DNA of 64,000 nt, taken from NCBI GenBank assembly GCA_963848295.1, contig CAWKDB010000010.1, positions 3,328,001 through 3,392,000 of the forward strand, in the 5' to 3' direction. Positions within the stretch are counted from its first letter, which is position 1; each line of letters begins with the position of its first letter. Source of the stretch: an uncultured delta proteobacterium (lineage in GTDB: Bacteria; Myxococcota_A; Polyangia; Haliangiales; Haliangiaceae). Made by a program: the position numbers and the translations under genes. This document shows, piece after piece, positions 1-64,000 of the stretch. The notes under the pieces are model-generated. The model was not told the DNA's origin and did no database searches. It saw nothing but the letters and a program-made list of their open reading frames with translations.

Positions 1-1294
1 GCGCGTCGCCGTCGAAGTCGATCGCATTCGTCGACGCGGGATCGGCCCTGTCGATCGCGGGTGAGCCTGCGCCGAGATGGAAGTTGGTGGCGCCGACGAA
101 CTGCGGGTCTCCGACGAGGTTGTTGTTCCCGGCCAGCAAGAGCGTGTCGGCCAGTGAGTAGTTCGCCGCACAGGTGGTGCTGACCGCGTTGCCCGCGAAG
201 ATCGAATCGGCGAGCGTCCCGCCGAGACCACACTCGGCACCGGGATCGACGCTGAGGTCACCGCCGGCTTGATTCTCCGCGACCGTGTTGAACGCGAACC
301 GGTTCGTCGAGCCGATCGAGGCGTTCAGCAGATCTACCCCGGACGCCTTGGTCGTCGCCCCGCCGTTGAGCGTGATGAAGCTGTTCGTGATGTCGTAGAG
401 CGCGGAGGCGCTGACTCGGATTCCGCCGCCGGCGTTGTTCGTGATCTGCGAACGCTCGATGACCAGCATGCCGCCCGCGACCATCACGGCCGGCTCCGCC
501 GCGCCGCTGCCGTGAACGATCGACTGGACCAACTGGACGGTGCTGCTGCCAGCGCAATCGATCGCGCCGGTCTTGCTCGACTGGATGTCGACGTTGTAGA
601 GCGCGAGTGAAGCACCGCCTTGAATGCGGACGTCCTCGGTCGACGCCTCGGCGAACGTGACGCCTTCGACGACCACCGAGCCGGTGCGGACCTCGATCAC
701 GTGATCGTACGTGCCACCGTCGCTCGTGAACAGGAACGTCGCGTTGCCGCCGGGGCCGGCCACGTTGCCGCTCGTCTTGGCACCCGCACCCGAGATCAGC
801 ACGTTCGCTGGACCTTCGATGATGAACGAGTCGGAGTACGTGCCGTCGCCGACCGCGATCGCATAGCGCGTGGCATCGACGAGCGTGATCGCGTGCGACA
901 CGGTTGCGCACGGATCGGCCTGATCGCACGTCGCGTTGTCGACACCTGCGGCCGTGACGAACAGCGAGGAGCTCGCGGCGATACACGTACCGGTCGACTC
1001 CGAGCACACTCCGCTGGCGCACTCGATATCGCCGAGACACCCGCGGCAGGCGCCGGTCGTGGCGCAAACCGGCGTCGCGCCGTTGCACATCGAGTTGTCC
1101 GTGCACGCTGGTACGATCGAGTCGCTGCCGGTCCCGCCATCGCCGAGCGACGCGGAGGTCACGCACGTGTCGGACAGCGGATCGCAGACCAGGCCGCTCG
1201 GGCACGTGCCGTCGATCGAGCACGGGGCTCCCGCGGCGGGTACGCCGCTGTAGCACCCGCACACCACCGCGAGTCCGACGAGGACAGCCCTCAC
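1..1294 (-). CDS. Cys-rich lipoprotein with right-handed beta-helix and C-terminal choice-of-anchor Q-like motif (3' end runs off window)
   Basis: Not in the ORF track because no stop lies in the window. Manual translation from GTG 1294: MRAVLVGLAVVCGCYSGVPAAGAPCSIDGTCPSGLVCD..., Cys-rich repeats, and near the window edge ...GDPQFVGATNFHLGAGSPAIDRADPASTNAIDFDGDA. Confidence 0.8.
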   Translation of the reverse strand, partial: MRAVLVGLAVVCGCYSGVPAAGAPCSIDGTCPSGLVCDPLSDTCVTSASLGDGGTGSDSIVPACTDNSMCNGATPVCATTGACRGCLGDIECASGVCSESTGTCIAASSSLFVTAAGVDNATCDQADPCATVSHAITLVDATRYAIAVGDGTYSDSFIIEGPANVLISGAGAKTSGNVAGPGGNATFLFTSDGGTYDHVIEVRTGSVVVEGVTFAEASTEDVRIQGGASLALYNVDIQSSKTGAIDCAGSSTVQLVQSIVHGSGAAEPAVMVAGGMLVIERSQITNNAGGGIRVSASALYDITNSFITLNGGATTKASGVDLLNASIGSTNRFAFNTVAENQAGGDLSVDPGAECGLGGTLADSIFAGNAVSTTCAANYSLADTLLLAGNNNLVGDPQFVGATNFHLGAGSPAIDRADPASTNAIDFDGDA

Positions 1295-1360
1295 CGTGCC
1301 ACGATAACACGGGACGAGGTGGCGATTCGCAACTACCAAAGCGTGGCATGCTCCACAGCC

Positions 1361-1813
1361 ATGAAACGGATCTTGTTGTTAGTCCTCGCGCTCGGGGCGT
1401 GTGGTCAAAGCGCAGAACCCAAGACCGCCGCCATGGCGCCGAAGTCGTGCGACAACGTCGCCGATCACGTCGTCTCGCTGATGTCAGCGTCGGCGAAATC
1501 TCCGGAAGATGTCGATCCATTCCGCCGGATCATCGCGAAGCGCTGCAGCGAAGACGCGTGGAGCGCAGACGCGCAGCAGTGCATGCTGTCGATCAAGTCG
1601 CTCGACGAAGGCAACGCGTGCGAGAAGCAGCTGACCGAGGCGCAGGCAAAGGCGTTCGAGGCCGACACGCAGACGGCCGCTGCCAAGCTCGGCGGTAGCG
1701 CGCCGCCGCCGCCGAGCGCCGCTACCGCACCCGGTGATCCGCCGGCGGCACAACCGGCGATGGCCAAGCACAAAGCGGCGAATAGCAGCGACCCCGACGA
1801 AGGCGGCGACTGA
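1361..1813 (+). CDS. Small Cys-containing lipoprotein
   Basis: MKRILLLVLALGAC lipobox, 4 further Cys, Pro/Ala-rich tail; C-terminal part of ORF 620..1813. Confidence 0.75.
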   Translation: MKRILLLVLALGACGQSAEPKTAAMAPKSCDNVADHVVSLMSASAKSPEDVDPFRRIIAKRCSEDAWSADAQQCMLSIKSLDEGNACEKQLTEAQAKAFEADTQTAAAKLGGSAPPPPSAATAPGDPPAAQPAMAKHKAANSSDPDEGGD

Positions 1814-1831
1814 GCTGGCGAGCGAGGAGCC

Positions 1832-2284
1832 GTGCGAGCGGTCGAGATGATCGTCGCAACGATCGCCGCGACGGGTTGTGCGGCGTCGCACGTACAGGCT
1901 CCGCGGGTGCCGCGGACGCGACCGACGATCGCCGTGCTCGGGATCGAGGCGGCCGACCGAGACGCTGCGGTCGCGCGCGAGCTCACCGCGGCGTTGCGCG
2001 CCGAAGCCGCATCGCCTCGATCGCGCTATGCGTTGGCGCCACATCGCGAGCGCGAGCTGGCGGAGATGAAGGACCTCGCGAACTGCGCGAACGAGTCGGC
2101 ATCGTGTATGGCGGACATCGGCGCCGACCTCGAGGTCGACTTCATGATCTACGGTCGGCTCGACCACGGCACCGTCAAGCTCGAGCTTATGGATGTGGCC
2201 AAACGGTTCAATCGACGCGCCATCACGGTGCCGATCGCACCCGCCGGGCCGCTCTACGCGCGGCTCGGCGCCACCGTCGATTGA
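1832..2284 (+). CDS. Putative lipoprotein, hypothetical; stop codon lies inside the first copy of the 57-bp repeat
   Basis: ATIAATGC lipobox-like; PTIAVLGIE...C..ESASCMADIG.DLEVDFMIYG resembles the N-domains of myxobacterial surface proteins. Confidence 0.6.
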   Translation: MRAVEMIVATIAATGCAASHVQAPRVPRTRPTIAVLGIEAADRDAAVARELTAALRAEAASPRSRYALAPHRERELAEMKDLANCANESASCMADIGADLEVDFMIYGRLDHGTVKLELMDVAKRFNRRAITVPIAPAGPLYARLGATVD

Positions 2285-2482
2285 ACCGCGTCGCCATGCG
2301 GCGTCGCTGCTGGCGGCGGGCAAGCCGCCACCGTCGATCGAACCGCGCCGCCATGCGGCGTCGCTGCCGGCGGCGGGCAAGCCGCCACCGTCGATCGAAC
2401 CGCGCCGCCATGCGGCGTCGCTGCCGGCGGCGGGCAAGCCGCCACCGTCGATCGAACCGCGCCGCCATGCGGCGTCGCTGCC
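2270..2482. repeat. Tandem array, ~3.7 copies of a 57-bp two-hairpin unit
   Basis: Unit gccaccgtcgatcgaaccgcgccgccatgcggcgtcgctgccggcggcgggcaagcc starts at 2270, 2327, 2384, 2441. Confidence 0.95.
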
Positions 2483-2537
2483 CCCGCCGTCGAGTAATCC
2501 TTTCGCGCGCTGACGCTAGCGTGCTAGGTCTGGCGCT

Positions 2538-4718
2538 ATGTCGGCCGTCGCGCGAGCGCTGTTTTCGTACCGCCCATACTGGGCGGAGCGATTCGGTACG
2601 GCGACGTTCCTGCCGACGACCCGCGCCGAGCTGGACGAGCTTGGCTGGGATAGCTGCGACATCATCCTCGTCACCGGCGACGCGTACATCGATCATCCGA
2701 GCTTCGGCATGGCGCTGGTCGGACGCTTGCTCGAGTCGCACGGCTTTCGAGTCGGCATCCTCGATCAACCCGGGTGGCGAGACCCGGATACGTTTCGCGC
2801 GCTCGGTCCGCCAAATCTATTTTGGGGCGTGACCGCCGGCAACATGGATTCGATGGTCAATCGCTACACCAGCGATCGCAAAGTGCGCTCGGACGACGCC
2901 TACTCGCCCGATGCGCGCGCCGGCCTGCGCCCCGACCGGTCGGTGCTGGTCTATACGCAGCGCTGTCGCGAAGCGTTCCCGGATCAGCCGACGCCGGTCG
3001 TGATCGGCGGCATCGAAGCGAGCCTGCGACGAATCGCGCACTACGACTACTGGTCGGACAAGGTGCGGCGCTCGGTGCTCGCGGAGTCGCGCGCGGACTT
3101 GCTCGTCTACGGCAACGCCGAGCGCGCGATCGTCGAGCTCGCTCATCGCCTCGCAGCGGGCACGCCGATCGGCGAGGTCCGCGATCTGCGCGGCACGTCG
3201 TATCTCATGCCGGCGGGCGCGAAGACCGGCGACTGGGTCGAGGTCGACTCGTCGACCGTCGACGCGCCGGGCAAGGTCGATCCGCCGCGCGATCCGTATG
3301 CGACGGAGGACGAGCGCAAGGCGGCACCGTGCGCGACCGGACAAACCTCCGCACCCGCGCCGCTCGTCCAGCTGCGCCCGCGCAAGGTCGATCGTGCACG
3401 CCAAGTCATCAGGATGCCGAGCTTGGAGCAGGTCACTGCGGATCCGGTGCTGTACGCACACGCGTCGCGCATCCTTCACCTCGAGTCGAATCCGGGCAAC
3501 GCGCGCGCCCTCGTGCAACGCCACGCCAAGACCGACGTCTGGATCAACCCGCCGCCCGAGCCCCTGACCACGCCGGAGATGGACGCGCTCTACGAGCTGC
3601 CTTTCCAGCGCATCCCGCACCCGCGACATCAGGCCGCGAAGATCCCCGCGTTCGAGATGATCAAGCACTCGGTGACGATCCTGCGCGGCTGTTTCGGCGG
3701 CTGCAGCTTCTGCTCGATCACCGAGCACGAGGGCCGGATCATTCAGAGCCGCTCGGAGCAGTCGATCTTGCGCGAGGTCGCACAGATCCGCGACAAGGCG
3801 CCCGGGTTCACCGGCAACATCAGCGACCTCGGTGGCCCGACCGCGAACATGTATCGGATGGCGTGCAAGAGCCGGGAGATCGAGGCCGCTTGCCGCAAGC
3901 CGTCGTGCGTGTTCCCCGACATCTGCGACAACCTCGGCACCGATCACACGCCGCTCGTGTCGCTCTATCGCAAGGCGCGCGCGATTCCGGGCGTGAAGCG
4001 GATCTTCATCGCATCCGGCGTGCGCTACGACCTCGCGGTCCGCTCGCCCGAATGGATCCGCGAGCTCGCGCAGCACCACACCGGCGGCTACTTGAAGATC
4101 GCGCCCGAGCATACCGAACAGGGCCCGCTCGAGCACATGATGAAACCGGGCATCGGCGCGTACGATCGCTTCAAAGAGTTGTTCGACCGATACTCGAAGG
4201 AAGCCGGGAAAGAGCAGTACTTGATTCCGTACTTCATCGCCGCGCACCCGGGCACGACGGATGAAGACATGTTGAACCTCGCGCTCTGGCTCAAGCGCAA
4301 CGGCTTCCGACCAGACCAAGTGCAAGCCTTCCTGCCGTCGCCGATGGCTAGCGCGACCGCGATGTATCACACGGGGTTCTCCCCGCTGCGCTCGCTCAAG
4401 GCCAGGCGGCGCGTCCACGTCGTCAAAGACCTCGCGCAACGCCGGCTACACAAGGCGTTCTTGCGCTACCACGATCCGAACAACTGGCCGATGCTGCGCG
4501 ACGCTCTGCAGCGCATGGGTCGCGCCGACCTCATCGGCGGCGGCAAGAACCACCTCGTGCCGGCGTGGCAACCCACTCACACTGGCTCGGGCGCGAACGC
4601 AAGCCGTGGCCAGTCGCGCGATGGCGCCGACGGCGGCGGCGAAGGTCACCGACGCAAGATCCGCAAGGGCACCGCGTTGACCCAGCACACGGGTTTGCCA
4701 CCGCGCAAGCACCGCTGA
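2538..4718 (+). CDS. ygiQ: YgiQ (UPF0313) family radical SAM protein
   Basis: [39 protein letters not shown] (CxxxCxxC), YFIAAHPG motifs. Confidence 0.92.
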
Positions 4719-4782
4719 TCGCACGAACTAACGCGCGGCGCACGGCGCATCCGAGCGTTGCCCGTCGGCCGCCCGGATTATT

Positions 4783-4798
4783 GACTGAACGTTCGTTC
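4783..4798. promoter_or_regulatory. Putative TetR operator, copy 1 (imperfect palindrome)
   Basis: gactgaa-cg-ttcgttc followed by gataaa; near-copy of the 4906 site. Confidence 0.5.
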
Positions 4799-4905
4799 GA
4801 TAAATGTCTGAAAGCCATGAAAGATACGACGCGCGTGAGGGGTCGTCCAGGTCTCGAGCAAGAAACCGCGTGACAGCGCCGAAGCTGCGAGCTACAACAC
4901 AAATA

Positions 4906-4921
4906 GAATGAATGTTCATTC
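4906..4921. promoter_or_regulatory. Putative TetR operator overlapping the first ATG of tetR
   Basis: Perfect inverted repeat gaatgaa-tg-ttcattc followed by gataaa. Confidence 0.65.
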
Positions 4922-5738
4922 GATAAAATACGCAACGGGTCGGACCGCAACGGGTCGGACCGCAACGGGTCGGACCGCAACGGGTCGGACCGCGACGGGT
5001 CGGACCGCGACGGGTCGGACCGCGACGCGGCGGACCGCGACGGGGCGGACCGCGACGACTAGAGCGCGAGCGACGGCGGAGCGAGTGAGCCCGGCAACGC
5101 GAGGACGACCGCGGGTCGATGACAAGCGGCGGCGGATCTTGGATGCGGCGCTGCGCGTGTTTGCCGACCGCGGCTATCACGGCACGGCGGTGCCCGAAGT
5201 GGCAGAGGCTGCGACGGTTTCGACCGGGACCCTCTATCACTACTTCGCTTCGAAAGAGCGGCTGGTCAACGAGGTGTATCGCGATGCGAAGACCAGGCTC
5301 GCGACGGCGCTGCTCGGTGATCTGCCCGCGCCCGACCCTTATCAGCTCGACGCTGGCGAGGCGTGGTTCGCCGAGCTGTGGCGCCGGCTCGGAGCCTTCG
5401 CGGGCCGCGAGCCCGATGCGTTTCGGTTTCTAGAGATGCAAGACCACGCGCCGTACCTCGACGCCGAGAGCAAACAACTCGAGATCTCGGTGCTCGCTCC
5501 GCTGGTGCTCGTTGGTAACCGACTGAGCGCGCGCGGCGACGACGCGCTGCCGGTCGATGTCGCGATCGCGCTGTTGTGGGGCGCGTTCGTCGGTCTCGTC
5601 AAGGCGAGCCGGCTTGGCTATCTGAAGCTCGACGCGAAACGGCTCGAGCGCGCGGGTGTTGCGTGCTGGCGAATGCTCGCTCCGCAGCTGCCGCGCGCGA
5701 CCGGCCGCAGTAGTTCCGCACAACCTCGTAAAGGATGA
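4908..5738 (+). CDS. TetR/AcrR family transcriptional regulator (alternative start GTG 5085)
   Basis: RGRP...ILDAALRVFADRGYHGTAVPEVAEAATVSTGTLYHYFASKE HTH. Confidence 0.9.
   Translation: MNVHSIKYATGRTATGRTATGRTATGRTATGRTATGRTATRRTATGRTATTRARATAERVSPATRGRPRVDDKRRRILDAALRVFADRGYHGTAVPEVAEAATVSTGTLYHYFASKERLVNEVYRDAKTRLATALLGDLPAPDPYQLDAGEAWFAELWRRLGAFAGREPDAFRFLEMQDHAPYLDAESKQLEISVLAPLVLVGNRLSARGDDALPVDVAIALLWGAFVGLVKASRLGYLKLDAKRLERAGVACWRMLAPQLPRATGRSSSAQPRKG
4931..5057. repeat. 15-bp tandem repeat, 8 copies plus a partial copy (RTATG peptide if translated)
   Basis: cgcaacgggtcggac x4, cgcgacgggtcggac x2, then diverged copies. Confidence 0.95.
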
Positions 5739-5742
5739 TCGC

Positions 5743-6300
5743 ATGACCCAACTCGCTACGTCCCATGTCACCACCGCTCGCCCGCCGTTTACCCTCGATG
5801 CGCTCGCGCGGCTGTCACACGACGCGCTCGATGCGCTCTATCGCAGCGCATCGGTGTCGACGACCATGCGTGCCGCCGATGGTGCGCTCGTCGGGCGCAT
5901 GCTCGCGGTCAAGGGCTTACCGGCTGCGCTCGCGAAGCCGTTGCGACGCTGGACCGGATCGCCGTCGTTCGTGTGGGAGGGCAAGTCGTTCGCGTCGACC
6001 AGCGATACCCGCGGGACCGGGATCAACCGCGTGAATGGCGCGGCCGTGCTCGGCCGCCAAACGCTGTTCGCGTTCGATACATCGTTCGGCCCGTCCGCGA
6101 TCGACGGCAAGCCGACGCTGATCCTCGACTACGACCTCGCGGTCAACCCGAGCTACATCCGCCACGTTCACGACGAAATTCGTGAGGTCTCGCCCGGGGT
6201 GTTCCTCGGCCCGGCGATGTGGAAGACCGCGACGAGCAAGCGCATGGTGCTGTGGTTCGCACTCGACGCCGCGCGCGCGGCGCGGTCGAGGCCGTCGTGA
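5743..6300 (+). CDS. Conserved hypothetical protein
   Basis: aagga RBS then MTQLATSH...; WEGKSF, GINRV, LDYD..NP, DEIREVSPGVFLG; co-oriented with tetR and SDR. Confidence 0.7.
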   Translation: MTQLATSHVTTARPPFTLDALARLSHDALDALYRSASVSTTMRAADGALVGRMLAVKGLPAALAKPLRRWTGSPSFVWEGKSFASTSDTRGTGINRVNGAAVLGRQTLFAFDTSFGPSAIDGKPTLILDYDLAVNPSYIRHVHDEIREVSPGVFLGPAMWKTATSKRMVLWFALDAARAARSRPS

Positions 6301-6402
6301 CCCCTGGCTCCGCGCTCGACTCGGCACGTGCCGGCCGGTCGAGGTCATCGTGAGCCAGGGCCACGCGCTGTGCGCGGTGCGTGTCGTTCCGTCGAGGACG
6401 TC

Positions 6403-7191
6403 GTGACCATCGCGGTCCAGGGCTACGACCATCTGCTGATCACTGGCGCCGCCGGAGCGATCGGTAGTGCGCTCGCCCGCGCGATGCACGCAGCATGGCC
6501 GCGCTGCGAGCTCGCGCTGATCGATCGCGATGGCGACGCACTGGCGGCTCTCGCGCGAGAGCTCGGCGGGCGAGCGAGCGTTCACGCTGGGGATCTACGC
6601 GACCTCGACGCGCTGCCAGCGATCGTCGCCGCGATCGAGCAGACGGCGCCGGTCGACGGACTCATCAACTGCGCCGGCGTCATGAAGGTGCAACACGTCT
6701 CGACGTGGCGGTGGAGCGACGCTCGCGACCTGATGACGATCGACCTGCTTGCTCCGCTGCGGCTGCAGGATCTCGTCGTGCGCGGCATGATCGAGCGCCG
6801 TCGGGGCGTGATCGTCAACGTCGCCAGCATGGCGGGGCGAGTGCCACTACGCGGCGCCGCGTACTACGGCGCATCGAAGGCGGGGCTCGCGATGGCCTCC
6901 GAGATCGCGCGTGCGGATCTCGCGCCGCACGGCGTGCGCGTCGTCACGGTGTATCCTGGGCCGGTCAAGTCAGCGCTGGAAGCGGGCGCGCGCGCGGCCT
7001 GGGGCGGCGGCGGCATCTTGGGACGCCTCGCCCGCAGCGGTGAACCGGACGAGCTCGCGCGCCGGATCATGAGGGCGATCGCAGTCGATGCGCCGCGCGT
7101 GATCTATCCGCGGCTCTATCGCGCAGGATGGGCCGCCACGAACCTCGCGAGCTGGTTTGCGCTGTCGTACGGCCCGCCGCCGATCGCTTGA
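6403..7191 (+). CDS. Short-chain dehydrogenase/reductase
   Basis: TGAAGAIG, INCAG, NVAS and YGASK catalytic motif; gagga RBS before GTG 6403. Confidence 0.9.
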   Translation: MTIAVQGYDHLLITGAAGAIGSALARAMHAAWPRCELALIDRDGDALAALARELGGRASVHAGDLRDLDALPAIVAAIEQTAPVDGLINCAGVMKVQHVSTWRWSDARDLMTIDLLAPLRLQDLVVRGMIERRRGVIVNVASMAGRVPLRGAAYYGASKAGLAMASEIARADLAPHGVRVVTVYPGPVKSALEAGARAAWGGGGILGRLARSGEPDELARRIMRAIAVDAPRVIYPRLYRAGWAATNLASWFALSYGPPPIA

Positions 7192-7367
7192 TCGCGCGCG
7201 CCGGTGGCTGCCGCGGGCTCGCAGCGATCCCGATCGCGCGCGCCGGTGGCTGCCGCGGGCTCGCAGCGATCCCGATCGCGCGCGCCGGTGGCTGCCGCGG
7301 GCTCGCAGCGATCCCGATCGCGCGCGCCGGTGGCCGCCGCGGGCTCGCAGCGATCTCGATCGCGCGC
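7190..7367. repeat. 42-bp tandem repeat, 4 copies plus a partial copy
   Basis: gatcgcgcgcgccggtggctgccgcgggctcgcagcgatccc at 7190, 7232, 7274, 7316. Confidence 0.95.
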
Positions 7368-7373
7368 ATTGCC

Positions 7374-7562
7374 GGCGCGATCGCTGATCACGGGCTGCGG
7401 CGGCCCTTCGCGATCTCGGCGCGGTCGCTGATCACGGGCTGCGGTGGCCTCCGCGATCTCGGCGCGATCGCTGATCACGCGCTGCGGTGAGCTCCGCGAT
7501 CTCGGCGCGATCGCTGATCACGCGCTGCGGAGGCTTCCGGCGTCTCGACGCGATCGCTGATC
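7374..7562. repeat. 43/44-bp tandem repeat, 4 copies plus a partial copy
   Basis: ggcgcgatcgctgatcacg(g/c)gctgcgg...ccgcgatctc at 7374, 7418, 7461, 7504, partial at 7547. Confidence 0.9.
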
Positions 7563-7763
7563 GTACGCGCCGTCGACCGCCGCGGTGTCGGAGCTCTCGT
7601 TGATCGAGCCGGACTCGAGCGCGACGGCATGCGAGCCTCCCGGGAGCGAGTCTCGAGATCGGCTTGACCGCGCAGGTGCTTGATTGCTTGACGTGGCCGG
7701 CGGACATCAGCGCACATCGGGCCTGTCTTGCCCGAGATCCGCTTGATATCCTCGGGCCTTCGC

Positions 7764-9179
7764 ATGGGAGAACCCTTCGCAACGCCCGAGGACGACGATG
7801 GGGTCGCCCTCGGGAGCGTGCTCGACGGCCGTTACCGCATCGATGAGGTGATCGGCATCGGCGGCATGGGCCGGGTCTATCGCGGCGAGCACACCGGCAT
7901 CGGCCGCGCCGTCGCGATCAAGGTGCTCCACGCGGATCTCGGCCGCAACAAGGAGGCCGCACAGCGGTTCCAGCGCGAGGCGCTCGCGTCAGGTCGGCTC
8001 GATCATCCGAACATCGTCGGAGTCAGCGACTTCGGCACGATCGAGCACGTCGGGCTCTACCTCGTGATGGAATCTCTCGAGGGCGAGCCGCTGGGCGATC
8101 GCCTCACCCGCGAGCGCACGATCCACTGGCTCGAAGCGATCGAGATCGCGCGCTACGTGCTGACCGGCCTGCGCCATGCCCACGATCGCGGCGTCGTCCA
8201 TCGCGACATCAAGCCGGACAACATCTTTCTCGCGCGCAAGGACGGCGATCAGATCATCAAGATCCTCGACTTCGGGATCGCGAAGCTCTACGCCGGGTCG
8301 ACCGAGGATCCCGCGATGACACGCGCCGGGCTGACGGTCGGGACGCCCGCGTACCTGTCGCCGGAACAAGCGGTCGGCGGCTTGATCACACCGGCCTCGG
8401 ATCTCTATTCGATGAGCATCGTGCTGTACGAGATGCTGACCGGCCGCGCGCCGTTCGAGGACAAAGATCCGCTCGCGATGCTGACCGCGCACGTCAGCCG
8501 CGAGCCGCCCGCGATGAGCGACATCGCACCTGCCATCCAACTACCGCCAGGGCTCGAGGATGTCGTGCGCCGCGGCATGGCGAAGATGGCGGCGGAACGG
8601 ACGAGCTCCGCGATCGAATACATCGCTGAGCTCGACGCGGTCGTCGAGGCCGCCGGGTTCGCGCGGCCCAACCGCGACGCGCGCGAAGCCAGCGGCTCGC
8701 GCACGAGGGCGACCGCGACTCCCGCGGCCGCGGTGCCGGCGGTGGCGCCGGTCGAGCCCGCGCCGGCTGCGCGTGCCCAGACCGCCCCGGTGCGCGCGCC
8801 GGTCGGCGAGTCGGTCTCGAAGAAGCAGTTGGTCGTCGGCGGCATCGTGCTCGTGCTCGCGCTGTTGTTCGCGCTGATCTTGCTCGCGTGGCGCAACGGT
8901 CGCACGCAGCACCCCACGCCGGCCGACGGTTCGGCGGCTCCGATCGCGAGTGTCCCGGCTTCAGCTCCGTCGAGCGATGCCGAGCGCGAGCTGCGCATGA
9001 AGGCCGCGCTGCACGATCTCGAGGACAGCAAGTCGTGCGCCGACAAGAGAGCCGCGGTCGCGACGCTCGACGAGCTCGCCGATGCGCGCGCGGTCCCCTC
9101 GCTGAGGGCGCGTGCCAAAGATGCGTGCGTGAAGACCGAGGTCGAAGCGTTGCTCAAGAAGCTGACAACGCCAAAGTAG
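7764..9179 (+). CDS. Membrane-anchored Hanks-type Ser/Thr protein kinase
   Basis: GIGGMGRVY, VAIK, HRDIKPDN, DFG, GTPAYLSPE; TM helix LVVGGIVLVLALLFALILLAW; C-terminal Cys pair. Confidence 0.93.
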   Translation: MGEPFATPEDDDGVALGSVLDGRYRIDEVIGIGGMGRVYRGEHTGIGRAVAIKVLHADLGRNKEAAQRFQREALASGRLDHPNIVGVSDFGTIEHVGLYLVMESLEGEPLGDRLTRERTIHWLEAIEIARYVLTGLRHAHDRGVVHRDIKPDNIFLARKDGDQIIKILDFGIAKLYAGSTEDPAMTRAGLTVGTPAYLSPEQAVGGLITPASDLYSMSIVLYEMLTGRAPFEDKDPLAMLTAHVSREPPAMSDIAPAIQLPPGLEDVVRRGMAKMAAERTSSAIEYIAELDAVVEAAGFARPNRDAREASGSRTRATATPAAAVPAVAPVEPAPAARAQTAPVRAPVGESVSKKQLVVGGIVLVLALLFALILLAWRNGRTQHPTPADGSAAPIASVPASAPSSDAERELRMKAALHDLEDSKSCADKRAAVATLDELADARAVPSLRARAKDACVKTEVEALLKKLTTPK

Positions 9180-9187
9180 GCGTCGGC

Positions 9188-10033
9188 TCACGCGCTCGCG
9201 GTCTTCCAGTCCTTCTTCGAGAACGTGTCGAAGTCGATGACGAGCGCGATCGCCTTGTCGTCGGCATCGACCGCCCAATACGCCGTGTACTCGCCGTTGC
9301 CGGGGGCGAGCGCGAGCGCGCGCCGGCCATCGATCAGCGGGATCTCGGTCGGCTCGAGCCCGGCGACGGCCGGGACCGCGAGCACGCCGGTCGCTGCGCC
9401 GGTGTCGACGGTGCGGGCTCGCCCCGCGCCGGCAGCACCGCCGGACGGCGGTGCGGTTGGATCGACGAGCGCGATCCAACCACTCGTCACCGGAACGCGG
9501 GGCAGATCATCGGGCGACCTCGGCGGCTTCTGACCTCTGTAGTGCGCGACCGTCCAGCGCGCGATCGGCGGCCGGCCGACGTGCACGACGACGGCAGCGA
9601 GGCGCTGCTTCGCACCGTCGATCGAGCCCCGACCATCGGTCGCGATCGACGTCATCGCGCGAAACATGCCGGTGCCGACCGGGCGATCGAACACGCGCCA
9701 ACTCTTCGGCACGGCGGGGTCGCCGATCGCGATCGCGCCCGAGCTGACCGGCAGCGCGGTCGTGAGCCATTTCACATCGATCTTGTAAGCGCCGAACTTT
9801 TCGCCGTAGCGGAGCAGGCGGGCGACATCGCGCGGTGCCGCGAGCTCGTCGCGTTGCGCGGGGGGCGGCGGTGGTGCGGGCGGCGCCGGCGTCGTGACCC
9901 GAGTCGACTTCGGCTTTGCGACGCGCTTGGCCGCCGGCGTCGTGGCCCGAATCGACTTCGGCTTTGCGACGCGCTTGGCCGCCGGCTCTTTCGCCGCCGC
10001 CTTCGGTCTCGACTTGGCCTTCGTCTTCGCCAC
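9188..10033 (-). CDS. DUF4241-like protein with Lys/Ala/Pro-rich N-terminus and in-frame 57-bp element
   Basis: LPVSSGAIAIGDP, RLAAV, G.GEY..YWAVD....IALVIDF pattern. Confidence 0.65.
   Translation of the reverse strand: MAKTKAKSRPKAAAKEPAAKRVAKPKSIRATTPAAKRVAKPKSTRVTTPAPPAPPPPPAQRDELAAPRDVARLLRYGEKFGAYKIDVKWLTTALPVSSGAIAIGDPAVPKSWRVFDRPVGTGMFRAMTSIATDGRGSIDGAKQRLAAVVVHVGRPPIARWTVAHYRGQKPPRSPDDLPRVPVTSGWIALVDPTAPPSGGAAGAGRARTVDTGAATGVLAVPAVAGLEPTEIPLIDGRRALALAPGNGEYTAYWAVDADDKAIALVIDFDTFSKKDWKTASA
9407..9466 (-). repeat. Dispersed copy of the 57-bp element, in-frame in the DUF4241-like gene
   Basis: gtcgatccaaccgcaccgccgtccggcggtgctgccggcgcggggcgagcccgcaccgtc; 49/60 identical to the 2270 unit. 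Confidence 0.85.
9885..9986. repeat. 48-bp tandem duplication (AAKRVAKPKSxRxTTP x2)
   Basis: Units start at 9891 and 9939. Confidence 0.9.
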
Positions 10034-10091
10034 GCGCGAAACCTAACACGCCGGGTAGATCGTCCGCCTACACCACGCGTTGACACGCGAC

Positions 10092-11009
10092 ATGAAGCCG
10101 TATTGGACACTGCTCGCATTGGTCGGCTTGGGTGGAACGTCATTCGCGGATGACGATGCGCGGCCCGTCGCCACCGGCGAGCTCAGCTATGTCCGTGACT
10201 CGGTGCGCGGCGTCGCGCAGGACTACTTGGTGCTGCCGTCGGGCGGTGAGCTCGTCGGCGACATGAAGTTCGTCATGGCGGATCCGCTGCTCGGCGGCAA
10301 GGGGCTGCAGTTCACCGACCTCGCCTTGTTCGAGCTCGCCGGCCGCTGGTCGTTCGGCAAACAGCTCGAGCTCGCCTCGCACGTCGCATTCTTGGCGAAG
10401 CAGCCGTCGTATACCGACGAGAAGACCTGGCAGAGCGTCGATGTCGTGGGCCGCGCCGGCATCGGGCATCACGGCGCGCTCGCGTTGTCAGGCGCGGGTG
10501 GCCATCTGATGGATCACGATGGCGAGTGGCTGCGCCAGGGCCTCGACCTCGAGTGGAAGAAGACGATCGATCGCGAGTTCCTCTCGTTCGACATGCACGG
10601 CGGCGTCGATAGCATCGAGCTCGTGACGCCGGGACAACAAGCGGCGTACCTCAGCGAGGCCAGCGTCGCGGCGGCCGCGCTGTTTCGCGAGCCGAGCGGA
10701 CATTGGGGCGCGTGGATCGGTTTGTCCTATGCGCTGCCGTTCGCTCATCACGGCATCGATCCGACGAGTCAGCTCGCGCTCGATCCGCAGCCCCGCCTCG
10801 ATTTCCACATCGGCACCGCGCTGTCGCTCGTGGACAACTGGGACTTGTTCGTCGACTTTGCGGTCATCGATCGCGGCGACCTGTCGAACCCGGCGACCCG
10901 GTTGCCGATCCTCGACGGCGGGTTCGACCAGCGCCAGCTCGTGCTCGGGGTGACCCGCCACTTCGCGGGCGCTACGAGAAATCGCTACCAGTACGCGATG
11001 GCGGAGTAG
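10092..11009 (+). CDS. Secreted hypothetical protein, probable outer-membrane beta-barrel
   Basis: Signal peptide MKPYWTLLALVGLGGTSFA; alternating hydrophobic beta-strand pattern, ...QLVLGVTRHF near the C-terminus. Confidence 0.6.
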   Translation: MKPYWTLLALVGLGGTSFADDDARPVATGELSYVRDSVRGVAQDYLVLPSGGELVGDMKFVMADPLLGGKGLQFTDLALFELAGRWSFGKQLELASHVAFLAKQPSYTDEKTWQSVDVVGRAGIGHHGALALSGAGGHLMDHDGEWLRQGLDLEWKKTIDREFLSFDMHGGVDSIELVTPGQQAAYLSEASVAAAALFREPSGHWGAWIGLSYALPFAHHGIDPTSQLALDPQPRLDFHIGTALSLVDNWDLFVDFAVIDRGDLSNPATRLPILDGGFDQRQLVLGVTRHFAGATRNRYQYAMAE

Positions 11010-11117
11010 ACCTCGGTACCCGGGTGGGTAGATGCGTACTCAGCCCTACTCGACTGGCGAACGCTTACATATCGAGGATCATGGACAAGTGTGCCGCGCC
11101 CCGACGTGAGGGTGACC

Positions 11118-11133
11118 TGGCGCGGGCTTCGCA
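11118..11133 (+). promoter_or_regulatory. sigma54 -24/-12 promoter of second fliA-like gene
   Basis: TGGCGC-GGGCT-TCGCA; -12 C is 14 nt before ATG 11146. Confidence 0.6.
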
Positions 11134-11145
11134 CATGGCGGCGGC

Positions 11146-11820
11146 ATGGACGTCATCGACCGCCAAACTGCGCGAGATCAGCTGATTTCTGACTACGTCG
11201 GCATGGCGCGCAACATCGCGCTGAAGATGGCGCGCCGCTATCCAGCGCACGTCGACCGCGACGACATCGTGGCGGCCGCGATGCTCGGCCTGACCGAGGC
11301 GGCGAGCCGGTTCGACGAGTCGCGACGCGAGCCGTTCATGTCGTTCGCCGAACGCCGAGTCCGTGGCGCCGTGATCGACGAGCTGCGCCGCGGCGACGTG
11401 TTGACCCGCAATGCTCGCAAGCTCGCGCGCAAGGTCAACGCCGCTCGGCGCGATCTCGAGCAGCGCGGGATCGAGGCGACCGACGAGCTCGTCGCCGAGG
11501 CCTGCGGCGTATCGCTCGAGGAATTCGTCACCGACATCAAGCCACGCGTCACCGTCGAACATAAGGGTCTCAACGGGACGCTGGTCGCGACCGAGCCTCG
11601 CCAGGATGCGCAGTTGATCGAGCAGCGCGAACGCCAAGACGTCAAGGACGCGATGGGCGAGCTCCCGGCGCGCGAGTTGACTTGCTTGGAGCTGCACTAC
11701 TTCGAGGACCGGCCGTACTACGACATCGGACGGTCGATCGGTGTCACGCCAGCTCGGGTCTATCAGCTCTGCAGTCGCGCGCTCGAACGCGTGCGCACCA
11801 CGCTCGCGCACGCGGCCTAG
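11146..11820 (+). CDS. FliA/WhiG-family sigma factor, second paralog
   Basis: DDIVAAAMLGLTEAASRFD..R.EPFMSFAERRVRGAVIDELRRGD, GVTPARVYQL; visibly similar to fliA at 39199. Confidence 0.85.
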   Translation: MDVIDRQTARDQLISDYVGMARNIALKMARRYPAHVDRDDIVAAAMLGLTEAASRFDESRREPFMSFAERRVRGAVIDELRRGDVLTRNARKLARKVNAARRDLEQRGIEATDELVAEACGVSLEEFVTDIKPRVTVEHKGLNGTLVATEPRQDAQLIEQRERQDVKDAMGELPARELTCLELHYFEDRPYYDIGRSIGVTPARVYQLCSRALERVRTTLAHAA

Positions 11821-11994
11821 AGATTTGCTGACCGCATCGTTGTTCAACGGGTATGCGATCACCCACCGCGGTAACAAAATACCCGGGGTGCTATCCCAGT
11901 GCTAACCATGCGAATCTAAGCTTGATTCAGTCATGTCCGCGCGATCATTCGATCGCCCTTACAAGTGGATCAAGCGCCAATCAAATCCGGAGAG

Positions 11995-12010
11995 TGGCCC
12001 AGCGCTCGCA
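11995..12010 (+). promoter_or_regulatory. sigma54 promoter of FleQ-like activator
   Basis: TGGCCC-AGCGC-TCGCA; -12 C is 14 nt before ATG 12023. Confidence 0.55.
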
Positions 12011-12022
12011 CTATCACTCCGC

Positions 12023-13042
<1,020 letters not shown>

Positions 13043-13045
13043 ACG

Positions 13046-14476
<1,431 letters not shown>

Positions 14477-14496
14477 GTTTCCTCGGGGGAGGCGAG

Positions 14497-15657
14497 CTAG
14501 CTGCGTCCGGGCAGCCTCACGTGGAACGTGGGGCCTTCAGGCTGCGACTTGTACTCGATGGACCCGCCGTGAGCTTCGCACGCGAGGCGGCAGAAGTACA
14601 AGCCGATGCCGCGCTTGCCATTCTTGCCCTTGGCGTACTTCGCAAACAGGTTGTTCTCCAGGTCCGGCGGCACGAGGGGACCGGTGTTGTGGACGACGAT
14701 CTCGACGCTCTCGGGGTCGTGGTCGTGGAGCGGGCGCGCCGACAGCCGGATCTCGCCGTTCGCGTTGCAGTAGCGCGCGGCGTTGCCGACCAGGTTGTGC
14801 AGGACGCGCTCGATCAGGGCGACGTCGAGGTGGCCGTTGAGCTTCTGGTCGCAGTCGACGTTGCACTTGATGTTGCGGCCCATCGCCGCCGCGTGGACGT
14901 CGATCACCTCGAGCAGCAGCGCGCGTACGGGCGCCGTGGTGCACGCAGGTTTGACGCTGGCGTCCTCGAACCGCGCGATGTCGACGAAGTTCGCGACCAA
15001 GCCGCTCATCCGGCGCAACGCGTTGAGCGTCGAGGTCAGCGCCTGGCCCTCATCGGCTTCGAGCGTGATCGAGCCGCTGATGTACGTGAGGTTCGACAGC
15101 GCGACCGCGAGGCCGTTGTTGAGGTCGTGGGCGAGCATCGCGGCGGCTTCGGCGCCGTACGCGAGCAAGCGGTCCGCGCGCTCGCGAGCGAGGCGGGATT
15201 CGATGTAGGCCTGCTGCGTACGCGCAGCGGCGATCATCCGGCGGCGCAGCTCGGCGATCACCGCCGGCTTCGTCATCACATCGTCGGCGCCGGCATCGAA
15301 GCAGGTCGCGCGGAAGTCTTCATCGTCTTGCCCGCTGAGCACCGACACCCACACCGCCGAGCCGTGAAGCTCCTTGAGCCGGCGCACGACCTCGAGACCG
15401 CTCGTCGGCATGTCGAAGTCGACGAGCGCGAGATCCGGCGGCGTGGTCTCGGCGAGCGCGATCGCGGGCTTGCCGTCCTCGGCGGTCATCACGTGGAAGC
15501 CGACCCGAGACAGGGCATTCGCGATCGCGCGGCGGACGCGAGGGTCATCGTCGACGACAAGGATGCGAACCCCGGCCAGCTGAGGCAGCGGGTGGGCCCC
15601 CGACATCGATGTGGTCGGTTCGGGGTGATCCAACAAGCTCGCGATCGCGTTCGACAC
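14497..15657 (-). CDS. Hybrid REC-histidine kinase
   Basis: REC (VVDDD, DFDMP, KP); H-box AHDLNN; NLVGNAARY, NTGP, GIGLYFC. Confidence 0.88.
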   Translation of the reverse strand: MSNAIASLLDHPEPTTSMSGAHPLPQLAGVRILVVDDDPRVRRAIANALSRVGFHVMTAEDGKPAIALAETTPPDLALVDFDMPTSGLEVVRRLKELHGSAVWVSVLSGQDDEDFRATCFDAGADDVMTKPAVIAELRRRMIAAARTQQAYIESRLARERADRLLAYGAEAAAMLAHDLNNGLAVALSNLTYISGSITLEADEGQALTSTLNALRRMSGLVANFVDIARFEDASVKPACTTAPVRALLLEVIDVHAAAMGRNIKCNVDCDQKLNGHLDVALIERVLHNLVGNAARYCNANGEIRLSARPLHDHDPESVEIVVHNTGPLVPPDLENNLFAKYAKGKNGKRGIGLYFCRLACEAHGGSIEYKSQPEGPTFHVRLPGRS

Positions 15658-15669
15658 GCCAAGGGGCTT

Positions 15670-15685
15670 TGCGAGCGACGTGCCA
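15670..15685 (-). promoter_or_regulatory. sigma54 promoter of HK-RR operon
   Basis: TGGCAC-GTCGC-TCGCA on the minus strand; -12 C is 14 nt before GTG 15657. Confidence 0.7.
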
Positions 15686-15787
15686 GTAACGGTCGGTGCG
15701 CTGACGAGAGTTAGCCGCGATGAGAGCCGCGTTACGTCAAACTCGCCGACACTTTACGGCATCGGGGTCCGGCCGAATCTCTCGGTG

Positions 15788-17071
15788 ATGCCGAGTAGCG
15801 TCGCCCAAGCCCTCTCGTCGTTGGCACCTTCGCCGCCGGTCGCAGTGGTCGATACGTTGCTCGACGCCGCGATCGGGTCCGACGCCGACTTCGTGTGGAT
15901 CGAGCCCGTCCCGATGGCCGAAGAGCTCTATCTGATCTCGATCGAGAGCCAGGGTCAGGTGATCGCGACCGCTTCGATCGACGCGCTGCTCGCGCTGTCG
16001 GTGATCGCTCGGTTGGCGTTCATCTCCGGAGTCGACCTCACCGCGCCGACGGTCGTCACCGGTACCGCGCGGGTCAAGGGCCGCGGGCGCGAGTGCGACG
16101 TCGTTTGCACGTTGCGGCCCGGCACCGAGGTGCGCGCCGAGGTGATGTTCGTCAAACGCGGACCGCGACTCGTCGCGGGCGAACGGCACGAGCTCGGCGA
16201 CGGAGATCGTGTCGGTCACTATCGAATCATCGAACGACTCGGAGCAGGTGGCATGGGCAGCGTGTACAAGGTCGAGCACGTCACGCTCGGTCGGCTCTAC
16301 GCGCTCAAGGTCTTGCACCGCACCGTGCTAGAGCGCGATCCCCAGAGCGTCGATCGGTTCCTGCGCGAAGCGAGGGCGGCGTCGCGCATCCAGCATTCGC
16401 ACATCGTCGACGTGTTCGACTTCGGGTTCGTGGCCGACGGTCGGCCGTACTTCGTGATGGAGATGCTACCGGGCATCAGCCTCGCCGACCTGATCGACGA
16501 CGCGGCGCTCGAACCGGCGCGCGCACTCGAGATCGCGCGCCAGCTCGGCGAGGCGCTCGCGGCGGCTCACGAGCACGGCGTGATCCATGCCGACGTCACG
16601 CCGTCGAACGTGCTGGTCACCGAGCTCGACGACAAGACGATCGTCAAGCTCGTCGACTTCGGCCTCGCCGAGCTGCGCGAACCGAACGTCGTGCCCGAGG
16701 AGCCGGTCGCGAGCGACTTCGTGCTCGGTACGCCGTGCTACGTGTCGCCCGAACAACTGCGCGGCATGCCCGTGACCGAGCGCTCCGATCAATACGCGCT
16801 CGGCGTCGTGCTGTACGAGATGATCGTCGGCGCACCGCCGTTCACCGACACGAATCTGCGCGCGCTGTGCATGAAGCACATCAACGATGCGGTGCCCGAC
16901 GTCCACAGCAAGTTCGGCCCGGTGCCGGCGGAGCTGTCGAAGTTCATCCAGCGCTGCATGGCGAAGTCGCCGTCGGCGCGTTATCCGAGCACGCGCGCGA
17001 TGCTCGGCGATCTCGACATCGTCACCAAGCTCGTCGAACGCCGTGGCTGGCGTCGTTGGCTGACCACGTGA
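15788..17071 (+). CDS. Ser/Thr kinase fused to a degenerate GspE/PilB-type N-terminal domain
   Basis: GAGGMGSVY, YALK, HADVTPSN, DFG, GTPCYVSPE; N-terminal VDTLLDAAI...WIEP, VIARLAFISGVDL. Confidence 0.8.
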   Translation: MPSSVAQALSSLAPSPPVAVVDTLLDAAIGSDADFVWIEPVPMAEELYLISIESQGQVIATASIDALLALSVIARLAFISGVDLTAPTVVTGTARVKGRGRECDVVCTLRPGTEVRAEVMFVKRGPRLVAGERHELGDGDRVGHYRIIERLGAGGMGSVYKVEHVTLGRLYALKVLHRTVLERDPQSVDRFLREARAASRIQHSHIVDVFDFGFVADGRPYFVMEMLPGISLADLIDDAALEPARALEIARQLGEALAAAHEHGVIHADVTPSNVLVTELDDKTIVKLVDFGLAELREPNVVPEEPVASDFVLGTPCYVSPEQLRGMPVTERSDQYALGVVLYEMIVGAPPFTDTNLRALCMKHINDAVPDVHSKFGPVPAELSKFIQRCMAKSPSARYPSTRAMLGDLDIVTKLVERRGWRRWLTT

Positions 17072-17080
17072 GGCTAGTCC

Positions 17081-17674
17081 ATGCCCGATGACCATCCCGC
17101 CACGCCACGTCCCGTCGTCGTCTGCGTCGATGACGATCCCGAGATGCTTGCCGCGTTGCTGCGCACGCTGCGCAAGATGCCGATCGAGTTGATCTCGACC
17201 TCCGAGCCCGCACAAGCGCTCGCGTGGGTCGGTGAACGCGACATCGCGGTCCTCGTGTCGGACTACGAGATGCCCATGATGAACGGCGCCGAGCTTGCCG
17301 CGGCGGCGCGCCGCGCGCGTCCCGAAACGGTGCGCGTGCTGATGACCGGCCGGCAGACGCTCGACACCGCGGTCGATGGCATCAACCAGGGCGAGGTGTT
17401 TCGTTACGTCCAGAAGCCGTTCGATCCGAAGCGGATGGTTCAGGTCGTGACCGAGGCGGTCGCGCGCCACCAGGAGCTCGTGTCGGTGTCGAGCGAGCGC
17501 GATCGCGCGGTGCGCCGCGACCGGATCGTCGCCGAGCTCGAGTCCGAGCATCCGCACATGACGAGCGTCGCGCGCGAGTCCGACGGCACCTACATCGTGC
17601 CCGTCACGCCGCACTCCGCGGTCGCCGGGTTGGGCCTCGACGCGATCATCGCGCTCGCGGGGCGCGTCCGATGA
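17081..17674 (+). CDS. Response regulator (REC plus short helical extension)
   Basis: VCVDDD, SDYEMP, LMTG, QKPFD. Confidence 0.85.
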   Translation: MPDDHPATPRPVVVCVDDDPEMLAALLRTLRKMPIELISTSEPAQALAWVGERDIAVLVSDYEMPMMNGAELAAAARRARPETVRVLMTGRQTLDTAVDGINQGEVFRYVQKPFDPKRMVQVVTEAVARHQELVSVSSERDRAVRRDRIVAELESEHPHMTSVARESDGTYIVPVTPHSAVAGLGLDAIIALAGRVR

Positions 17675-17746
17675 CGACGCTGGCGGAATTGACGGCGAGC
17701 GGTGGCGCTCGCGTCGCTAACCGCGCGGCACCCCAGCGATCGCGTG

Positions 17747-17762
17747 CGGCATGGTCGTTGCT
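17747..17762 (+). promoter_or_regulatory. sigma54 promoter of fliL-pse operon
   Basis: CGGCAT-GGTCG-TTGCT; -12 C is 19 nt before ATG 17780. Confidence 0.7.
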
Positions 17763-17779
17763 GTTGGAGTCCACTACCT

Positions 17780-18265
17780 ATGTCTGACGAGCCCGCCGTC
17801 AAACCGCCCGAACTGGCGAAGAGCAAGACCTCCAAAGTCGTGCTCGCGTTGCTCGTGCTCAACCTCGGCGCCAGCGGCTTCGGTGTGTTCAAGCTGCTCA
17901 CCGCGACCCCGGCCGAGGCCGCGACCGTCGCGAAAGAGCCGCCACCTCCGACCAACGAGGTGACCGGCCCGGTGATGAGCTTCGATCCGTTCGTGGTCAA
18001 CCTCGACGAGCCCGGCACGTCTCGCTACTTGAAGGTCACGCTCCAGGTCGAGCTCGAGTCGCCCGACGCGGCGGAGGCAGTCGAGAAGAGCAAGCAGCTC
18101 ATTCGCGACACGATCCTCAGCCACCTCTCGGGCCTGCACGTCAAAGACACGCTCGGCGCGGAAGCGAAGGACAAGATCCGCAGCGAGCTGATGACCCGCG
18201 TCGAGAAGGTCCTCGGCAAGAACAAGATCAAGCGGATGTTCTTCCAAGAATTCGTCGTCCAGTAG
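17780..18265 (+). CDS. fliL: Flagellar basal body-associated protein FliL
   Basis: N-terminal TM, FVVNL...RYLKV, IRD, K..IRSEL, FQEFVVQ C-terminus. Confidence 0.9.
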   Translation: MSDEPAVKPPELAKSKTSKVVLALLVLNLGASGFGVFKLLTATPAEAATVAKEPPPPTNEVTGPVMSFDPFVVNLDEPGTSRYLKVTLQVELESPDAAEAVEKSKQLIRDTILSHLSGLHVKDTLGAEAKDKIRSELMTRVEKVLGKNKIKRMFFQEFVVQ

Positions 18266-18275
18266 CGAGCAAACC

Positions 18276-19319
18276 ATGGCGAAGCCCATCACCATCGGAC
18301 GTCCCGTCGGTCCCGGCGAACCGCCGTTCATCGTCGCGGAGCTGTCCGCGAATCACCTAGGGAGTCTCGAGCGAGCCCTCGCGATCGTCGATGCGGCGGC
18401 CGATGCCGGGTGCGACGCGATGAAGCTCCAGACGTTCACTCCATCGGCCATGACGCTCGAGATGGACAAAGGTGATTTTCATATCGCCGACGGTCCGTGG
18501 CAGGGCCGGTCGCTGTGGGATCTCTACGACGAGGCGCACACGCCGTGGGAGTGGCACGCGCCGCTGTTCGCACGCGCCGCCGCGCGCGGCATGATGTGCT
18601 TCTCGACGCCGTTCGACGAGCAAGCGGTCGAGCAACTCGATCGGCTCGGCGCGCCGGCGTTCAAGGTCGCGTCGTTCGAGCTCGTCGATCTCGAGTTGAT
18701 CGCCGCGTGCGCGAGGACCGGCAAGCCGTTGATCATGTCGACCGGGATGGCCTCCGATGAAGAGATCGGCGAGGCGATCGAGACCGCGCGCTCGGCGGGC
18801 GCCGGTGGCATCGCGCTCCTGCACTGCGTGAGCGGCTATCCGACGCCGCCGGAGCAGACCAACTTGCGCCGGCTCGACGCGCTCGCGCAGCTCGGTACCG
18901 TCGTCGGCATCTCCGATCACTCGCCCGGCTCGACCGTGCCGATCGCCGCGGTCGCTCGCGGTGCCACGATCGTCGAGAAGCACCTGACGCTCGCGCGCGC
19001 CGACGGCGGCCCGGATGCGGGGTTTTCGCTCGAGCCGGCCGAGATGGCCGAGGTCGTACGGGGCTGCAAGATGGCGTGGGCCGCGCTCGGCGATGGCTCG
19101 TCCGTCCGGCCGAAGGCCGAAGCGGGCTCGCGCAAGTTTCGTCGTTCGCTCTATGCCACCGCCGACATCGCGCCCGGCGAGGCGTTCGGTCGCGACAACA
19201 TTCGCTCGATCCGCCCTGGCCTCGGCTTGCCGCCGCGTGACTTGCCGCGCGTGATCGGTCGCGCCGCGAGGGTGGCGATCGCGAAGGGCACGCCGCTCGC
19301 GTGGGAGCTGATCGCGTGA
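18276..19319 (+). CDS. pseI: Pseudaminic acid synthase
   Basis: FIVAELSANHLG, KLQT, HTPWEWH, KVASFE, GISDH, EKHLTL, C-terminal SAF domain RSIRPGLG. Confidence 0.9.
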   Translation: MAKPITIGRPVGPGEPPFIVAELSANHLGSLERALAIVDAAADAGCDAMKLQTFTPSAMTLEMDKGDFHIADGPWQGRSLWDLYDEAHTPWEWHAPLFARAAARGMMCFSTPFDEQAVEQLDRLGAPAFKVASFELVDLELIAACARTGKPLIMSTGMASDEEIGEAIETARSAGAGGIALLHCVSGYPTPPEQTNLRRLDALAQLGTVVGISDHSPGSTVPIAAVARGATIVEKHLTLARADGGPDAGFSLEPAEMAEVVRGCKMAWAALGDGSSVRPKAEAGSRKFRRSLYATADIAPGEAFGRDNIRSIRPGLGLPPRDLPRVIGRAARVAIAKGTPLAWELIA

Positions 19320-19816
19320 CCGTGGCGCTGCGCAAAGCTCGCCCGCTCGACTGCCGGCGCGTGTGGGAATGGAGCTGCTCGCCGGACGCGCGCGCTAGCT
19401 CGCTCGATCCGCGGCCGATTCCGATCGCCGAGCACGAGCAGTGGTTTCGCGAGCGCGTCGCGCGTGACGGCATGTGGATCGTCGAAGCGAACCTCGCCGA
19501 CGTCGGCGTCGTGCGGATCGATCCAACCGCGCTGCCATTCGACCGGATCTCGATCGCGATCACCTCGGCGGCGCGCGGTCGCGGCATCGGTCGTCGCGCG
19601 GTCGCCGCCGCGTGCGAAGCGTGGCAACGCCCGGTGTTCGCCGAGGTCCTGCCCGACAACGCGGCGAGCCGAGCCTGTTTCGAAGCGTGCGGGTTCGTCG
19701 TGCGCGACACCGGCCCCAGAGTCGATCCCACCGCACTGCCATTCGGCAGCGCTGCCGGCCGCGGGCAAGCCGCGACCGTCGTCACTTACGCGTGGAGCCC
19801 AGCATGCAAGCCATGA
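19316..19816 (+). CDS. GNAT acetyltransferase, PseH-like, carrying in-frame 57-bp element
   Basis: EHEQWF, ARGRGIG, NAASRACFEACGF; overlaps the pseI stop (GTGA). Confidence 0.75.
   Translation: MTVALRKARPLDCRRVWEWSCSPDARASSLDPRPIPIAEHEQWFRERVARDGMWIVEANLADVGVVRIDPTALPFDRISIAITSAARGRGIGRRAVAAACEAWQRPVFAEVLPDNAASRACFEACGFVVRDTGPRVDPTALPFGSAAGRGQAATVVTYAWSPACKP
19721..19780 (+). repeat. Dispersed copy of the 57-bp element, in-frame in the GNAT gene (partial 5' copy at 19517-19541)
   Basis: gtcgatcccaccgcactgccattcggcagcgctgccggccgcgggcaagccgcgaccgtc; 51/60 identical to the 2270 unit. Confidence 0.85.
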
Positions 19817-20415
19817 CCGAGACCTCGCAACTGAAGCTGTGGAAGTCCGACTTCGGGCGGTCGTACACCGATCGCAACGACTACGAAAAGCCCGAGCGCG
19901 TCACCAGCTGGGAGCGCGTGCTCGAAGGCATCGCGCCGAAGCGCGTCCTCGAGGTCGGGTGCAACGTCGGCTGGAACCTCGTGTATCTCACGCGCGTCGG
20001 TGTGCCCGAGCTCTACGGCGTCGAGCCGCAACGCTATGCAGTCGAGCGCGCGCGGCAGCGTTGCCCCGATTTCGGCGTGCTGCAAGGCACCGCGTTCGAC
20101 CTGCCGTTTCGCGATGGCTTCTTCGACATGGTGTTCACGAGCGGCGTGATGATTCACATCGGACCGCAAGAGCTGCCGCTCGCGCTCGACGAGATCTATC
20201 GCTGCTCGCGCCGGTGGATCGTCGCGATCGAATACGACCACGCGACCGAGCAAGAGGTCGAATACCGCGGTCACGCCGGCGCGCTGTGGAAGCGCGATCA
20301 CGGCAAGGTCTGGCAGGCGCGCTATCCGAGCCTGCGCGAGATCCGCACGATCAAGCTCGGCACCGCCGACGGCTACGACGACTGCACCGCCCACGTATTC
20401 GAGAAGCGCGCATGA
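19813..20415 (+). CDS. Pseudaminic acid biosynthesis-associated SAM methyltransferase
   Basis: W..DFG..YTDRN, LEVGCNVGWNL, VFTSGVMIH, EVEYRGH..ALWKRD. Confidence 0.85.
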   Translation: MTETSQLKLWKSDFGRSYTDRNDYEKPERVTSWERVLEGIAPKRVLEVGCNVGWNLVYLTRVGVPELYGVEPQRYAVERARQRCPDFGVLQGTAFDLPFRDGFFDMVFTSGVMIHIGPQELPLALDEIYRCSRRWIVAIEYDHATEQEVEYRGHAGALWKRDHGKVWQARYPSLREIRTIKLGTADGYDDCTAHVFEKRA

Positions 20416-21143
20416 AGACCGTCGCGATCGTCCAAGCGCGCATGAGCTCGAGCCGGCTCCACGGCAAGGTGCTCGCCGATCTGTGCGGCGACACGATGCT
20501 CGGGCGAGTCGTCACGCGGCTGCGCGCTGCCAAGACGATCGATCGCATCATCGTCGCGACCTCGACCGAGCCGACCGACGACCCGATCGTGATCGAGGCC
20601 GGCAAGCTCGGCTGCGGCGTACATCGCGGGTCGATCGACGACGTGCTCGCTCGCTACGTCGGCGCCGCTCGGCGATTTCGCGCCGATGCCTATGTTCGGA
20701 TCACGTCGGACTGCCCGCTCATCGATCCCGGGGTCGTCGACGCGGTGGTCGCGGCGCTACCCGGCTACGACTACGCGTCGAACACTCACACGCGCACGTA
20801 TCCGCGCGGGCTCGACGTCGAAGCGTTCTACGCCGACACGCTCGAGCGGATCGGTCGACTCGCCACCTCGTCCGCCGCGCGCGAGCACGTCACGGCGTTC
20901 GCGATGGAGCGGCCCGCGCTGTTCAAGATCAACCAAGTCTGCGCCGATGCCGACGACTCCGACCTGCGATGGACGGTCGACACCGCCGATGACCTCGCGT
21001 TGATCCGCACGCTCTACGCGCGCTTCGATCTGGGTCAAACGATCCGGCCGTACTACGAAGTCGTGGCCGCGGTGCGGGCCGAACCGGAGCTCGCGACCGC
21101 GAACGCGCATGTCGCGCAGAAAGCGTGGCAGCATGTCGCTTGA
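20412..21143 (+). CDS. SpsF-like cytidylyltransferase (probable CMP-pseudaminate synthetase role)
   Basis: IVQARMSSSRLHGKVL, GSIDDVLARY, RITSDCP, REHVT, RWTVDT. Confidence 0.85.
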   Translation: MKTVAIVQARMSSSRLHGKVLADLCGDTMLGRVVTRLRAAKTIDRIIVATSTEPTDDPIVIEAGKLGCGVHRGSIDDVLARYVGAARRFRADAYVRITSDCPLIDPGVVDAVVAALPGYDYASNTHTRTYPRGLDVEAFYADTLERIGRLATSSAAREHVTAFAMERPALFKINQVCADADDSDLRWTVDTADDLALIRTLYARFDLGQTIRPYYEVVAAVRAEPELATANAHVAQKAWQHVA

Positions 21144-23049
21144 GCTGCTCGCGCGCTGGCGCCCGCTGCTCGCGGAGGTCGGCGACCTCGGTGAGGCGTT
21201 GCGCGCGGCGATCGTCCGTGGTGATGTCGTGACTGCGATCGCGGCGAATGTGGCGTTGCGCCGCGCGCGGTCCGCGCTGTCGCGGGTGGAGGCGCCGGCG
21301 AACGTCACCGGCGAGTACGCCGAGCTCGTCGCGATGCGCGATGTCGCCGAGCTGACGCTGCGCGCTCAGACCGCCGACGCGGTGATGGCGAAGTGGCTCG
21401 CCCGCCAGCTCCCCGGCGATAGGGCGTTGCTCGGCTCGGCGCTCGGCGTCGCCGTGCTCGCCGACGCGATGCTGCCGCCGGTGTGGGACTACGACAAGGA
21501 TCTCGTCGTCCTCGTCGGCACCGGACTCGAGCCGGTCGCGACCGTGCTCGCCGACCTCGGCCAGCGCCGGATCATCGTTCACGACGGCAACGACGCCACG
21601 CGCGGCATCGTCACGAAGACGAGCGACGAGCTCGTCGCCGCGATCCGCACGATGACGCCGGTCGCGCCCGACCAATTCGTCGTCCGCGGTGCCGTCGCGC
21701 TCGCGCGCGCTCAGGTCGAAAGGATCGCGGACGCGACCACCTCGGCGATCAGCGACCTACGTATTCATCGCAACACCGTCCACGCGTTCTCGAAGACCTG
21801 GCTCGAGCAGGGCGCGGCGAATCTGCCGGCGCTCGCCCAGTGGCCCTCGATCGCCGCGATCGGCGATCGGTTCGCCGGCAAGCCGATGGTGATCGTCGCA
21901 CCCGGCCCGTCGCTCGCGAACAACGTCGCGCAGCTCGGCGCGCTCAAAGGCAAGGCGATCATCACCGCGTTCTCGCACTCGCTGCGGCCGCTGATCGCGG
22001 CCGGCATCGAGCCCGATCTCGTCATCACGGTCGATCCGCAGGACGTCCAGTATCACTTCGCCGGCATCGACGTGTCGCGGATGTGCCTGGTCAACGCCGC
22101 GACCGTTCATCCGTCGCTGTTCGAGCTCCCGGCGGCGCGGTTCCTGACGCTGTCCGCGAACTCGGCGATCGACGATTGGATCTTCACCGGGGTCGGCGAA
22201 GACGCGATCGCTCCCGGCGGCGGCTCGGTCGCGACCACCGCGTTCTCGCTCGCGTTGCGCTGGAAGTGCGATCCGATCGTGTTCGTCGGTCTGGACCTGT
22301 CGTTTCCGGGCGGCAACTACTACGTCGCGACATCACACGACGGAGGAGCGCACGCGGTCGTCGACGATCGCGGGCTCGTCCGGGTCGAAGGTTGGAGCCC
22401 TGGGTTTCGCGCGATGAAGGCCGGCGGTGGCCCGCAGGCGACGCGCGAGCGCGCGATCGAGCTCCCGGCATGGAACGGCGGCACGGTGCCGTCGAGCTTC
22501 ATGTTCAGCATGTTCCATCGCTGGTTCGTCGAGCGGATGCGCTCGGTCACCGGCACTCGCGTGTTCAACTGCACCGAGGGCGGCGCGTTCATCGAGGGCA
22601 TGGATCATCGCGCGCTCGCCGACGTCGTGCCCGAGCTGGTTGCCGGTGTCGATGCTGCCTCGTTGCTCGACGACGCGATCGCGAACGTGCCAGCGCGGCG
22701 TCGCGGTCAGTTGCTCAATCACATCGCGGGTTACGTGCGCGGGTTGCGTCGGGTCGGGCGCCTCGCGCGGCGCGCGCGCGTGATGGTCAAGGAGCCGGAG
22801 CGCTTGGGCGCGGTCGAACGCGAGCTCGGCGCAGCGTTGAAGCCGTTGACGTTCGCATCGCTGCTCGCCCAACGGGAGATCGAGCTCGCCCACGATGTCG
22901 CGCGGCGCGAAGGCAGTGACTACCTCGCCGCATCGGCGAAGTTGTTCGAGACGCTCGTGCGCGTCGTCGACGATCTCCAGCTGGTGCTCGCGAGCGCGCT
23001 CGCCCGCACGCGGCCGAACAGGAAGGTGGGGCATGACCGCGCCGCGTAA
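21133..23049 (+). CDS. maf: Maf (motility-associated factor, DUF115) flagellin glycosyltransferase
   Basis: IVAPGPSL, PDLVITVD, GGSVAT, PIVFVGLDL, FNCTEGGA motifs. Confidence 0.82.
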   Translation: MSLELLARWRPLLAEVGDLGEALRAAIVRGDVVTAIAANVALRRARSALSRVEAPANVTGEYAELVAMRDVAELTLRAQTADAVMAKWLARQLPGDRALLGSALGVAVLADAMLPPVWDYDKDLVVLVGTGLEPVATVLADLGQRRIIVHDGNDATRGIVTKTSDELVAAIRTMTPVAPDQFVVRGAVALARAQVERIADATTSAISDLRIHRNTVHAFSKTWLEQGAANLPALAQWPSIAAIGDRFAGKPMVIVAPGPSLANNVAQLGALKGKAIITAFSHSLRPLIAAGIEPDLVITVDPQDVQYHFAGIDVSRMCLVNAATVHPSLFELPAARFLTLSANSAIDDWIFTGVGEDAIAPGGGSVATTAFSLALRWKCDPIVFVGLDLSFPGGNYYVATSHDGGAHAVVDDRGLVRVEGWSPGFRAMKAGGGPQATRERAIELPAWNGGTVPSSFMFSMFHRWFVERMRSVTGTRVFNCTEGGAFIEGMDHRALADVVPELVAGVDAASLLDDAIANVPARRRGQLLNHIAGYVRGLRRVGRLARRARVMVKEPERLGAVERELGAALKPLTFASLLAQREIELAHDVARREGSDYLAASAKLFETLVRVVDDLQLVLASALARTRPNRKVGHDRAA

Positions 23050-24025
23050 GCGACCGCCGCCGCGCCTCGTCGCGATCGCCGGCGGCAAGGGCGGTGTCGG
23101 CAAGAGCACGGTCGCCGCGAACCTCGCGCTGATGATCGGCCGGCTCGGCATGCGGGTCGCGCTCGTCGATGCTGACCTCGGCGCTGCGAACCTCCACACG
23201 ATGCTCGGCATGCTGCGCCCCGAATCCGGCCTGGCCGACTTTCTCGACCGCCGGATCGATACGCTCGACGAAGCGCGGCTGACGATGGACGTGCCGACGG
23301 TGAGCCTGATCCCCGGCACGTCTCGGCCGGGTGCGGCGAACATGACGCAGCAACAGAAGCTCCGTCTGTTGCGCGCGATCGCGCGGCTCGACGCCGACTG
23401 CGTGATCGTCGATGTCGGCGCCGGCACGTCGTACAACGTCGTCGATTTCGTCGCGGCGGCGGACCTCAAGTTGTTCGTCGTGACCGCGCAGCTACCGTCG
23501 CTGCACAACGCCTACGCGCTGCTCAAGGCGTGCGTCCATCGCGTCGTGCGCAAGATGGCGGACGGCGAGACCGAGCAGACGCTGATCGACTCGGCGCTCG
23601 GCAACGAGGGCAAGGCGCGGACGATTCCCCAGCTGCTCGGCGTGTTGCGCCAGTTCGATGCGAACCTCGCGGACCGGATCGTCGACGTGTTGCTGCGCTT
23701 CGGCGTCGGGCTCATCGGCAACCAGGTCAGTGACGCGGATGGCCCGGTGCTGGGCCGGATGACGACGATGATCTACGACCACCTGCTGATCCAGGCGCCG
23801 GTGATGGCGACGGTCGCGCGCTCGAGCGCGCTCGCCGGCGGGCTGAAGGCCGGTGCCGGTGTTCGCGCGAAGTCCACCGACGATGCGTTCGCGATGTTTC
23901 GCCAGCTCGCGAACACCGTGATCGAGGCCGACCTCGATCGGTTGCGCGGCACGCAGCGCGCGATGAACCGCACGATGCCGCTGTGGATGATCCGCGACGA
24001 GCTCGCCGCGGCCGGTCGCGGGTAA
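23033..24025 (+). CDS. MinD/FlhG(FleN)-family ATPase, second paralog
   Basis: GGKGGVGKS, DADLGAANL, DVGAG. Confidence 0.85.
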   Translation: MTAPRKRPPPRLVAIAGGKGGVGKSTVAANLALMIGRLGMRVALVDADLGAANLHTMLGMLRPESGLADFLDRRIDTLDEARLTMDVPTVSLIPGTSRPGAANMTQQQKLRLLRAIARLDADCVIVDVGAGTSYNVVDFVAAADLKLFVVTAQLPSLHNAYALLKACVHRVVRKMADGETEQTLIDSALGNEGKARTIPQLLGVLRQFDANLADRIVDVLLRFGVGLIGNQVSDADGPVLGRMTTMIYDHLLIQAPVMATVARSSALAGGLKAGAGVRAKSTDDAFAMFRQLANTVIEADLDRLRGTQRAMNRTMPLWMIRDELAAAGRG

Positions 24026-24027
24026 GC

Positions 24028-24729
24028 CTATTCGGCGTCCCACGGGTTCGTGGCGGTCGGCTTCGCGAGCTTCGCGATCGAAGCGTGCGTGATGCCTTTG
24101 AGCGGCGCGGTCTTGCCGTCGGCGAACGTCAGCGTGATGTCGAGATCGACCCCGGCTTCGAGCAGATCGGGCGAGTAGTTGTCGACGCAACCGAGCCGGC
24201 CGATCTGGATCTGGCCGTCGACGACCGGAACGTCGAGCTCGGTCCATGCCGCCTTGTCATCTCGCCGGAGCTTGACGTGGGCGGAGACCGCGGGCACGTC
24301 GACCTTGATCGCGAGGCCGTCGAACACTTCGTTCACGGTCGAGTGCGGGATCTTCGAGTGGTAGCGGTTGGTCGTGGCATGGGCGTCGTGGCTGAGGTTC
24401 GTAGCGGCGACCGTATAGTCGTGCTTCGCGCCGAGCCACGTCAGCTCGAGCGCGCCGGTGCGGTCGCTGTCGATATCGATGACCGCGAACCGATACGGCG
24501 CCGAGCTCGCCCGGGTGAGCTCGACCTTGACGGGAGTGCCGTCGATCGTCGCGGTCGGCGCCGGCTCCATCTTGCGCCATGCCTGCGTCGTGAACGCGAC
24601 GATCCGCGCGTGCGGTGGAATCGTCGCGCCCGGCTTCGGGACCAAGCCGCTGCCCGCGTTGCACGCGCTGTACGCGTGCGCGGTGTGCGCGCTGGCCACG
24701 GCGATCGCGAGGGCGAGCAGGAGCTTCAT
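24028..24729 (-). CDS. Secreted hypothetical protein
   Basis: Signal peptide MKLLLALAIAVASAHTAHA; TAGACT 6 nt upstream of ATG. Confidence 0.7.
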   Translation of the reverse strand: MKLLLALAIAVASAHTAHAYSACNAGSGLVPKPGATIPPHARIVAFTTQAWRKMEPAPTATIDGTPVKVELTRASSAPYRFAVIDIDSDRTGALELTWLGAKHDYTVAATNLSHDAHATTNRYHSKIPHSTVNEVFDGLAIKVDVPAVSAHVKLRRDDKAAWTELDVPVVDGQIQIGRLGCVDNYSPDLLEAGVDLDITLTFADGKTAPLKGITHASIAKLAKPTATNPWDAE

Positions 24730-24775
24730 GCGCGCAGTCTACCGCCTCGCCAGCACGAGGCGAGTGCCCCGCTGG

Positions 24776-25318
24776 CTACCGGCCGGCTTGCCGAGCGATC
24801 GCGACTTGGAACAGCGCCTCGCCGATCGTGAGGTACAGCTCGCCGCCGGTGACCGCGAGATCCCAGCGGTTGACACGATCGAGCTTGGCCGCGACGCTGT
24901 CGAGCCAGGCCTCGGGCAGCGCGACGAGCTCGATGCGCTCGGGCTTGAACACGCCGCGCTCCGCGATCGCTTCGAGGATGCCGGCCGGATCTTTCCAGGT
25001 GTAGACGACGACTCGCGGCGCGGCCTTCGTCGCCTTGTGCAGGCGATCCGCGGTCGGAGCACCGATCTCGATCCACGCGACGAGATCGCCGCGCAGGTCG
25101 CGCTGGACGAGCGCCGGCTCTTCGTCGTCCGACACGCCACCCTTGCTGAACTCGAGGCCCTCGCCGTGCTCGAGAGCGCGCGCGATCACGCGGGCGACGA
25201 GATAGCGCTCGCTCTCCGACGGATGCTGCGCCACCCGCAGATCGAGTGATTCGTAGCGATCGCGGTCGGCGTCGGCGAGCGAGATCTCGAAGCGACGCAT
25301 CGTCGCCGACAGAGCCAT
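24776..25318 (-). CDS. yaeQ: YaeQ family protein
   Basis: MALSAT, AQHPSES, EFSKG, DEEPAL, WIEIG.P, RLHKA. Confidence 0.9.
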   Translation of the reverse strand: MALSATMRRFEISLADADRDRYESLDLRVAQHPSESERYLVARVIARALEHGEGLEFSKGGVSDDEEPALVQRDLRGDLVAWIEIGAPTADRLHKATKAAPRVVVYTWKDPAGILEAIAERGVFKPERIELVALPEAWLDSVAAKLDRVNRWDLAVTGGELYLTIGEALFQVAIARQAGR

Positions 25319-25327
25319 CGCGCGACG

Positions 25328-26347
25328 TTACACCAGCAGGGCTTGCTCGACCACGCGATGGGCCCCGTCGCTGTCGGCGGTCGCGAGCGCGCGGTGGCGC
25401 TGTTCGGCGCGGCCGTGATCGTCTTCGAGGAAGGCTTCGAAGTCGGCGCGCAGCGTGTCGTCATCGACCTCGCACCACTCGCGGCCACCGGAGATCATGC
25501 CTTCTTTGAGCTGCTGGCGCGCCGGCGCGACTTGATCCGCGGCGATCGCGTAGGCGAGCGCGGGGCAGCCGAGATAGGCGAGCTCGCCGAGCGTGCCACC
25601 GGCCGACGTGATCGCGGCATCGGCGCTGACGAATAGCTCGCCCGGATCGGCGGGCGACCGGCGAATGTCGACGGTGTGACCGGCTTGGACCGCGATCTCC
25701 GCCGCGTCGCGCAGCGCCTCGTCGCCGCGAAAGCCCGGGCCGGCGATCACGACGAGCTCGAGCGCGCGCCCGGCGGGCAGGGTGAGCAGCGTGCGCACCG
25801 TCGCCCCGACCGGGTCGCTGCCGCCGAACGTGACGATCACCCGCAACCGCTCCGCCGACATCGGCCGGCACGAGCCGCGCGTGTAGCGCCGGATGCACTT
25901 GCCCAACATCAAGTAGCGCCGGCCGAGCAAGCGCTGCCGGGCGAGGTAGGTCGATGACAGCGACGGCGCATGAAAGTTGTGGTTGACGATCGCGGAAACC
26001 GGAAGCCGGCAGCCGCCGTTGTCATCGATCACGACGGTGCGCATGCGGTGCTCGATCAGCTTCGGCGCGATGGTCTCGGCGAGATGCGGGCCATCGATCG
26101 CGACCGCGACCGCGTGCTCTTCCACGGCGATTTGCCAGATCTGGGTCGGCGTCCACTCAGCGACTCGCGCTTCGATCTTGCGATCGCGCGTCCACGCGAT
26201 GACCGCCTCGTGATCGCCGCCGAACAAGGCGATCGGCTCGGCGCCGGCGGCGGACACCTCCTCGATCAGCGCGCAGATCCGTGCGACGTGCCCGAACCCG
26301 ATCTCGTGCGAGGCATCGGCGCGGAACACGACGCGCGGCGCGGTCAT
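25328..26347 (-). CDS. pseG: PseG/SpsG-like UDP-sugar hydrolase
   Basis: FRADASHEIGFGHVAR, VTFGGSDP, ITSAGGTLGEL. Confidence 0.8.
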   Translation of the reverse strand: MTAPRVVFRADASHEIGFGHVARICALIEEVSAAGAEPIALFGGDHEAVIAWTRDRKIEARVAEWTPTQIWQIAVEEHAVAVAIDGPHLAETIAPKLIEHRMRTVVIDDNGGCRLPVSAIVNHNFHAPSLSSTYLARQRLLGRRYLMLGKCIRRYTRGSCRPMSAERLRVIVTFGGSDPVGATVRTLLTLPAGRALELVVIAGPGFRGDEALRDAAEIAVQAGHTVDIRRSPADPGELFVSADAAITSAGGTLGELAYLGCPALAYAIAADQVAPARQQLKEGMISGGREWCEVDDDTLRADFEAFLEDDHGRAEQRHRALATADSDGAHRVVEQALLV

Positions 26348-27357
26348 GCGACCCGTTCGAGCATCTGGCGCGTCTCTTCGAGCCCGAGCCGAGGCTCCGC
26401 GATGTCACTCGAGTAGACGAAGTCTTCCGGAACCGGCGTACCGGGGCGGATCCCGGTGAGCGTGCGATGGAACTGGAACTCGGGCCAGATCACCATGACC
26501 TCGCCGAGGTCGCTCGTCCGCCGCGCTTCTTCGACCGAGATCAGGGTCTCGTGCAGCTTCTCGCCGGGTCGGATCCCGACGGTGGTGCGCGGGACGCCGG
26601 GGGCGAGTGCTTCGGCGAGCGTCTCGATGTCGCTCGCGGCGAGCTTCGGAATGAAGATCTCGCCGCCGGCCATCAGCTGGAGGCCGCGCAGCACGAGCGC
26701 GACCGCATCCGACATCTCGATCCAGAATCGCGTCATGCGCGAGTCGGTGATCGTCAGCGCCCCGCGTTGCTTCTGCGCGCGAAACAACGGGATCACGCTG
26801 CCTGCTGAGCCCATCACGTTGCCGTAGCGGACGCAGGAGAACCGGGTCGCGCGATCGCCGGAGTAAGCGTTCGCGGCGATCAGCAGCTTCTCCATGCACA
26901 GCTTCGTCGCGCCGTAGAGGTTCGCCGGCGAGACCGCCTTGTCGGTCGACAGCGCGATCACGCGTTCGACGCCGCACGACATCGCGGCTTCGATCAAGTT
27001 GCGCGCGCCGTTGACGTTGGTCTGCACGGCCTCGATCGGGTTGTACTCGCAGATCGGGACGTGCTTCATCGCCGCGGCGTGGACGACGATATCGACGTCG
27101 CGCAGCGCGGTCTGCAGGCGATCGCGGTCGCGAATATCGCCGACGAAGAACCGCAGCCGGCGGTCACTGATCTGGCGCTCCATCATGTAGTGCTTCTGCT
27201 CGTCGCGCGAGAACACGATGACCTTGCGCGCGCGGCTGTTCAGCGCCGTCTCGACGAACGCCTTGCCGAACGAGCCCGTGCCGCCGGTGACCAACACCGA
27301 ACGATCGTCGAGCACGGCGGGCGAGGCAGAGGCGGCGAGGCTGCTGGGCATCTTCAT
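26344..27357 (-). CDS. pseB: UDP-GlcNAc 4,6-dehydratase (inverting)
   Basis: TGGTGSFG, SRDEQK, HAAAMKHVP.CEYNP, STDKA, YGATK, RYGNV, GIRPGEKLHE. Confidence 0.92.
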   Translation of the reverse strand: MKMPSSLAASASPAVLDDRSVLVTGGTGSFGKAFVETALNSRARKVIVFSRDEQKHYMMERQISDRRLRFFVGDIRDRDRLQTALRDVDIVVHAAAMKHVPICEYNPIEAVQTNVNGARNLIEAAMSCGVERVIALSTDKAVSPANLYGATKLCMEKLLIAANAYSGDRATRFSCVRYGNVMGSAGSVIPLFRAQKQRGALTITDSRMTRFWIEMSDAVALVLRGLQLMAGGEIFIPKLAASDIETLAEALAPGVPRTTVGIRPGEKLHETLISVEEARRTSDLGEVMVIWPEFQFHRTLTGIRPGTPVPEDFVYSSDIAEPRLGLEETRQMLERVA

Positions 27358-28514
27358 GGCTGATCTCCGAGAACGCGGTGGAGCTCGGCGACGACGTGGA
27401 CGACATCCTCGTCGGTCATCGCGGGAAACATCGGCAGGCTGAGCGTGCGGGCGTAGTAGCGAGCGGCGCCCGGGCGCTGACGAGCGAGCTCGCCCGGGCA
27501 ACGCGCGCGATGCAGCGGATGGTCGTAGAGCGGCACGTAGTGGACCTGCGTGCCGATCCCAGCCGCCGACAGCGCGGTCATGACGTGCGCCCGCGTCGTG
27601 GCGAACCGCTCGAAGTCGATCGCGACCGCGAACAGGTGATACGCCGAGCTGCGGTCGGCGAATTCGGCCGGCGGCGAGACCGCATCGCCGAACGTCGCGG
27701 CGAGCGCGCTGCGATACGCACCGGCGAGCTCGTGGCGGCGCGCGACGAACCGATCGAGCTTCGCGAGCTGCGAGATGCCGAGCGCGCATTGCAGATCGGA
27801 CAGCCGATAGTTCCAGCCGAGCTCGGCGACCTCGTAGACCCACGGGCCGGCGGGCGGCGCCGACATCTCCGCCGGATCGCGCTCGATGCCGTGTTGCCGC
27901 AGCCGGTCGACCCGGCGCTTGATCGCGGCGTCGCGCACGATCACGGCTCCGCCTTCGGCGGTCGTGATGTGCTTGACCGGGTGGAAGCTGAACACCACGG
28001 CGTCGGACGCGCCGCTCCCGATCGGCCGGCCGTGATACTCGGCGCCGAGCGCGTGGCATGCGTCTTCGATCAAGCGGAGGCCGCGGCGGTGCGCGAGCGC
28101 GACGAGCTTGTCGAGGTCGGCCGGCTGGCCGCCGAGGTGCACGGCGGTGATCGCGCGGGTGCGAGGTCCGATCAGCGCCTCGACCGAGGCGACGTCGACG
28201 TTGCCGGTGATCGGATCGACGTCGGCGATCCGGACCGTCGCGCCGACGTAGTACGCCGCCGCGGCGGTCGCGGAGAACGTGAGCGGCGTCGTGATGATCT
28301 CGTCGCCGGCGCCGATGCCGAGCGCGGCGTAAGCGAGGTGGAGCGCGGCGGTCCCGCTCGAGCAGGCGCTCGCGAACGGAGCACCGACGCGCGCGGCGAG
28401 CGCCGCTTCGAACCGCGCGACCAGCGGGCCGCAGGTCAGGAACGGGCTGCGCAACGCGTCGACGACCGCGGCGATATCGGCCTCGTCGATGAGCTGGCGG
28501 CCGTAGGGGAGCAT
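27354..28514 (-). CDS. pseC: PLP-dependent aminotransferase PseC
   Basis: MLPYGRQ, SSGTAALH, IEDACHA, FSFHPVKHITTAEGG, QVHY. Confidence 0.9.
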   Translation of the reverse strand: MLPYGRQLIDEADIAAVVDALRSPFLTCGPLVARFEAALAARVGAPFASACSSGTAALHLAYAALGIGAGDEIITTPLTFSATAAAAYYVGATVRIADVDPITGNVDVASVEALIGPRTRAITAVHLGGQPADLDKLVALAHRRGLRLIEDACHALGAEYHGRPIGSGASDAVVFSFHPVKHITTAEGGAVIVRDAAIKRRVDRLRQHGIERDPAEMSAPPAGPWVYEVAELGWNYRLSDLQCALGISQLAKLDRFVARRHELAGAYRSALAATFGDAVSPPAEFADRSSAYHLFAVAIDFERFATTRAHVMTALSAAGIGTQVHYVPLYDHPLHRARCPGELARQRPGAARYYARTLSLPMFPAMTDEDVVHVVAELHRVLGDQP

Positions 28515-28528
28515 GCGAGCCGAGGAAT

Positions 28529-28544
28529 TGCGAGGCTCGGGCCA
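28529..28544 (-). promoter_or_regulatory. sigma54 promoter of pseC-pseB-pseG
   Basis: TGGCCC-GAGCC-TCGCA; -12 C is 16 nt before ATG 28514. Confidence 0.65.
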
Positions 28545-28616
28545 GCGCGGCGTCCATAGATCCACGGAGTTGCGGATCTGCGTCGATGTAGGCCGTCGCC
28601 AAGCCTGACGGCGGCG

Positions 28617-28892
28617 CTAGCGGACGCGGCTGGCGTAGGCGCGCAAGCCGCGTACGCCGATCTGCTGGCGGGCGAGCTGCTGGCGAGCGGCCGAGAGCGC
28701 GGCCTGCCAGGCGTCTTGTCGCTGTTCGAGCTCGCCGAGCTTGAGCGCGTCGGGTGTTGTCCGCTGCACGGTCGCGAGCGCGGTCGCGCGGGCGGCCGCG
28801 ACCTCCGCGGCAGCTGCGAGCAGCGCCGTCACGTCGCCGGTGGCCGGCGGGTAGGGAGTCGCGGCCAGCAACCGATCGATCGCGTCGGTCAT
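28617..28892 (-). CDS. Small helical protein at the fliT position
   Basis: ATGA overlap with fliS; helical sequence ending LRAYASRVR, as FliT-type chaperones often do. Confidence 0.55.
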   Translation of the reverse strand: MTDAIDRLLAATPYPPATGDVTALLAAAAEVAAARATALATVQRTTPDALKLGELEQRQDAWQAALSAARQQLARQQIGVRGLRAYASRVR

Positions 28893-29263
28893 CGCACCAT
28901 CTCGTGCGCACGGCGAAAGCCATCGCCGAGCGTGCCCATCACGCGCTCGCAATGGGCGAGCGGTTTGACGTCGAGCTTCGAGTTCGCGCGCGCGAGCTGG
29001 TCGATCACGAACCGATACAGCGCGTCCAGGTTCGCGCACAGCTCGGGCGCGGCACGGTGATCGAGCGCCGAGCGTAGTTGCACGACGATCTGCGTGGCAT
29101 GGTCGAGGGCTCGGGCCTTGCTGCCGATGTCGCGGGCCTCGATCGCTCGGCGCGCGTCGGTCAGATCTCGCGCGAAGCGCTCGAACAGGCGCTCGACGAT
29201 CTGAGTCTTCGGCGCCGACTCGAGATCGACGGTCTTGTACAGGCGTGCGGCTCGGTTGCTCAT
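28889..29263 (-). CDS. fliS: Flagellin chaperone FliS
   Basis: Y..VDLESA, LRSALD, ELCANLDALY, LARAN. Confidence 0.88.
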   Translation of the reverse strand: MSNRAARLYKTVDLESAPKTQIVERLFERFARDLTDARRAIEARDIGSKARALDHATQIVVQLRSALDHRAAPELCANLDALYRFVIDQLARANSKLDVKPLAHCERVMGTLGDGFRRAHEMVR

Positions 29264-29274
29264 GGCGGATCCGA

Positions 29275-30648
29275 TCACGACGATGAAGAGGACGACGAGG
29301 AGGTCGAGTTCGATGAAGAGGACGACAGCGACGATGATGTGCCGAGGAGCTTCGAGACCTGCGTCGCCTGGCTGTTGAGCGCCGACATCGCGGTCTCGAG
29401 CGCGTTGAACTCGTCCTGGAGCCGCGTCTGCAATGCGGTCGCGTTGTCTTCGATCTGCTGGATCTGCGACTGCAGATCGGTCGAGCGATCGGTGTAGCTC
29501 TGACTCTTGGTCGTCAGGATTCCTTCGGTCGGGTCCGAGTACGCGTTCGTGAGCGACACGAACGTGTTCGACAAGCCGCTCGTGACGAACAGGTCTTGCA
29601 GGGCGTTCGGGTTGTTGTCGAGCGCGGTGTCGAGCGTCCCGCGGTCGAGCGACAGCGTACCGGTGTCGTCGATCGTGAGCCCGAGATCCGCCATCGAAGC
29701 GGTGCCGAGCTGCTGCGTCACGAGTCCGGTGAGAGATGTCTTGAGTTGCTCGAGCGTCGAATCGCCGAACAACGTGTCGGTGCCGGCGGTCGTCCCGGTG
29801 TAGTTCAGCTGCGTATTGAGCGATGACATCACCGCGTTGTAGTCGCTCACGAGCGTGCCGAGCTGGCTCGCGATCGCGTCGTGATCGACCGAGACCGAGA
29901 CCTGGGTGTCGGGATCACTCGCGGCCTGGGTCGATACCGCGGTGATCGTGAGTCCGGGCAACGCGTCGTCGATGACGTTGGTAGGCCGGGTGACCTGGAT
30001 GCCGTCGACCGTGACGATCGAGTTCTGGGCCGCGACCTGGACATTCGAGGGGTTCGACAGCCCGAGAGCGTTGCCGGTCTCGGTGAACGTCGGCGCGTTC
30101 GCGGTGCCGGTCTGGTTCGCGTTGACGAGGAGCCGGTACGTGCTGCCGTCGTACAGCACCGATGCGGTGACGCCGCTGTTGGCGTCGTTGATCTTCGAGG
30201 CGATCGTGTCGAGCGTATCGGTCGAGTCCCACGTGATCGAAGCGGGCGTGCCGCTGCCGGTCTGGATCGTCAGGCCGCCGGAGCCGGCGACGCCCGCGGT
30301 GTCGGTCGCGAACGTGCTCGATGACGTGACCTGAGCTCGCGCCAGCTGATCGACGCGGATGTCGTGAGACGTCGCGGGGGCGTCGCCAGAGGCGGCGACC
30401 GTGACATGGCTGTCGCTCGCGCTCGCGGTGCGGTACTGGACGTCGGAGTCGAGCGTCATGCTCTCCATCAACGTGCCGAGCGCACCGAGCTGCGAAGAAA
30501 TGTTGTCGACGATGCCCTTCTGGCTCGACAGATCCGATTGCTCGGACTGGAGCTGTTGTTCGGGGACCTTCTCGGCCGCGACGAGCGAGCTGATCAGCGA
30601 GGACGTATCGAGTCCACTCGCGAGGCCGGAGAAGGTAACCGCAGGCAT
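29275..30648 (-). CDS. fliD: Flagellar filament cap FliD
   Basis: FSGLASGLDT, VDQLARAQ, KINDAN.GVTAS, F.ALETAMSALNSQ; poly-Ser tail. Confidence 0.92.
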   Translation of the reverse strand: MPAVTFSGLASGLDTSSLISSLVAAEKVPEQQLQSEQSDLSSQKGIVDNISSQLGALGTLMESMTLDSDVQYRTASASDSHVTVAASGDAPATSHDIRVDQLARAQVTSSSTFATDTAGVAGSGGLTIQTGSGTPASITWDSTDTLDTIASKINDANSGVTASVLYDGSTYRLLVNANQTGTANAPTFTETGNALGLSNPSNVQVAAQNSIVTVDGIQVTRPTNVIDDALPGLTITAVSTQAASDPDTQVSVSVDHDAIASQLGTLVSDYNAVMSSLNTQLNYTGTTAGTDTLFGDSTLEQLKTSLTGLVTQQLGTASMADLGLTIDDTGTLSLDRGTLDTALDNNPNALQDLFVTSGLSNTFVSLTNAYSDPTEGILTTKSQSYTDRSTDLQSQIQQIEDNATALQTRLQDEFNALETAMSALNSQATQVSKLLGTSSSLSSSSSNSTSSSSSSSS

Positions 30649-30667
30649 CGTCTAGCTCCTTCGAGAG

Positions 30668-31510
30668 TTACTGGAGCAGCTTGAGGGCGGCGGACGGGAT
30701 CTGGTTCGCCTGCGACAGCACCGAGATGCCGGCCTGTTGCAGGATGTTCTCCTGCGTCATCTGCGCCGTCTCCGACGCGATGTCGGTGTCGGTGATGCCG
30801 GAGTTCGCGGCGGTCAGGTTCGTGGTCGTGGTCGACAGGTTGCTGATCGCGACCTGCATCCGGTTCTGCACCGCGCCGAGGTTCGCGCGTGCGGTCGACA
30901 GCTGGTTGATCGCCGCGTCGAAGGCGCCGAGGGCGGCTTGCGCGTTGGTCGCGGTCGACAGGCTGCACGATGCGAGGTGGAGCGACGTGGAGCCGAGCGT
31001 CGAGACCGCGAGGCGGGTGATGCTCATCGACAACCGGTCGTTCGCCGTGTTGTAGATGCCGACCTGGAACGTCAGGCCCGACGACGCGCTGCCGTCGAGC
31101 AGGTTCTGACCGTTGAAGTTCGTCGTGCTGCTGATCCGGTTGATTTCCGACGACAGCTGCGTGAACTCGGTCTGGATGTAACCGCGCTGGGTCGCGCCGA
31201 GCGTCGAGTTCGAGGACTCGACCGCGAGCTGGCGCATGCGCGACACGATGTCCTGCATCTGGCTCATGCCGCCTTCAGCGACCTGCGACAGCGACACCGC
31301 GTCGTTCGCGTTCTGCTGCGCTTGGCCGAGGCTCTTGATATCGGCGTTCAGCGACTCGCTGATGCCGAGTCCGGCCGCGTCGTCCGCAGCGCTGTTGATG
31401 CGCATACCGCTCGACAGCCGCTGGATCGACTGCGAGAGGGCATCCTGCGACTTGTTGAGGTTCTGCTGCGCTTCGAGGGACGTGACGTTGGTCAGAAGAG
31501 AGATGCTCAT
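30668..31510 (-). CDS. fliC: Flagellin (280 aa, minimal outer domains)
   Basis: QRLSSGMRINSAADDAAGL, NFNGQNLLDG, RANLGAVQNR, DTDIASE, ILQQAG.SVLSQAN. Confidence 0.97.
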   Translation of the reverse strand: MSISLLTNVTSLEAQQNLNKSQDALSQSIQRLSSGMRINSAADDAAGLGISESLNADIKSLGQAQQNANDAVSLSQVAEGGMSQMQDIVSRMRQLAVESSNSTLGATQRGYIQTEFTQLSSEINRISSTTNFNGQNLLDGSASSGLTFQVGIYNTANDRLSMSITRLAVSTLGSTSLHLASCSLSTATNAQAALGAFDAAINQLSTARANLGAVQNRMQVAISNLSTTTTNLTAANSGITDTDIASETAQMTQENILQQAGISVLSQANQIPSAALKLLQ

Positions 31511-31577
31511 GACATTTCCTTTTGGGGGATTGGACCTAGTCGGTCCCGCACGTTGACTCGTCCGGATCCCGGACTGA

Positions 31578-32459
31578 TCAAGGGGTGGTCGTCGGCGACA
31601 GCGACGCGAGCACGTGGGCCGAGACCGCTTGCGTGATCTGGAGCGCTTGCGTCGACTGCGCGAGGTTGCTCGCCGCGGTGACCGCGTCGGCCTGCGTGAG
31701 GTTCGAGATCTCGCCGGCGAGCTGGGTCTCGAGCGCCTGGCGAGCGCTGTCGGTGTCGTTCAACACCGACATCGCGGTTCCACCGGTCGAGCGCGCCAGC
31801 GAGACCTGATCGGTCGCGGTCGACAGCGAGCCGAGCGACGACTGGATACCCGCCAGGTCATTGGCCGACAGCGCGGTCGCGAGCTGCTGCAGCTGCGGAA
31901 GGATATCCACGCCGTTCGTCGCGGTGAGCGCGACGCCCGAGACGCTCGCCGTGAGTGTGCCGCTATCGCTCGTCGCGATCGTGCGCGTCGAGCTGTCGCC
32001 CTGGTAGACCCCATTCGAGTCGAACGGAGCGGTATCCGAGGCGTCGCCGGCGAGCAGATACGAGCCGTCGGACGCCTGTTGGTTCGCCGCGCTCAGCGCG
32101 GTCTGGAACAACCCGGCGACCTGGACGCCGAGCGACGCGCGTTCGGCGGCGTTGTAGGTTCCCGAGGACGCCTGCACGGCGAGTGCGCGAGCCTGCGAGA
32201 CCACGTCCGCGATCGTCGACAGCGCGCCATCGGTTTGTTGCAGCTGGTCGAGCGTCGTCGAGATCGCCTTACCGCCGCCCTGGCTGAGCATCTGGTGGAT
32301 CTTGTCGCGCTGAGCCGTCGCCCATGCGACCGGATCGTCCGACGGCACCGCGACGCGCAGTCCCGAGGTGGCGACCTCGCTCGCCTCCGCGACCGCCGAC
32401 TGCGCGCGGGCAGCGGCCTCGTTCGCGACGTCGACGATGTGAGTGGAGGTCACGCGCAT
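31578..32459 (-). CDS. flgL: Hook-filament junction protein FlgL
   Basis: MRVT, SGLRV..PSDDPV, YLLAG..SDTAPF, YQGD. Confidence 0.85.
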   Translation of the reverse strand: MRVTSTHIVDVANEAAARAQSAVAEASEVATSGLRVAVPSDDPVAWATAQRDKIHQMLSQGGGKAISTTLDQLQQTDGALSTIADVVSQARALAVQASSGTYNAAERASLGVQVAGLFQTALSAANQQASDGSYLLAGDASDTAPFDSNGVYQGDSSTRTIATSDSGTLTASVSGVALTATNGVDILPQLQQLATALSANDLAGIQSSLGSLSTATDQVSLARSTGGTAMSVLNDTDSARQALETQLAGEISNLTQADAVTAASNLAQSTQALQITQAVSAHVLASLSPTTTP

Positions 32460-32466
32460 CGGGTCC

Positions 32467-33828
32467 TCATAGGTTCTGGATCAGCGAGCTCAACATGTCG
32501 TCGACCGCCGAGACGAACTTGGTCAGCGCCGCGGTCGTGTTCTGGAACTTCGCGAGATTCGCCTCTTCCTCGTTCTCGTCGACGCCCGACAGCGAGTCCT
32601 GGAGATCGCCGAGGTGGTCGGCCACGGCCTGGTCGGTCGTCGTACTGGCCTTCGCGTCAGCGACCTGGGTGCCGAGGCCGGTCGAGATATCGAGGGCGGC
32701 GTCGGTGAGCGACCGCGTTCCCCCGCTCGCGACCTGCTGGCTCGATAGCGCAAACAGCGCCTGCGCGCCCGCGTTGCTACCGCTCGCGCCGCCGACCGCG
32801 GCGGTGGCGAGCTGGTTGCTGTTGGCGGCGAGGCCGGGATCGAGCGTCAGCGCCGCCGCCGCGCCCGCGACCTGCGTGAGCGGGGTGAAGATGGTGCGAC
32901 CCGAGACACCGTCGAGCCCGGCGTTCGCCGTCGACACCGCGTTGAAGCTCGTCGCGACGTCCGATGCGTACTGGTCGTACTGTGCGGCGATCGTCGTGAG
33001 CTGGCCGCGCACCGCGAGCTCGCCGCCGAGCGAGCCACCCGAGATCTGCGTGGTCACGTCGCGCGTGGTCGAGCCGAGCGTGACGGTGACATCGTTGAGC
33101 CCGGTCGTCGCGTCCGGCGTCGCTTGCATCGTCGCGGCCTGCTGGCCATCGACCAAGACGGCGCCACCGTCGAGGATGAACCGCATCTGTCCATCGCTGC
33201 CGATCTGAGCCTGGCCGCCGACGAGCTGTGCGAGCTGCTGGGCGAGCGAGTCGCGGCGGTCCTGCGCGGTCGGATCGGAGGACGTCGCGACCGCCTTGTT
33301 CGCCGCCGCGAGCTGGTTCGCCAGCGACGTCGCTTGCGTCGCGATGTCGGCGACCTGCTGGTCGGCCGAGCTCGTCGCGGTGGCGACCGTGCTCGCCGCC
33401 GAGTTGATCGAGCCGACGAACGTGCCGAGCGCCGCCACCGTGGCATCGCGCAGGCTCTTGTCGGTCGGCGACGCCGACACCTGGTCGAGGTCGGAGAACA
33501 CGTTCGCGAGCTGATCGGTGATCGACGGGCCGGCGGCGAGCGTGTCCTCGAGATCGGACAGCGCATCGCTCGTCGTCTGTGACCGGCTCAGCGAGCCCTG
33601 CGACGATCGGATCTGCGTGGACAGCAGCTCGCTCGCCGCTCGAGTCGGCGAGCCCGCTACGACGCCCCCGAGCGACGGAGGCCCGATCAGGCTGTCGAGC
33701 TGCACGCTCTCGCGCGAGTAGCCCTGCGTGTTCATGTTCGCGACGTTGTTCGTCGCGACCGCCACTCCACTGTTCTGCGCCGAGATCGCGCTCGCGCCGA
33801 GGTTGAGGAGTGACAGTAAGTCGGACAT
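32467..33828 (-). CDS. flgK: Hook-associated protein FlgK
   Basis: NNVANMNTQGYSRE, DRRD, SGVDENEEEANL.KFQ. Confidence 0.9.
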   Translation of the reverse strand: MSDLLSLLNLGASAISAQNSGVAVATNNVANMNTQGYSRESVQLDSLIGPPSLGGVVAGSPTRAASELLSTQIRSSQGSLSRSQTTSDALSDLEDTLAAGPSITDQLANVFSDLDQVSASPTDKSLRDATVAALGTFVGSINSAASTVATATSSADQQVADIATQATSLANQLAAANKAVATSSDPTAQDRRDSLAQQLAQLVGGQAQIGSDGQMRFILDGGAVLVDGQQAATMQATPDATTGLNDVTVTLGSTTRDVTTQISGGSLGGELAVRGQLTTIAAQYDQYASDVATSFNAVSTANAGLDGVSGRTIFTPLTQVAGAAAALTLDPGLAANSNQLATAAVGGASGSNAGAQALFALSSQQVASGGTRSLTDAALDISTGLGTQVADAKASTTTDQAVADHLGDLQDSLSGVDENEEEANLAKFQNTTAALTKFVSAVDDMLSSLIQNL

Positions 33829-33830
33829 GA

Positions 33831-34175
33831 CTAGTAGCGAGCGTGAAGTCGATGCGAGGTCGTTTCGGTCCGGCGCGCGTGGCGGTCGTAACCGGTGACT
33901 TCGCGGCCGAGCAGCGCTCGGACCGCGGCGGTCGCGGTCGCGGCGAGCATCGCGGTCGCGCGCGCTTCCGCACGGATCGCTTCGAACAATGCTTTGATCG
34001 CAGGCGACGGGTGCGCGGGTCGTATGCTCGCTAGCCGGTCGGCGACGAGTCGCTTGTTCTCGGACAGCCACGCGAGCTTCTGATGATCGAGCTTGGCGAT
34101 CGCTTTGCGCTCTTCGAGAAACAGAGCGCGCAGCTCTTCGCCGAGGGCACGCAGCTCGTCATCGGTTGCGTTCAC
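33831..34175 (-). CDS. flgN: FlgN-like export chaperone
   Basis: Between flgM and flgK; EERKAI..LD...L, GYD near the C-terminus. Confidence 0.65.
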   Translation of the reverse strand: MNATDDELRALGEELRALFLEERKAIAKLDHQKLAWLSENKRLVADRLASIRPAHPSPAIKALFEAIRAEARATAMLAATATAAVRALLGREVTGYDRHARRTETTSHRLHARY

Positions 34176-34453
34176 GAAGTCGCCCCGCGGACCGAGTCGT
34201 CATCGAGAATGCGCGATGCGAGTTGATCGAGATCGATCGGATACGTGCCGGTCTCGAGCTGCGTGCGGATCTTCGCGATCTTCGCGGTCACCGCAGCGTC
34301 ACTCTTGTCCACCTCACCCGTCGAGCTCGCCGCGGACGTCGCTGCAGGAGACAGCTCGACGATATCGGCGTTGGTTCCGCGGGCGCGCGGAGGCTGTGCG
34401 TCGCGGGGCTCTTGAGCACTGATCGGAACGACAACCTTGGGATCGATTCGCAT
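34172..34453 (-). CDS. flgM: Anti-sigma28 factor FlgM
   Basis: VELS, KIAKIRTQLETGTYPID...LASRIL. Confidence 0.88.
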   Translation of the reverse strand: MRIDPKVVVPISAQEPRDAQPPRARGTNADIVELSPAATSAASSTGEVDKSDAAVTAKIAKIRTQLETGTYPIDLDQLASRILDDDSVRGATS

Positions 34454-34467
34454 ATCGGGCCTCTTGG

Positions 34468-35238
34468 CTACCGAATCGTCCGAGGTTTCGATCTGTTGAG
34501 AGGGAGTAAGGGCGCTGGATCTACTGTAGTTCCGTCGTGGCGGACCTCGAAGTGGAGGTGGGGACCGGTCGAATAGCCCGTCGTGCCGACCGCGCCGATC
34601 GGAGCGCCGGCGTCGACCCGGTCGCCGACCTTGACCGAGACCGCGCTCAAGTGCGCGTAACGCGTCTCGTATCCTCCTTCGTGGCGGATCGTCACGAGGT
34701 TGCCGTAGGTCCCGGCCGGACCGGCGTGGACCACCGTGCCGGCGGCGGCGGCAGAGACCGGCGTGCCGGTCTTCGCGGCGAGATCGAAGCCGGGGTGGAC
34801 CGAGGTCGTACCTTTGATCGGGTCGATCCGGGTGCCGTACCCGGACGTCGGCGTGCCCTGCACCGGCAGCACGAAGTGCGGCGCGTCTTCTAGCCCGGGC
34901 GGGAGCTGGCCCGGCATCGCTCGAATCGCGCCCGTCGTGATCGGCGCCTGGGGCTGCGCGCTCGCACCTTTGTTCTCGAGTTGCTGCGCGAACAGCTCGG
35001 ACATGCCGAGCCCGCTGCCGGACGACATCTTGTCGGCGAGCGCCTCGTTGAACATCTGCTTGAACGTGTCGCCGGCAAAGCCGCCGTCGAGCATCCCGCC
35101 GCCATCGGGCTGGGCTTCGGCGAGCAGGCGGCGGGTGAAGAACGCCTCGAGCTGCTTCGCAGCGACGTGCGCGTCATCGGGCTTCGCCGGTGCGGTAGGC
35201 GTCGCGAGCCCGTGCGTCGCGTGCGCGACGTGGCTCAC
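34468..35238 (-). CDS. flgJ: FlgJ-type rod-binding domain fused to M23 peptidase
   Basis: AAKQLEAFF..LL, F..MFNEALA..MS..SGLGMSELF; then HPGFD, YGN, YAHL, TGYSTGPHLHFE; GTG overlaps the flgI stop. Confidence 0.8.
   Translation of the reverse strand: MSHVAHATHGLATPTAPAKPDDAHVAAKQLEAFFTRRLLAEAQPDGGGMLDGGFAGDTFKQMFNEALADKMSSGSGLGMSELFAQQLENKGASAQPQAPITTGAIRAMPGQLPPGLEDAPHFVLPVQGTPTSGYGTRIDPIKGTTSVHPGFDLAAKTGTPVSAAAAGTVVHAGPAGTYGNLVTIRHEGGYETRYAHLSAVSVKVGDRVDAGAPIGAVGTTGYSTGPHLHFEVRHDGTTVDPAPLLPLNRSKPRTIR
34473..34499 (-). promoter_or_regulatory. Possible sigma28 promoter of flgM
   Basis: TCAA-N15-GACGATTC versus consensus TAAA-N15-GCCGATAA. Confidence 0.4.
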
Positions 35239-36338
35239 AACATCTCCAGGTCGGCCCGCAGCGCACCGGCGGCGCGCAAGGCACGCAAGATCGACACGAG
35301 ATCGCGCGGCTTCGCGCCGAGAGCCGCGAGCGCGGCCGCGACATCGCCGACGGTGGCCGAGGTCGACACGACCTTGAACTCGCTCGCCTGCTCCTCGGCT
35401 TTGAGGTCGGTGTGCTGGACGAGCTTGGTCTGGCCCTTCGTGAGCGCCGCGATCGGTTGCGACGCGGTCGGCGTCTCGTTGACCTCGATCGTCAGCGCGC
35501 CGAACGTGATCGCGGCGGGTCGCAGCCGCACCGCCTCGCCGATCACGATCGTGCCGGTCTTCTCGTCGACGATGACCTTCGCGCGGACGTCGGGTTCGAC
35601 CTCGATCGCCTCGAGTTGCGTGATCAGCGCGGCGACGTTTGTCCGAGCCGCCGCGGGGATCGGGACGACGACGGTACCGGCATCGCGCGCGATCGACGTG
35701 GTCGGACCGAGCACCGCCTCGATCGCGGCCTGCATGCGAGACGCGGTCGTGAAGTCGGGCTCCTTGAGTAGGAACACGATCTGTTTGTCGGGAACCACGC
35801 TCGGCGCGGCGACCTCGACGGTCGCGCCGCCGGGGAGCAGACCGACGGTGGGATGATTCTTCTTCGACGACGAGCCGGTCGCGCCCTCCGACACGAAGCC
35901 ACCGACCGACAGCGCACCCTGCGCGATCGCCCAGGTCTTGCCGTCCGGGCCTTTGAGCGGCGCCGCGATCAGCGTGCCACCGACCAGGCTCCTCGCGTTG
36001 CCCATCGACGACGCGGTGACGTCGAACGAGGTGCCGGGCTTCGCGAACGCCGGAAGCTCGGCGGTCAGCACGACCGCGGCGACGTTCTTCGCCTTCAGCA
36101 ACGTCGGATCGATCGTCAGACCGAGCCGCTTGAGCATCTTCGTCAGCGCGTCCTTGACGATCGGCGACATGATGTCGTCGCCGCTGCTGTCGAGACCGAC
36201 GACGACGCCGATGCCGGTGAGATGGTTGTCGCGAACGCCGGCGATCGTCGTCAGATCTTTGATCCGATCGGCGGACGCGGTGCCGCCCGAGGCAGCGACG
36301 ACGCCGAGGGCGATCGCGATGACGGCGAGCGTACGCAT
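35235..36338 (-). CDS. flgI: P-ring protein FlgI
   Basis: RIKD...AGVRDNHL.GIGVVVGL, KNVAAV, DFTTA, AGALRADL. Confidence 0.95.
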   Translation of the reverse strand: MRTLAVIAIALGVVAASGGTASADRIKDLTTIAGVRDNHLTGIGVVVGLDSSGDDIMSPIVKDALTKMLKRLGLTIDPTLLKAKNVAAVVLTAELPAFAKPGTSFDVTASSMGNARSLVGGTLIAAPLKGPDGKTWAIAQGALSVGGFVSEGATGSSSKKNHPTVGLLPGGATVEVAAPSVVPDKQIVFLLKEPDFTTASRMQAAIEAVLGPTTSIARDAGTVVVPIPAAARTNVAALITQLEAIEVEPDVRAKVIVDEKTGTIVIGEAVRLRPAAITFGALTIEVNETPTASQPIAALTKGQTKLVQHTDLKAEEQASEFKVVSTSATVGDVAAALAALGAKPRDLVSILRALRAAGALRADLEML

Positions 36339-37021
36339 CAGAAGGGCCACAGCTTGCTGAGGATGCGACCGAGCCAGCCGCGGCGTTGCGTGTCGCTGAT
36401 ATCCCCGCGCCCGGTGTACTCGACCTCGGCATCGGCGATGCGCGACGAAGGAATCGAGTCGTCGTCCGCGACGTCGATGCGACGAACGACGCCGCTGACG
36501 TAGATCTGATGCTCCTCGTTACCGACCATCACGACCTTGCTGCCTTCGATCACGAGATCGCTCGACGGCAAGACGTCGATGACGCGGACGGGCAGCGTCG
36601 CGGTGACTTGGCCTTGGCGGTTGACCGCGCCCTGGCCGGTGAACTTCTGGTCCGACGTCGACGAGAACAACGTCGTCGGATCGATGCCGGGATACTTGGC
36701 CTTGAGTGCGGCGATGAAGCCGAGCGCGGCCGGCATGCCGTACGTCGTCGCGTCCGACTTGTTGAGCGTCGTGTCGGCTTGGTGGCTCGCGAGATCCTTC
36801 TCGTCGACCTTGATCACCAGGATGTCGCCGATCCGCGAGGCGACTGGATCTTCGAGCAGGCCCGGGGTGCCGTCGGCGTACAAGCTGCCGTTGCTCGCCG
36901 CGTTGCGGTTGCCGAACTTACCGTAGTCGAACTTGCGATGCTTCGCGTGATATGGCGCGATGTGGGTCACGCACGCGCTACCGGCGAACGCTGCGATCGC
37001 GACGAGCGCCAGGCGGTTCAT
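36338..37021 (-). CDS. flgH: L-ring lipoprotein FlgH
   Basis: AGSAC lipobox, NGSLY, IGDIL, SGVVR..D, SSRIADA, GWLGR...WPF. Confidence 0.93.
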   Translation of the reverse strand: MNRLALVAIAAFAGSACVTHIAPYHAKHRKFDYGKFGNRNAASNGSLYADGTPGLLEDPVASRIGDILVIKVDEKDLASHQADTTLNKSDATTYGMPAALGFIAALKAKYPGIDPTTLFSSTSDQKFTGQGAVNRQGQVTATLPVRVIDVLPSSDLVIEGSKVVMVGNEEHQIYVSGVVRRIDVADDDSIPSSRIADAEVEYTGRGDISDTQRRGWLGRILSKLWPF

Positions 37022-37689
37022 GGAGCAGCTCCGATCACGACCGTCGCTGGTGCAACCAATATGCCGTGCAGCAGGGTCTTGGTCGCGAGCAGCCGGACCG
37101 TCGCGGGCTCGCCAAAACGGGCAGCTAGCTCGAGCACGCCAGTGCCGCGAATCCGCAGGCCACCGCGACGGACGTCAACGCTGACGTCGGTGCCGCGGGG
37201 TAGCGGCGCGGGGAGCGAGACGTCTTGGGCGCCGATCGTCGCCCCGGCTTCGAGGTCGCGGGTGAGCGTTCCGCCCACCACTTCCGTCGCCGCATCATCG
37301 CCGACCGCGCGATGCTCGATCACGACATCGGCATCCGTGATCACCGAGCCGATCGGCAAGGCCGCGCGCATGACCGCCACCGCGACGACGTGCGCGATCG
37401 TGACCGGCACGTAGGCGACCCGGCCACGAACCCTGATCTTGATGCTCGGCCGGCCGGCGCGCAGGTCGCGCGGCGCTTCGACCGTGATCGAGCTCGGCGC
37501 GATATCGAGGTGCGCGAGCGCGGGCGGCACATAGATCTCGGCGACGCCGAACCCGGCAGGTAGCGACGGCTCGAGCCGCGCGCGAATCGCGTCGGCGATC
37601 GACTCGGCGTGGGCCGGCCGCGCTGTCGCCAGCGCGACCGCGGCGGTCGCGACGAGCACGAGCACCGCGGTGACGATCGTGCGCCTCAT
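37018..37689 (-). CDS. flgA: P-ring chaperone FlgA
   Basis: Signal peptide, SAF-like domain, RG..V.V...GGLRI...G; position between flgG and flgH. Confidence 0.78.
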   Translation of the reverse strand: MRRTIVTAVLVLVATAAVALATARPAHAESIADAIRARLEPSLPAGFGVAEIYVPPALAHLDIAPSSITVEAPRDLRAGRPSIKIRVRGRVAYVPVTIAHVVAVAVMRAALPIGSVITDADVVIEHRAVGDDAATEVVGGTLTRDLEAGATIGAQDVSLPAPLPRGTDVSVDVRRGGLRIRGTGVLELAARFGEPATVRLLATKTLLHGILVAPATVVIGAAP

Positions 37690-38471
37690 CGCAGCTGCGC
37701 CGTGTCGGACAGCATCTCGTCCGCCGCCTTGACGACGCGCGAGTTGACCTCGTACGCGCGTTGCCCGGCGATCAGGTCGATCATCTCTTCGACGACGTTG
37801 ACGTTCGAGACTTCGAGCATGCCCTGTTGGATCGTGCCGGCGCCGCCCTGGCCGGGCTCGCCGAGCACCGCGGTGCCCGACGCGGCGGTCTCCTTGAACA
37901 GCGTCTGGCCCTGGGCTGCGAGGCCGGCGGGGTTCGCGAACGTCGCGAGCTGGATCTTGCCGAGCTCGGTGGGCTGCGCCTGGTTCGGCACGGTCGCCGA
38001 CACCGTGCCGTCGGTCGCGATCGTCACGGTCTGTGCGTCGGGTGGGATCGTGATGCCTCCGACGATCTCGTAGCCGTCGGAGGTGACGAGCTTGCCCTCC
38101 GAGCTCATCTGCAGCGCGCCGTTGCGGGTGTAGGCGGTCGTCCCGTCGGGCTCTTGCACCGGCAAGAATCCGTTGCCCTGGATCGCGACGTCGAGCGTGT
38201 TGCCGGTCTGGTGCAGCTCGCCTTGCGACAGCTCGCGCGACGTGTTGACCAGCCGGGTCCCGAGGCCGATCTCGGTCGCGCTCGGCGCCATGGTGCCGTT
38301 GCCGGTCGGCGTGCCGGCGGCGCGCACCTGTTGATACATGAGGTCGGCGAACTCGGCGCGGCCTTTCTTGAAGCCGTTGGTCGAGACGTTCGCGATGTTG
38401 TTGGCGGTGACGTCCAGCTTGGTCTGCTGGGCTTCCATGCCGGATGCGGCGGTGGCGAGTGAGCGAAACAT
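37686..38471 (-). CDS. flgG: Distal rod protein FlgG
   Basis: SGMEAQQ, ANNIANVSTNGFKK, F.DLMYQ, LEVSNVNVVEEM. Confidence 0.95.
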   Translation of the reverse strand: MFRSLATAASGMEAQQTKLDVTANNIANVSTNGFKKGRAEFADLMYQQVRAAGTPTGNGTMAPSATEIGLGTRLVNTSRELSQGELHQTGNTLDVAIQGNGFLPVQEPDGTTAYTRNGALQMSSEGKLVTSDGYEIVGGITIPPDAQTVTIATDGTVSATVPNQAQPTELGKIQLATFANPAGLAAQGQTLFKETAASGTAVLGEPGQGGAGTIQQGMLEVSNVNVVEEMIDLIAGQRAYEVNSRVVKAADEMLSDTAQLR

Positions 38472-38491
38472 GTTGGCTCCTGTGCTCCTGG

Positions 38492-39202
38492 TTATTTCGG
38501 TCCGCCGAGATCGCGCGCCGCGCGATCCTCGCAGTCGTGATAGCCCTGGATGATCTTCATCAGCGACTCGTAGGTGCGCGACTCCTTGACGAGCTCGACG
38601 ACGCCGCGCACGATGTTGACGTTCGAAGACTCGAGCATGCCGGACCGCACTTTCGGCGGGTCACCGGCTGCGGGCGCGCCGGACGCCGAGAACAGCGAGC
38701 TGCCTTCGCGCTTCATCTGATTCGTCGCGAACCGGGTGAGCGCGAGCTTGCCGAGCGGTTGGCCGTCGGCGGTGACCATCCCATCGATCCCGACCGTGAC
38801 CGACGTCGTGTTCGGCGGGACCGTGATCGGCCCGGCGTCGCCGAGCACCGGGTTGCCGTCGCCGGTGACGAGCTGGCGCTGATCGTCGAGCTGGAAGTTG
38901 CCGGCGCGGGTGTAGCGCGTGCCGTTGCTGGTCTGCACCGAGAAGTAACCGTCGCCGTCGAGCGCGAGGTCGAGCGGGTTGTCGGTCGGGGTCAGGGCGC
39001 CACCCTGCGAGTCGACGCGAGCGGTGAGCGCGCTGACCGATGCGACGTCGGCGGACTTCACCGTGCCGAGCGCCTCCTTGAACGTGATCCGATCGCCGTG
39101 GAACCCTGCGGTGTTCGCGTTCGCGATGTTGTTCGCGGTGGCGTCGAGCGCCTGCGAGGCGGCGACCGCGCCGGCCGTCGCGACGTAGATGCCGCTGCTC
39201 AC
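38492..39202 (-). CDS. flgF: Proximal rod protein FlgF
   Basis: GIY, ANNIANANTAGF, YTRAGNF, LESSNVN. Confidence 0.88.
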   Translation of the reverse strand: MSSGIYVATAGAVAASQALDATANNIANANTAGFHGDRITFKEALGTVKSADVASVSALTARVDSQGGALTPTDNPLDLALDGDGYFSVQTSNGTRYTRAGNFQLDDQRQLVTGDGNPVLGDAGPITVPPNTTSVTVGIDGMVTADGQPLGKLALTRFATNQMKREGSSLFSASGAPAAGDPPKVRSGMLESSNVNIVRGVVELVKESRTYESLMKIIQGYHDCEDRAARDLGGPK

Positions 39203-39927
39203 TGGGCTCCTGTCATGGCTTCGGATCCGATGATCTCGACGCGCAGGCGAGCGATCGCACGACCGTGGAGCTGACAGACGCGCGACACGGTCACGCGCAA
39301 CACCTGCGCGATCTCGGCGTAGGTGAGCTCTTCGTTGTAGTAGAGCGACAACACGAGCACGTCGCGTTGGTCGAGCTTGTCGAGCGCGGTGCGAATCTTC
39401 GACAGCGCCTGCAGCCGGCCGGCTTGCGCCTCGGGCGAGTGCTCGTCGCTGGTCATCATCGCGGCGGTGTTGTCGCCGGTCTCGAGCGCGCCGACCGTCA
39501 CATGGACGAGCTGTTCGAGGTTTGCGCGGTATTCGTCGATCGTCACGCCGAGTCGCTCCGCGACCTGCTCGTCGCTCGGCGGCATCCCGAGCTCGCGCTC
39601 GAGCTCTTGGATCGTCTGGCCGACCTTGCGCGCGAGGTGACGCACGCGCCGAGGCATGATGTCGCCGCGGCGGAGCTCGTCGAGCACGGCCCCGCGGATG
39701 CGCTTCTCGGCGAACGACAAGAACGGCTCGTTGCGGGTGTCGTCGTAGCGCTCGGCCGCCTCGGTCAGCCCGAGCATGCCGGCGGCGACGAGATCATCGC
39801 GGGTGATCCAATCGGGGCAACGGCGAGCCATGCGAAGTGAGATCCGCCGGGCGATCTCGATGTGCTCGGAGATCAGCCGATCGCGTTCGGCGTTGGGTCT
39901 CCGGTTTTGTGCAGCGTAAGCCTTCAT
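39199..39927 (-). CDS. fliA: Flagellar sigma28 FliA
   Basis: DDLVAAGMLGL, RIRGAVLDELRRGD, SLYYNEELT..EIA.VL.VT.SRVCQLH. Confidence 0.93.
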   Translation of the reverse strand: MKAYAAQNRRPNAERDRLISEHIEIARRISLRMARRCPDWITRDDLVAAGMLGLTEAAERYDDTRNEPFLSFAEKRIRGAVLDELRRGDIMPRRVRHLARKVGQTIQELERELGMPPSDEQVAERLGVTIDEYRANLEQLVHVTVGALETGDNTAAMMTSDEHSPEAQAGRLQALSKIRTALDKLDQRDVLVLSLYYNEELTYAEIAQVLRVTVSRVCQLHGRAIARLRVEIIGSEAMTGAQ

Positions 39928-40790
39928 CGAGAGCCTCCTTGAGCACGAGCGGGAACGCGCCACCACGAAGCCGATGGCGTTGGAGCGAGCGTGGCGAGCG
40001 TCCGGGTCAGCTGGCGGATCGCGCGCGCGGCGGGCGAGTCGGGTGCGTGGGCGAGCAGCGGCACGCCGATCTGCGCGGCCTCGGCGACCGCGGGATCGGC
40101 TGGAATCGGCGGCAACGCGGTGACCTCGAGATCGAGGAAGCGCGCGACGAGGGCACCGAGCCGGGCGACGAGCTCGTCGGCGTGGGCGCGCGAGCTGACG
40201 CGATTCGGCACGAGGTACGCGTGGCGCACGCCCTGCTCGGTCGCGAGCACCTTGAGACACGCGTACGCATCCGCGATCGACAGCGGCTCGGGGTTGACGA
40301 CGACGATCGCGTCGGTCGTGGCGCCCGCGAACATCGTCTGCGCCTGGCCGATGCCGGCGGCGATGTCGACGATCAGCGTGTCGAACTGCGAAGCGAGCAT
40401 GTCGACGAGGTCGAGCATGCGGCGCTGTACGCTCGGGCCGATCGTCGACAGCAAGTAGCTGCCGTTCAGCGCGGGCAGGAGGTGGATGCCGTGCGCGGCG
40501 AGCAACACGTCTTGCACCGGGGTGCCGCCGAGCGCGTCGAGGATGCTGCGTTCCGGCGCGACGCCGAGCAGCAAGTTGAGGTCGGCCATGCCGAGATCGG
40601 TGTCGACGACGAGCGTGCGCGAGCCGGTCTGCGCGTAGGCGAGTGCGAGGTTGACCGCGATCGTGCTCTTGCCGACGCCGCCTTTGCCACCGGCGACCGC
40701 GATCGCCCGGCGCGCGGGGGCCACGAACGTCGGTGGCTGGCTGCCGCCGCCCCCTCGAATCACACGCAATGTAGCTGCTTGGTCGGTCAC
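39924..40790 (-). CDS. flhG: FlhG/FleN ATPase
   Basis: MTDQAATLR N-terminus, GGKGGVGKS, D.DLGMA, PEPLSIADAYA. Confidence 0.9.
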   Translation of the reverse strand: MTDQAATLRVIRGGGGSQPPTFVAPARRAIAVAGGKGGVGKSTIAVNLALAYAQTGSRTLVVDTDLGMADLNLLLGVAPERSILDALGGTPVQDVLLAAHGIHLLPALNGSYLLSTIGPSVQRRMLDLVDMLASQFDTLIVDIAAGIGQAQTMFAGATTDAIVVVNPEPLSIADAYACLKVLATEQGVRHAYLVPNRVSSRAHADELVARLGALVARFLDLEVTALPPIPADPAVAEAAQIGVPLLAHAPDSPAARAIRQLTRTLATLAPTPSASWWRVPARAQGGSR

Positions 40791-40802
40791 GTCGGCTCCT
40801 GA

Positions 40803-41900
40803 TTACGCGGCGCGAGTACGGCTGTTGGACATCCCGGCGAGGCCAGCGGAGGCGAGCTCGAGCAAGCGCGCAGACGTCGGCTCCTCGAGATCTTCGGGAA
40901 CGGCCTGGCCGGTCGTGACCCAGGTGATCGGCAGCGCGAGACGCGCGGGTGATCGCGCGAGCTCGGGCGCGTCGTTGACCTCGTCGAGCTTCGTGAACAG
41001 CAAGCGCTGCGGGTTGAGAGCGCGCGTGCGGTGCGCGAGGTCGTCGATCGCGGCGACGTTCGTCGAGGCGGGAATGACCAGGTGGATCTCGATCGGCGGC
41101 AGGTTCGGCAGCGCCTCGGCGAGCTCGTCGATCGCGCGGTTGTCGCGCGGGCTGCGACCGGCGGTGTCGATCAAGACGAGGTCGTCGTTGCCGTCGAGGT
41201 AGTCGCGCAGGTCCGCCGGCGAATTCGCGACGTGGAGCGGCACGCCGATCAGGTCGGCGAACGTACGGATCTGCTCGATGCCGCCGACCCGATAGTTGTC
41301 GAGAGTGACGATCGAGACCCGCTTGCCTTCGACCAGCGCCGCGCGCGCGGCGAGCTTCGCGATCGTCGTGGTCTTGCCGGCGCCGGTCGGGCCGACCAGC
41401 ATGATCGCGTTGCCGATCGACGGGGCCGTCAGCGGCGCGTTCGGCGTGGGCACATCGTTGGCGATGTTCTTCGTGCTGTTCGGCTTCGCACCCGGCGCGG
41501 GTGCGAGCCGCAGCTCTTCGATCAGCTTGCGCAGCGCCGCGAGCTCGCCGCGGATCTCGGTCGTGCCACGGTTGTCGCTGCCGCTCGCGCGAACCAACGC
41601 GCGCAACGAGCGCAGCTCGCTGCGGATCGGCGCGATCAGCTTCTCGACGTTCTCCTCGTTGTTCACTTGCGGCGCGGCCTGAGCCTCGCGAGCGGCGGCG
41701 GCTGCTGCCGCGGCGAACCGTGGCATCCGCGGCGCGTCGTCGTCGCCGTCGTCGATCGCCGCCGAGATCTCCATCGCCGTGCCGAGCAGGCCGCGCCGGA
41801 TCTGCCGAGTCGCCACGATCACGGCTTCGTCGCCGAGCTCGGCTTTCACCTTCGCGACCGCCTCGCGCATCGTCGCGCCTTCGAACTTCATGATCTTCAT
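40803..41900 (-). CDS. flhF: SRP-type GTPase FlhF
   Basis: VKAELG.EAVI, GPTGAGKTTTIAKLAA, D.YR.G..EQ, DTAG, TKLDE, GQ.VPED. Confidence 0.93.
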   Translation of the reverse strand: MKIMKFEGATMREAVAKVKAELGDEAVIVATRQIRRGLLGTAMEISAAIDDGDDDAPRMPRFAAAAAAAAREAQAAPQVNNEENVEKLIAPIRSELRSLRALVRASGSDNRGTTEIRGELAALRKLIEELRLAPAPGAKPNSTKNIANDVPTPNAPLTAPSIGNAIMLVGPTGAGKTTTIAKLAARAALVEGKRVSIVTLDNYRVGGIEQIRTFADLIGVPLHVANSPADLRDYLDGNDDLVLIDTAGRSPRDNRAIDELAEALPNLPPIEIHLVIPASTNVAAIDDLAHRTRALNPQRLLFTKLDEVNDAPELARSPARLALPITWVTTGQAVPEDLEEPTSARLLELASAGLAGMSNSRTRAA

Positions 41901-43972
41901 GCGGCCTCTTGTGCGGAGATCACTCCGCGCGTGACGAACGGAACCGACGGATCGACCTCGCGGTAACTCATGACCGCGAGACCGGGAACGTGACGGGAGG
42001 CGATCTGCGACATCGTGCGGCGCAGATCAGGGGCGACGACCAACAGCGGCGGCTCGTCGCGCATCGCCAGGTCGCGAGCGCGGCCGGCGAGGTCTTCGGT
42101 CAGCTTCGACAGCGCGCGCGCGTGCTTGCCGCTGCCGTCGCGCAAGAGCGATTCGGCGCGCGGGTCGAGCACGAGCGGGCGCAGCGCGCCGTCGGTCGAC
42201 AGCTGGGCGCGGGTCAGCCGGCGCGCGAGGCGCTGGCGAACGTGCTCGGTCAGATCGTCGGGGTTCTTGACCGTCGCGGCGTGATCGGCGAGCGCCTCGA
42301 GGATCGAGCGCATGTCGCGAATCGAGACCCCTTCGCGCAGCAAGTTGCGCAGCACCTGCATCACCGCGCCCATCGACATCAGGTGCGGGATGAGCTCTTC
42401 GACGACCTTCGCGTTGTGCTTGCCGGTGATGTCGAGCAGCTCTTGCGCTTCCTTGCGGCCGAGCAGCTCGTGCGCGTTGCGGCGCAGCAGCTCGGTCAGG
42501 TGAGTCGCGATCACGGCGGCGGCGTCGACGACGGTGCAGCCCGCGGCCTCGGCGCGCAGCCGGTCGGTCGGCAGCAACCACTTCGCCGGCAGGCCGAACG
42601 TCGGCTCGGTCGTCGCCTCGCCGGGCAGCGCGCGCGTCGCCATGCCGGTCGGATCGATCGCGAGCACGCGGTGGGTGTTGACCTCGGCCGACGCGATCGG
42701 CACGCCGGACAGCAGCACGCGATACGCGCCGGGGCGGAGCTGGAGATCGTCGCGGACGTGGACCGGCGGCACGATGACGCCGAGCTCGCTCGCGAGCTGC
42801 TTGCGCAACGACGCGATCCGCTTGAGCAACTCACCGCCGCGATTCGCGTCGACCATGCCGAGCAGGTCGAGTCCGACCTCGAGGCCGAGCAGCTCGACCG
42901 GCAGCGCGGCTTCGATCTCGCCGCGATGGACCTTCTCGTCGGGGCGGAGCGGGTCGCCGGACTTGGTCGGTTTTCCGGCCGGCGCTTCGTTGCCGTTCGC
43001 GGCGGACGGCGACGAGCCGTCCTTCGCTTTCGTCGACGCCCACGCGGCGAGGCCGCCGAGGCCCAAGAACAGGAAGTGCGGCATGCCGGGGAGTAGGCCG
43101 ATCACCGAGAGCATCGCCGCGGTGACCGCGAGCGGGCGGCGGCGCGACAACAGCTGACCGCCGAGCGCCTTGCCGAGCTCGGCATCGTCGCTGCGCGTCG
43201 TGAGCAGCGCGGCGCCGGTCGACACGAGCAGTGCGGGGATCTGCGCGACCAGGCCGTCACCGATCGACAACACGGTGTAGGTCTGCGCGGCATGGCCGAT
43301 CGACATGCCCTTCTGGGCGACGCCGATCACGATCCCGCCGACGATGTTGACCGCGAGGACGAGCAGGCCGGCGATCGCATCGCCGCGCACGAACTTCGAG
43401 GCGCCGTCCATCGCGCCGTGGAAGTCGGCATCGCGCTGGATGTACTTGCGGCGCTCGCGCGCTTCCTTTTCGGTGATCAGGCCAGCGCCGAGATCGGCGT
43501 CGATCGCCATCTGCTTGCCCGGCATCGAATCCAACGTGAAGCGCGCCGAGACCTCCGAGATCCGCTCGGCGCCCTTCGTGATCACGATGAAGTTGACGAT
43601 CACGAGGATGAGGAAGACGACGCCGCCGACGACGAAGTTGCCGCGGATCACGAACTGGCCGAACGCCGCGATCACCGCGCCGGCGGCGTGCGAGTCGTTG
43701 CCGGTCAAGATCAGGCGGGTCGAGGCGACATTGAGCGCGAGCCGGAACAGCGTGACGAACAGCAACAACGACGGGAACGAGGCGAAGTCGGTCGCCTTCT
43801 CGACGTAGAACGCGACGAGGAACGTCAGCGCCGCGAGGCACAGCGACAGGCCGAGCAGCAAGTCGAACAGCGTCGGCGGCAGCGGCGCCATCGCGACCGC
43901 GAGGATGCCGACGAGCGCGCCGGCCATCACCCACTGGCCCGAGCGCGCGGGGGTAGCGGCGGCTGCGGTCAC
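41897..43972 (-). CDS. flhA: Export gate FlhA
   Basis: LNVASTRLIL, SEVSARFTLDSMPGKQMAIDADL, GAMDGASKFVRGD. Confidence 0.97.
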   Translation of the reverse strand: MTAAAATPARSGQWVMAGALVGILAVAMAPLPPTLFDLLLGLSLCLAALTFLVAFYVEKATDFASFPSLLLFVTLFRLALNVASTRLILTGNDSHAAGAVIAAFGQFVIRGNFVVGGVVFLILVIVNFIVITKGAERISEVSARFTLDSMPGKQMAIDADLGAGLITEKEARERRKYIQRDADFHGAMDGASKFVRGDAIAGLLVLAVNIVGGIVIGVAQKGMSIGHAAQTYTVLSIGDGLVAQIPALLVSTGAALLTTRSDDAELGKALGGQLLSRRRPLAVTAAMLSVIGLLPGMPHFLFLGLGGLAAWASTKAKDGSSPSAANGNEAPAGKPTKSGDPLRPDEKVHRGEIEAALPVELLGLEVGLDLLGMVDANRGGELLKRIASLRKQLASELGVIVPPVHVRDDLQLRPGAYRVLLSGVPIASAEVNTHRVLAIDPTGMATRALPGEATTEPTFGLPAKWLLPTDRLRAEAAGCTVVDAAAVIATHLTELLRRNAHELLGRKEAQELLDITGKHNAKVVEELIPHLMSMGAVMQVLRNLLREGVSIRDMRSILEALADHAATVKNPDDLTEHVRQRLARRLTRAQLSTDGALRPLVLDPRAESLLRDGSGKHARALSKLTEDLAGRARDLAMRDEPPLLVVAPDLRRTMSQIASRHVPGLAVMSYREVDPSVPFVTRGVISAQEAA

Positions 43973-45003
43973 GCGCTACCTCGCTTGAGCCGGTAGACGT
44001 ACGCGAGCACCTCGGCGACCGCCTTGTAGAGGTTCGACGGGATCGCGCGACCTTCCTTGACGTGCTTGTGCAGCGCGCGGGCGAGCGGCGGCCGGCTGAG
44101 GATCGGCACGCCCTTCTGGCGAGCCACTTCGCGGATCTTCTCGGCCGACTCGTCCATGCCCTTCGCGACGACGACCGGCGCGCGATCTTGCTTGTCGTCG
44201 TAGCGCAGCGCGACCGCGTAGTGCGTCGGGTTGACGACGACGACATCGGCGGTCGCGACCGCGGCTGCCATCCGCCGCTTCGCGAGCTCTTTCATGCGCT
44301 GCTTGCGCTTGCCCTTCACCATCGGATCGCCGTCCGACTCGCGGTGCTCGCGCTTGACCTCGTCCGAGGTCATCTTCATCTGCTCGTTGATCTTGCGGCG
44401 CGCCAGGATGTAGTCGACCGCGGCGACGACCGCGAGCGCGGGGACGACGAACCACAGCACGCGCGACACTTGGTGACCGGCGAGCGCCGCGAGGCTCGAC
44501 GCCTGCATCGGATGTGCTGCCATGCCCGGGCCGAGCGCGAGGTAGACGACCGCGCCGACGACGATCAGCTTCGCGAGCGCGGTGCCGGAGCGCTTGACCA
44601 TGCCGCCGAGCCCGAACACGTTCGGCAGGTTCTTGACCGGCGACATCCGGCTGAAGTCGATCGACGGCAGCTTGAACGCCGGTGGCCAGCCGAGCTGGAC
44701 CAGGATCGCGATGATCGCGGCGATCGCGGCGCCGGCGAGCACCGGTGCGGTCGCGGCGAAGAACGTGTGAACCGCGGCGCTCGGCAGGTCGATCGTCGGA
44801 GCGCCGTCGCTCGCGGTCGCGGCATCGCGCGTGAGCTGGAGCAGCGCCGACAACGCGAACGACGCGCCGGCGACCAGGGCGATCGCACCACCCGCGAGGG
44901 TCGCGGTCGACACCAGATCCTTCGACAACGCGAGCTCGCCGCGCTTGCGGAATTCTCTGATCCGCTTCGGCGAAGGCTTGTGGGTGCGTTGCGGATCGGA
45001 CAC
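43969..45003 (-). CDS. flhB: Export switch FlhB
   Basis: KMT..EVKRE.RESDGDP, NPTH autocleavage site, PPLARAL. Confidence 0.95.
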   Translation of the reverse strand: MSDPQRTHKPSPKRIREFRKRGELALSKDLVSTATLAGGAIALVAGASFALSALLQLTRDAATASDGAPTIDLPSAAVHTFFAATAPVLAGAAIAAIIAILVQLGWPPAFKLPSIDFSRMSPVKNLPNVFGLGGMVKRSGTALAKLIVVGAVVYLALGPGMAAHPMQASSLAALAGHQVSRVLWFVVPALAVVAAVDYILARRKINEQMKMTSDEVKREHRESDGDPMVKGKRKQRMKELAKRRMAAAVATADVVVVNPTHYAVALRYDDKQDRAPVVVAKGMDESAEKIREVARQKGVPILSRPPLARALHKHVKEGRAIPSNLYKAVAEVLAYVYRLKRGSA

Positions 45004-45018
45004 GGCGAGCGGAGTGAT

Positions 45019-45034
45019 TGCAACGCTCGCGCCG
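45019..45034 (-). promoter_or_regulatory. sigma54 promoter of flhB operon
   Basis: CGGCGC-GAGCG-TTGCA; -12 C is 17 nt before GTG 45003. Confidence 0.7.
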
Positions 45035-45122
45035 TCGCCAAGTCTGCGAGAATGCTCGCGATTGACGCGAGGCTGTCGCCAGCGCTGGCGATCGTCGCGA
45101 GCCTCGGCTGACGGCCTCGAGG

Positions 45123-45848
45123 CTACAGCGCGTCGTACAGCCGCGCCGCGGCGTCGCGTGCGAGCGCGGTGCAGTCGTTCGCGAAGCTCGCCGAGGTCGC
45201 GAGCAGCGTGAGCCCGCCGATGATCAGCACCGACGCGAGCGAGATCGAGAACACGTTGATCGACGGCACGGCGCGGTTCAGCACGGCGAGCCCGAGGTTG
45301 CCGACGAGCGCGGCGAGCACGATCGGCGCCGCGAGCGCGAAGCCGCGACCGAAAGCGGCGGTGCCCTCGGCGAGCAGTTGCGGGCCGAGTGCGGCGAAGT
45401 GGGAGAGCTGAGCGGGCCCGGCGGCGACGCCGCGGACGACCGCTTCGAGCCCGCCGACCGACAGAAACGCGAGGCTCGCGATCGTCGTCGCCATCGTCCG
45501 GATCACGCCGGCGTTCTCACCCGCGTGAACGTCGTACTCCGACGCGAAGCCCAGGCCGAGCGACAGGCCGATGAGCTGGCCGGCGATCGCCGCGCGCGCC
45601 ATCACGAACCGCGCGACCAGCCCGGTGACGATACCGGCGGCGAGCTCGAGCACCGCGGTCGCCGGTAGATCGCCGAGCGGTAGCGGCGCGCGATTGGCGC
45701 CGATCGCGAGGCCGACCGCGACGACGAACACCAGCTTCGCGCGCGCGGGGACTCCGGCGTCGCCGATCACCGGCGCGGTCACGGTCAGCGCGCCAGTGCG
45801 GAGCATCGACGCAATCGCCGCCGCGACCTCGCCTTCGCTCACCGTCAT
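45123..45848 (-). CDS. fliR: Export protein FliR
   Basis: VPARAK, AGQLIGLSLGLGFA..YD, LAAPI, LNRAVPSINVF. Confidence 0.88.
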   Translation of the reverse strand: MTVSEGEVAAAIASMLRTGALTVTAPVIGDAGVPARAKLVFVVAVGLAIGANRAPLPLGDLPATAVLELAAGIVTGLVARFVMARAAIAGQLIGLSLGLGFASEYDVHAGENAGVIRTMATTIASLAFLSVGGLEAVVRGVAAGPAQLSHFAALGPQLLAEGTAAFGRGFALAAPIVLAALVGNLGLAVLNRAVPSINVFSISLASVLIIGGLTLLATSASFANDCTALARDAAARLYDAL

Positions 45849-46156
45849 CGCGGTCCCTGGACGCCCACCGGATCTTCCCCGGTCGATGCCGCCGGCTGCG
45901 TGGACGATGCGGTGAACGCCTGCGTCGCGAATCGGCCGAGCTGATCGAGCATCCAGTGCCCGGCGAGCGCGATCACGAGCAGCGCCGCGGCGAGCTTCGG
46001 TACGAACGTCAGCACGCTCTCTTGCAGCTGAGTCGCCGTCTGGAACACGGCGACGGTGAGCCCGACGACGAGGCCAGCGACGAGGAACGGCGCGGCGACC
46101 GAGACGGTCACCGACAGCGCGTCGCGCCACAGGTCGAGCAGAGAATCGGTGGTCAC
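45845..46156 (-). CDS. fliQ: Export protein FliQ
   Basis: VGL.VAVFQTATQLQESVLTFVPKL. Confidence 0.93.
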   Translation of the reverse strand: MTTDSLLDLWRDALSVTVSVAAPFLVAGLVVGLTVAVFQTATQLQESVLTFVPKLAAALLVIALAGHWMLDQLGRFATQAFTASSTQPAASTGEDPVGVQGPR

Positions 46157-46884
46157 GCCATCGCCCCGCGGAGCAGCGACTCGACGACGAGGTGCCAACC
46201 GTCGATCATCACGAACACGAGCAACTTGATCGGCAGCGCGACGACCGAGGGCGGCACCATCACCATGCCGAGCGACGTGAGGATCGTCGCGGCGACCAGG
46301 TCGATGACGAGGAACGGCAAGAGGATCGTGAGGCCGATCTTGAACGCCGTGCGCAGCTCGGACACGATGAACGCGGGAATCGCGACGCGCAACGGAACGT
46401 CGTCGATCGTGGCAGGGCGCGGCGCCTTCGCGACCTCGAAGAACAGCGACAGATCGGACTCGCTCGTGCGCGACACGAGGAACTTGCGCAGCGGGGGCGT
46501 CGCGGCTTCGATCGCTTGCTTCTCGTCCATCTCGCCGTGCAGGTACGCGCGCCCGCCGGCGTCGTACATCTGGACGGCGACCGGCGCGGACACGAACACG
46601 GTCATGAACAGCGCGAGCCCGACGAGGACCTGATTCGGCGGCGCGGCCGGGGTGCCGAGACCGGTGCGAACGAAGCCCAAGACGACGACGAATCGCACGA
46701 AGCTCGTACACGACAAGATGATCGCGGGCAGCAGCGTGATCAGCGTCAGGACGACGACCATGCCGATCGCGCCGAACGGTCCTGCGCCGCCGGCGGATTG
46801 CGTCGCGCTCTGCAGCAGGTTTGCGGGCGCGACCGGCGCCTGAGCTGCCGCGGCGGTGACCGCTGCTGCGAGTCCGAAGATCAT
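46153..46884 (-). CDS. fliP: Export protein FliP
   Basis: TSFVR, PPNQVL.GLALF, PAF..SELRTAF.IG, LPIKLLVFV.IDGW. Confidence 0.95.
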   Translation of the reverse strand: MIFGLAAAVTAAAAQAPVAPANLLQSATQSAGGAGPFGAIGMVVVLTLITLLPAIILSCTSFVRFVVVLGFVRTGLGTPAAPPNQVLVGLALFMTVFVSAPVAVQMYDAGGRAYLHGEMDEKQAIEAATPPLRKFLVSRTSESDLSLFFEVAKAPRPATIDDVPLRVAIPAFIVSELRTAFKIGLTILLPFLVIDLVAATILTSLGMVMVPPSVVALPIKLLVFVMIDGWHLVVESLLRGAMA

Positions 46885-47936
46885 CGCTTGCCACCCGCAG
46901 CCGCGAGGATCTCGCGCGCCCACAGCGCGTCGGCGTCGACGTCATCGGTCGCGACATCCTCGTTGACCGGCTGCACCGTCTGGGCGCGCAGGCGGAGGAT
47001 GCCGTTGACCGCGGGGGAGCGATTCAGGGTCGTCGTGCGCGCTGTCGCGATCGTCGCCTGCGCGGTCGGGATGTCTTGCGCCTGGGCCCGCGGCATCATC
47101 GCCGGCGCCTGGCTCGAGCCGCGCGGCCACGAACCGAGCATGCGGACGTGCTGCGGCGTCACCGACACGATCAGCTCGCGATCACCGGCCGCGAGCCACA
47201 TCATCTTGGCCTTCGCGCCGAGCGACCGTTGCGCGATCAGCTCGATCGTTTGCATCGCCGACGGCTGCGCCTTCTTGCGCCGCATCAACCACACCCCGCA
47301 GCCCGCGGCGGCCAGGCCGAGCGCTCCGTAGGTCGTGATCTTCGACCACGCGTCGCTCTGATCGGGAGCGCCGAGCGTGGGTGCCGGCGACGCGGTCTGC
47401 GCCTTGTGCTCGGTCGCTACAGCGGCGAGCGGCTCGTGCTCGGTCTCGCTCGGACGCGGCGCGGGCTTGGCCGCCGGCGGCTCTGGGGCCACCACCTTGG
47501 GCGGTGCGATCGCCGCGGGCAGCGTCGGCTCGGGCAGCTTCGCGAGCTCGCCCTCGGCCGGGACTTTGCGCGGGAACAGCAAGTGGAGGTCGTCGCCGAC
47601 CTGGATCGCTTGTGCGAACCGGGCGAGCACCTTGACGCCGGCATGCTCGAAGCCGAGCTTGACGCTCAGTACCTTCGTCGAGTCTTCGTCCGCGATCTCG
47701 ATCTCTTTGACCGTGGCATCGGCCGGCAGCGCGCGCTTGATCGACGGTCGACCGGCGATCGCGACTTCGAGCCGCGACCGGATCGGGTAGACGATCGTGT
47801 GCGTCGCCTTGACGTTGTGCGCGATCACCTCGACCGCGTCGCCGCGATCGCGGAGCTCGAAGCTCGGCACGTCAGGCTCGGCGATGGCGAGCGATGGCGC
47901 GAGCAGGACGGCCGCGACGGCGAGCGCGCGCATCAC
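46881..47936 (-). CDS. fliO: FliO-like protein with signal peptide and large periplasmic N-domain
   Basis: Between fliN and fliP; TM then IELIAQRSLGAKAK.....AGDRELIVSVT..HVRML. Confidence 0.72.
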   Translation of the reverse strand: MMRALAVAAVLLAPSLAIAEPDVPSFELRDRGDAVEVIAHNVKATHTIVYPIRSRLEVAIAGRPSIKRALPADATVKEIEIADEDSTKVLSVKLGFEHAGVKVLARFAQAIQVGDDLHLLFPRKVPAEGELAKLPEPTLPAAIAPPKVVAPEPPAAKPAPRPSETEHEPLAAVATEHKAQTASPAPTLGAPDQSDAWSKITTYGALGLAAAGCGVWLMRRKKAQPSAMQTIELIAQRSLGAKAKMMWLAAGDRELIVSVTPQHVRMLGSWPRGSSQAPAMMPRAQAQDIPTAQATIATARTTTLNRSPAVNGILRLRAQTVQPVNEDVATDDVDADALWAREILAAAGGKR

Positions 47937-48220
47937 GAGTCCTTCTCGCCGGTGAGCTCGACGACGCGGATGCCGCAGCGTTCGCCGACCGCGATCGCTT
48001 CGGCGCGAGCGACGAGCCGGCCGTTGACCCGAACGTCGAGCCGCGCGCCGGTCGGCTTATCGAGCGTGATGATCGAGCCCGGGCCGAGTCGGGCCGCGAG
48101 CTCGGACAGGTTCATGCGGACGCGGCCGAGCTCGACCGTGAGCTCTAGCGGGACGTCGTGTAGTAACGATTCGAGCGCGGCGGGCTCGAAACCGGCGGGC
48201 TCTTCGATCGGGTCGCTCAT
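47933..48220 (-). CDS. fliN: C-ring protein FliN
   Basis: DVPLELTVELGR, GSIITLDK, VNGRLVA.AE, GIRV. Confidence 0.9.
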   Translation of the reverse strand: MSDPIEEPAGFEPAALESLLHDVPLELTVELGRVRMNLSELAARLGPGSIITLDKPTGARLDVRVNGRLVARAEAIAVGERCGIRVVELTGEKDS

Positions 48221-49152
48221 GACTTGGCTCCTTGACCGTGAACGATGCTGACGATCTGAACGGCGAGCACTCCGCGGCTCACCACCGGGCGGGCCCAGGC
48301 TTTCAGCGTGCCTTCGCAGAACACGGGCACGCGCGAATCGACGAAGCCGGGCAGCGTCAACGTCGTGCCCGGATCGAGCGCGCGCAGCTCGCGCATCCGC
48401 ATCCGCAGCGTGCCGAGCTCGACGACGACCTCGACCGGGACGTTCGCGAGCGCGTTCGCGACGAGCTGCGTGTTCGCCTTGATCGCGGCGAGCGCGAGCG
48501 GGCGTGGCACGAGCGCTTCGGGCCGCGCATAGATCTGGACGCGGCCGGCCGACGAGCCGTTGAACGCGAGCGCGACCCGCACGAGGCTGCGGGTCTCGAT
48601 CAGCCGGGCGACGACCGCGAGGTCGGTGCTCGCCGGCAATTCCTTGTCGAACACTTCGCGCCACGCCGAACCGAAGCTGTCGAGGATCACGCGGCCGGCG
48701 GGATGAAACAACCGCAGCGACGCACCGGTCGCGACGCGGTTGGCATCGGCGGTCGGGGCAGCGGCGCCACAGCGTCGAGCGGCGGCGACGTCGATGACGC
48801 CGCCGTGGACGGCGAGGACGAGCTCGGCGTCCGGCGACTGCATCGCACCGACCCAGCCGCCGCGCAGCTCTTCTTTCGCGGTCTGACCGTCGATGACTTC
48901 GGCGCCGACGACGTCGAGCTGCCACCCGGCCGGCAGGTGGCTGCGCAGCGCGCGATGTACGAGCCGTGTCCACCGGGTCGCCAGGTTGATCAGCACCGGA
49001 CGAGCTGCCTCGGCGAGCCGATCGTCGGCGATCAGCGCGAGCGGTGCGGCATCGCTCGCGTCGATCGCGGGGCTGGAGCGGCGCGGGGCCGACTGGCGAA
49101 TCGCGTCCTGGATCGCCTCCAGCTCTTCGTTATCGAGCAGCGCATCACTCAC
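48217..49152 (-). CDS. fliM: C-ring protein FliM (divergent)
   Basis: N-terminal LLDNEELEAI, C-terminal SpoA domain VPVEVVVELG, directly upstream of fliN. Confidence 0.75.
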   Translation of the reverse strand: MSDALLDNEELEAIQDAIRQSAPRRSSPAIDASDAAPLALIADDRLAEAARPVLINLATRWTRLVHRALRSHLPAGWQLDVVGAEVIDGQTAKEELRGGWVGAMQSPDAELVLAVHGGVIDVAAARRCGAAAPTADANRVATGASLRLFHPAGRVILDSFGSAWREVFDKELPASTDLAVVARLIETRSLVRVALAFNGSSAGRVQIYARPEALVPRPLALAAIKANTQLVANALANVPVEVVVELGTLRMRMRELRALDPGTTLTLPGFVDSRVPVFCEGTLKAWARPVVSRGVLAVQIVSIVHGQGAKS

Positions 49153-49164
49153 GCTGCGGGGTTT

Positions 49165-49180
49165 TGCAACCGCCGGGCCG
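49165..49180 (-). promoter_or_regulatory. sigma54 promoter of fliM operon
   Basis: CGGCCC-GGCGG-TTGCA; -12 C is 14 nt before GTG 49152. Confidence 0.72.
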
Positions 49181-49235
49181 CGCTACGTGCTCGATTCTAC
49201 TGAGAGCTCGCGCGGCGCTGTCGGCGACCTTGGCG

Positions 49236-50513
49236 TTACTGCTTGAGGTTCGTCGTGTCCTGCATCATCTGATCGGCGGTCGTGACGGTCTTCGAGTTCG
49301 CCTCGTACGCGCGCTGATACGCGATCAGCGTGACGAGCTCGTTGCCGAGGTCGACGTTGGACTGCTCGAGCGCACCTTGCGAGATCGAACCGCGGCCGCC
49401 GGTTCCGGCCGCGTCGACGAGCGCCTGGCCCGAGGTCGCGCTCTCGCTGTAGAGCTGGTCACCCTCACGGGTGAGACCCTGCTCGTTCGAGAACGTCGCG
49501 AGCGCGACCTGGGCGATGTCGATCGTCTGGCCGTTGTCGAACGTGCCGGTGACCTTGCCGTCACTCGAGATCGAGATGCCGGTGAGGTTGCCCGCCGAGT
49601 GGCCATCGATGTCGGTCGACGTAACCGTGGAGGTGCCGCTGTACTGCGTCGAGCCGGCCATGCCCGTGCCGCCGCTCGCGATGTCGTCGCCGAAGCTGAA
49701 GTTGATCGCCTGGTTCGGAGTCGCGCCCACGAAGCTCGCGCTCGACGACGTCGTCGATTGCGCGGCGAGTGCGCCGGTCGAGTTGAACGTCAGCGTGCCG
49801 GCCGCGATCTGAGTCGGCGTGCCCTTCGTGCCACCCGCGAGGTCACCGCCGTCGACCATCGCGTGCCAGGTCCAGCCGCGGGCGCCGTTCGAGTCGAAGT
49901 AGACGTTCGCCTGATGCGCCGTGCCGAGCGAGTCGTAGACGGTCTCGGACGTCGAGTAGTTCGACGAGGTCGCCGGGTTCGCCGGGTCGAACGTCATCGC
50001 CGTGGAGCCCGAGTCGAGGTTGACGGACATCTTCGCGTCGGTCGTCGCGACCGGCGGACTCTGGCGCGCGCCGAGCTGTAGGTTGCCGACCGTCTTCGAC
50101 ACCGCACCTGTCGGATCGATCGCGTAGCCCTGTAGCATCATCCCGTTCTGGTCGACGACGTTCCCCGAGCTGTCGAGCGAGAACTGCCCGTCGCGCGTGT
50201 AGAAGTTCCCGTTCTGACCGTCGTGCATGCCGTTGACGACGAACATGCCGTTGCCGCTGATCGCCATGTCCAGCGGGTTCCCGGTCTGTTCGAGCGCGCC
50301 TTGCGTCTCGATCGTCTCGGGCGCGAGCAGCGACGCACCACCGCCGAGGTTCTGACCGTCGAGCTGACCGCCGAGCATGTCGGCAAAGTCCGCGCGCTCG
50401 GACTTGAAGCCGATCGTCGACGCGTTCGCGATGTTGTCGCCGACGATGCTGATCGCATCGCTATGCGCGTCGAGGCCGCTGACGCCGATGTAGAGAGAGT
50501 TCGTGATGCTCAT
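49236..50513 (-). CDS. flgE: Hook protein FlgE
   Basis: GVSGL, GDNIANASTIGFK, YTRDGQF, VYDSLG, LEQSNVDL..EL. Confidence 0.95.
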   Translation of the reverse strand: MSITNSLYIGVSGLDAHSDAISIVGDNIANASTIGFKSERADFADMLGGQLDGQNLGGGASLLAPETIETQGALEQTGNPLDMAISGNGMFVVNGMHDGQNGNFYTRDGQFSLDSSGNVVDQNGMMLQGYAIDPTGAVSKTVGNLQLGARQSPPVATTDAKMSVNLDSGSTAMTFDPANPATSSNYSTSETVYDSLGTAHQANVYFDSNGARGWTWHAMVDGGDLAGGTKGTPTQIAAGTLTFNSTGALAAQSTTSSSASFVGATPNQAINFSFGDDIASGGTGMAGSTQYSGTSTVTSTDIDGHSAGNLTGISISSDGKVTGTFDNGQTIDIAQVALATFSNEQGLTREGDQLYSESATSGQALVDAAGTGGRGSISQGALEQSNVDLGNELVTLIAYQRAYEANSKTVTTADQMMQDTTNLKQ

Positions 50514-51241
50514 GTCGAGGCTCCTTGCAGCGCTTTGACCGCGGTGATCGCGGAGGTGGTGGCGGTGGTCGTCGAAGTAGTCGAGGAAATTGCATCGGGG
50601 GCGCCGATCATCGAGATCGAGCTCGGCGCGACGAGGAGGTCGCCCATCTGCAGCGAGCTACCGCTGGCGCTGAGCTGGACCGAGTCGATCCGGCCTTGCC
50701 ACTGCGCGGTGATCGCGGCGTTGTTCGCGCTCGTCACCGCGACGTGATAGCTGCCGGGTGGCACGACGTTGCCCGACGAGTCGCGGCCGTCCCATTGGAT
50801 CATCGCCGACGTCCCGTTCGGCACCGCGATCGTGCGGATCGTCTTGCCGCTCGAGTCGGTGATCGTGACCTGCGCGTCCTTGGTCGCGCTCGTCGAGGTG
50901 ATCGACAGTGGCGGCGGCGTGCCGGTGCCGCTGATCGTGAAGTCGCCAGCACTCGCGTTGCAGTTGCGCCCGACGAGGCTCGACAGCGACGCGTTCGAGC
51001 TCGACGTCTGCGCCGCCACCAAGCTCGACAGGTCGGTGTTCGCCGTCGCGCCTTGTTCGACCTGGGTGAACTGCGCGAGCTGCGCGACCATGTCGGAGTT
51101 GCTCTGGGGATCGAGCGGATCCTGGTTCTGCAGCTGCGACATGAACAGCTTGAGGAACTCGTCCTGCGTGCCCGCGAGCTCGTTTGCCGGCGCGGCGGGA
51201 GTGGACGTGTTTGACGATTGACTGATCGAGGTGACGGTCAT
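50510..51241 (-). CDS. flgD: Hook cap FlgD
   Basis: FLKLF..QLQNQDPLDP, QLAQF, WDGRD..G. Confidence 0.93.
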   Translation of the reverse strand: MTVTSISQSSNTSTPAAPANELAGTQDEFLKLFMSQLQNQDPLDPQSNSDMVAQLAQFTQVEQGATANTDLSSLVAAQTSSSNASLSSLVGRNCNASAGDFTISGTGTPPPLSITSTSATKDAQVTITDSSGKTIRTIAVPNGTSAMIQWDGRDSSGNVVPPGSYHVAVTSANNAAITAQWQGRIDSVQLSASGSSLQMGDLLVAPSSISMIGAPDAISSTTSTTTATTSAITAVKALQGAST

Positions 51242-52266
51242 GGCAGCTCCTCGAGCCGAAACGGCTCGCTCTGGTCGTCGCGACGCTTTGGGTCGCGCTC
51301 GGAATCGCGGTTGCTCTTGCTGTGGTCGTGATCTCGTTCGGCAGAGAAGCTCGACAGGTCGAGACCGCGGGCGCGCATCGCGTGCTCGAGCACGCCGGCG
51401 TTACGCGCGAGCGCCGCGGCGGTCAGCTCGTCGTTGCCGCGCACCGCGACGTTGACGTCGTTGCCGCGCACCGCGACGGTCACGACGACGCGATCGCTGT
51501 CGTCACCGAGCACGAGGTGGAGGTGGCTGGGGTTCGCGTTGGGCTCGGGCAGCTCGCGCATCTCGCGCACCGCCGCCGCCGGTGCCGCGGCCGGCGTGGC
51601 CCGAACGTCACGCGCCGGCGCGGCCTCGACCACGACCGCGGGATGCAGCGTCGGGCTCGCGCTCGTCACGTGCGGTAGCGCCGGCTCGCCGCCTTGGTGC
51701 GCGGGCTGGTCGCGCCGATCGTGCAGCTGCTCGAGCAGATCGTGCAGCGCCTGTTCGAGTGGGGTCAGCGCGGGTGCCGCCGGTTGCGCGTCGGTCTGCG
51801 CGATCGCAGCTTGCGCGATCGCGGCGAGCTCGGTCGGCGCCGGCTCGGCGTCGCCGGGACTCGGCGCCTCGGCCTTCGCGGCTGATGGTGGCGCCGGCGG
51901 GTCGTCGGTCGCCTGCGGCGCGGCTCGTGGATCGGCGGTCGCGACGGCAGCGGTCGGGGTAGGTGTCGCGCCGTTCACGATCGCGGCGAGCGCGCGGCCG
52001 AACGAGGCGGCGATCAGCGCCGACGCCGGCGAGGTCTGCGAGATCGGGACGAGCACGATCGGCTTGGGATCGACGGTGGGTGGAGGCGGCAGCGGCGCGA
52101 TGGTCGCCTCGTCGTGCGCGGGCTCGCCGGTGTTCTTTGCCTTGCGCGCGCGTTGCGTGGCGAGGTGATCGCCGAAGCTGTCGCCGTGCTCGTCGTCGCT
52201 CGCGCGCGCGGTGCGCGGTTCGCTCGCGTCCGGCTCCTGGTGGATCGCACCGGTCGCTATTCTCAT
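51238..52266 (-). CDS. fliK: Hook-length control protein FliK-like
   Basis: Pro/Ala-rich disordered body, compact C-domain (V.V.V.G..V.V...L...L..AMRARGL); between fliJ and flgD. Confidence 0.65.
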   Translation of the reverse strand: MRIATGAIHQEPDASEPRTARASDDEHGDSFGDHLATQRARKAKNTGEPAHDEATIAPLPPPPTVDPKPIVLVPISQTSPASALIAASFGRALAAIVNGATPTPTAAVATADPRAAPQATDDPPAPPSAAKAEAPSPGDAEPAPTELAAIAQAAIAQTDAQPAAPALTPLEQALHDLLEQLHDRRDQPAHQGGEPALPHVTSASPTLHPAVVVEAAPARDVRATPAAAPAAAVREMRELPEPNANPSHLHLVLGDDSDRVVVTVAVRGNDVNVAVRGNDELTAAALARNAGVLEHAMRARGLDLSSFSAERDHDHSKSNRDSERDPKRRDDQSEPFRLEELP

Positions 52267-52697
52267 CGGCGGCTCCCGGCCATGTCGTCATGCGAGCGTT
52301 GCTCGTCGCGGTTATCGCGGTCGGCGCGATCGCGATCGACGAGATCGATCACGCGTTCGGCCGACTTGAGCTGGCGAGTCCGTTCGCGCAGCTTCGAGGC
52401 CGCCTCGGCGACGTGGGCGTCGGCGTCGGCGTGGCTGCGCTGCGCGTCGGCGATCGCCCGGTGATGCGACGTGATGTGCTCGGCGACCCACGACAGGTCG
52501 TGAACGGTGCGAGCCGACGCGAGCGCGGCGGGAGCGGTGTCGAGATACGCGCTGAGCCGATCGTGCTCGCTCGCGAGCTCCTCGGCGGCGCGTTCGCGCT
52601 CGGTGGCGGCGGCGCTGTGGTCGGCGGCGGCGGCATCGCGCATCCGCTCGCGCGCATCGCGGACCGCACGGGCGACGCGACGGTTGATCGTCATCAT
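52263..52697 (-). CDS. fliJ: Export chaperone FliJ
   Basis: 144-aa coiled coil directly after fliI, EQR..DD near the end. Confidence 0.7.
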   Translation of the reverse strand: MMTINRRVARAVRDARERMRDAAAADHSAAATERERAAEELASEHDRLSAYLDTAPAALASARTVHDLSWVAEHITSHHRAIADAQRSHADADAHVAEAASKLRERTRQLKSAERVIDLVDRDRADRDNRDEQRSHDDMAGSRR

Positions 52698-53995
52698 GAA
52701 AGCTCCTCGCCGATCGCGCCCGCGAGGCCGCGAACCGTCTCGTCGTAGGTCGCCGGCTCGTAAGGGGCTTGCCGCGCCCAGGCGTCGACCCGATCACCGA
52801 TCGCGAGCGCGAGGTCGAGCGCGGGGCTCGCTCCGGCGGTATACGCGCCGAGCGCTTGGAGCTCGACCGCTTGGCGACGGCGCGACAGATGCTCGCGCGT
52901 CTTGCCGGCGAGCCGGGTCATCGCCGGTTTCGCGACCCGGCGCGCGACGCGCGACGCGCTTGCGAGCACGTCGACCGCGGGAAACTGGCCGCGGCCCGCG
53001 AGGTCGCGAGACAGCACGATGTGAGCGTCGAGCAGCGAGCGCGCCGCGTCGGCGACCGGGTCGCTGAGGTCGTCGCCCTCGACGAGCACGGTGTAGAACG
53101 CGGTGATCGAGCCACCGGCCGCGCGCGGCGAGACCCGCTCGAGCAGGCGGGGCAGCGTCGCGAACACGCTCGGCGGATAGCCCTTCGTCGCGGGCGGCTC
53201 GCCGAGGGCGAGGCCGAGCTCGCGCAGCGCCATCGCAAACCGGGTCAGCGAATCGAGCACGAGCAACACGTTCTTGCCGCGATCGCGGAAATACTCGGCG
53301 ATCGCGCTCGCGGCGAGCGCGCCGCGGATGCGTTCGAGCGGCGAGCGATCGGCGGTCGCCGCGACCATCACCATCTTGTCGCGGCGCGAGCTCGACAACA
53401 GCTCGCGGACCTCGCGGCCGCGTTCGCCGACGAGCCCGACCACGATGACATCGGCATCGGCTTGGCTCGCGATCTGTTCCACGAGCACGCTCTTGCCGCA
53501 GCCGGCGCCGGCGAAGATGCCGACGCGCTGGCCGCGACCGCACGTCAACAGGCCGTCGATGACGCGTACGCCCGTGTCGAACCGAGTCTCGACCTCGCCG
53601 CGTTGATCGACCGGCAGTGCGAGGCCGTCGAGCGCGATGCGATGCGCGCAGCGTGGCGCCGGCTTGCCATCGAGCGGGACGCCGAACGGATCGACGAGCC
53701 GGCCGATCAGCGCATCGCCGACCGGGATCGTGGCGAGCGCTCCTCTCGCCCGAGCCGCGGCGCCCGGCGCGATCCGGCGCGACGCGGTCAGCGGCAGCGC
53801 GAGCAAGCCATCGCCGCGAAACCCGACGACCTCGCACGGCACCGGTCCACCGGTCGCGTCGATCTCGAGCACGTTGCCGATCTCGACGCCGGTCATCTCG
53901 ACCTTCACGATCGTGCCGGCGACCTCGACGACCCGGCCGAGTGGGCGCGGCGTCGACCAGCCGGTCACGAGCGTGCGCATGGTCTCGGCGATCAT
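52694..53995 (-). CDS. fliI: Export ATPase FliI
   Basis: GQRVGIFAGAGCGKS, GERGREV, DSLTRFAMA.RE, GEPP.TKGYPPS. Confidence 0.95.
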   Translation of the reverse strand: MIAETMRTLVTGWSTPRPLGRVVEVAGTIVKVEMTGVEIGNVLEIDATGGPVPCEVVGFRGDGLLALPLTASRRIAPGAAARARGALATIPVGDALIGRLVDPFGVPLDGKPAPRCAHRIALDGLALPVDQRGEVETRFDTGVRVIDGLLTCGRGQRVGIFAGAGCGKSVLVEQIASQADADVIVVGLVGERGREVRELLSSSRRDKMVMVAATADRSPLERIRGALAASAIAEYFRDRGKNVLLVLDSLTRFAMALRELGLALGEPPATKGYPPSVFATLPRLLERVSPRAAGGSITAFYTVLVEGDDLSDPVADAARSLLDAHIVLSRDLAGRGQFPAVDVLASASRVARRVAKPAMTRLAGKTREHLSRRRQAVELQALGAYTAGASPALDLALAIGDRVDAWARQAPYEPATYDETVRGLAGAIGEELS

Positions 53996-54609
53996 CGGTC
54001 GGCTCCATCGGCCGCGGTCGCGATCGCTTGGCGCAGCTCGGCGAGCCGCGCGGTCCAGTCGTGATCGATCTCGAGGCCGGCATTCCCGATGCGCAGCGAA
54101 TTCGCCGCGATCGCCGGGTCGGGCTCGACCGAGATCAGTGCGTCGCCCACCGCTGCGCGCAGCGCGTCGGCGTCCGCAGGGTTGCACTTCGCGATCGCAC
54201 CGGCACCATCGCCCGTGCGTTGCAGCCAACCGCGGATGACCGGCAGGAATCGATCCTTGGGCTCGAGCTCGCTATCGAGCCACGTCTCGATCACCGCGAT
54301 CGCCGCGTCGGCGATCAGCTCCGACGCCTTGCCGGTGTTCGCGCTGCGTTGGCGGTCGAGCGCTTCGATCGCCGCGGCGAGCTTCTTGCGGAGCTCTTCG
54401 GTCTCGCGCGTGCCTTGCGCGCGACCTTCTTCGATCGCGGTCGCCCGGAGCTGCTCGAGCTCGCGCAGCGTCGCGGGATCTTGGCCGAGCGCCGGGTACG
54501 GGCCCCACGGCGAGGTCGCGACCGCACCGCGTTGCGCGGGCAGCGTCGCGCCGAGCGAGCGCGTCGGCGACGCGAGCGCGGTCAGCCACGGCTGGATGTC
54601 GTCGCTCAC
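53992..54609 (-). CDS. fliH: FliH
   Basis: A.EEGRAQG, NPAD, DP.I; between fliG and fliI. Confidence 0.75.
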   Translation of the reverse strand: MSDDIQPWLTALASPTRSLGATLPAQRGAVATSPWGPYPALGQDPATLRELEQLRATAIEEGRAQGTRETEELRKKLAAAIEALDRQRSANTGKASELIADAAIAVIETWLDSELEPKDRFLPVIRGWLQRTGDGAGAIAKCNPADADALRAAVGDALISVEPDPAIAANSLRIGNAGLEIDHDWTARLAELRQAIATAADGADR

Positions 54610-55613
54610 TCTTCACCTCGCGCCGGCATCGTCAGCTTGCCTTCGCTCGCGAGTCGCATCGCGGCTTCGACGACCTCGCGCTGCGCGGTCTCGACCTCGG
54701 ACAGCCGCTTGGGCGCAGCCGCAGAGAGGTCGTCGCGCAACGTGCTCGCCGCGCGTTGCGACAGCGACGACAAGAAGTGGTCCTTGAGCTCGGGCGTCGC
54801 GGTCTGCAACGCGGTGACGAGGGTCTCGCTCTGGACCGCGCGCAGGAGGTTCGCCACTTCGCGCGTCGCGATCCGCGTCAAGTCATCGAACGTGAACATC
54901 GCTTCGCGGATGCGGGTCGCGGTCTGTTCGTCCTTCGCCGCGATCTCGCCGAGCAGGCTGTCGCCGGCCTCACTCGCCATCTCGTTGACGATCGACGCGC
55001 TGAACGCGAGCCCGTCGAATTCGGCGCGCGCGTCCGACGATGCCAGGCCGCCCGCGGCCTCGAGCGCGCGGACCAAGCTCTCCGACGCCTCGGCGACCGC
55101 ATGCTCCGGAATCTCTTCGAGCTCCGAGACGCGGGTCGCGAGCTCCGCCGCGATCTCTTGCGGCATGAGCGCGAGCACTTTCGCGGCGAGTCGCGCCGAC
55201 AGTTGGGTCAACACGACCGCGGCGACTTGCGGATGCTCCTCGGCGAGCAGCTGGGCGAGCGTGTTCGTCCGCGCGGTGCGCAGCAATTGCAGCGGTTCGT
55301 GGTTCGGCGCTTGGAGGCCGAGCATCTTCTGCGCGCGGTCGGTGCCGAGCGCCTTGTTCGCGAGCTTGCGCATGTAGGCGGTGCCGCCGGTCTTCGCGAG
55401 CGCGAAGGGATCGATGAGGCCGCGCTCGAGATCCTCGAGCACGCCGACGATGACCTCGCTGCCGATCTCGCCGAGGTCCTCGACTGCTTCGACGAGCACG
55501 CGGATATCTTTCTCCGCCATCTTGCCGAGGACGAGCGCGGCGGCTTCTTCGTCGAGCGACAGCAAGGCGATCGCCGCACGGCGCTGACCAGACATCGCTG
55601 CTTGGGGGTTCAC
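54606..55613 (-). CDS. fliG: Rotor protein FliG
   Basis: RAAI.LLSL, GG..Y, EHPQ, MFTFDDL, SQRAA, SEVETAQ. Confidence 0.93.
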   Translation of the reverse strand: MNPQAAMSGQRRAAIALLSLDEEAAALVLGKMAEKDIRVLVEAVEDLGEIGSEVIVGVLEDLERGLIDPFALAKTGGTAYMRKLANKALGTDRAQKMLGLQAPNHEPLQLLRTARTNTLAQLLAEEHPQVAAVVLTQLSARLAAKVLALMPQEIAAELATRVSELEEIPEHAVAEASESLVRALEAAGGLASSDARAEFDGLAFSASIVNEMASEAGDSLLGEIAAKDEQTATRIREAMFTFDDLTRIATREVANLLRAVQSETLVTALQTATPELKDHFLSSLSQRAASTLRDDLSAAAPKRLSEVETAQREVVEAAMRLASEGKLTMPARGEE

Positions 55614-57217
55614 TTGGCTCCCTTGGCTGCCGGCACGGGCTCGTGGAGCCACGCGGTCAGCACGCTCGCGGCGCGCGCGGCGTCACCGCGCACCGATTGA
55701 ACGACGCGATCGTGAACCGACGAGCCCGGTGGCAGGCCGGGCGGAGGCGAATCGAGCGACGGACCCTGATCGAGCACGCGCTCGAAGGCGGCGACCGGCG
55801 CGGGCAGCGCGAGCGGCGAGCTGCCGAGCTGCGCGAGTTGCCGCTGCTTCTTGCCGCGGCGGGCGAGCACGACGACGAGCGTGATCATGACGAGCAACGC
55901 TGCGCCGCCGCCGATCGCGAGTGGAATCAGCGGCAGCTCGGCCTTGGCCGGCGGCTGGTTCGCAGCGGCCGCCTCGGCAACCGCTTCCGCATCTTCGACA
56001 AACGGAATCGAGTGCAGCTCGATCTTGTCGCCGCGCGTGTCGTCGATGCCCGCGGCCTGGCGCGCGACCGCGGTGAGCTCGGCGAGCTCCTGCTCGGTGC
56101 GCGGGACGGGCTTGCCCTTCGCGTCGGTCTTGTAATCGACCACGACCGCGACGTGCAGGCGTTGTAGCTGCGCTTCCGGCGTCAGCGTCTGCCGCACGGT
56201 GTGCGTGACCTCGTAGTTCTTCGTCTCCTGCAGCCGCCCGTTCGGCGTACCGGGGGTCGTCGTGGCACCGGGAGCGCCCGGGAGGTTGCCGCGCGAGCCG
56301 GCGATGCCGCCGACCGACGAGCCCGCGTTGCCCATCGCATCGACGCCTTCGAGCGTGCGCGACTCGCTCCGCACCGCGGTGTGGTCCTTGTCGTAGACGT
56401 CCTCGGTCTCGCTGATCTTGCGCTCGTCGACATCGGCGGTCGCGACGACCGACACCTTGCCCGGGCCGACGACGCGTTCGAGCATCGTCCGCACGCGAGT
56501 CGTCACGTCGTGCTCGAGCTGGGCCTTGTGATCGATGCCGTTCGCGTCGTTCGAGTCGAGCAGGTTGCCGTGGTTGTCGACGATCACGACCGCGTCGGGC
56601 TTGAGGCCTTCGACACTCGCCGCGACGAGCTCGCGCACGCCGCGCACTTGCGACGCGGTCAGGACCTGACCGGCATGGAGGTGCAGCGCGACCGATGCCG
56701 ACGGCGCCTCGTCTTGTTCCTTGAACACCGAGCGCCGACCGAGCGCGAGATGCACGCGCGCGCCATCGACCTGAGCGAGCGCGGTGATCGAGCGAGACAG
56801 CTCGCCTTGCAGCGCGCGACGGAAGTTGACCTGCTCGGCGAAGCTCGACTGACCGAGGTTGTTGCCATCGAACAGCTCGAAGCCTTTGCCTGCGTGGGGC
56901 AGGCCCGAGCTCGCGGCGGCGGCGCGCGCTTCGTCGGCGCGATCGTCCGGGACTTCGACCTTGCCTTCGTGGAGGCGCGCTGGGATGTTGCGGCTCTGCA
57001 GCATCGCGTACATCTCTTGCGAGTCGTCGGGCGAGGCGCCATCGGCGACCGCGACCCAGGTGTCGTTGTGGTGCGCGAGCGTCGTGTAACCGACCCAGCC
57101 GATCACGCCGAGCACGACCGCGAACGCCGCGGTCTTGCGGCGCTTGCTCTGCCGCGCCCACAGGTCGCGCAGCTGCGCGAGCATGGCGACCAGACTTTGT
57201 GGAGAGGCGTCGGCCAT
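55610..57217 (-). CDS. fliF: MS-ring protein FliF
   Basis: GFELFD, RALQGELSRSI, ARVHL, V.IVD..G.LL, NYEV, two TM segments. Confidence 0.95.
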   Translation of the reverse strand: MADASPQSLVAMLAQLRDLWARQSKRRKTAAFAVVLGVIGWVGYTTLAHHNDTWVAVADGASPDDSQEMYAMLQSRNIPARLHEGKVEVPDDRADEARAAAASSGLPHAGKGFELFDGNNLGQSSFAEQVNFRRALQGELSRSITALAQVDGARVHLALGRRSVFKEQDEAPSASVALHLHAGQVLTASQVRGVRELVAASVEGLKPDAVVIVDNHGNLLDSNDANGIDHKAQLEHDVTTRVRTMLERVVGPGKVSVVATADVDERKISETEDVYDKDHTAVRSESRTLEGVDAMGNAGSSVGGIAGSRGNLPGAPGATTTPGTPNGRLQETKNYEVTHTVRQTLTPEAQLQRLHVAVVVDYKTDAKGKPVPRTEQELAELTAVARQAAGIDDTRGDKIELHSIPFVEDAEAVAEAAAANQPPAKAELPLIPLAIGGGAALLVMITLVVVLARRGKKQRQLAQLGSSPLALPAPVAAFERVLDQGPSLDSPPPGLPPGSSVHDRVVQSVRGDAARAASVLTAWLHEPVPAAKGAK

Positions 57218-57220
57218 GGC

Positions 57221-57562
57221 TTACACCTGGGTGTTCATCAGATCGCGGTACGCTTCGAGCGCCTTGTTCTTGAGCGTCGTCGCGTAGCGCACGGCGATGT
57301 TCGCCTTCTCGGTCGCGATCATGACCTCGTGGATGCCCATCGACGGATCGCCAGCCGCGAACTTCTCGGCCGCGTCGGTCGCCTTGTGATCGAGCTCGCG
57401 CGCGTCGCTCAGCGCCTTGCCGAACGACGACGCGAGGTCCTCGGCGTTCACCTGCGGGGTCTGCTGCGTCGCGTCGGTCGTCGAGCCGGTCTTCTTCAGC
57501 TCGGTGGTCACGAGCTGGTCGAGCATCGGCGCTTGCGGCAGGTTGATCGGGGCGATCGCCAT
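57221..57562 (-). CDS. fliE: FliE
   Basis: IHEVMIA.EKA, NK.LEAY.DLMN. Confidence 0.92.
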   Translation of the reverse strand: MAIAPINLPQAPMLDQLVTTELKKTGSTTDATQQTPQVNAEDLASSFGKALSDARELDHKATDAAEKFAAGDPSMGIHEVMIATEKANIAVRYATTLKNKALEAYRDLMNTQV

Positions 57563-57565
57563 GGC

Positions 57566-57991
57566 TTACTTCCCGATGCCGAGCGCGCTTTGCGCCATGT
57601 TGACCGCGGTCGACATCGACGTGATGCCGGCCTCGTAGGCGCGCGACGCGGTGATCATGTCGACCATCTCCTCGACCGGATTGATGTTGGGATACGCGAC
57701 GTAGCCCTGCGCGTTCGCTTGCGGGTGGCCGGGATCGTATTCCATGCGCGGCGGCGACGGGTCCTGCGCGATCGAGCTGACCGAGACGCCGCGCACCGAC
57801 TGCTGGAACGGCGTGCCTTGCGTGCCCGGGACGTCGACCGCCGACAACACGACATCGCGCCGCTTGTACGGTCCGCCGCCGTCGGCTTGCGTCGTCTGCG
57901 CGTTCGCGAGGTTCGACGCGGCGACGTTCATCCGGGTGCGCTCGGCCGACAAGCCGGACGCGGACACTTCCATGGCGGTGAAGAAATCCAT
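57566..57991 (-). CDS. flgC: Rod protein FlgC
   Basis: SASGLSAERTRMNV.ASNLANA, PYKR, YDPGHP.A, PNIN.VEEM. Confidence 0.95.
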   Translation of the reverse strand: MDFFTAMEVSASGLSAERTRMNVAASNLANAQTTQADGGGPYKRRDVVLSAVDVPGTQGTPFQQSVRGVSVSSIAQDPSPPRMEYDPGHPQANAQGYVAYPNINPVEEMVDMITASRAYEAGITSMSTAVNMAQSALGIGK

Positions 57992-57999
57992 CGTCGACC

Positions 58000-58380
58000 T
58001 CAGGTGCCGTCCCCGGCGCAATACCGGAGCAAAGCGATGCGGCGCGAGACCAGCTCGGCCGACGTCGAGTAGCGGACGCGGTTCGCATCGATCTTCGCCA
58101 TCTCGCGCTCGAGCGAGACCGCGTTGCCGTCGGGGCTCGACAGCTTGCCGCCGTCGTCGAACGTCGTGACGTAGTCGCCGTCCTCGGCGCCGCTGTCGAT
58201 CTGGTTCGGGTTCGTGATCGCCATGCTCGTGCCGTCGGCCGCGGGCTTGCGCTCGAGGTCGAGAGGGCGATATCCAGGCGTATCGATATTCGCGATGTTG
58301 CCGGCGAGCACCGTGTGCCGCTCGCGGTGGAACGACAGCGCCGCCCCGAGCTTGTCGATGGTGGAAAAATCGGCGGGCAC
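58000..58380 (-). CDS. flgB: Rod protein FlgB
   Basis: VLAGNIANIDTPGYRP.D, DGNAVSLEREM. Confidence 0.93.
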   Translation of the reverse strand: MPADFSTIDKLGAALSFHRERHTVLAGNIANIDTPGYRPLDLERKPAADGTSMAITNPNQIDSGAEDGDYVTTFDDGGKLSSPDGNAVSLEREMAKIDANRVRYSTSAELVSRRIALLRYCAGDGT

Positions 58381-58392
58381 GCTCCCGGTCTC

Positions 58393-58408
58393 AGCAAGTC
58401 GCGGGCCG
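58393..58408 (-). promoter_or_regulatory. sigma54 promoter of flgB operon
   Basis: CGGCCC-GCGAC-TTGCT; -12 C is 14 nt before GTG 58380. Confidence 0.72.
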
Positions 58409-58484
58409 ATCGCGATCCGAAATGCTGCGCGGTGTTGCGGGATCGGCGGATCGCTGACGTCGGCGGGGTTGACGGCGGGTCGCG

Positions 58485-59312
58485 GTGGTCGATTCAGCTT
58501 CCGTGGCTGACCAGATCTCGCAGGCGGTGTTCGGGCTGCTGTTCGAGAACACCTCGGAGGCGCTGTTCATCGTCGACCGCACGACCGGTCGTGTCGTGTC
58601 GGCCAATGTGCGCATGAGTGAGATGCTCGCGCGCGAGCCGAGAGAGCTCGTCGGTTCGACCGTGGAGCAGCTCCAGCACGAGGCGATGCGCGACGTGTCG
58701 CTGCCCGGCCATTACGAAGACGTCGAGCTCGCGCGCAGCGATGGCTACCCGGTGTTCGTCACGCTCAACGTCGCCCACGTCGACCATCCCGCGCACGGTG
58801 CGCTCGCGGCTTATGTCGCGCGCGACACGACCGAGCGTCGCTTGCTCGAGCAAGAGCTCCTCGCGAAACACTCGGCGCTGTTCGCGGCGTACGCCGACCT
58901 CGAACGCGCGTACGAGCAACTGCATACGACGAAGCAGGAGCTCGAGGATCGCAACCGCGAGATCGCGCTGCTGGCGTGGCGGGCCGCGGTCGGCGAGCTC
59001 GTCGCCGGGATCGCGCATCACCTCAACAACCCGGTCGGCGCGCTGTCGAGCACGCTGCGCCGGATGGCGCTCGTCGCCGCCGGCGGGCCGAAGATCGACC
59101 CGAGTCGAGCGGGGCCCGAGCTCGAACGACTGGTGGTGCGCGCCACGCAGATCGCGACGCGGATCGAGTCGAACGTGAACGCGATCGTCAAGGCGAGTCG
59201 CTCGGCCACCGCGGCCGGCTCGCAGCGCCTGGAACTGCCTCCGGAGCTGTCGTCGGTGCTGTCGACGTTCTCGGAACGACTCGACGACATCCCCACGAAG
59301 GACCCCTCGTAA
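58485..59312 (+). CDS. PAS domain plus HisKA phospho-acceptor, lacking an ATPase domain
   Basis: LFENTSEA..IVD, RDTTERR, coiled coil, GELVAGIAHHLNNP; no N/G1/F/G2 boxes before the stop. Confidence 0.78.
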   Translation: MVDSASVADQISQAVFGLLFENTSEALFIVDRTTGRVVSANVRMSEMLAREPRELVGSTVEQLQHEAMRDVSLPGHYEDVELARSDGYPVFVTLNVAHVDHPAHGALAAYVARDTTERRLLEQELLAKHSALFAAYADLERAYEQLHTTKQELEDRNREIALLAWRAAVGELVAGIAHHLNNPVGALSSTLRRMALVAAGGPKIDPSRAGPELERLVVRATQIATRIESNVNAIVKASRSATAAGSQRLELPPELSSVLSTFSERLDDIPTKDPS

Positions 59313-59325
59313 TGTTGAGCAAATC

Positions 59326-60801
59326 GTGAAGACCGCGCGGATTCTCGTCGTCGATGATGACGATCACGTTCGCGACGCACTCGTCGACGAGCTGTCGGAG
59401 CAATATCGCGTCGAAGCGGTCGGCTCGGGCGGCGAAGCATTCGACTGCCTCGCGACCAATCAGTACGACGTGATCATCTCGGATCTCAAGATGCCCGACC
59501 ACGACGGCATCGAGGTCCTCGAGTTTGCTCGCCAGCACCAGCGCGACGTCGTGCGCGTGCTGTTGACCGGATATCTCGACGAGCGCGCGCACCGCGCGCT
59601 GCTCACACCCGATGCGCCGTACAAGGTCGGCAAGCCTTGGCACGACGAGATCGAGGTCGTGGTTCGCCGCGGCCTCGAGCAACGCGATCTCGCTCGCCGG
59701 TTGTCGGCGTCGGTCGAAGACGCGCTCAGCCTCAACACGTTCGACGAGGAGCTCGCAGCTACGCGTACTCCTCTCGAGCTCAGCGAGGTCGTCGTGCGGC
59801 GCGCGCTCACCGTCGAAGGTGTCGGGGCGTGCGCGACCGTCGTGCGCGGTGACACCGGCGAGCACCCTTTCACCGGCGGCGCGGTGCCGCGCGACGGCAC
59901 CGGCTGGTACGTCGACCTACCGCTCGATGGCGAAGGCGAGCTCCGCTTGCGCGCGCGCGGCATCGGCGAGAGTGCGCGCCAGCTGCTCAGCTACATGGCG
60001 CATCGCGCTCAACGCCGCTGCGGCGTGCTCGAGGCGCGCGTGTCGTCGGTCCAGCAGCTCGTCGGGCCGGGCTCTCGCATGAACCAGTTGATGCGGCAGG
60101 CGACGCTCGGGGCGCTGACCTCGTCGCTGCTCCACGACGTGTCATCGATGATGCAGACGCTGTCGGTGGCGCTCGCCGATGTCACCGCCCTCGCCGCAGA
60201 AGGCGCGACGCCGATGTTGACCGAAGCGATCGCGGAAGCCGGTGCCGCCGGCGAGGAGGCGATCCAGCTGTTCGTCCAGATGCGCAAGTTCATCCGCGAC
60301 GGCGAGGTCGCGCTGCGGCGGGTGCGCGCGGATCGACTCGTGTCGCGGGCGGTGCGGCTCGCCGGTGGCTACGTGCGCGAACGCGCGCAGCTCCGTGTCG
60401 GCGAGCTCCCGGTCGTCGACGTTCCGGTCGCCGAGCCGCTGTTCCTGCAGGTGCTCGTGAACCTGCTGCGTAACGCCGCGAATGCGTCGCCGCGCCAAGG
60501 CATCGTCGATCTGCGCGTCAAGCACACCGAGACCGAGGTGATCTTCACCGTCGTCGACGACGGCCCGGGCGTCGCGCCCGAGATCGCCGACTACATGTTC
60601 GAGCCGTTCGCGAGCACGACTCACGGCGGCACCGGCTTGGGTCTCGCGATCTCCGCGTACGTCGTGCAGTTGCTCGGCGGCCGGATCAACTACCGGCGCG
60701 ATGCCGACCGCGGCGCTTGTTTCACGGTCTCGTTGCCGCTCACGAGCTCGGACGACACGCCGACCGGCAAGCTCGCTCGCGCGGGCACGGTCGGCGACTG
60801 A
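59326..60801 (+). CDS. Hybrid REC-histidine kinase
   Basis: VVDDD, SDLKMP, KPW; LLHDVSS; NLLRNA, DDGPG, FEPF, GTGLGL. Confidence 0.85.
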   Translation: MKTARILVVDDDDHVRDALVDELSEQYRVEAVGSGGEAFDCLATNQYDVIISDLKMPDHDGIEVLEFARQHQRDVVRVLLTGYLDERAHRALLTPDAPYKVGKPWHDEIEVVVRRGLEQRDLARRLSASVEDALSLNTFDEELAATRTPLELSEVVVRRALTVEGVGACATVVRGDTGEHPFTGGAVPRDGTGWYVDLPLDGEGELRLRARGIGESARQLLSYMAHRAQRRCGVLEARVSSVQQLVGPGSRMNQLMRQATLGALTSSLLHDVSSMMQTLSVALADVTALAAEGATPMLTEAIAEAGAAGEEAIQLFVQMRKFIRDGEVALRRVRADRLVSRAVRLAGGYVRERAQLRVGELPVVDVPVAEPLFLQVLVNLLRNAANASPRQGIVDLRVKHTETEVIFTVVDDGPGVAPEIADYMFEPFASTTHGGTGLGLAISAYVVQLLGGRINYRRDADRGACFTVSLPLTSSDDTPTGKLARAGTVGD

Positions 60802-61673
60802 TCGAGCACCGACAGGAACACCTTCGACTGCTCGAGTTGCCTGCGTGTGCGGTCGCACAGGTCTTCGAGCTGCTTGCCGGTAAACCCGTTGTCCGCGAGC
60901 ATCGGCGCGAGCTCGTGGTCGCCGTCCTCGCAGCCATCGGAGGTGCCGAACGTCGTCGCGCACAGCTGCGACACGTAGTCCGAGCACGCGACGATCTCGG
61001 TGATCGAGCGCAGCGGGTGGGTGAGCCGATTTCGGACCTCGGGCTTGTGGATCGTGTGATGGCGCTCGATCGGCGTCGCGAGCGTGACCGGGAACCGCCA
61101 ATGCTTCGCGAGCAGCGAGCCGACCCGATCGTGCGAAGGCAGGTCGTGGCGCGCCTCGGCTTCGTGCATGCCGATGCCCTCGGATTTCATCGTGGCGTGC
61201 GCCGCGGCGAGTCGTTCGGGCTCGAGCTTCGCGAGCGCGATCTTGCCCATGTCGTGCAGCAGCCCCGCGGTGAAGCATGCACCGGGGTCGGCGAGCTTGA
61301 GCTCGTTCGCGAGCTCGCGCGCCGCGGTAGCGACGGTGAGCGAGTGTAGCCAAAGCGCGCGTACGTCGAACCCGCCGCCCGTGTCGAGGACGTCGAGCAC
61401 CGAGATGCTCAGCACGAGCTGATACAGCGTGTTGAACCCCACGAACGGGATCGCGCGGGCGACGTCGGACACGCCGCCGGGAATGCCGAAGTACGGCGAG
61501 TTGACGAGCCGGAGCAGCTTCGCCGAGGTCGCCGGATCGGTGCGCAGGATGTCGGCGACCTGCTGGACCGTGACCTGCTTCGAGTGCACGACCTCGCCGA
61601 TGCGCAATGCGACGATCGGCAGGGTCGGCAAGCTGTCGAGAGCGCGAGCGATACGTTCGGTTTCTTGGCCCAT
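60690..61673 (-). CDS. HDOD domain protein
   Basis: LPTLP, DPATSAKLLRLVNSPYFG, W.HS, AGLLHDMGK, W.FP, HH. Confidence 0.9.
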   Translation of the reverse strand: MGQETERIARALDSLPTLPIVALRIGEVVHSKQVTVQQVADILRTDPATSAKLLRLVNSPYFGIPGGVSDVARAIPFVGFNTLYQLVLSISVLDVLDTGGGFDVRALWLHSLTVATAARELANELKLADPGACFTAGLLHDMGKIALAKLEPERLAAAHATMKSEGIGMHEAEARHDLPSHDRVGSLLAKHWRFPVTLATPIERHHTIHKPEVRNRLTHPLRSITEIVACSDYVSQLCATTFGTSDGCEDGDHELAPMLADNGFTGKQLEDLCDRTRRQLEQSKVFLSVLDQSPTVPARASLPVGVSSELVSGNETVKQAPRSASRR

Positions 61674-61948
61674 CACGGTCCTCCGTCGAGTTGCGCGTCG
61701 ACGGCAGCGTCGACGGATTCGATCGCGGCATCGCTGCCGGCATCGAGCGGCCCGCCGTCGCTCGCGTCCACGCCGGCATCGGGGACGCCGAGGTCGTTGC
61801 GCTCGTGGCAGCTGCCGTCGTTCCAGCACACGTCCCCGTCGTCGCAGTCGCTGTTGCGCGCGCAGGCCGCTTGGCCGCAGCCGGCGACGCCGAGCGCCCA
61901 GCACAGCTCGATGACGAGGAGCGCGATCGTGCGCGGCTCAAGGCGCAT
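61673..61948 (-). CDS. Small Cys-rich lipoprotein
   Basis: LGVAGC lipobox, C..NSDC..G.VC..DG.C, PDAGVDAS linker; overlaps both neighbouring genes. Confidence 0.65.
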   Translation of the reverse strand: MRLEPRTIALLVIELCWALGVAGCGQAACARNSDCDDGDVCWNDGSCHERNDLGVPDAGVDASDGGPLDAGSDAAIESVDAAVDAQLDGGP

Positions 61949-62435
61949 CGAACACCATGCTCATGACGAGCTGCGCCTGCATCACGGTATGGCCCGACGG
62001 CAGGTCGTCGCCCGCGAAGTACGCGGTGACCTCGGCCGAGCCGCAGCCCTGCATGTTCGCGGCGACGCGCTTGCACGTCCCGGCGCTCACGACCCCGCCC
62101 CACAGCGTGTAGGGCTTGAAGATGCGCACGCCTCCGCCGGCGAGCCGGACCTTACCGACGAGCAGGCGCACGCCGGCGACCGCGCCGACGCTGCTGCGAT
62201 CGAGCGTCTCGATCAACATGCCGCCGTAACCGTAGACCAGCGGGTCCTCGTTGAACGCGACCGAAGCGGTGCCCGAGAACGTCAGCGGCGAGCTGCGTGT
62301 CGATGGCATGCCATCGCCACCGCCGACCGAGATGCCGTAACCGAGCCGGAGCTCGGCCTCCCACAGCGATTCGGCGTGCGCGCTCGAAGCGAGCCCCGCC
62401 ATCAGGAGAACTCCGAGCGTCAGAGCGAGTCGCAC
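61938..62435 (-). CDS. Secreted small beta-barrel-like hypothetical protein
   Basis: Signal peptide ending SAHA; alternating beta-strand pattern; Cys pair. Confidence 0.6.
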   Translation of the reverse strand: MRLALTLGVLLMAGLASSAHAESLWEAELRLGYGISVGGGDGMPSTRSSPLTFSGTASVAFNEDPLVYGYGGMLIETLDRSSVGAVAGVRLLVGKVRLAGGGVRIFKPYTLWGGVVSAGTCKRVAANMQGCGSAEVTAYFAGDDLPSGHTVMQAQLVMSMVFDAP

Positions 62436-62447
62436 GCAGCTCGTAAA

Positions 62448-62463
62448 GGCAAGCGGCGTGCCG
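62448..62463 (-). promoter_or_regulatory. sigma54 promoter of barrel-lipoprotein-HDOD operon
   Basis: CGGCAC-GCCGC-TTGCC; -12 C is 14 nt before GTG 62435. Confidence 0.7.
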
Positions 62464-62489
62464 CGGCGGAGCGCAGCGGTTCTAGCGAG

Positions 62490-63278
62490 TTACTGGTGCA
62501 GCTCCTTCACGAGCGCGCCAGAATTGGCGACGCGCACCAAGATCGACAGCCGGCGGTTCTGCGGCGCCATCGGATCGGTCTTGACGTACAGCTGTGACGA
62601 CCCGCGCGCGAATACACCGGCGATCTGCGCGCCAGGTACGCCGGCTCCCTCGAACACCTCGCGCGCTTTGGCGGCGCGCTGATACGAGAGGTCCCAGTTC
62701 GATAACTTCGCGCCCGCTGCAAACGGCCGCGCATCGGTGTGGCCGTTGATCTCGAGCGGCGCCTTCGTCGCGGCGAGCATCGGCGCGAGCGCGCGCAAGA
62801 AGCGTTCGAGCGGTTCCTTGAGCTTGGCCGACGACACGTCGAACAGCAGGCCCTTGCCATCGTCGACCGCTTCGATCAACACGCCATCGGAGGTGACCTC
62901 GACGTGGACGTTGCGAATGACGTCGGCGAGCTCGGCGTCGACTGCGGCGAGGCGCGCGAGCGAGTCCTTGAGCTCGTGCGAGATCGTGTCCATCGACTCT
63001 TGCCCGGGCGGCGGCGGGGTCGGTGCCTCTTCGATCACCGACGGCGTGACCTGCGCAGCCTTGTTCATCGCGAGATCGCCGGTCGGCAAGATGCCGGTGC
63101 GGAAGTACTCCGAGATCTCTTTGCGGCTCGCCGCGTCGGTCGACGCGAGCAGCCACATCACCATGAACAACGCCATCATCGCGGTGACGAAGTCGGCATA
63201 CGCGACCTTCCACGCTCCGCCGTGGTGACCGTGGCCACCGTCGACCTTCTTGATGACTCTGCGCCGCGCGGCTTCCAT
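62490..63278 (-). CDS. motB: Stator protein MotB
   Basis: GGAWKVAYADFVTAMMALF, GHTD, NWDLS..RA, NRR. Confidence 0.95.
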   Translation of the reverse strand: MEAARRRVIKKVDGGHGHHGGAWKVAYADFVTAMMALFMVMWLLASTDAASRKEISEYFRTGILPTGDLAMNKAAQVTPSVIEEAPTPPPPGQESMDTISHELKDSLARLAAVDAELADVIRNVHVEVTSDGVLIEAVDDGKGLLFDVSSAKLKEPLERFLRALAPMLAATKAPLEINGHTDARPFAAGAKLSNWDLSYQRAAKAREVFEGAGVPGAQIAGVFARGSSQLYVKTDPMAPQNRRLSILVRVANSGALVKELHQ

Positions 63279-63279
63279 C

Positions 63280-64000
63280 TCAGCTGCCCTTGATCGATTG
63301 CAGGGCCTTGTCGACGTCGGCGAAGCTCGGCCGCTCGTCGCTGAAGATCTGCTTGCGGCCGAACTCGACCGCGGTCGGCGGCGCGACGCCACGCGCCGAC
63401 GCGATCACCGCAGCCTTGATCACTTGCAGGAAGCGCAGCTGGTGCACCTCCTGCGTCTCGGCGTTGTTCGCGAGCGGCGACAGCACGCCGTAGCACATCA
63501 GGATGCCGAGGAACGTCCCGACGAGCGCGGCCGCGACATGGTGGCCGATCTCGGCCGGCGGCGCATCCATGTGTCCCATCGTCACGATGATGCCGAGCAC
63601 GGCGGCGACGATGCCGATGCCGGGCAGCGCGTCACCGACGGTCTTGACCAGGCCGGTCGCGAGATGGCCCTCGGCCTTGAGCGTGTCGATCTCGGCGTCG
63701 AGCAATGACTCGAGATCGTCCGGAGAGATGCCGTTGACGATCTGTTGCAGCGCCTCGGCGAGATACGTCCGGGCATGGTGTTGCTTCGCGACGCCGGGGT
63801 ACTTCTTGAAGATGTCGGACTTCGCGGGCTCGTTGACGTGTGCCTCGAGCGCGAGCACGCCTTGCCGGCGCGCGAGCATGAACAGCTCGTACTGACACTT
63901 GAGCAGATCGAGGTAATCGGCCTTCTTCGGGATCGCATCCTTCATCGCAGTCTTGAACGCGGCGATCACGCGCTTCTTCATCATGCCGGGCGAGCTCGTG
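63280..64000 (-). CDS. motA: Stator protein MotA (5' end outside window)
   Basis: G.LALE, DALPG.GIVAAVLG, AALVGTFLG, AVEFGRK. Confidence 0.93.
   Translation of the reverse strand, partial: TSSPGMMKKRVIAAFKTAMKDAIPKKADYLDLLKCQYELFMLARRQGVLALEAHVNEPAKSDIFKKYPGVAKQHHARTYLAEALQQIVNGISPDDLESLLDAEIDTLKAEGHLATGLVKTVGDALPGIGIVAAVLGIIVTMGHMDAPPAEIGHHVAAALVGTFLGILMCYGVLSPLANNAETQEVHQLRFLQVIKAAVIASARGVAPPTAVEFGRKQIFSDERPSFADVDKALQSIKGS

Follow-up and report, generated by a model that had tools for sequence, protein, structure and literature searches.

Rickettsia palindromic elements (RPEs) are palindromic repeats that lie in frame in unrelated genes and add peptides to their products (PMC10969869; PMC3733652). 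REP hairpins accept GYAG variants at their foot (PMC3733652), and RAYTs combine guide-directed cleavage with GTAG feet (PMC8266576); intragenic REPs are known (PMC3733652), and in-frame inserts occur in tnpA genes of subclass 2.4 (10.1101/279083). IS200/IS605 elements follow a TAM/TEM-with-guide logic in which the guides covary (PMC10055086), and IS91 makes no duplication and targets CTTG, GTTC or CTCG (PMC13181058). The spread and the insertion sites of REP- and RPE-type repeats have so far been poorly resolved.

Here we characterize a 57-bp element that, like RPEs, is a dispersed palindrome in frame in unrelated genes. However, RPE-1 is described as about 150 bp long, with 44 copies, nearly half of them in ORFs, and a conserved peptide, whereas the present element is about 70% intragenic and read in four frames. 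It also departs from RPEs in its free-living host genus, the dozens of its sites that form filled/empty pairs and the association of its target motif with the linker. With REPs and REPINs it shares tandem arrays and a GYAG motif at the foot of a 7–8 bp hairpin (here on the bottom strand), and the hairpin 2 core of its subfamily A, GGGG-CTTG-CCCC, equals that of Pseudomonas SBW25 REP group I as given in PMC3337134, Table 1. Unlike a REPIN, it consists of two different hairpins in series rather than two inverted REPs; unlike either, it is mostly intragenic, its GYAG is internal to the unit, and no RAYT gene flanked by repeats was found in the MAGs searched, which are incomplete. Its likeness to IS200/IS605 and PATE elements, as far as PMC10055086 describes them, lies in two subterminal hairpins, a left host motif that appears to be matched by a right element motif, a covarying putative guide and the lack of terminal inverted repeats. 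Unlike these systems, it is only 57 bp long, its putative guide would sit between the hairpins, and hairpin 2 takes in its right motif; no autonomous parent was found for it. The literature searched, for the most part outside subscription journals, contained no account of this element.

Copies in the window and across the genus

The window, a 64-kb stretch of the genome of a soil myxobacterium, contains the following features.

1832..2284, + strand: upstream ORF without Pfam or NCBIfam match; its stop codon lies inside array unit 1
2277..2493, + strand: element array of three 57-nt units (TCGA cores at 2277, 2334 and 2391) and a deleted fourth
9188..10033, − strand: DUF4241 host gene (PF14025 family)
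9405..9465, − strand: single in-frame copy of the element within the DUF4241 gene, made up of 57 nt and a second core
19316..19816, + strand: GNAT acetyltransferase host gene, PseH-like, scoring below the TIGR03585 cut-off
19518..19541, + strand: eroded 5′ element fragment, in the same GNAT gene as the full copy
19722..19782, + strand: single in-frame copy of the element, close to the 3′ end of the GNAT gene

The first-pass annotation had reported that the array unit recurs in the two genes, and its coordinates and identities (49/60 for the DUF4241 copy and 51/60 for the GNAT copy, each against the array unit) were correct. TRF gives a period of 57 with 3.8 copies at 2269-2482; the fourth unit, from 2448, is internally deleted, with 42 nt to the closing TCGA at 2490. 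As had been claimed, no stop codon interrupts the repeat unit in any of the six frames, although the first copy carries a TGA, the stop of ORF 1832-2284. In-frame insertion, proposed for the element at large, holds for the DUF4241 and GNAT copies, which are clean 18–19 amino acid insertions relative to orthologs, but not for the array, which lies at a gene end and in intergenic DNA. In the close relative G100, the orthologous site carries a pair of short, degenerate units, about 44 nt, in the array's place. The DUF4241 copy is common to the near relative L025 and missing from 9 more distant orthologs; in the AlphaFold model it forms a low-pLDDT loop after strand 147-150, which agrees with the suggestion that the element adds loops. 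The GNAT copy is present in G100 and corresponds to a 19-amino-acid gap in 10 orthologs, and the fragment at 19518..19541 stands in place of about six host codons, with the length unchanged relative to G100.

A search of the source genome (G000, 85% complete) with a model of the element, at E<=0.01, identified the further copies that had been expected, 174 at 150 loci, compared with 0 in the reversed genome. The unit is 57 bp long with two hairpins in series, adding 19 amino acids when in frame, and unit lengths are mostly multiples of three (51, 54, 57 or 60 nt). Eleven of the 150 loci are arrays, all 11 of them head-to-tail, and their copy number varies between orthologous sites. The window's other arrays (15, 42, 43 and 48 bp), unlike the 57-bp element, showed no dispersal. 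Subfamily A has the core TCG(A); subfamily B, also of 57 nt and with 35 copies, has the dissimilar core CTTGTC. Neither a terminal inverted repeat nor an extended direct repeat above the level of shuffles was detected at the element ends.

Of 90 other genomes of the genus, 62 contain subfamily A, B or both, and a search with model R1 gave no match in 149 genomes from outside the genus, so that the predicted lineage specificity stands for the genomes searched. Viral contigs gave 0 matches and plasmids 4 weak partial ones, and a pattern scan of metagenomes returned 21 element loci with no recurring neighbour gene.

Filled and empty sites, and selection within genes

We compared the source genome with G100, which is ~89% identical, at 116 G100 loci; 22 had no ortholog, 4 lay at an edge and 3 were too far, leaving 87 comparable. 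Thirty-eight were exactly empty, 20 inexactly empty and 29 shared; thus, two thirds of the comparable sites are not common to these close relatives. Because many sites are empty in a sister species, the element has moved recently, in line with the first-pass annotation, which had called it mobile. Contigs of four DNA sequencing runs did not usefully span the sites. An exact empty site has 57 nt less and one TCG(A) core, the core being present twice when the site is filled. The annotation had likened the flanking Val-Asp codons to a target duplication. A flanking repeat is indeed seen, but it fits better with a host target plus a copy carried by the element, and the repeat is probably element-borne rather than a true duplication. 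A host motif on the left, a similar motif at the right end and no duplication agree with the 5 exact empty sites of subfamily B (among 20 loci; all (C/G)TTGT(C/A)) and with the pattern of positions 0 and 57 in A, the cut site being blurred by the ~11% divergence.

With genes predicted by a codon model built for this analysis, 105 of the 150 loci (about 70%) lie within ORFs. Copies in either orientation are represented, and the four main reading frames encode four unrelated peptides. The phases of these copies agree with the availability of TCGA (chi-square p=0.55), and no orientation bias was seen along the largest contig. Copies erode. In five shared in-gene copies, 15/90 second codon positions had diverged inside the element, compared with 11/314 in the flanks. 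Together with covariation and the four reading frames, this bears out the proposal that selection acts on structure and not on peptide.

Hairpins, linker and strand

Both stems covary, as the compensatory changes noted earlier had indicated. The pairs 41-51, 43-49, 39-53, 37-55, 40-52 and 35-57 are the top six among all position pairs, a covariation score reached by 0/500 shuffles, and stem 2 runs on into the right-hand core (pairs 35-57 and 33-59). The C-A mismatch, by contrast, is not conserved as had been stated, the 112 unique copies having C-A in 24 and C-G in 61; it reads as a T.G wobble on the opposite strand.

Between the two hairpins lies a linker that pairs and covaries with the core. 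As expected of a DNA guide of the IS200/IS605 or RAYT type, positions 57 (p=1.6e-4) and 35 (p=9e-4) covary with the host base before the left core (position 0) in 115 copies, a covariation that gives p=0.045 when the empty site is used for the host base, and the linker-core pair 33-59 is G-C in subfamily A and A-T in B. In subfamily A, core positions 58 and 1 showed no covariation with linker position 34 (p 0.1-1).

The bottom strand folds more stably in 89/112 copies (A.C 85 vs G.T 49), and the foot of hairpin 1 on this strand is GCAG in 67/112 and TCAG in 22/112 copies of subfamily A and GTAG in subfamily B. The two strand readings conflict: folding favours the bottom strand, and the junctions favour a top-strand cut 3′ of the core.

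Mobilization and competing explanations

The explanation we favour, with a probability of roughly 0.6, is that the element is a non-autonomous two-hairpin repeat moved as single-stranded DNA by an HUH (Y1-type) transposase acting in trans. The enzyme would bind the sequence-conserved first hairpin, and the 3–4 nt linker would serve as a DNA guide with two partners, the core at the right end of the element and a corresponding site in the host, which is (R)TCG for subfamily A and (C)TTGTC for B. Excision or copying of the unit would yield a 57-nt circle, to be joined beside the host motif without true duplication; arrays would arise by re-insertion or rolling-circle copying. With a unit length divisible by three and few stops, in-gene insertions survive as Gly/Ala/Pro-rich loops, so that even coding DNA, 85% of the genome, would become a safe target; copies later erode by in-frame deletions.

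Against this reading stand the lack of orientation bias, the conflict between the two strand readings and the absence of covariation at linker position 34 in subfamily A. The HUH candidates of the genome comprise NNW-type Y1 proteins, such as the one at C10:3806671-3807414 and a multicopy family, two RAYT-2.1-like genes and a four-copy NHHH family. Y1 genes are present in 88/91 genomes of the genus, but their number does not track that of the element: G100 has 143 elements and 2 Y1 genes, G037 has 34 Y1 genes and 0 elements, and neither G091 (100% complete, 51 B matches) nor G098 (7 A matches) has a PF01797 match at E<=0.001. NNW-type Y1 genes occur in 82/91 genomes and RAYT-2.1-like ones in 50/91, the latter missing from several element-rich genomes; the distributions of these two Y1 queries showed no co-occurrence with the element, and the matches listed for the 91 genomes include just one strong IS200-class TnpA. 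At the places searched, no enzyme of the RAYT, IS200/IS605, IS91, IS110 or integron classes was found between copies of the element. None of 9 Y1 genes is flanked by copies (nearest copy 2–34 kb away), nor is any of 63 enzyme loci scanned; Y1 flanks lacked element matches, six further divergent HUH genes had no copies nearby, and G000 contains no left-half/right-half element pair enclosing a gene. In G100, purK holds two copies that lie 1.8–2.3 kb from a Y1 gene, a proximity that we took as chance. The IS91 targets, as described, resemble the element cores; the Y2 transposase of IS91, found in 38/91 genomes, was not found in 12 element-rich genomes, and no match to the element was seen in its flanks.

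A site-specific recombinase of the IS110 bridge, tyrosine or serine type that integrates a 57-bp circle by way of a short core common to circle and target would account for a core identical at both junctions and single at the empty site, for the exact length and for the head-to-tail arrays, and the genome has 15 tyrosine-recombinase matches. We nevertheless consider it unlikely, as the five best of these lie 6–63 kb from the nearest copy and G000, at its 85% completeness, has no IS110 DEDD domain and no integron integrase (TIGR02249) above the cut-off. An attC site is a single long hairpin with RYYYAAC/GTTRRRY ends that works with IntI; the element folds as two. Its lack of terminal inverted repeats likewise separates it from a classical MITE. 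A DDE-type MITE making a 2–4 bp target duplication (CG or TCGA) would explain why the empty core (T33 C26 G32 A27 of 38) is doubled when filled, but A4 of the left core is invariant (38/38) even though 11 empty sites carry another base there, the last base of the right core of subfamily B differs from the empty site in 3/5 cases while the left core matches in 4/5, and DDE enzymes do not generally need two covarying hairpins; this makes such an origin quite improbable.

Reverse transcription followed by insertion through pairing with the 5′ flank, as in group II introns, would be in line with the complementarity of target and linker, with the sense bias among in-gene copies (55:34, p=0.03) and with reverse transcriptases in 78/91 genomes. 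It seems very unlikely, however, given that the element-rich G100, G043, G051, G082 and G094 have no reverse transcriptase match at E<=1e-8, that Rfam has no match in the window, that the bottom strand forms the better fold, and that copies in either orientation are common. Least credible is a host-maintained RNA or peptide motif spread by gene conversion, a reading already largely refuted by the empty sites. The stems retained by in-gene copies (85% Watson-Crick pairs) would suit it; the unshared sites, the unrelated peptides, the erosion and an in-gene share below expectation (82/120 vs 85%, p=4e-6) would not.

Beyond the favoured single-stranded DNA mechanism, we tentatively raise the possibility of a genus-wide superfamily of minimal self-targeting single-stranded DNA transposons, with the target encoded in the 3–4 nt linker and codon-multiple length selected at the level of the element, mobilized by an enzyme distinct from the RAYT and IS200 classes described so far and forming a standing source of new protein loops.

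The dozens of filled/empty pairs fix the unit and its target to within a few bases, and the two co-resident subfamilies amount to a natural guide-swap. With a 57-nt substrate and few candidate enzymes, the question of mobility is now testable. About 100 proteins per genome, PurK among them, have been rewritten by the element, and, should the linker turn out to act as a guide, the element would constitute a very small programmable unit of in-frame insertion.

The element within the window and genome

The 57-bp two-hairpin repeat (the element) occurs at the three sites that the first-pass annotation had described: a tandem array, and single copies in a DUF4241 gene and a PseH-like GNAT gene, 49/60 and 51/60 identical to the array unit, which contains no stop codon in any of six frames. 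Features considered in the window are as follows.

~2270-2482, tandem array of the element
19518-19541, eroded fourth copy class
4931-5057, 7190-7605 and 9884-9986, local tandem arrays with periods of 15, 42, 43 and 48 bp, not scattered through the genome
17702-23049, consecutive genes for FliL-like, NeuB, PseH-like GNAT, methyltransferase and MptE-like proteins, similar to a cluster for nonulosonic-acid glycosylation

The proposal of in-frame insertion held for the two single copies, as ortholog alignments showed a clean gap at the site: 9/10 DUF4241 orthologs lacked 18-19 residues, and 10/11 GNAT orthologs were short by exactly 19. It did not hold for the array, because the TGA ending ORF 1832-2284 sits in the first array unit. 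The DUF4241 insert is a low-confidence loop in the AlphaFold model (mean pLDDT 67.5), and relatives of this gene carry Kofleriaceae/Haliangiales titles.

An iterative HMM search seeded with the copies in the window (E<=0.01) gave 174 matches over the 7.78-Mb genome, against 0 when the genome was reversed. They represent 150 loci (139 single, 11 head-to-tail arrays), and 120 copies are full-length and ungapped. By gene calls from our own codon model, 105 loci lie inside ORFs (in 97 genes, 7 of these struck more than once), 17 overlap an ORF end and 28 are intergenic. Phases of interior copies (46 sense phase 1, 23 antisense phase 1, 11 antisense phase 0, 8 sense phase 0 and 1 phase 2) track the availability of TCGA (p=0.55). 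Slightly fewer copies than expected lie within genes (82/120 vs 85%). Lengths are multiples of three in 85/85 complete in-gene copies, partly by construction, and in 41/51 copies outside genes. Other dispersed 16-mers, CAAAAGAGACAGCGTC and AGTGAACACCGTCCCC, occur at 33-46 loci and suggest additional repeat families.

Empty sites, structure and target

A relative about 89% identical, G100, has 143 element matches. Of 116 loci compared, 38 are exactly empty in the genome under study, every one by 57 nt and 28 within genes; a further 20 are empty but not exactly so, 29 are occupied in both genomes, 22 have no ortholog and 7 were unusable. We conclude that the element is real and recently mobile. 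Arrays of four in our genome stand opposite single copies in G100; therefore, arrays expand at the site where they lie. Deletion has eroded many of the copies that are shared. Identity between filled and empty sites falls within ~5 bases either side of the insertion (23/38 at +5 and 25/38 at -3, vs 29-36/38 farther off), a dip for which loop tolerance and error-prone joining are candidate causes.

Stem 1 comprises element positions 12-19/24-31 and stem 2 positions 35-43/49-57, with 33-59 and 32.60 extending stem 2 into the right core, the short motif at that junction. Sequence conservation is higher in stem 1 (0.85) than in stem 2 (0.77), and the bottom-strand fold is the more stable in 89/112 copies. 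With kinship among copies ignored, stem pairs held the six highest ranks of APC-corrected mutual information (112 unique copies), and 0/500 shuffles equalled the stem covariation score (27 aligned copies). Second codon positions had changed at 15/90 within vs 11/314 outside the element in five shared in-gene copies, a small sample that gives no sign of peptide-level constraint. Both the covariation and the selection on structure rather than peptide that had been read from three copies are thus borne out.

A second 57-nt form, subfamily B (core CTTGTC), has 35 copies in the genome (E<=0.001), including the following.

Contig C10: 157231-157291, 73704-74051 and 3927610-3927900
Contig C2: 158770-159060

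Its first 3-4 bases vary and in some arrays resemble the right flank. Of 20 G100 loci compared, five have an exact empty site in our genome, with empty core (C/G)TTGT(C/A); 7 are shared, and the rest are inexact or without ortholog. At the exact sites the left core matches the host in 4/5, and the right core is unlike the empty site in 3/5. For the main form, subfamily A, the empty core reads T33 C26 G32 A27 among the 38 exact sites, and the host base 5′ of the left core is biased to element position 57, without copying that position. The inter-hairpin linker and the core vary together, reading TGC/TCG or GCG among A-like families and TAC/GTC in subfamily B. From the core and host comparison and this co-change, we infer that the linker would serve as an internal DNA guide, and that insertion would proceed without true duplication. 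Of the target duplication first suggested, the core at both junctions stands, and its second copy is probably carried by the element itself.

Distribution, candidate mobilisers and known systems

Search models R1 and R2 matched 47/90 and 57/90 other genus genomes (union 62/90), some by single weak matches, with counts per genome being at least values. R1 matched 0/149 genomes outside the genus, in keeping with a lineage-specific element. Among the matches listed, match-derived copy lengths were 54 (9), 51 (4) and 57 (2) in G039, 60 (14) and 54 (1) in G061, 57 in 8/8 in G089 and 57 in 6/8 in G078; G016 and G076 were mixed (55-59), with multiples of three in only 4/13.

On the anatomy of the element alone, an HUH enzyme is the best fit as mobiliser. 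Genes of the single-strand transposase class Y1 (PF01797) are near-universal across the genus genomes. None of those examined is flanked by copies, extending the earlier report of no mobilising enzyme in the window, and a PF01797 search had no match in element-bearing G091 and G098. IS110, IntI, IS91 and RT are each missing either from our genome or from key element-rich genomes. The two-hairpin fold also sets the element apart from integron attC sites, which form a single long hairpin. A divergent HUH-like gene with an NHHH motif, which escapes PF01797 and is bordered by short, reiterated end motifs of its own in inverted orientation, has four copies:

C2:1135603
C10:3663347
C10:3190666
C10:3948021

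Almost every genus genome carries between 1 and 37 copies of a Y1 family with a YVLNNW motif (L001-L009); the family scores under NCBIfam RAYT and IS200 cut-offs, and several of its genes have a long upstream inverted repeat in common. Near an integrase lies an IS91-type transposase that appears to be split in two, with one part on each strand (L218, C10:52169-55762).

Compared with known systems, as described in PMC3733652, 10.1101/279083, PMC8266576, PMC13181058, PMC10969869, PMC10055086 and PMC3337134, the element falls outside REPINs and MITEs by their defining features. It resembles a minimal IS200/IS605 PATE in its working, yet falls outside PATEs on the same kind of ground. It also works like a RAYT substrate, and its protein-editing outcome is the same as that of RPEs.
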